This document shows positions 1-13,846 of a DNA stretch of 13,846 nucleotides, in pieces. Position numbers and translations under genes: made by a program. Source of the DNA: Cyanobacteria bacterium P01_D01_bin.156 (GTDB lineage: Bacteria; Cyanobacteriota; Cyanobacteriia; Phormidesmidales; Phormidesmidaceae); contig JBCCQQ010000101.1 in the NCBI GenBank assembly GCA_039024555.1, forward strand, positions 1 through 13,846. Direction: 5' to 3'. A model generated the notes under the pieces. The model searched no databases. It was not told where the DNA came from and was given only the letters and a program-made list of their open reading frames with translations. How positions within the stretch are numbered: position 1 is the first letter of the stretch; each line of letters opens with the position of its first letter.

Positions 1-117
1 AGAAGGTTGTCGGTACATTTCCCGAAGTAGGTGCAAGGGTTGTGAGCATTTTAGCTAGTTTCCCGTGCACTTAAGCACGTCGCAATAGATTGAAACCCTT
101 GCAAAATCTGGGTGCCT

Positions 118-138
118 GACTTTAACAGCAAACCCTAA
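118..138. mobile_element. Possible right terminal inverted repeat of an IS5-family element or MITE (GACTTTAACAGCAAACC) followed by a CTAA target-like tetramer
   Basis: Resembles, from recall, the ...TTCAGCAAACC|CTAR ends of cyanobacterial IS5-family elements. No transposase or partner IR is in the window, so any element would extend left of position 1. Confidence 0.3.
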
Positions 139-291
139 CTAGCATAGAACTTTCAAGAATAAAGCTACATCTTGATGTTGTTGTTAGCTAGGCGTTGTAA
201 CGTCACTTTGTCACTTCTACCCAGGGCAGTCGATATAGCTAACTTTGGGGATATGTTAAAACGGAAGCGCAACAGATGCTGATAGTACGTT

Positions 292-1467
292 TTGGTGGAT
301 AGGGCAGTGAAAAAACGGATTGCTCGCTGGTTTGATAATAACTGGGTGACGCCTGCCTATGGTGGCTGGGTCTTATTTGGTATTACCCTCTGCTTTTTGG
401 GGGCAGCTACCAATACTATGGCTGGCTGGCTGTATGTGCTCAGTGGTATCACCATTGCGTTGCTTTCGGTATCGTCGATTTTGCCTCAGCGGGCACTACG
501 TGGTTTGGGTGTTACTCGTCAACTGCCGCGTCCTGTTTCTGCAGGAGAGGCAATTTCTATGGTGTTGGTGCTGGCAAACAGCACTCGTCAGGTTAAAAGT
601 TTGTTGCAGCTGCAAGATTTAGTGCCTGCTAGTTTGGGTGGCCCTCAGACCCATGCTGTTGCAGCCCTAACGGCACACTCTCAATACACCTGGCGCTATG
701 AAATTCTTACCCATCGGCGAGGCATTTATACTTGGCCCCAGGTACGTCTCCGCACGGCAGCTCCCTTGGGGCTGTTCTGGTGTAGCCGGTTTCATGAGGC
801 TAAGGCCAAGGCTATTGTTTACCCTCAGGTACTTCCCCTGGATCGTTGCCCTATTATTGATTCTCTAGGTAATGAAGCGGGACGACAGCATCTCCAAAAA
901 TCAGTATCAAATAGCAGTGGTACCGAAGGTTTGACTCGCGCCCTGCGCCCCTATCGATGGGGGGATCCTACCCGTTTGATTCACTGGCGCACCAGTGCTC
1001 GCTATGGTGAACTGCGGGTCCGGGAATTGGAGGTGCTGACCAGTCACCAAAGTCTGATTATTGCCCTAGATACTTCTAAAGCTTGGGACTTTGATAGTTT
1101 TGAACGGGCGGTGATTGCTGCGGCTTCGCTCTATCAATATGGTCAACAACAAGGATTGGCAACGCAGCTGTGGAGTCCTAAAACGGGACTGGTTCAAGAT
1201 ATGACAGCTGTTTTGACAGTGTTGGCGGGCATAAAATTCGATGAGGAGGGTGACCATAAGTTGCCAGCTCCTCCACTCGTATGGTTAACCGCTCAGGCAG
1301 GTCAATCTCTGCCTACCCATAGTGCTGAAATTTTGTTTTTATCGAAAACAGCTGCTCATTCTAGTGGGGCGTATCCGGTTGAAACTCAGGGGTTAGTGAT
1401 TAATCCTGTAGATGATTTACAGCGCCAGCTTCAAAAGCGTTTTGAGCCGTTAGTAGCCGGTGTGTAA
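292..1467 (+). CDS. DUF58 domain-containing membrane protein
   Basis: 391 aa. Two N-terminal TM segments (AATNTMAGWLY), RRGIY..PLGLF, VYP, then LRPYRWGDPTRLIHWRTSAR..LRVRELE and IALDTS, the typical DUF58 motifs. Confidence 0.9.
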   Translation: MVDRAVKKRIARWFDNNWVTPAYGGWVLFGITLCFLGAATNTMAGWLYVLSGITIALLSVSSILPQRALRGLGVTRQLPRPVSAGEAISMVLVLANSTRQVKSLLQLQDLVPASLGGPQTHAVAALTAHSQYTWRYEILTHRRGIYTWPQVRLRTAAPLGLFWCSRFHEAKAKAIVYPQVLPLDRCPIIDSLGNEAGRQHLQKSVSNSSGTEGLTRALRPYRWGDPTRLIHWRTSARYGELRVRELEVLTSHQSLIIALDTSKAWDFDSFERAVIAAASLYQYGQQQGLATQLWSPKTGLVQDMTAVLTVLAGIKFDEEGDHKLPAPPLVWLTAQAGQSLPTHSAEILFLSKTAAHSSGAYPVETQGLVINPVDDLQRQLQKRFEPLVAGV

Positions 1468-1547
1468 AGCCCTGATTTCATTCTGGATTCCATCAAAATC
1501 ATTGGTATTGACTAGACTGGAATGGTTGTAGTCGAGGCAAGTGCATC

Positions 1548-2414
1548 ATGGCTCAGCTTACGGCCCGTCGCTCGGAAAATGTAGAGGGTGATTTTTTTGT
1601 TGATACTAGCTGTATTGACTGTGATACCTGTCGTTGGATGGCTCCAGAGGTATTTGGCCGCGACGGTGATATGTCGGCAGTCTATGCTCAGCCAAAGACA
1701 ACAGATCAGCGAATACAGGCACTAACAGCATTACTGTGTTGCCCGACAGCATCCATTGGTACAGTCGCCACCCCCAAGGATATTAAGCATGCCCAGGCTC
1801 AACTACCGGCTCGGATTGAGGAGAATGTTTATCATTGTGGCTACCACTCGGAAAAGTCCTATGCAGCGGCTAGCTACTTGATTCAACGGCCTAGTGGCAA
1901 TATTTTGATTGATTCTCCTAGGTTTACGCCGCCCTTGGTCAAACAGCTCGAAGCCATGGGCGGGGTTAAGTACTTATATCTGACCCATCGGGATGATGTG
2001 GCAGACCATGGGAAATTTCAAGAGCATTTCGGATGCGATCGCATCCTACACCAGGACGACATTACCGCAGAAACACAAACCGTAGAAATCCAGTTAACTG
2101 GACAGGCACCCTACGAGCTAACATCGGATATCAGTATCATCCCTGTTCCTGGCCATAGCCTTGGCCATACCGTTCTGCTCTACCAGAATCGATTTTTGTT
2201 TACAGGTGATCATCTTGCTTGGTCTGCCTATTTAGGTCATCTCTATGGATTTCGACGTTACTGCTGGTATTCCTGGACCGAGCAGATCAAATCCATGAAG
2301 CGGCTAGCAGACTACTCCTTTGAGTGGGTCCTACCTGGCCATGGCCGACGGTTTCACAGCACAGCCATGGCTCAGGAATTGCAAACCTGCATTGCTTGGA
2401 TGGAGAAAGCTTAG
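1548..2414 (+). CDS. Ferredoxin-domain / metallo-beta-lactamase fold hydrolase fusion
   Basis: N-terminal CIDCDTC...CP single Fe-S cluster motif. MBL motifs LIDSP, THRDDVADH, PGHSLGH, FTGDH and VLPGHG. Confidence 0.9.
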   Translation: MAQLTARRSENVEGDFFVDTSCIDCDTCRWMAPEVFGRDGDMSAVYAQPKTTDQRIQALTALLCCPTASIGTVATPKDIKHAQAQLPARIEENVYHCGYHSEKSYAAASYLIQRPSGNILIDSPRFTPPLVKQLEAMGGVKYLYLTHRDDVADHGKFQEHFGCDRILHQDDITAETQTVEIQLTGQAPYELTSDISIIPVPGHSLGHTVLLYQNRFLFTGDHLAWSAYLGHLYGFRRYCWYSWTEQIKSMKRLADYSFEWVLPGHGRRFHSTAMAQELQTCIAWMEKA

Positions 2415-3433
2415 TGCGGAAAACATTCTGGTTTGTCTTCCTGCTCTTCGCATCCATCGGCCTATTAGTTCACTACCACTTCTGGCAGATACCTGCGGAC
2501 CAGCTCCAGAAAGAGGATATGTACTATATCTGGCTGGAGGGTAAACGAATTGCCACAGGAGAGAATCCCTACGCTAGGGTGCTAGCAGGCAATCTCAGAG
2601 AAAACGATAAATATGCCACCTATTTTCCAGTTGCGTATCTTTTCTCTGCCTTAGCTTACAAGCTGGGTATCCAGAATTATTGTGAGTGGCTGTATATTTG
2701 GCGACCCATTTCTTTTGCCTGTCATATGGGTATTGTGGGACTTACCCTAGGCTATTTTCAACGGCGCGGTCTCTGGCTTATGGGTGTAGCGACAGCTAGC
2801 ATTTTATTGTTGGGTCGCTGGAGCCTTTATATCATTCGGGTTCACCATCTGGAGTTTGCAGCGATTCTGTGTTTGGTTCTGTCATTGGTCCTGCTTCAAT
2901 CCAGAACTAAACTAGCCTTACTTCTATTTGGCACTTCCTTGGGGATCAAACAAATTGCCATATTTTTACTGCCACTGTATCTGATATGGCTATGGCGTCA
3001 CAGTGCATCGATGGGAGGGCAAAAACGGATTCAAGAATTAGCCATGGGTGTATTGCTAATCTTGGTTGTTCCCTGTGTCACATCGCTGCCGTTTTTGTTG
3101 TGGAATGCTGAGGGTTTCTTGAAATCTGTGTTGTTCTCAGCAACGCGACTGGCGGGTTCCCACGTTGATAAAGCTCTCTCCCTGGATGCAATTTTTTCCC
3201 AAGACTATCCATGGATTGTTGGGCTACGGGCTAAACTCCCGATGCTGGCATTGATGGGACTGCTCTACCTCAGCTTTTTAACAGAAAAAGTGGGCCTCTT
3301 TTTGGCCTCCGTCATGACCATGGCCACATTTGTGTATTTCAACTCAGTTCTGTTTTTGCAGTATTTTATTTGGCCCCTCTCACTCATGCCCTTTGCCTTA
3401 GTTGAAGGCAAAGCCGTACAAAAGCCTAACTAA
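2414..3433 (+). CDS. Multi-pass membrane protein, GT-C/GT87 (DUF2029)-like putative glycosyltransferase
   Basis: Start reassigned to GTG 2414, which overlaps the upstream TAG (TAGTG) and has GGAG at 2402-2405. EDMYY..GENPY..TYFP early loop, GIKQ, late QYFIW and many TM helices fit GT-C proteins. Confidence 0.6.
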   Translation: MRKTFWFVFLLFASIGLLVHYHFWQIPADQLQKEDMYYIWLEGKRIATGENPYARVLAGNLRENDKYATYFPVAYLFSALAYKLGIQNYCEWLYIWRPISFACHMGIVGLTLGYFQRRGLWLMGVATASILLLGRWSLYIIRVHHLEFAAILCLVLSLVLLQSRTKLALLLFGTSLGIKQIAIFLLPLYLIWLWRHSASMGGQKRIQELAMGVLLILVVPCVTSLPFLLWNAEGFLKSVLFSATRLAGSHVDKALSLDAIFSQDYPWIVGLRAKLPMLALMGLLYLSFLTEKVGLFLASVMTMATFVYFNSVLFLQYFIWPLSLMPFALVEGKAVQKPN

Positions 3434-3451
3434 TGGTGAGAATGAGAATAC

Positions 3452-3509
3452 GGAGTTCGGAAGTCGGAAGTACTAAAATTCCGAACTCCACATTCAAAAT
3501 TCCGACTTC
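3452..3509. repeat. Short repeat / inverted repeat cluster between convergent genes, probable terminator region
   Basis: GGAGTTCGGAA 3452-3462 pairs with TTCCGAACTCC 3479-3489. GAAGTCGGAA 3460-3469 pairs with TTCCGACTTC 3500-3509. Confidence 0.6.
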
Positions 3510-3515
3510 ATAAAG

Positions 3516-4262
3516 CTAGCTACTTTGCTGGGTAGGCCGTAGCAAAATATCGTGAACCTGTACATGCTCTGGTTGACTGAGGGTATAACCTACGGCATTA
3601 GCAATATCCTGGGGCTGCAGCACAGGGAACTGGTTGTATATCTTTTTGGCTTGTTCGGTACTCCCTGAATACTTAGCTGCAAATTCAGTTTCTACAAAAC
3701 CAGGGCTAACTGAAGAAATCCGAATGGCACTGCCATCTGACCTGAGTTCTTGACGGAGTCCTTCGGTTAAAGCACGCACTGCAAATTTAGAAGCTGAGTA
3801 CATGCCGCTGCTGGGTACCCGGTGACCAGACATGGAGCTAATGTGAACAATGTGACCCCTATCGTCTCCGAATTGTCGCATTAGTTCTACTGCTTCACGG
3901 GTGCAGATACACAGGGCAATAACATTCACATCTAACGTTTCTCTCCATTTCTCGGTACTGCCCTGGGTGAGAGGCTCCCGATAGCCAAGGCCTGCATTGT
4001 TGATCAGGACATCCAATCGTTTGAATCGATCTGCGATCGCACCAAACCAGTTCAAGATATGTGATTCATTGCGTAGGTCAACAACTTGAGTCAGCACCTC
4101 AACGTCGTACTGCAGGGAGAGTTTATCCGCTAACTCAGTTAGCCGCTGCCGACGTCGAGCACACAGAGCCAAATTGTAACCATCGGCAGCAAGGCGGTTG
4201 GCAATAGCAGTACCGATGCCGCTAGAAGCACCAGTAATTGCTGCAACGGGTCGATTATTCAT
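3516..4262 (-). CDS. SDR family NAD(P)-dependent oxidoreductase (YdfG/DHRS11-like)
   Basis: TGASSGIG Rossmann motif, NNAG, catalytic YSASK, SPGFVETEF. ARR after beta-2 suggests NADP. Confidence 0.95.
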   Translation of the reverse strand: MNNRPVAAITGASSGIGTAIANRLAADGYNLALCARRRQRLTELADKLSLQYDVEVLTQVVDLRNESHILNWFGAIADRFKRLDVLINNAGLGYREPLTQGSTEKWRETLDVNVIALCICTREAVELMRQFGDDRGHIVHISSMSGHRVPSSGMYSASKFAVRALTEGLRQELRSDGSAIRISSVSPGFVETEFAAKYSGSTEQAKKIYNQFPVLQPQDIANAVGYTLSQPEHVQVHDILLRPTQQSS

Positions 4263-4456
4263 CTTGGAATAGGAAACGCTTTTCTTTACGTTATCGCTTT
4301 GCGTCGAAAATTAGGCATACCAGCGGGAATCCAGACAATGCAAAAAGAGTCCAGCTCTATGGAATGCCCTTGCTGTCCGTCTTCCGAATTCCTCAAGTTC
4401 AGACTTGCTGGCTTAAGTTGATATCCGTATCAGTGTCATAGGCATCATGGTCGTTG

Positions 4457-4726
4457 CTACGAACCTTTTTGATTTTGTGACCGAAAACGACCACCATCAA
4501 AGCTGCGACGTTGCAGATGTTTGGTTTTGCGACCGGTGACCCGCTTGCGCCACATCTTAAAGCTTGATTGCTTCATCTCACGGCGCATTAGGGCAATCAC
4601 CTGCTTTTCCTTAAGGTTGTATTGCAGATCAATTGCCTCAAACGGGGTGCGGTCTTCCCAGGCCATTTCAATCACACGGTTGATGGTATCAGAATCAAGT
4701 TCAGGCAGTTTCATAGGTGTAGGCAA
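4457..4726 (-). CDS. TIGR03643 (DUF2805) family small protein
   Basis: RVIEMAWEDRTPFEAI...VIALMRREMK.SSFKMWRKRVTGRKTKH is the family signature. The start could be the second Met at 4714. Confidence 0.9.
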   Translation of the reverse strand: MPTPMKLPELDSDTINRVIEMAWEDRTPFEAIDLQYNLKEKQVIALMRREMKQSSFKMWRKRVTGRKTKHLQRRSFDGGRFRSQNQKGS

Positions 4727-4815
4727 ATGGCCAGTGTGTTCGCTTTACAAAATAGGCATTAGGAGTTGATGCTAGCCAAGCTCCTTAATGCAAAGTAGTC
4801 TAACGTCAAAATACT

Positions 4816-4851
4816 GCCCACTGCATAAGGGCATGCCCTTATGCAGTGGGC
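4816..4851. repeat. Perfect 36-bp palindrome with no spacer
   Basis: GCCCACTGCATAAGGGCA|TGCCCTTATGCAGTGGGC, checked base by base. Confidence 0.95.
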
Positions 4852-4982
4852 CAATTAACCCAGGGTTCTTACACGGTGATCTTTTAGCAAAGGTCCTGTC
4901 ACCACTTCAAACCTCGCCAGGTTTATGAGAATATTGTTAATAAGTATTTATTAAAACGTTTTTCTCCGCAGGAGGTTCGGTA

Positions 4983-5108
4983 ATGGACATTGATTTCCGG
5001 GTTGTGGCTGTACTTGCACCCATTGCTCTAGCTGCGGGCTGGGCTGGTTTTAACATATTCCAAGCTGCACTAGGTCAAATTCAAGACTGGTTGAGCGAGA
5101 GCGAGTAA
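4983..5108 (+). CDS. psbY: Photosystem II protein Y (41 aa), not in the ORF track
   Basis: Hand translation: MDIDFRVVAVLAPIALAAGWAGFNIFQAALGQIQDWLSESE*. It matches the PsbY pattern MD.R..VL.P...A.WA.FNI...AL.Q. AGGAGG RBS at 4970-4975. Confidence 0.93.
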   Translation: MDIDFRVVAVLAPIALAAGWAGFNIFQAALGQIQDWLSESE

Positions 5109-5142
5109 GCTCCCTGAGTAAGAAAGTTATCGAATGATTTGC

Positions 5143-5178
5143 AGAGCTGCTTCAGTTTTGGAGCAGCTTTTTATTTTT
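5143..5178 (+). terminator. Rho-independent terminator after psbY
   Basis: Stem AGCTGCTTCA 5145-5154 / TGGAGCAGCT 5159-5168 (one G-U pair), 4-nt loop, then TTTTATTTTT. Confidence 0.8.
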
Positions 5179-5213
5179 GGAGCCTTCGTTCAATTCAAGA
5201 TTCGGGATTCGTC

Positions 5214-5789
5214 TCAGTCCCCAGAATCGGTATTTAAAATTTCTACCGTTTTCAGATTGAAACCTCGTACCTTTGGCGATTCGATGATTTCATTTCCTCT
5301 GAATTCGACGACTTCATAAAAACCGTTCACTAATATCAGTACGCTGATGCATTCTTGTATCGGATCGATAATCCAATATTCTTCAATACCCCTAGCGGCA
5401 TATTCAGAGCGTTTGTACCGATAATCGCGCTCTTACTTTTCTTTTCCAGGGGAAACGACTTCTATGATCAGCTGGGGCGGTGGCATATCCAGGGTAATGG
5501 TGCCTCGCTGATCTCCTAGCGCATATCTAGCTCTTCGGTGAGGACCATTAAGTTAGGAATGCGGGCTGTAGCTAAACGTCCGCTAACCTGAATTTCAGTG
5601 TCTTTGCAGCACAATAGTTGAAATGGAAAAACCTTGAGTAGCTGACTGAGTAAAAATAAAGCTATATGGGAATTTAACCTGGATTCAGGTGGTATCTTTT
5701 CAACTTCACCATTGACTAATTCCCAGCGGTCTTCTGTGGCTTCTGAGTAAGCTAAATATTCTTCAAAAGTTAGCTTTTGCAACCGTCAT
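5214..5789 (-). pseudogene. Uma2 family (PD-(D/E)XK) endonuclease pseudogene
   Basis: ATG 5789 to TGA 5214 spans 576 nt. It reconstructs as MTVAKLTFEEYL..RWELVNG..PPES..TITLDMPPPQLIIEVVSPG..RDYRYKRSEYAARGIEEYWIIDP. Lesions: +1 frameshift near 5775-5780, -1 frameshift near 5524, in-frame TAA at 5435-5433. Confidence 0.9.
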
Positions 5790-5829
5790 TATAGCTACCA
5801 CTCGATACATACATTGTAGCAACGGTGCT

Positions 5830-6408
5830 CTATTGGAGCGTTAGCTGTCGTAAACTGCCCATGATTTGACCAAAGGCGATTCCTCTATGGCTATAGGTTT
5901 CTTTTTGGCTGTCGGTCATTTCAGCAAAGGTTTTACCCTGACTGGGTACATAGAAAATTGGGTCGTAGCCAAAGCCATTGCTGCCTTTGGGCGCGGTCAA
6001 AATTTCCCCAGGGCAAATGCCTTCAGTTTCTAGGGCGATGGTGCCATCGGGTTTGGCCAGGGCTAGGGCACAGACAAATTGAGCCTTTCGATTTTCGGTG
6101 TCGTTGAGTTCTCGCAAAACCCGATTAATGCGGTCTTGGTCATCCTTACCGTAGCGGGCGGAATATAGACCGGGGGCACCGTTGAGGGCATTAATTTGTA
6201 GGCCAGAGTCGTCGGCAATGGCCCACTGGTTAGTTGCTATGGCAACTTCCTTTGCTTTGAGGCGGGCATTTTCAATAAAGGTGGTGCCGGTTTCGTCCAC
6301 ATCAATCTCTTTGGGCTTCAGCTTCAGGTCCCACCCGAGAGGTGTCAGATAAACCTGCATTTCCTTGAGTTTGCCAGGATTACCTGTAGCAACAATAACC
6401 GTCGGCAT
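5830..6408 (-). CDS. rdgB: RdgB/HAM1 family non-canonical purine NTP pyrophosphatase (dITP/XTP)
   Basis: ATGNPGKLKE, ENARLKA, ADDSGL, GAPGLYSAR, GFGYDPIF and SHRG motifs are all intact. Confidence 0.95.
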   Translation of the reverse strand: MPTVIVATGNPGKLKEMQVYLTPLGWDLKLKPKEIDVDETGTTFIENARLKAKEVAIATNQWAIADDSGLQINALNGAPGLYSARYGKDDQDRINRVLRELNDTENRKAQFVCALALAKPDGTIALETEGICPGEILTAPKGSNGFGYDPIFYVPSQGKTFAEMTDSQKETYSHRGIAFGQIMGSLRQLTLQ

Positions 6409-6546
6409 AATTTGCTCTCTAATGTGCGTCCATATTTAACCATGAACTCTCTGCATAAACCTCTGTGCTATTGTTCTAGCCCATCAATCAGCAACGGCTA
6501 AAAACCTGATAGCGTAATCCAGGAGACGCCTACTGTTTATATCACT

Positions 6547-8274
6547 TTGGATAATCGCCCCAACTATTGGCAACTACTGCCCTATATCCGTCGCCAGCAG
6601 TCGATTCTGGTTCCTGCTTTTCTGTGTACCCTTGTTTTCACGATTTACTGGCCCATCCTTGCCAAGCTAGGCGGCTCCGCCATTTCCACACTGGTGCAAG
6701 GACAGGTAGCGGCCTTTGGTCGGGTAGCGGCACTCACCTTAGTAGGACTGTTAATTCAAAAGGCAGCTCAGTATGGTCAAGACTCGCTCATGGCAAAAGC
6801 TGCCTTTCGGGTGGCCCACCAGCTGCGTACTCGGGTGTATGGTCACCTGCAGACCCTGAGCCTCACCTACTTTGAACAAACTAAAACTGGCGACCTAGCC
6901 TACCGCCTAACGGAAGATGTGGACCGTATTGGCGAGGTCATTTACAAGCTATTTCATGACTTTTTGCCCTCGGCTCTGCAGCTAGTTGTAGTCTTTGGCT
7001 ACATGATCTATCTCAACTGGCAGCTAACGGCGGCGGCATTGATTCTGATTCCACTGCTGGCGATATTATCTGGTTGGTTTGGCGAGAAAATGTTGACTGC
7101 TGCCCGTCGTAGCCAGGATAAGGTGGCGGATTTATCCTCTCAGGTGGCAGAGGTCTTTAGCGGTATTCGTTTAGTGCAGGCATTTGCTGCAGAAGCGTAC
7201 GAAGTGGATCGTTTTTCCCAAGCCTCTAGTAACAATCGCGATGCTCGGTATTCTGTTGCGTGGCTCCAGGCAGTACAGTTTCCGGTGGTGGGATTTCTCT
7301 ATGCGGGTATGATTGTGATTTTGCTGCTGGTGGGCACCTGGCAAATCAGTCTCGGCAACCTAGCACGAGAAGGTTTTGGCACCTATGTGATTAATGCGTT
7401 GCTGCTGATTGATCCGGTAAATCATGTGATTCAAAACTTTAATGAGTTTAAGCAGGGAGAAGCGTCGATTGATCGGGTGCTGGAGTTGTTATGTCTAAAG
7501 CCTCTGGTCAAAGACCACCCGAATGCAAAAGCATTACCGGTAGTGACGGGTCAGGTGGAGTATCGCAATGTAGGGTTTGCCTATGAGGCTAAAAGACCTG
7601 TATTGCAAAATGTTTCTCTAACAGCACAGCCGGGTGAAACCATTGCTTTGGTGGGTCTATCAGGTGCAGGGAAGACTACTTTGGTAAATCTGTTGCCTCG
7701 TTTTTATGATGTGGCTACTGGCGAGATTTTGATTGATGGGATGAATGTTCGGCAGGTGACTCTACAAAGCCTGCGACGTCAGATTGGTATTGTGCCTCAG
7801 GAGAATGTGTTGTTCTCAGGGACGATTGCGGAGAATATTGCCTTTGGTCAGAAAGATTTTAATTTAGCTGATGTAGAAACTGCTGCTAGGGTCGCTAACG
7901 CCCATGATTTTATCAGTCAGTTTTCCCAGGGCTACCATACCTGGGTCGGGGAACGCGGGGTCAATCTTTCAGGTGGCCAGCGTCAGCGGATTGCGATCGC
8001 GCGTGCCGTACTGTTTAACCCCAAAATTCTCATCCTTGATGAAGCCACTTCCGCCTTAGATGCAGAATCTGAAGCGCTGGTACAAGAAGCCCTGGAACGA
8101 CTGATGCAGGGGCGAACCGTATTTGTCATTGCCCATCGGCTAGCGACCGTGCGAAATTGCGATCGCATAATCGTTATGGAGCAAGGCCAGATCATTGAAT
8201 CCGGGACACACGATCAGCTGCTTCAGCAAGCTGGCCGCTACGCCAGTTTTTACGCCAAGCAATTTCATGGCTAG
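6547..8274 (+). CDS. ABC exporter, fused TMD-NBD (MsbA-like)
   Basis: N-terminal TM domain, Walker A GLSGAGKT, Q-loop VPQE, signature LSGGQ, Walker B ILILDEATS, IAHRL. TTG start. Confidence 0.93.
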   Translation: MDNRPNYWQLLPYIRRQQSILVPAFLCTLVFTIYWPILAKLGGSAISTLVQGQVAAFGRVAALTLVGLLIQKAAQYGQDSLMAKAAFRVAHQLRTRVYGHLQTLSLTYFEQTKTGDLAYRLTEDVDRIGEVIYKLFHDFLPSALQLVVVFGYMIYLNWQLTAAALILIPLLAILSGWFGEKMLTAARRSQDKVADLSSQVAEVFSGIRLVQAFAAEAYEVDRFSQASSNNRDARYSVAWLQAVQFPVVGFLYAGMIVILLLVGTWQISLGNLAREGFGTYVINALLLIDPVNHVIQNFNEFKQGEASIDRVLELLCLKPLVKDHPNAKALPVVTGQVEYRNVGFAYEAKRPVLQNVSLTAQPGETIALVGLSGAGKTTLVNLLPRFYDVATGEILIDGMNVRQVTLQSLRRQIGIVPQENVLFSGTIAENIAFGQKDFNLADVETAARVANAHDFISQFSQGYHTWVGERGVNLSGGQRQRIAIARAVLFNPKILILDEATSALDAESEALVQEALERLMQGRTVFVIAHRLATVRNCDRIIVMEQGQIIESGTHDQLLQQAGRYASFYAKQFHG

Positions 8275-8416
8275 GGGCTGTGATCCGCATCCGGCTTTTC
8301 AAAACTTTACGAGTTTGTTGGGTTTTGATGGCGTTTGTATCTCTATTCATTGTGGTGAAAAAAACAAGCGAAGTATCTGATATGAGCTAATCCAAACGTC
8401 CTTAGTTAAGGAGAGT

Positions 8417-9493
8417 ATGCAAGGACAGCGTGATCAGATACATAATCGGTTGAACGGTTCAAAGACAATTTATTTACTCAAGAATGGCACCTGCCAGCAA
8501 CCATCGCTGTGGGCAAGCACACCGTTACCCCGTTCTTATTCTCGCCGGCAAGCGCTCAAGCTGCTGGGTTTGTCGGCAGCAACGGCTATGGTCACCGCAG
8601 GTTGCCACAGCACGCCGTCACAACGAGGTCTAGATCAACTACTCAAAATCTCACGCTTTAAGACCATTCAATTAGGGTCTCAAGGTGAAGTACTTGCAAA
8701 AAAATCGATGCAGGTCAGCTACTTTGATGAGCCTGCATTGAGATCCCAGCTACGGCGAGTCTTGCCATTGCGGATGGTGCAAATTCCAGCCGGTAAGTTT
8801 TTGATGGGATCGCCCGCCACTGAACTGAACCATACAGATCAAGAAGGCCCCCAGCAAACAATCCAAGTGCCTACCTTTTATATGGGAGCGTTTGCGGTTA
8901 CTCAGCGACAGTATGAAGCTGTAATGGACAATAATCCTGCTTATTTTGTGGACGATCAGGTGGAGAATGCCGCTAATCTACCGGTAGAGCAAGTGTCTTG
9001 GCAAGATGCGGAGTTGTTTTGTAAACAGCTGAGTGAGCTGACAGGGAGAATATATCGTTTGCCTAGTGAAGCTGAGTGGGAATATGCCTGTCGGGCAGGA
9101 ACAACTACCCCTTTCTGTTATGGGGAGAGTATCACAACAGAAATTGTGAATTTCTTTGCTGATTTTACGGTTATTGATACTGAAAATTATGAAGAGAACT
9201 ATCGCAATATCCCCGTCGCTGCTGATAGCTTTTGGCCCAATGCATTTGGTTTATACAATATGCACGGTAATGTGTTGGAGTGGTGTGCTGATGACTATCA
9301 TGAGACTTATCAAGATAGGCCATCAGATGCTAAACCCTGGCTTTCTGGAGATTCTCAAGCATCGAAAGTGATGCGTGGTGGCTCATGGTTTAACGATACG
9401 CCGTTTTGTCGTTCGGCCTCCCGTGATAAAAACACCCGAACAGGTCTGAGTAATTCTTTTGGTTTTCGTGTTGTTTGTGAAGCTATGAATTAA
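8417..9493 (+). CDS. Formylglycine-generating enzyme (FGE/SUMF1)-like domain protein, probable Tat lipoprotein
   Basis: MVQIPAGKFLMGS, VTQRQY, LPVEQVSW, RLPSEAEWEYACRAG, NAFGLYNMHGNVLEWC, RGGSW, GFRV. SRRQALK plus hydrophobic stretch plus TAGC lipobox. AAGGAG just upstream of the ATG. Confidence 0.9.
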   Translation: MQGQRDQIHNRLNGSKTIYLLKNGTCQQPSLWASTPLPRSYSRRQALKLLGLSAATAMVTAGCHSTPSQRGLDQLLKISRFKTIQLGSQGEVLAKKSMQVSYFDEPALRSQLRRVLPLRMVQIPAGKFLMGSPATELNHTDQEGPQQTIQVPTFYMGAFAVTQRQYEAVMDNNPAYFVDDQVENAANLPVEQVSWQDAELFCKQLSELTGRIYRLPSEAEWEYACRAGTTTPFCYGESITTEIVNFFADFTVIDTENYEENYRNIPVAADSFWPNAFGLYNMHGNVLEWCADDYHETYQDRPSDAKPWLSGDSQASKVMRGGSWFNDTPFCRSASRDKNTRTGLSNSFGFRVVCEAMN

Positions 9494-9720
9494 TCAAAAT
9501 GCCTACCTTCTGACTTAGAACTGGGGTAGGTCAGAGTGTCGGGCTAAGTCAGCAATGAAATACTTTGAATGCTAAGGGTTTGTTAAACATTAGAATCATG
9601 GCTTAACAAGCTTTTCAGGCTTAAACCATGAAGTCGTTGCTTAACAGCTCCTAAGCCATGCCAGTATGGATTGCCTAAGTCGTCTGATACTCTGTAAGCA
9701 AGTGTGTTTGGTGATGCAGC

Positions 9721-10443
9721 GTGGTTCCTATTCGTGATGAAAACCCGGTTCAGATCACACCCTATGCGACTTACGGACTAATCCTGCTGAATGTTTTAGT
9801 CTTTTTCTATGAACTTACCCTGTCTTCTCCTATGGAGCTGACGGCGTTATTTCGCACCTGGGCTGTGGTGCCAGAACAGCTGACGGAAAGCTTTTTTGCG
9901 GGTCAATCCATACCCTTTGACTTGCATGAGTGGTCCACCCTATTGACTAGCCAATTTCTGCATGCGGGTTTTCTCCACTTGGCGGGCAATATGCTCTACC
10001 TATGGATTTTTGGCAATAACGTAGAAGAACAGCTGGGACGGATACGCTTCATTTTTCTGTACTTAACTTGCGGTGTATTAGCGGCATTAACCCAGTGGTA
10101 CTTTGGCATGTTTTCTGAGGTGCCATCCCTCGGGGCAAGCGGTGCGATCGCGGGTGTGATGGGGGCCTATATTTTCAAATTTCCTACCGTGCGTATCCTC
10201 ACCATTGTGCCGTTGGGCTTCCTATTTTTACCGTTTAGGGTGCCAGCTATTTTCTATCTGGGCTTTTGGTTCTTGCAGCAAGCGGCCTACAGCATTGCTA
10301 GCTTGAGTATCCCCACCAATGTGGGGATGGCAGATGGCGGCATCGCCTACTGGGCCCATGCTGGTGGATTTGTATTTGGGGCTCTTTTAGGTCCAGCTCT
10401 GGGGCTATTTGATAATTCTGACGATGATCTTCAGGAAGTATAG
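9721..10443 (+). CDS. Rhomboid family intramembrane serine protease
   Basis: FLHAGFLHLAGNMLYLWIFGNNVE, catalytic GASG and AYWAHAGG. Confidence 0.95.
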   Translation: MVPIRDENPVQITPYATYGLILLNVLVFFYELTLSSPMELTALFRTWAVVPEQLTESFFAGQSIPFDLHEWSTLLTSQFLHAGFLHLAGNMLYLWIFGNNVEEQLGRIRFIFLYLTCGVLAALTQWYFGMFSEVPSLGASGAIAGVMGAYIFKFPTVRILTIVPLGFLFLPFRVPAIFYLGFWFLQQAAYSIASLSIPTNVGMADGGIAYWAHAGGFVFGALLGPALGLFDNSDDDLQEV

Positions 10444-10493
10444 ACCCTGAGGAGCGCCACACATTCTAGATTTCTATCGCTATAGTTTTAGGT

Positions 10494-11717
10494 GTGGTGG
10501 CTTTGGGAGAGTGGGCTGTGTATCGACGGCTTCAAAAGGTTTGTAGCGTTTTTGTAGGGGGTGCGATTTCTCTCTCAGGACTGACGGCTTGCGCGTTCAG
10601 CTCTAGCAGCCCTTCCGTCGCTGATTCAACTGATACCGCTGTTGCTCAGCCTGCCAACGAAGGCTTTCAGATCGTTACAATTTTACAGAACCTCGAACAT
10701 CCATGGGGTTTAACGTGGTTACCCGATGGCACCATGCTCATTACTGAACGAGCCGGGCGCGTGCGTATCGCTCGTGACGGGGGCCTAGACCCAACGCCGA
10801 TTTCTGGACTGCCTGATATTTTGGCTGCGGGCCAGGGCGGTTTGCTAGATATAGCTGCACACCCTAACTTTGAGGAAAATCGTTCTGTTTACTTTTCCTA
10901 TTCCCACGGAAATACTTCAGCGAACCGCACCCGAATTGCCCGTGCCACATTTGATGGAAGTTCTTTAAATAATTGGCAGGTAATCTTTGAAGTCTCTCAA
11001 CCTAAAGCTAGAGCGCAACACTTTGGCTCTCGGTTAGAGTGGCTGCCCGATAACACACTGTTAGCCTCCATCGGGGATGGGGGTAACCCTCCCATTGAGC
11101 TAGAAGGTAGCTTTATTCGTCAACAGGCTCAAAATTTGAGTAGTCATCTCGGTAAAGTGATCCGAATTAATGATGATGGCTCCATTCCATCGAATAATCC
11201 TTATGTTAGTAACGCTGATGCTGCACCGGAGGTGTGGAGCTATGGTCATCGAAACATTCAAGGACTGGCGCTGGATACAGTGACCAATCAGGTATGGGCC
11301 ACAGAGCATGGGGCGCGTGGGGGTGATGAGGTTAATCAGCTAGCAGCTGGAGAGAATTATGGTTGGCCTGTTGCTACCCACAGCCGAGAATATTCTGGAG
11401 GGTTAATCTCCCCAGAAACGTCATTGCCGGGAATGCTTGATCCTCAGCTTATTTGGACCCCTTCCATCGCTCCATCAGGCTTAGAGGTATATCGAGGAGA
11501 TATTTTTCCTGACTGGCAAGGAGATTTATTTGCAGGTGGCTTAGTATCTCAAGATATTCGTCATATACAGATAGATGAGTCGGGGAATGTTGTTGGTGAA
11601 GAATCCATTGCCATTGGTCAGCGGGTGCGAGATGTACAACAAGGCCCGGATGGTTTGTTATATGTACTGACCGATGAATCGAATGGACAACTTCTTCGTT
11701 TTGAACCTGCTGAATAG
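10494..11717 (+). CDS. PQQ-dependent aldose/sugar dehydrogenase (YliI/GSDH family), probable lipoprotein
   Basis: LEHPWGL, ITERAG, GQGGLLDI, QHFGSRL, YGHRNIQG, EHGARGGDE, NYGWP, RVRDV. LTAC lipobox. The start is uncertain (alternative GTG at 10518). Confidence 0.92.
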   Translation: MVALGEWAVYRRLQKVCSVFVGGAISLSGLTACAFSSSSPSVADSTDTAVAQPANEGFQIVTILQNLEHPWGLTWLPDGTMLITERAGRVRIARDGGLDPTPISGLPDILAAGQGGLLDIAAHPNFEENRSVYFSYSHGNTSANRTRIARATFDGSSLNNWQVIFEVSQPKARAQHFGSRLEWLPDNTLLASIGDGGNPPIELEGSFIRQQAQNLSSHLGKVIRINDDGSIPSNNPYVSNADAAPEVWSYGHRNIQGLALDTVTNQVWATEHGARGGDEVNQLAAGENYGWPVATHSREYSGGLISPETSLPGMLDPQLIWTPSIAPSGLEVYRGDIFPDWQGDLFAGGLVSQDIRHIQIDESGNVVGEESIAIGQRVRDVQQGPDGLLYVLTDESNGQLLRFEPAE

Positions 11718-11750
11718 GTTTCATTGTAGTTCTGAGCGTGTGAAGCGATA

Positions 11751-11791
11751 TCTCGGCTGATTGATTGGCTTGACTCAGCTATTGGCCGAGA
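11751..11791 (+). terminator. Hairpin downstream of the sugar dehydrogenase
   Basis: TCTCGGCTGAT 11751-11761 pairs with ATTGGCCGAGA 11781-11791 (2 G-U pairs). There is no clear U-tract. Confidence 0.4.
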
Positions 11792-11890
11792 ATAAAGACT
11801 GTTATTTGCTCTCAGCTCACCTTGCGACTCTTTAAAAAAAGTAAAATCAGGTGCTGAAGAATAGATACAGCTGTTAATGTTGTGTTTATT

Positions 11891-11962
11891 GCGGATGTAG
11901 TTCAGTGGTAGAACGTCAGCTTCCCAAGCTGAATGTCGTGGGTTCGAGTCCCATCATCCGCT
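11891..11962 (+). tRNA. tRNA-Gly (anticodon CCC)
   Basis: Acceptor stem GCGGATG/CATCCGC, D-arm GTTC-AGTGGTA-GAAC, anticodon arm TCAGC-TTCCCAA-GCTGA (CCC at 11923-11925), T-arm GTGGG-TTCGAGT-CCCAT. CCA is not encoded. Confidence 0.97.
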
Positions 11963-12207
11963 TTGTAATGTTTACTTCAAAAGTATTATTGCTTGTTATT
12001 AGGTTTATCTATGCTAACCATTGCAGAATTTTAACTTCCAGGTCATTGGAGAGTCTGAATGCTGTGATATTAACTAAGAGGAGATTTATGTGAGTCAATT
12101 CTTTTGTCGCGTTAATGAATTGCATTCATCTGATTTCTTCTAACTCTAATAAAGTATATTTGAATTCTTGAGTAAGCTACTATTAGTGAAAGCTAAACTG
12201 CTTATAT

Positions 12208-12762
12208 TTACCACCCCATTGATCTCAGATACTTGTCGAGTGAGTAGTTCCTCAGAGGAGTACTAGATTTGATATACAGGGGATGTCTAGGGGAGCCATC
12301 AGCATTTATTAACCAGGTGGTTACTCTCCCTGTCCAATTGTCTAGCTGTTTTGACGCTTGGTAGAGTGCACTTTGAAATATTTGCTTACTATGTATTACT
12401 TTCGGTGCTCTTCCCCATGCCAATGCGACTGTATCTTCTGATGGGTTCAGTTCTCTCAAAACTTTGGCCCATGTATCCCAATTCTGGGGGCCTACAGGTG
12501 ATATGTGGGACAACATAGTAGTTGGGTTAGTTGCACGGAGAGCAAATAAATTAACAACAATAAGTTTTGCAAAGTCATTGTTTTTTGTGAGTCTTCGAAG
12601 ACTTGCTATTGTTGGGTCATCTTTTGTTTCGTCAGCAGTAGATGGATTCAACATACAGACCATTAAAGTCTTTTTGCCTCCGCTAATAATGTCTCTTTTG
12701 AGGAGGTATCGGTAATTTGGTTTAGGCATGCTAGCTATTGAAAAAAAATTGCTCCCATTCAC
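12208..12762 (-). CDS. DUF1643 family protein
   Basis: YRYLLKR, MLNPSTAD...DDPT, VNLFALRATNP, GPQN, LAWG, DGSPRHPLY are the family hallmarks. GTG start at 12762, alternative ATG at 12729. Confidence 0.9.
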   Translation of the reverse strand: MNGSNFFSIASMPKPNYRYLLKRDIISGGKKTLMVCMLNPSTADETKDDPTIASLRRLTKNNDFAKLIVVNLFALRATNPTTMLSHISPVGPQNWDTWAKVLRELNPSEDTVALAWGRAPKVIHSKQIFQSALYQASKQLDNWTGRVTTWLINADGSPRHPLYIKSSTPLRNYSLDKYLRSMGW

Positions 12763-12807
12763 TATGTTATTTAGCCTTAGGAGAAGAGTAAGTCTGTTGA
12801 ATGGGAC

Positions 12808-13491
12808 TCATAACTTATCAGCAAAGACAACACTAGAAATAGTCTTGATAATAGGATTCACAACAGCAAGAGTGATAGCAATAACTACACCCCAGATTAT
12901 TGCTTGCTTCGTTGAGTAAATATCTATACGCTTTTCTAGATCATTTAAACGCTCAACAACTGATGGTAGTGATGTAGTAGGTTCTAGGCCATTTACTATA
13001 TCAGTTGAAATAGAGGTATAACCCGGTTTTTCACGTGCTGAATCATCATATTGGTCTAAACTTGCAAACCATATGGTAAAAAGTTTCTGTTTATATTCGA
13101 TCTGGTAGTTTAATGGGCCAGCATTATATACAGAAAAAACAAGTTTTCCAGAATAACCTGGATCTACGTGAAAACCAGAAACATTGACTAAACCTTTCGA
13201 CTTAGCACTAAATCTCATGGATATAAAGGCTATGGCATCTTCAGGAACAGTAATAACTTCTTCAGTGATTAGATATGCAAATTGTCCAGGAGGAATTAGA
13301 ATAGCTTCTCGTGCCTGAAGTATTCTTTTTGTTCTCTTGTCTAATGGAGTACTTGGTAAGGCTGAAATATAGACCTCATCGCCTAAACTTAAACCGTAGG
13401 AAGCAGATTCAACTCGCTTGTGGTTATATGGTTTGATTAGTTCTTCTTCAGAAATTCGGGTTCGTAGAGTTTGAGATGACCAAAAGCTCAC
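12808..13491 (-). CDS. dCTP deaminase/dUTPase (trimeric) fold protein with C-terminal coiled coil and TM helix
   Basis: ASYGLSLG, IPPGQFAYLITEE..VPED, GL..SGFHVDPGYSGKL..VYNAG give the Dcd fold. LPSVVERLNDLEKRID is coiled-coil-like, followed by hydrophobic AIIWGVVIAITLAVV. GTG start overlaps the upstream stop. Confidence 0.82.
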   Translation of the reverse strand: MSFWSSQTLRTRISEEELIKPYNHKRVESASYGLSLGDEVYISALPSTPLDKRTKRILQAREAILIPPGQFAYLITEEVITVPEDAIAFISMRFSAKSKGLVNVSGFHVDPGYSGKLVFSVYNAGPLNYQIEYKQKLFTIWFASLDQYDDSAREKPGYTSISTDIVNGLEPTTSLPSVVERLNDLEKRIDIYSTKQAIIWGVVIAITLAVVNPIIKTISSVVFADKL

Positions 13492-13846
13492 AAGATCATC
13501 TCCCGAAAAATATTTTTAAGTGAGTGACTTTGTTCAACCTCTTGGAGTCGTTGGCTAGAAGCTTCAAATATTTCCAAATTACGTTTGTCTGCTTCTGCTA
13601 AGAGGAGAGCCAAGAATGACTCCAAGTTTTTGTGCCAAACTTGTCTGACAGGATAATCTTCTTGATGATCTGTTGCCTCACAAGCTTTAGCTAATTTTGA
13701 TAAAAGATAAATATACTCGTTGATAAAATTTTGCTCTGTTTGTTCTTTTCGTTGCTTTTCGATAGCGTCTAGATGCTGGCTAAAGTCAAGGTTTAACAGA
13801 TTGCCTGCTGAGATAGTCATGATAAATGAGTCAATCAAAGCTTTTC
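13488..13846 (-). CDS. Hypothetical helical protein, probably the C-terminal part of a gene that starts beyond the window
   Basis: The frame stays open to the window edge (..AAA GCT TTG ATT). Its TGA overlaps the next GTG (GTGA at 13491-13488). No family recognised. Confidence 0.65.
   Translation of the reverse strand, partial: KALIDSFIMTISAGNLLNLDFSQHLDAIEKQRKEQTEQNFINEYIYLLSKLAKACEATDHQEDYPVRQVWHKNLESFLALLLAEADKRNLEIFEASSQRLQEVEQSHSLKNIFREMIL

Follow-up and report, generated by a model that had tools for sequence, protein, structure and literature searches.

The stretch of DNA analysed here, 13,846 nucleotides long and referred to below as the window, contains a gene (12808..13491, minus strand) whose 227-residue product matches the DCD profile PF22769 with an E value of 6e-17. 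The question raised by the locus is whether this protein is a dCTP deaminase and, if it is not, what a protein of this fold might do instead. The initial annotation proposed that the deaminase catalytic residues are missing, that the protein is a sensor or an altered enzyme, and that an automatic 'dCTP deaminase' label would probably be wrong. The gene stands between two others of the same orientation, and its GTG start overlaps the stop codon of the upstream gene.

E. coli Dcd depends on Ser111, Arg115 and Glu138 for catalysis. The register between the window protein and E. coli K-12 Dcd was determined by phmmer against the PDB, by hhalign and by MAFFT, and all three alignments place Phe94, Ser98 (flanked by Lys97) and Ser120 at these positions, as had been read by eye. 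The surrounding rebuilt active-site segment, Arg93-Asn123 (13123..13215, minus strand), was delineated from the alignments to Dcd; in it, Dcd Arg110, Ser112, Ala114, His121, Thr123, Arg126 and Asp128 correspond to Arg93, Ser95, Lys97, Asn103, Ser105, His108 and Asp110, respectively, so that the basic residue at Dcd position 110 is kept as Arg93. Phe94 and His108 occupy the positions of phosphate-contacting residues in Dcd, and triphosphate binding may therefore be weaker. The motifs of dUTPases are altered as well: the motif I Asp is replaced by Gly33 (SYGL for SYDL), the motif II Arg-Ser by Arg93-Phe94 and the motif IV Gln by Thr139, the first and last of which had also been read correctly at the outset. 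The Asp equivalent to Asp110 is the catalytic base in dUTPases. Against the dCTP deaminase equivalog model TIGR02274 the protein scores 71.3 bits, below the cut-off of 92.8.

The same residues were followed through two sets of homologues, both selected for similarity to the query and overlapping in one protein (P0103): a close set, consisting of the best 119 non-self of 3959 matches, and a distant set, consisting of the best 150 of 2282 cluster representatives (382 at E<=1e-30). Neither a Glu or Asp at the Dcd-138 column, nor Ser111 together with Arg115, nor the Asp, Ser and Gln of dUTPase motifs I, II and IV as a set occurs in any of the best 119 close or best 150 distant homologues, and the 138 column holds Ala, Ser, Gly, Thr or Cys. 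An Arg at the 115 column is found in 0/119 of the best close and 2/150 of the best distant homologues, and a Ser at the 111 column in 0/119 and 25/150, respectively. Phe94 is specific to the clade, being present in 117/119 best close and 20/150 best distant members, the latter having Ala in 84 and Ser in 25. The catalytic loss extends to the whole family and thus reflects neither chance nor local decay. Five other residues are 96-100% conserved in both sets, namely Lys97 (117/119 best close, 149/150 best distant), Asn103 (118/119, 149/150), Ser105 (119/119, 150/150), His108 (119/119, 148/150) and Asp110 (114/119, 148/150); the appearance of new near-invariant residues in old positions indicates that the site was rebuilt rather than eroded. 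The motif III hairpin, Asp110 plus Tyr, Phe or Trp at position 113, is kept, in agreement with the earlier statement that the DPGYxG nucleotide-binding hairpin is retained. A divergent subgroup of these membrane-helix proteins (loci L121, L127 and L128) carries the motif LRY.[FY]KK.GLMNVSGF[HQ]V and the same partner gene. In one homologue (P0157) the membrane helix is followed by a SnoaL/DUF4440 domain. Scans of 22 proteins revealed no fusion of the Dcd-fold domain with a recognised effector, and a weak search of longer forms (572-2000 residues) likewise returned none. The dN/dS ratio is ~0.26-0.51 for five Nostoc-type pairs of cyanobacterial relatives and ~0.15 when the window gene is compared with two relatives, with dS saturated in the latter comparison; by these ratios, purifying selection is acting on the gene.

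The AlphaFold2 model has a pLDDT of 95.5. Residues 2-168 superpose on E. coli Dcd (PDB accession number 1xs1) with a Z score of 21.0 and an RMSD of 2.8 Å over 165 aligned residues, and the bifunctional Dcd:Dut of M. tuberculosis (2qxx) aligns with a Z score of 21.9, RMSD values for Dcd and Dcd:Dut structures ranging from 2.7 to 2.9 Å. An archaeal Dcd-like dUTPase (8y1w) yields a Z score of 20.8 and an RMSD of 1.5 Å over 147 residues; the Z scores of classical dUTPases do not exceed 12.4. The fold suggests a homotrimer with shared sites. The alignment of residues 2-168 includes the C-terminal lid of Dcd (1xs1 residues 1-190), so that residues 150-168 (12988..13044, minus strand) are the lid equivalent. 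The sequence REKPGYTS (residues 153-160), which the initial annotation had likened to dUTPase motif V, belongs to this lid. The motif V reading was rejected on that alignment and because the pattern is absent from the best 119 close and best 150 distant homologues (0/119, 0/150), while it is present in E. coli Dut and in the Dut of the same genome. A Dcd-lid-like Tyr-x-Gly-x-His/Tyr..Gln pattern is found in 16/150 of the best distant members. The lid equivalent runs into a single continuous helix, residues 175-223 (12823..12969, minus strand), which is amphipathic or coiled-coil in character and then hydrophobic at residues 197-215, a transmembrane segment predicted from the model and from hydropathy (mean 2.42). 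Hydropathy predicts such a hydrophobic C-terminal segment in 117/119 best close homologues, 143/151 best distant rows (query included) and 78/82 loci.

Some properties of the Dcd and dUTPase folds bear on what the altered site could still do. E138A, E138D and H121A mutants of E. coli Dcd are named in PDB titles, and E138A structures exist in complex with dCTP and with dTTP (titles of 1xs4 and 2j4q); loss of Glu138 is thus compatible with nucleotide binding. According to the available text of PMC12524310, the uracil-selecting motif III hairpin acts through main-chain atoms and the residues of motifs I, II and IV hold a Mg ion in dUTPases. The Dcd lid is ordered in some ligand-bound structures and missing in apo structures (189 residues in 2qxx vs 161 in 2qlp).

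The host genome, cyanobacterial by the relatives of its genes, carries a separate housekeeping Dcd that keeps the Ser, Arg and Glu, together with a classical Dut; the window gene was rejected as either housekeeping enzyme since both are present intact elsewhere. With the alignment against the Dcd and Dut families placing no Ser, Arg or Glu equivalents in the active site and the TIGR02274 score below its cut-off, the 'dCTP deaminase' label is very probably wrong. The initial observation is real, and the protein is a predicted component of defence; the choice left open at the outset, sensor or altered enzyme, still stands, with the genomic context favouring a sensor. The conservation of the helix, the conserved partner genes and the mobile setting go beyond the initial annotation.

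The three genes lie in an island with a GC content of 0.37-0.38, vs 0.47 for the genome, bounded by a tRNA-Gly(CCC) gene (11891..11962, plus strand). The end of the window overlaps contig C55 by 141 bases, and one 5765-bp contig, whose sequencing run is possibly the source sample of the window and hence not independent, spans both; the bridged junction gives an island of ~2.4 kb. A pseudogene or assembly artefact was rejected given the intact reading frame and the bridging contig. A promoter scan upstream returned 2 sites vs 1.7 expected. The family was found in 0/21 congeners and in 2/60 relatives overall, one of the two being a weak match with stops. From GTDB, 509 matching stretches from many phyla were retrieved with one exact peptide pattern and confirmed. 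Members occur on 9 plasmids. On the small Acinetobacter plasmid NZ_CP113934.1 (L196:6407-8699), a compact natural version comprising the partner, the Dcd-fold gene with its membrane helix and an unannotated HMUDK-like reading frame adjoins the rep gene. A phage gene was rejected as an explanation, with 0/5 and 2/45 candidate stretches in viral contigs and none in 50,697 phage records (E 1e-8). Integrase-like genes, judged by eye, lie directly beside tRNA-Gly(CCC) in 5/9 congener loci fetched, and no integrase is present at the island of the window itself. This tRNA appears to be an integration hotspot in the genus, with partial tRNA copies in several congeners (window 11891-11962; L107-L111). 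Upstream of the cassette, 161 bases of non-coding DNA (C55 ~41925-42085) are 84% alike to a stretch near the tRNA-Gly integration of a congener (L107:5675-5832) and may have been left behind by the same mobile element. A tRNA or tmRNA gene was detected in 11/50 relatives' loci by a scan that had no control set. Outside the island, a probably truncated Uma2 restriction-endonuclease-like reading frame of 88 residues (5516-5782, minus strand; profile positions 1-80 of 172) stands beside a HAM1/RdgB gene (5830-6408).

The gene upstream encodes a partner of ~188 residues, its 3' part in the window (13488..13846, minus strand) and its 5' part on contig C55 (42267-42615). No Pfam family matches it. 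A model of a relative's copy (L009) is all-alpha with a pLDDT of 93, and dimeric dUTPases account for all of its top 15 structural matches (VIA), with Z scores of 9.6-13.5, the next family being MazG at 6.6. The staphylococcal phage enzymes align with Z scores of 12.4-13.5 over 144-151 residues and 8% identity, and those of Campylobacter and trypanosomatids with 9.6-11.0. A Z score of 13.5 is near the level at which helical bundles call for caution, although all 15 top matches are still dimeric dUTPases. The nearest families in an atlas are dUTPase_2 (0.91) and MazG; hhalign gave no decisive match to MazG. A dimeric dUTPase fold is accordingly predicted for the partner. Acidic ExxE motifs are usual in dimeric dUTPase and MazG proteins. 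The first half of the partner has His/Lys/Tyr-rich invariant motifs and no obvious ExxE pair, the residues invariant in 30/30 relatives being Gln15, Gln18, His21, Asp22, Arg37, His40, His44, Lys47, Tyr48, Asp68, Glu118, Asp121, His122, Glu124 and Arg161. The acidic residues of this set, Asp68, Glu118, Asp121 and Glu124, are candidates for the Mg-binding motifs of the superfamily. The copy of this genome has Gly in place of the invariant Arg37 and may thus be impaired. Metagenomes hold 154 loci of the partner; of the best 80, 76 have room downstream, and in 70 of these the Dcd-fold gene follows directly (67 by a strict rule, 3 by inspection); the other six have a TIR gene (3) or nothing recognised (3). 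In L149, L150 and L182 a ThsB-like TIR gene replaces the Dcd-fold gene behind the partner, and in L150 a UDG-like gene and an unassigned gene precede the partner, with a recombinase-like gene nearby. The operon thus brings together both dUTP-handling folds, unrelated as they are, and this suggests that a uracil-type nucleotide is involved.

The third gene of the cassette (12208..12762, minus strand) encodes a DUF1643 protein of 184 residues (PF07799, E 1e-29). DUF1643 presumably has a UDG-like fold; hhalign comparison with neighbouring UDG proteins gave scores no better than controls, and no sequence match exists in the PDB. Neighbours were counted within 8 kb in the best 80 of the 509 loci, of which 13 are cyanobacterial, related loci not being independent and some being cut by contig ends. 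HMUDK_hel is present in 63/80, a thymidylate synthase (TS)-like gene in 42/80, an ImmA/CapP-like gene in 39/80, MazG with MazG_C in 37/80, the upstream family of the window in 39/80, DUF1643 in 15/80, and TIR and Nmad2 in 9/80 each; CapH/CapP-like genes are among the neighbours. MazG with MazG_C and the upstream family are mutually exclusive (both in 2 loci, only MazG in 35, only the upstream family in 37, neither in 6), and a gene of the all-alpha NTP-pyrophosphatase type is present in 74/80 of these best loci. HMUDK_hel, DUF1643 or UDG is found in 78/80, and DUF1643 tends to stand in for HMUDK_hel (both in 6/80). The arrangement of the window (upstream family, Dcd-fold gene and DUF1643, with neither HMUDK nor MazG_C) recurs in 9/80 of the best loci and in several phyla; five of the nine have the same order and strand, and two also contain TIR and Nmad2. 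No HMUDK_hel was found in the 99% complete host genome, and a control search was likewise without a match. The same genome has a second low-GC cassette (C47:8752-11489, minus strand) with MazG+MazG_C, TS-like and UDG genes and no Dcd-fold gene, a module of the same family as the neighbours at other loci; its UDG has a weak Panacea-like C-terminal domain, and the two islands could cooperate. In PADLOC, the three window proteins have no matching model, and family members gave one weak match only. Among 53 flanking proteins, hand-picked from 99 in 17 loci with no control set, 5 match PADLOC models at E<=1e-25, two of them only partially.

The reading that we favour, at about an even chance, is that the protein, having neither the deaminase nor the dUTPase catalytic set, acts as a Kongming-like receptor which, on sensing a uracil-type deoxynucleotide during phage infection, would set off a response at the membrane. 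The protein would trimerise, as Dcd proteins do, and bind its ligand with the retained hairpin (Asp110, Tyr113) and basic residues 93, 97 and 108. Candidate ligands are dUTP, modified forms of it (hydroxymethyl-dUTP, for example) and the corresponding mono- or diphosphates. In the uninfected cell, the partner with the dimeric dUTPase fold (MazG elsewhere) would keep the ligand low or convert it, and partners of the DUF1643, UDG or HMUDK type would act on uracil-like bases in DNA. A phage that raises or modifies dUTP pools or inhibits dUTPases would cause the ligand to accumulate; the ligand would order the lid (150-168), helix 175-223 would shift the membrane helices, and arrest or death would follow. 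The protein would then be the pyrimidine, membrane-effector counterpart of the dead ITPase KomB of Kongming.

Several observations were counted in favour of such a sensor: the loss of the triad together with the conservation of Lys97, Asn103, Ser105, His108 and Asp110, and the dN/dS ratios; the kept hairpin and the nucleotide-bound structures of E138A; the order of the lid in some ligand-bound structures, with the lid preceding the long helix; the fixed nucleotide-type partners, the dimeric dUTPase matches of the partner model, mobile patchy spread and defence-type neighbours; and the DefensePredictor listing of a member and the precedent of KomB. Against it count the single membrane helix per chain, which in a presumed trimer makes a poor pore, the absence of effector-domain fusions from those scanned, and the invariant polar residues and Asp110, which fit an altered enzyme equally well. 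The lack of a PADLOC match for the window proteins, the flanks that are not clearly defence islands, the existence of DS-4 and of the genome's own MazG/TS-like/UDG cassette, neither with a Dcd-fold gene, and the possibly impaired partner copy also count against it. A broader version is put forward tentatively and at somewhat less than an even chance: dUTP or phage-modified dUTP would be the alarm of a widespread, undescribed form of immune signalling, in which the dimeric-dUTPase-fold or MazG enzyme would set the threshold and lid closure on a dead trimeric Dcd-fold receptor would disrupt the membrane, killing cells attacked by phages whose DNA is based on uracil or hydroxymethyluracil.

The strongest rival is an enzyme retooled rather than dead, a membrane-tethered trimer whose substrate, to be hydrolysed or modified, would be a non-canonical pyrimidine dNTP (hydroxymethyl-dUTP or hydroxymethyl-dCTP, for instance), with Lys97, Asn103, Ser105, His108 and Asp110 as catalytic residues and the helix serving for localisation only, so that modified-DNA phages are starved of precursors. 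The invariant polar residues of the active-site segment and the retained Asp110 agree with this, as does the company of neighbours that are all nucleotide enzymes or have their folds. The structures of lowest RMSD, the archaeal Dcd-like dUTPases (8y1w at 1.5 Å; 9ln0), also have no Glu138, which indicates that the Dcd fold has changed its chemistry before. Those dUTPases, however, keep the motif I Asp, the motif II Ser and the motif IV Gln, a set found in 0/119 of the best close and 0/150 of the best distant members of the family. A partner of pyrophosphatase fold would moreover already fill the sanitising role in 74/80 of the best loci, and the near-universal membrane helix would be unexplained for a soluble substrate. 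Such an enzyme is considered rather unlikely, though it ranks next after the sensor.

A guard or decoy acting through protein contacts is improbable. In it, the two dUTPase-like folds would be bait for dUTPase-binding or dUTPase-inhibiting proteins of phages, or the partner would hold the membrane protein inactive as an antitoxin, and release rather than a nucleotide would set off the membrane effect. The presence of both dUTPase architectures in one translationally coupled pair and the tight one-to-one linkage in metagenomes (70/76, from the best 80 of 154 loci) are consistent with this idea. The best matches of the partner are, moreover, dimeric dUTPases of staphylococcal phages (PDB titles), enzymes known to signal through protein contacts, and Dut-Stl signalling by phage dUTPases is covered in the available part of PMC12524310. 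Nonetheless, the unrelated-looking MazG+MazG_C replaces the partner in 35/80 of the best loci, as would be expected of a common substrate more than of a common interface, and conservation is concentrated in the nucleotide-binding segment. A non-defence accessory or neutral passenger, such as a nucleotide sponge or pool buffer on mobile DNA or a decaying copy, is highly doubtful: the little defence-island signal in the flanks, the missing integrase and the changed Arg37 of the partner suit it, but the reading frame is intact and under purifying selection, the operon is conserved across phyla with CapH/CapP-like, TIR and Nmad2 genes, and a member has been called by DefensePredictor.

Hundreds of genes named 'dCTP deaminase' are probably mis-annotated. 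If the sensor reading is right, modified-DNA phages would be detected through uracil-type nucleotide pools, and signalling by base-modified nucleotides, of which Kongming is the purine case, would extend to pyrimidines and to a new receptor fold; should the alarm version hold, this would be the first pyrimidine-triphosphate danger signal. The three-gene form is the smallest version found in this analysis, which makes it the easiest to test, and it would offer a way into the larger cassettes of the DS-4 type, whose mechanism is still unexplained. No description of a membrane Dcd with a dead site was found in the literature searched, although Iyer 2013 and Burroughs 2015, which reportedly predicted such operons, may contain it.

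Compared with known proteins, the family resembles Dcd and Dcd:Dut (1xs1, 2qxx; TIGR02274, PF22769) in the fold of residues 2-168 including the lid, the DPG-aromatic-x-G hairpin and the basic residue at position 110. It differs from Dcd in the absence of Ser111, Arg115 and Glu138, the replacement of His121 and Arg126 and the added coiled-coil and membrane helix, as well as in being mobile and patchy, coexisting with a true Dcd and scoring below the TIGR02274 cut-off. The best PDB sequence matches are archaeal Dcd-like dUTPases (T. pacificus 8y1w; P45 9ln0 and 9ln3), which align with RMSD values of 1.5-1.9 Å and share the missing Glu138, but keep the motif I Asp, RSS and motif IV Gln and have no membrane helix; loss of Glu138 alone thus leaves a dUTPase. 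The partner likewise resembles the dimeric all-alpha dUTPases and the MazG superfamily in predicted fold (Z 12.4-13.5 over 144-151 residues) and in its dUTPase_2 and MazG atlas neighbours, and differs from dimeric dUTPases in its 8% identity and its His/Lys/Tyr-rich invariant motifs.

Among defence systems, the available portion of the DefensePredictor paper (PMC13092281) contains a predicted system of aGPT-Pplase, MazG, MazG-C and dUTPase with domains not validated (Fig. 6F), lists one member of the present family as a 'putative novel defense gene' with a log-odds of 5.05 (Table S4), and describes the validated DS-4 (NTTI), composed of TS, dNMP kinase, HMUDK_hel, TIR and Nmad2 and having no Dcd-fold gene. 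HMUDK_hel, MazG_C, TS, kinase, TIR and Nmad2 are neighbour families shared with these systems; the five genes of DS-4 are all missing from the window cassette, whereas some relatives' loci carry them. That portion does not speak of lost catalytic residues, nor of a membrane helix or a partner with the dimeric dUTPase fold. Defence enzymes resembling UDG that act against phages with modified thymidine have been described (bioRxiv 10.1101/2025.10.29.685425, the accessible text of which does not mention DUF1643, dUTPase or MazG), and aGPT-Pplases derive from phage thymidine modification, as stated in the accessible text of PMC8989533. The closest parallel is Kongming, whose KomB, by the available account (bioRxiv 10.1101/2024.12.20.629578), has lost pyrophosphatase activity and senses dITP. 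None of the Kongming genes (KomA deaminase, KomB HAM1, KomC SIR2) is in the cassette, and KomB differs in its HAM1/ITPase fold, purine signal, SIR2 NADase effector and experimental proof. From what that account gives, the two nonetheless have in common a house-cleaning nucleotide fold with a catalytic residue lost and the pocket kept, encoded in a mobile three-gene operon.
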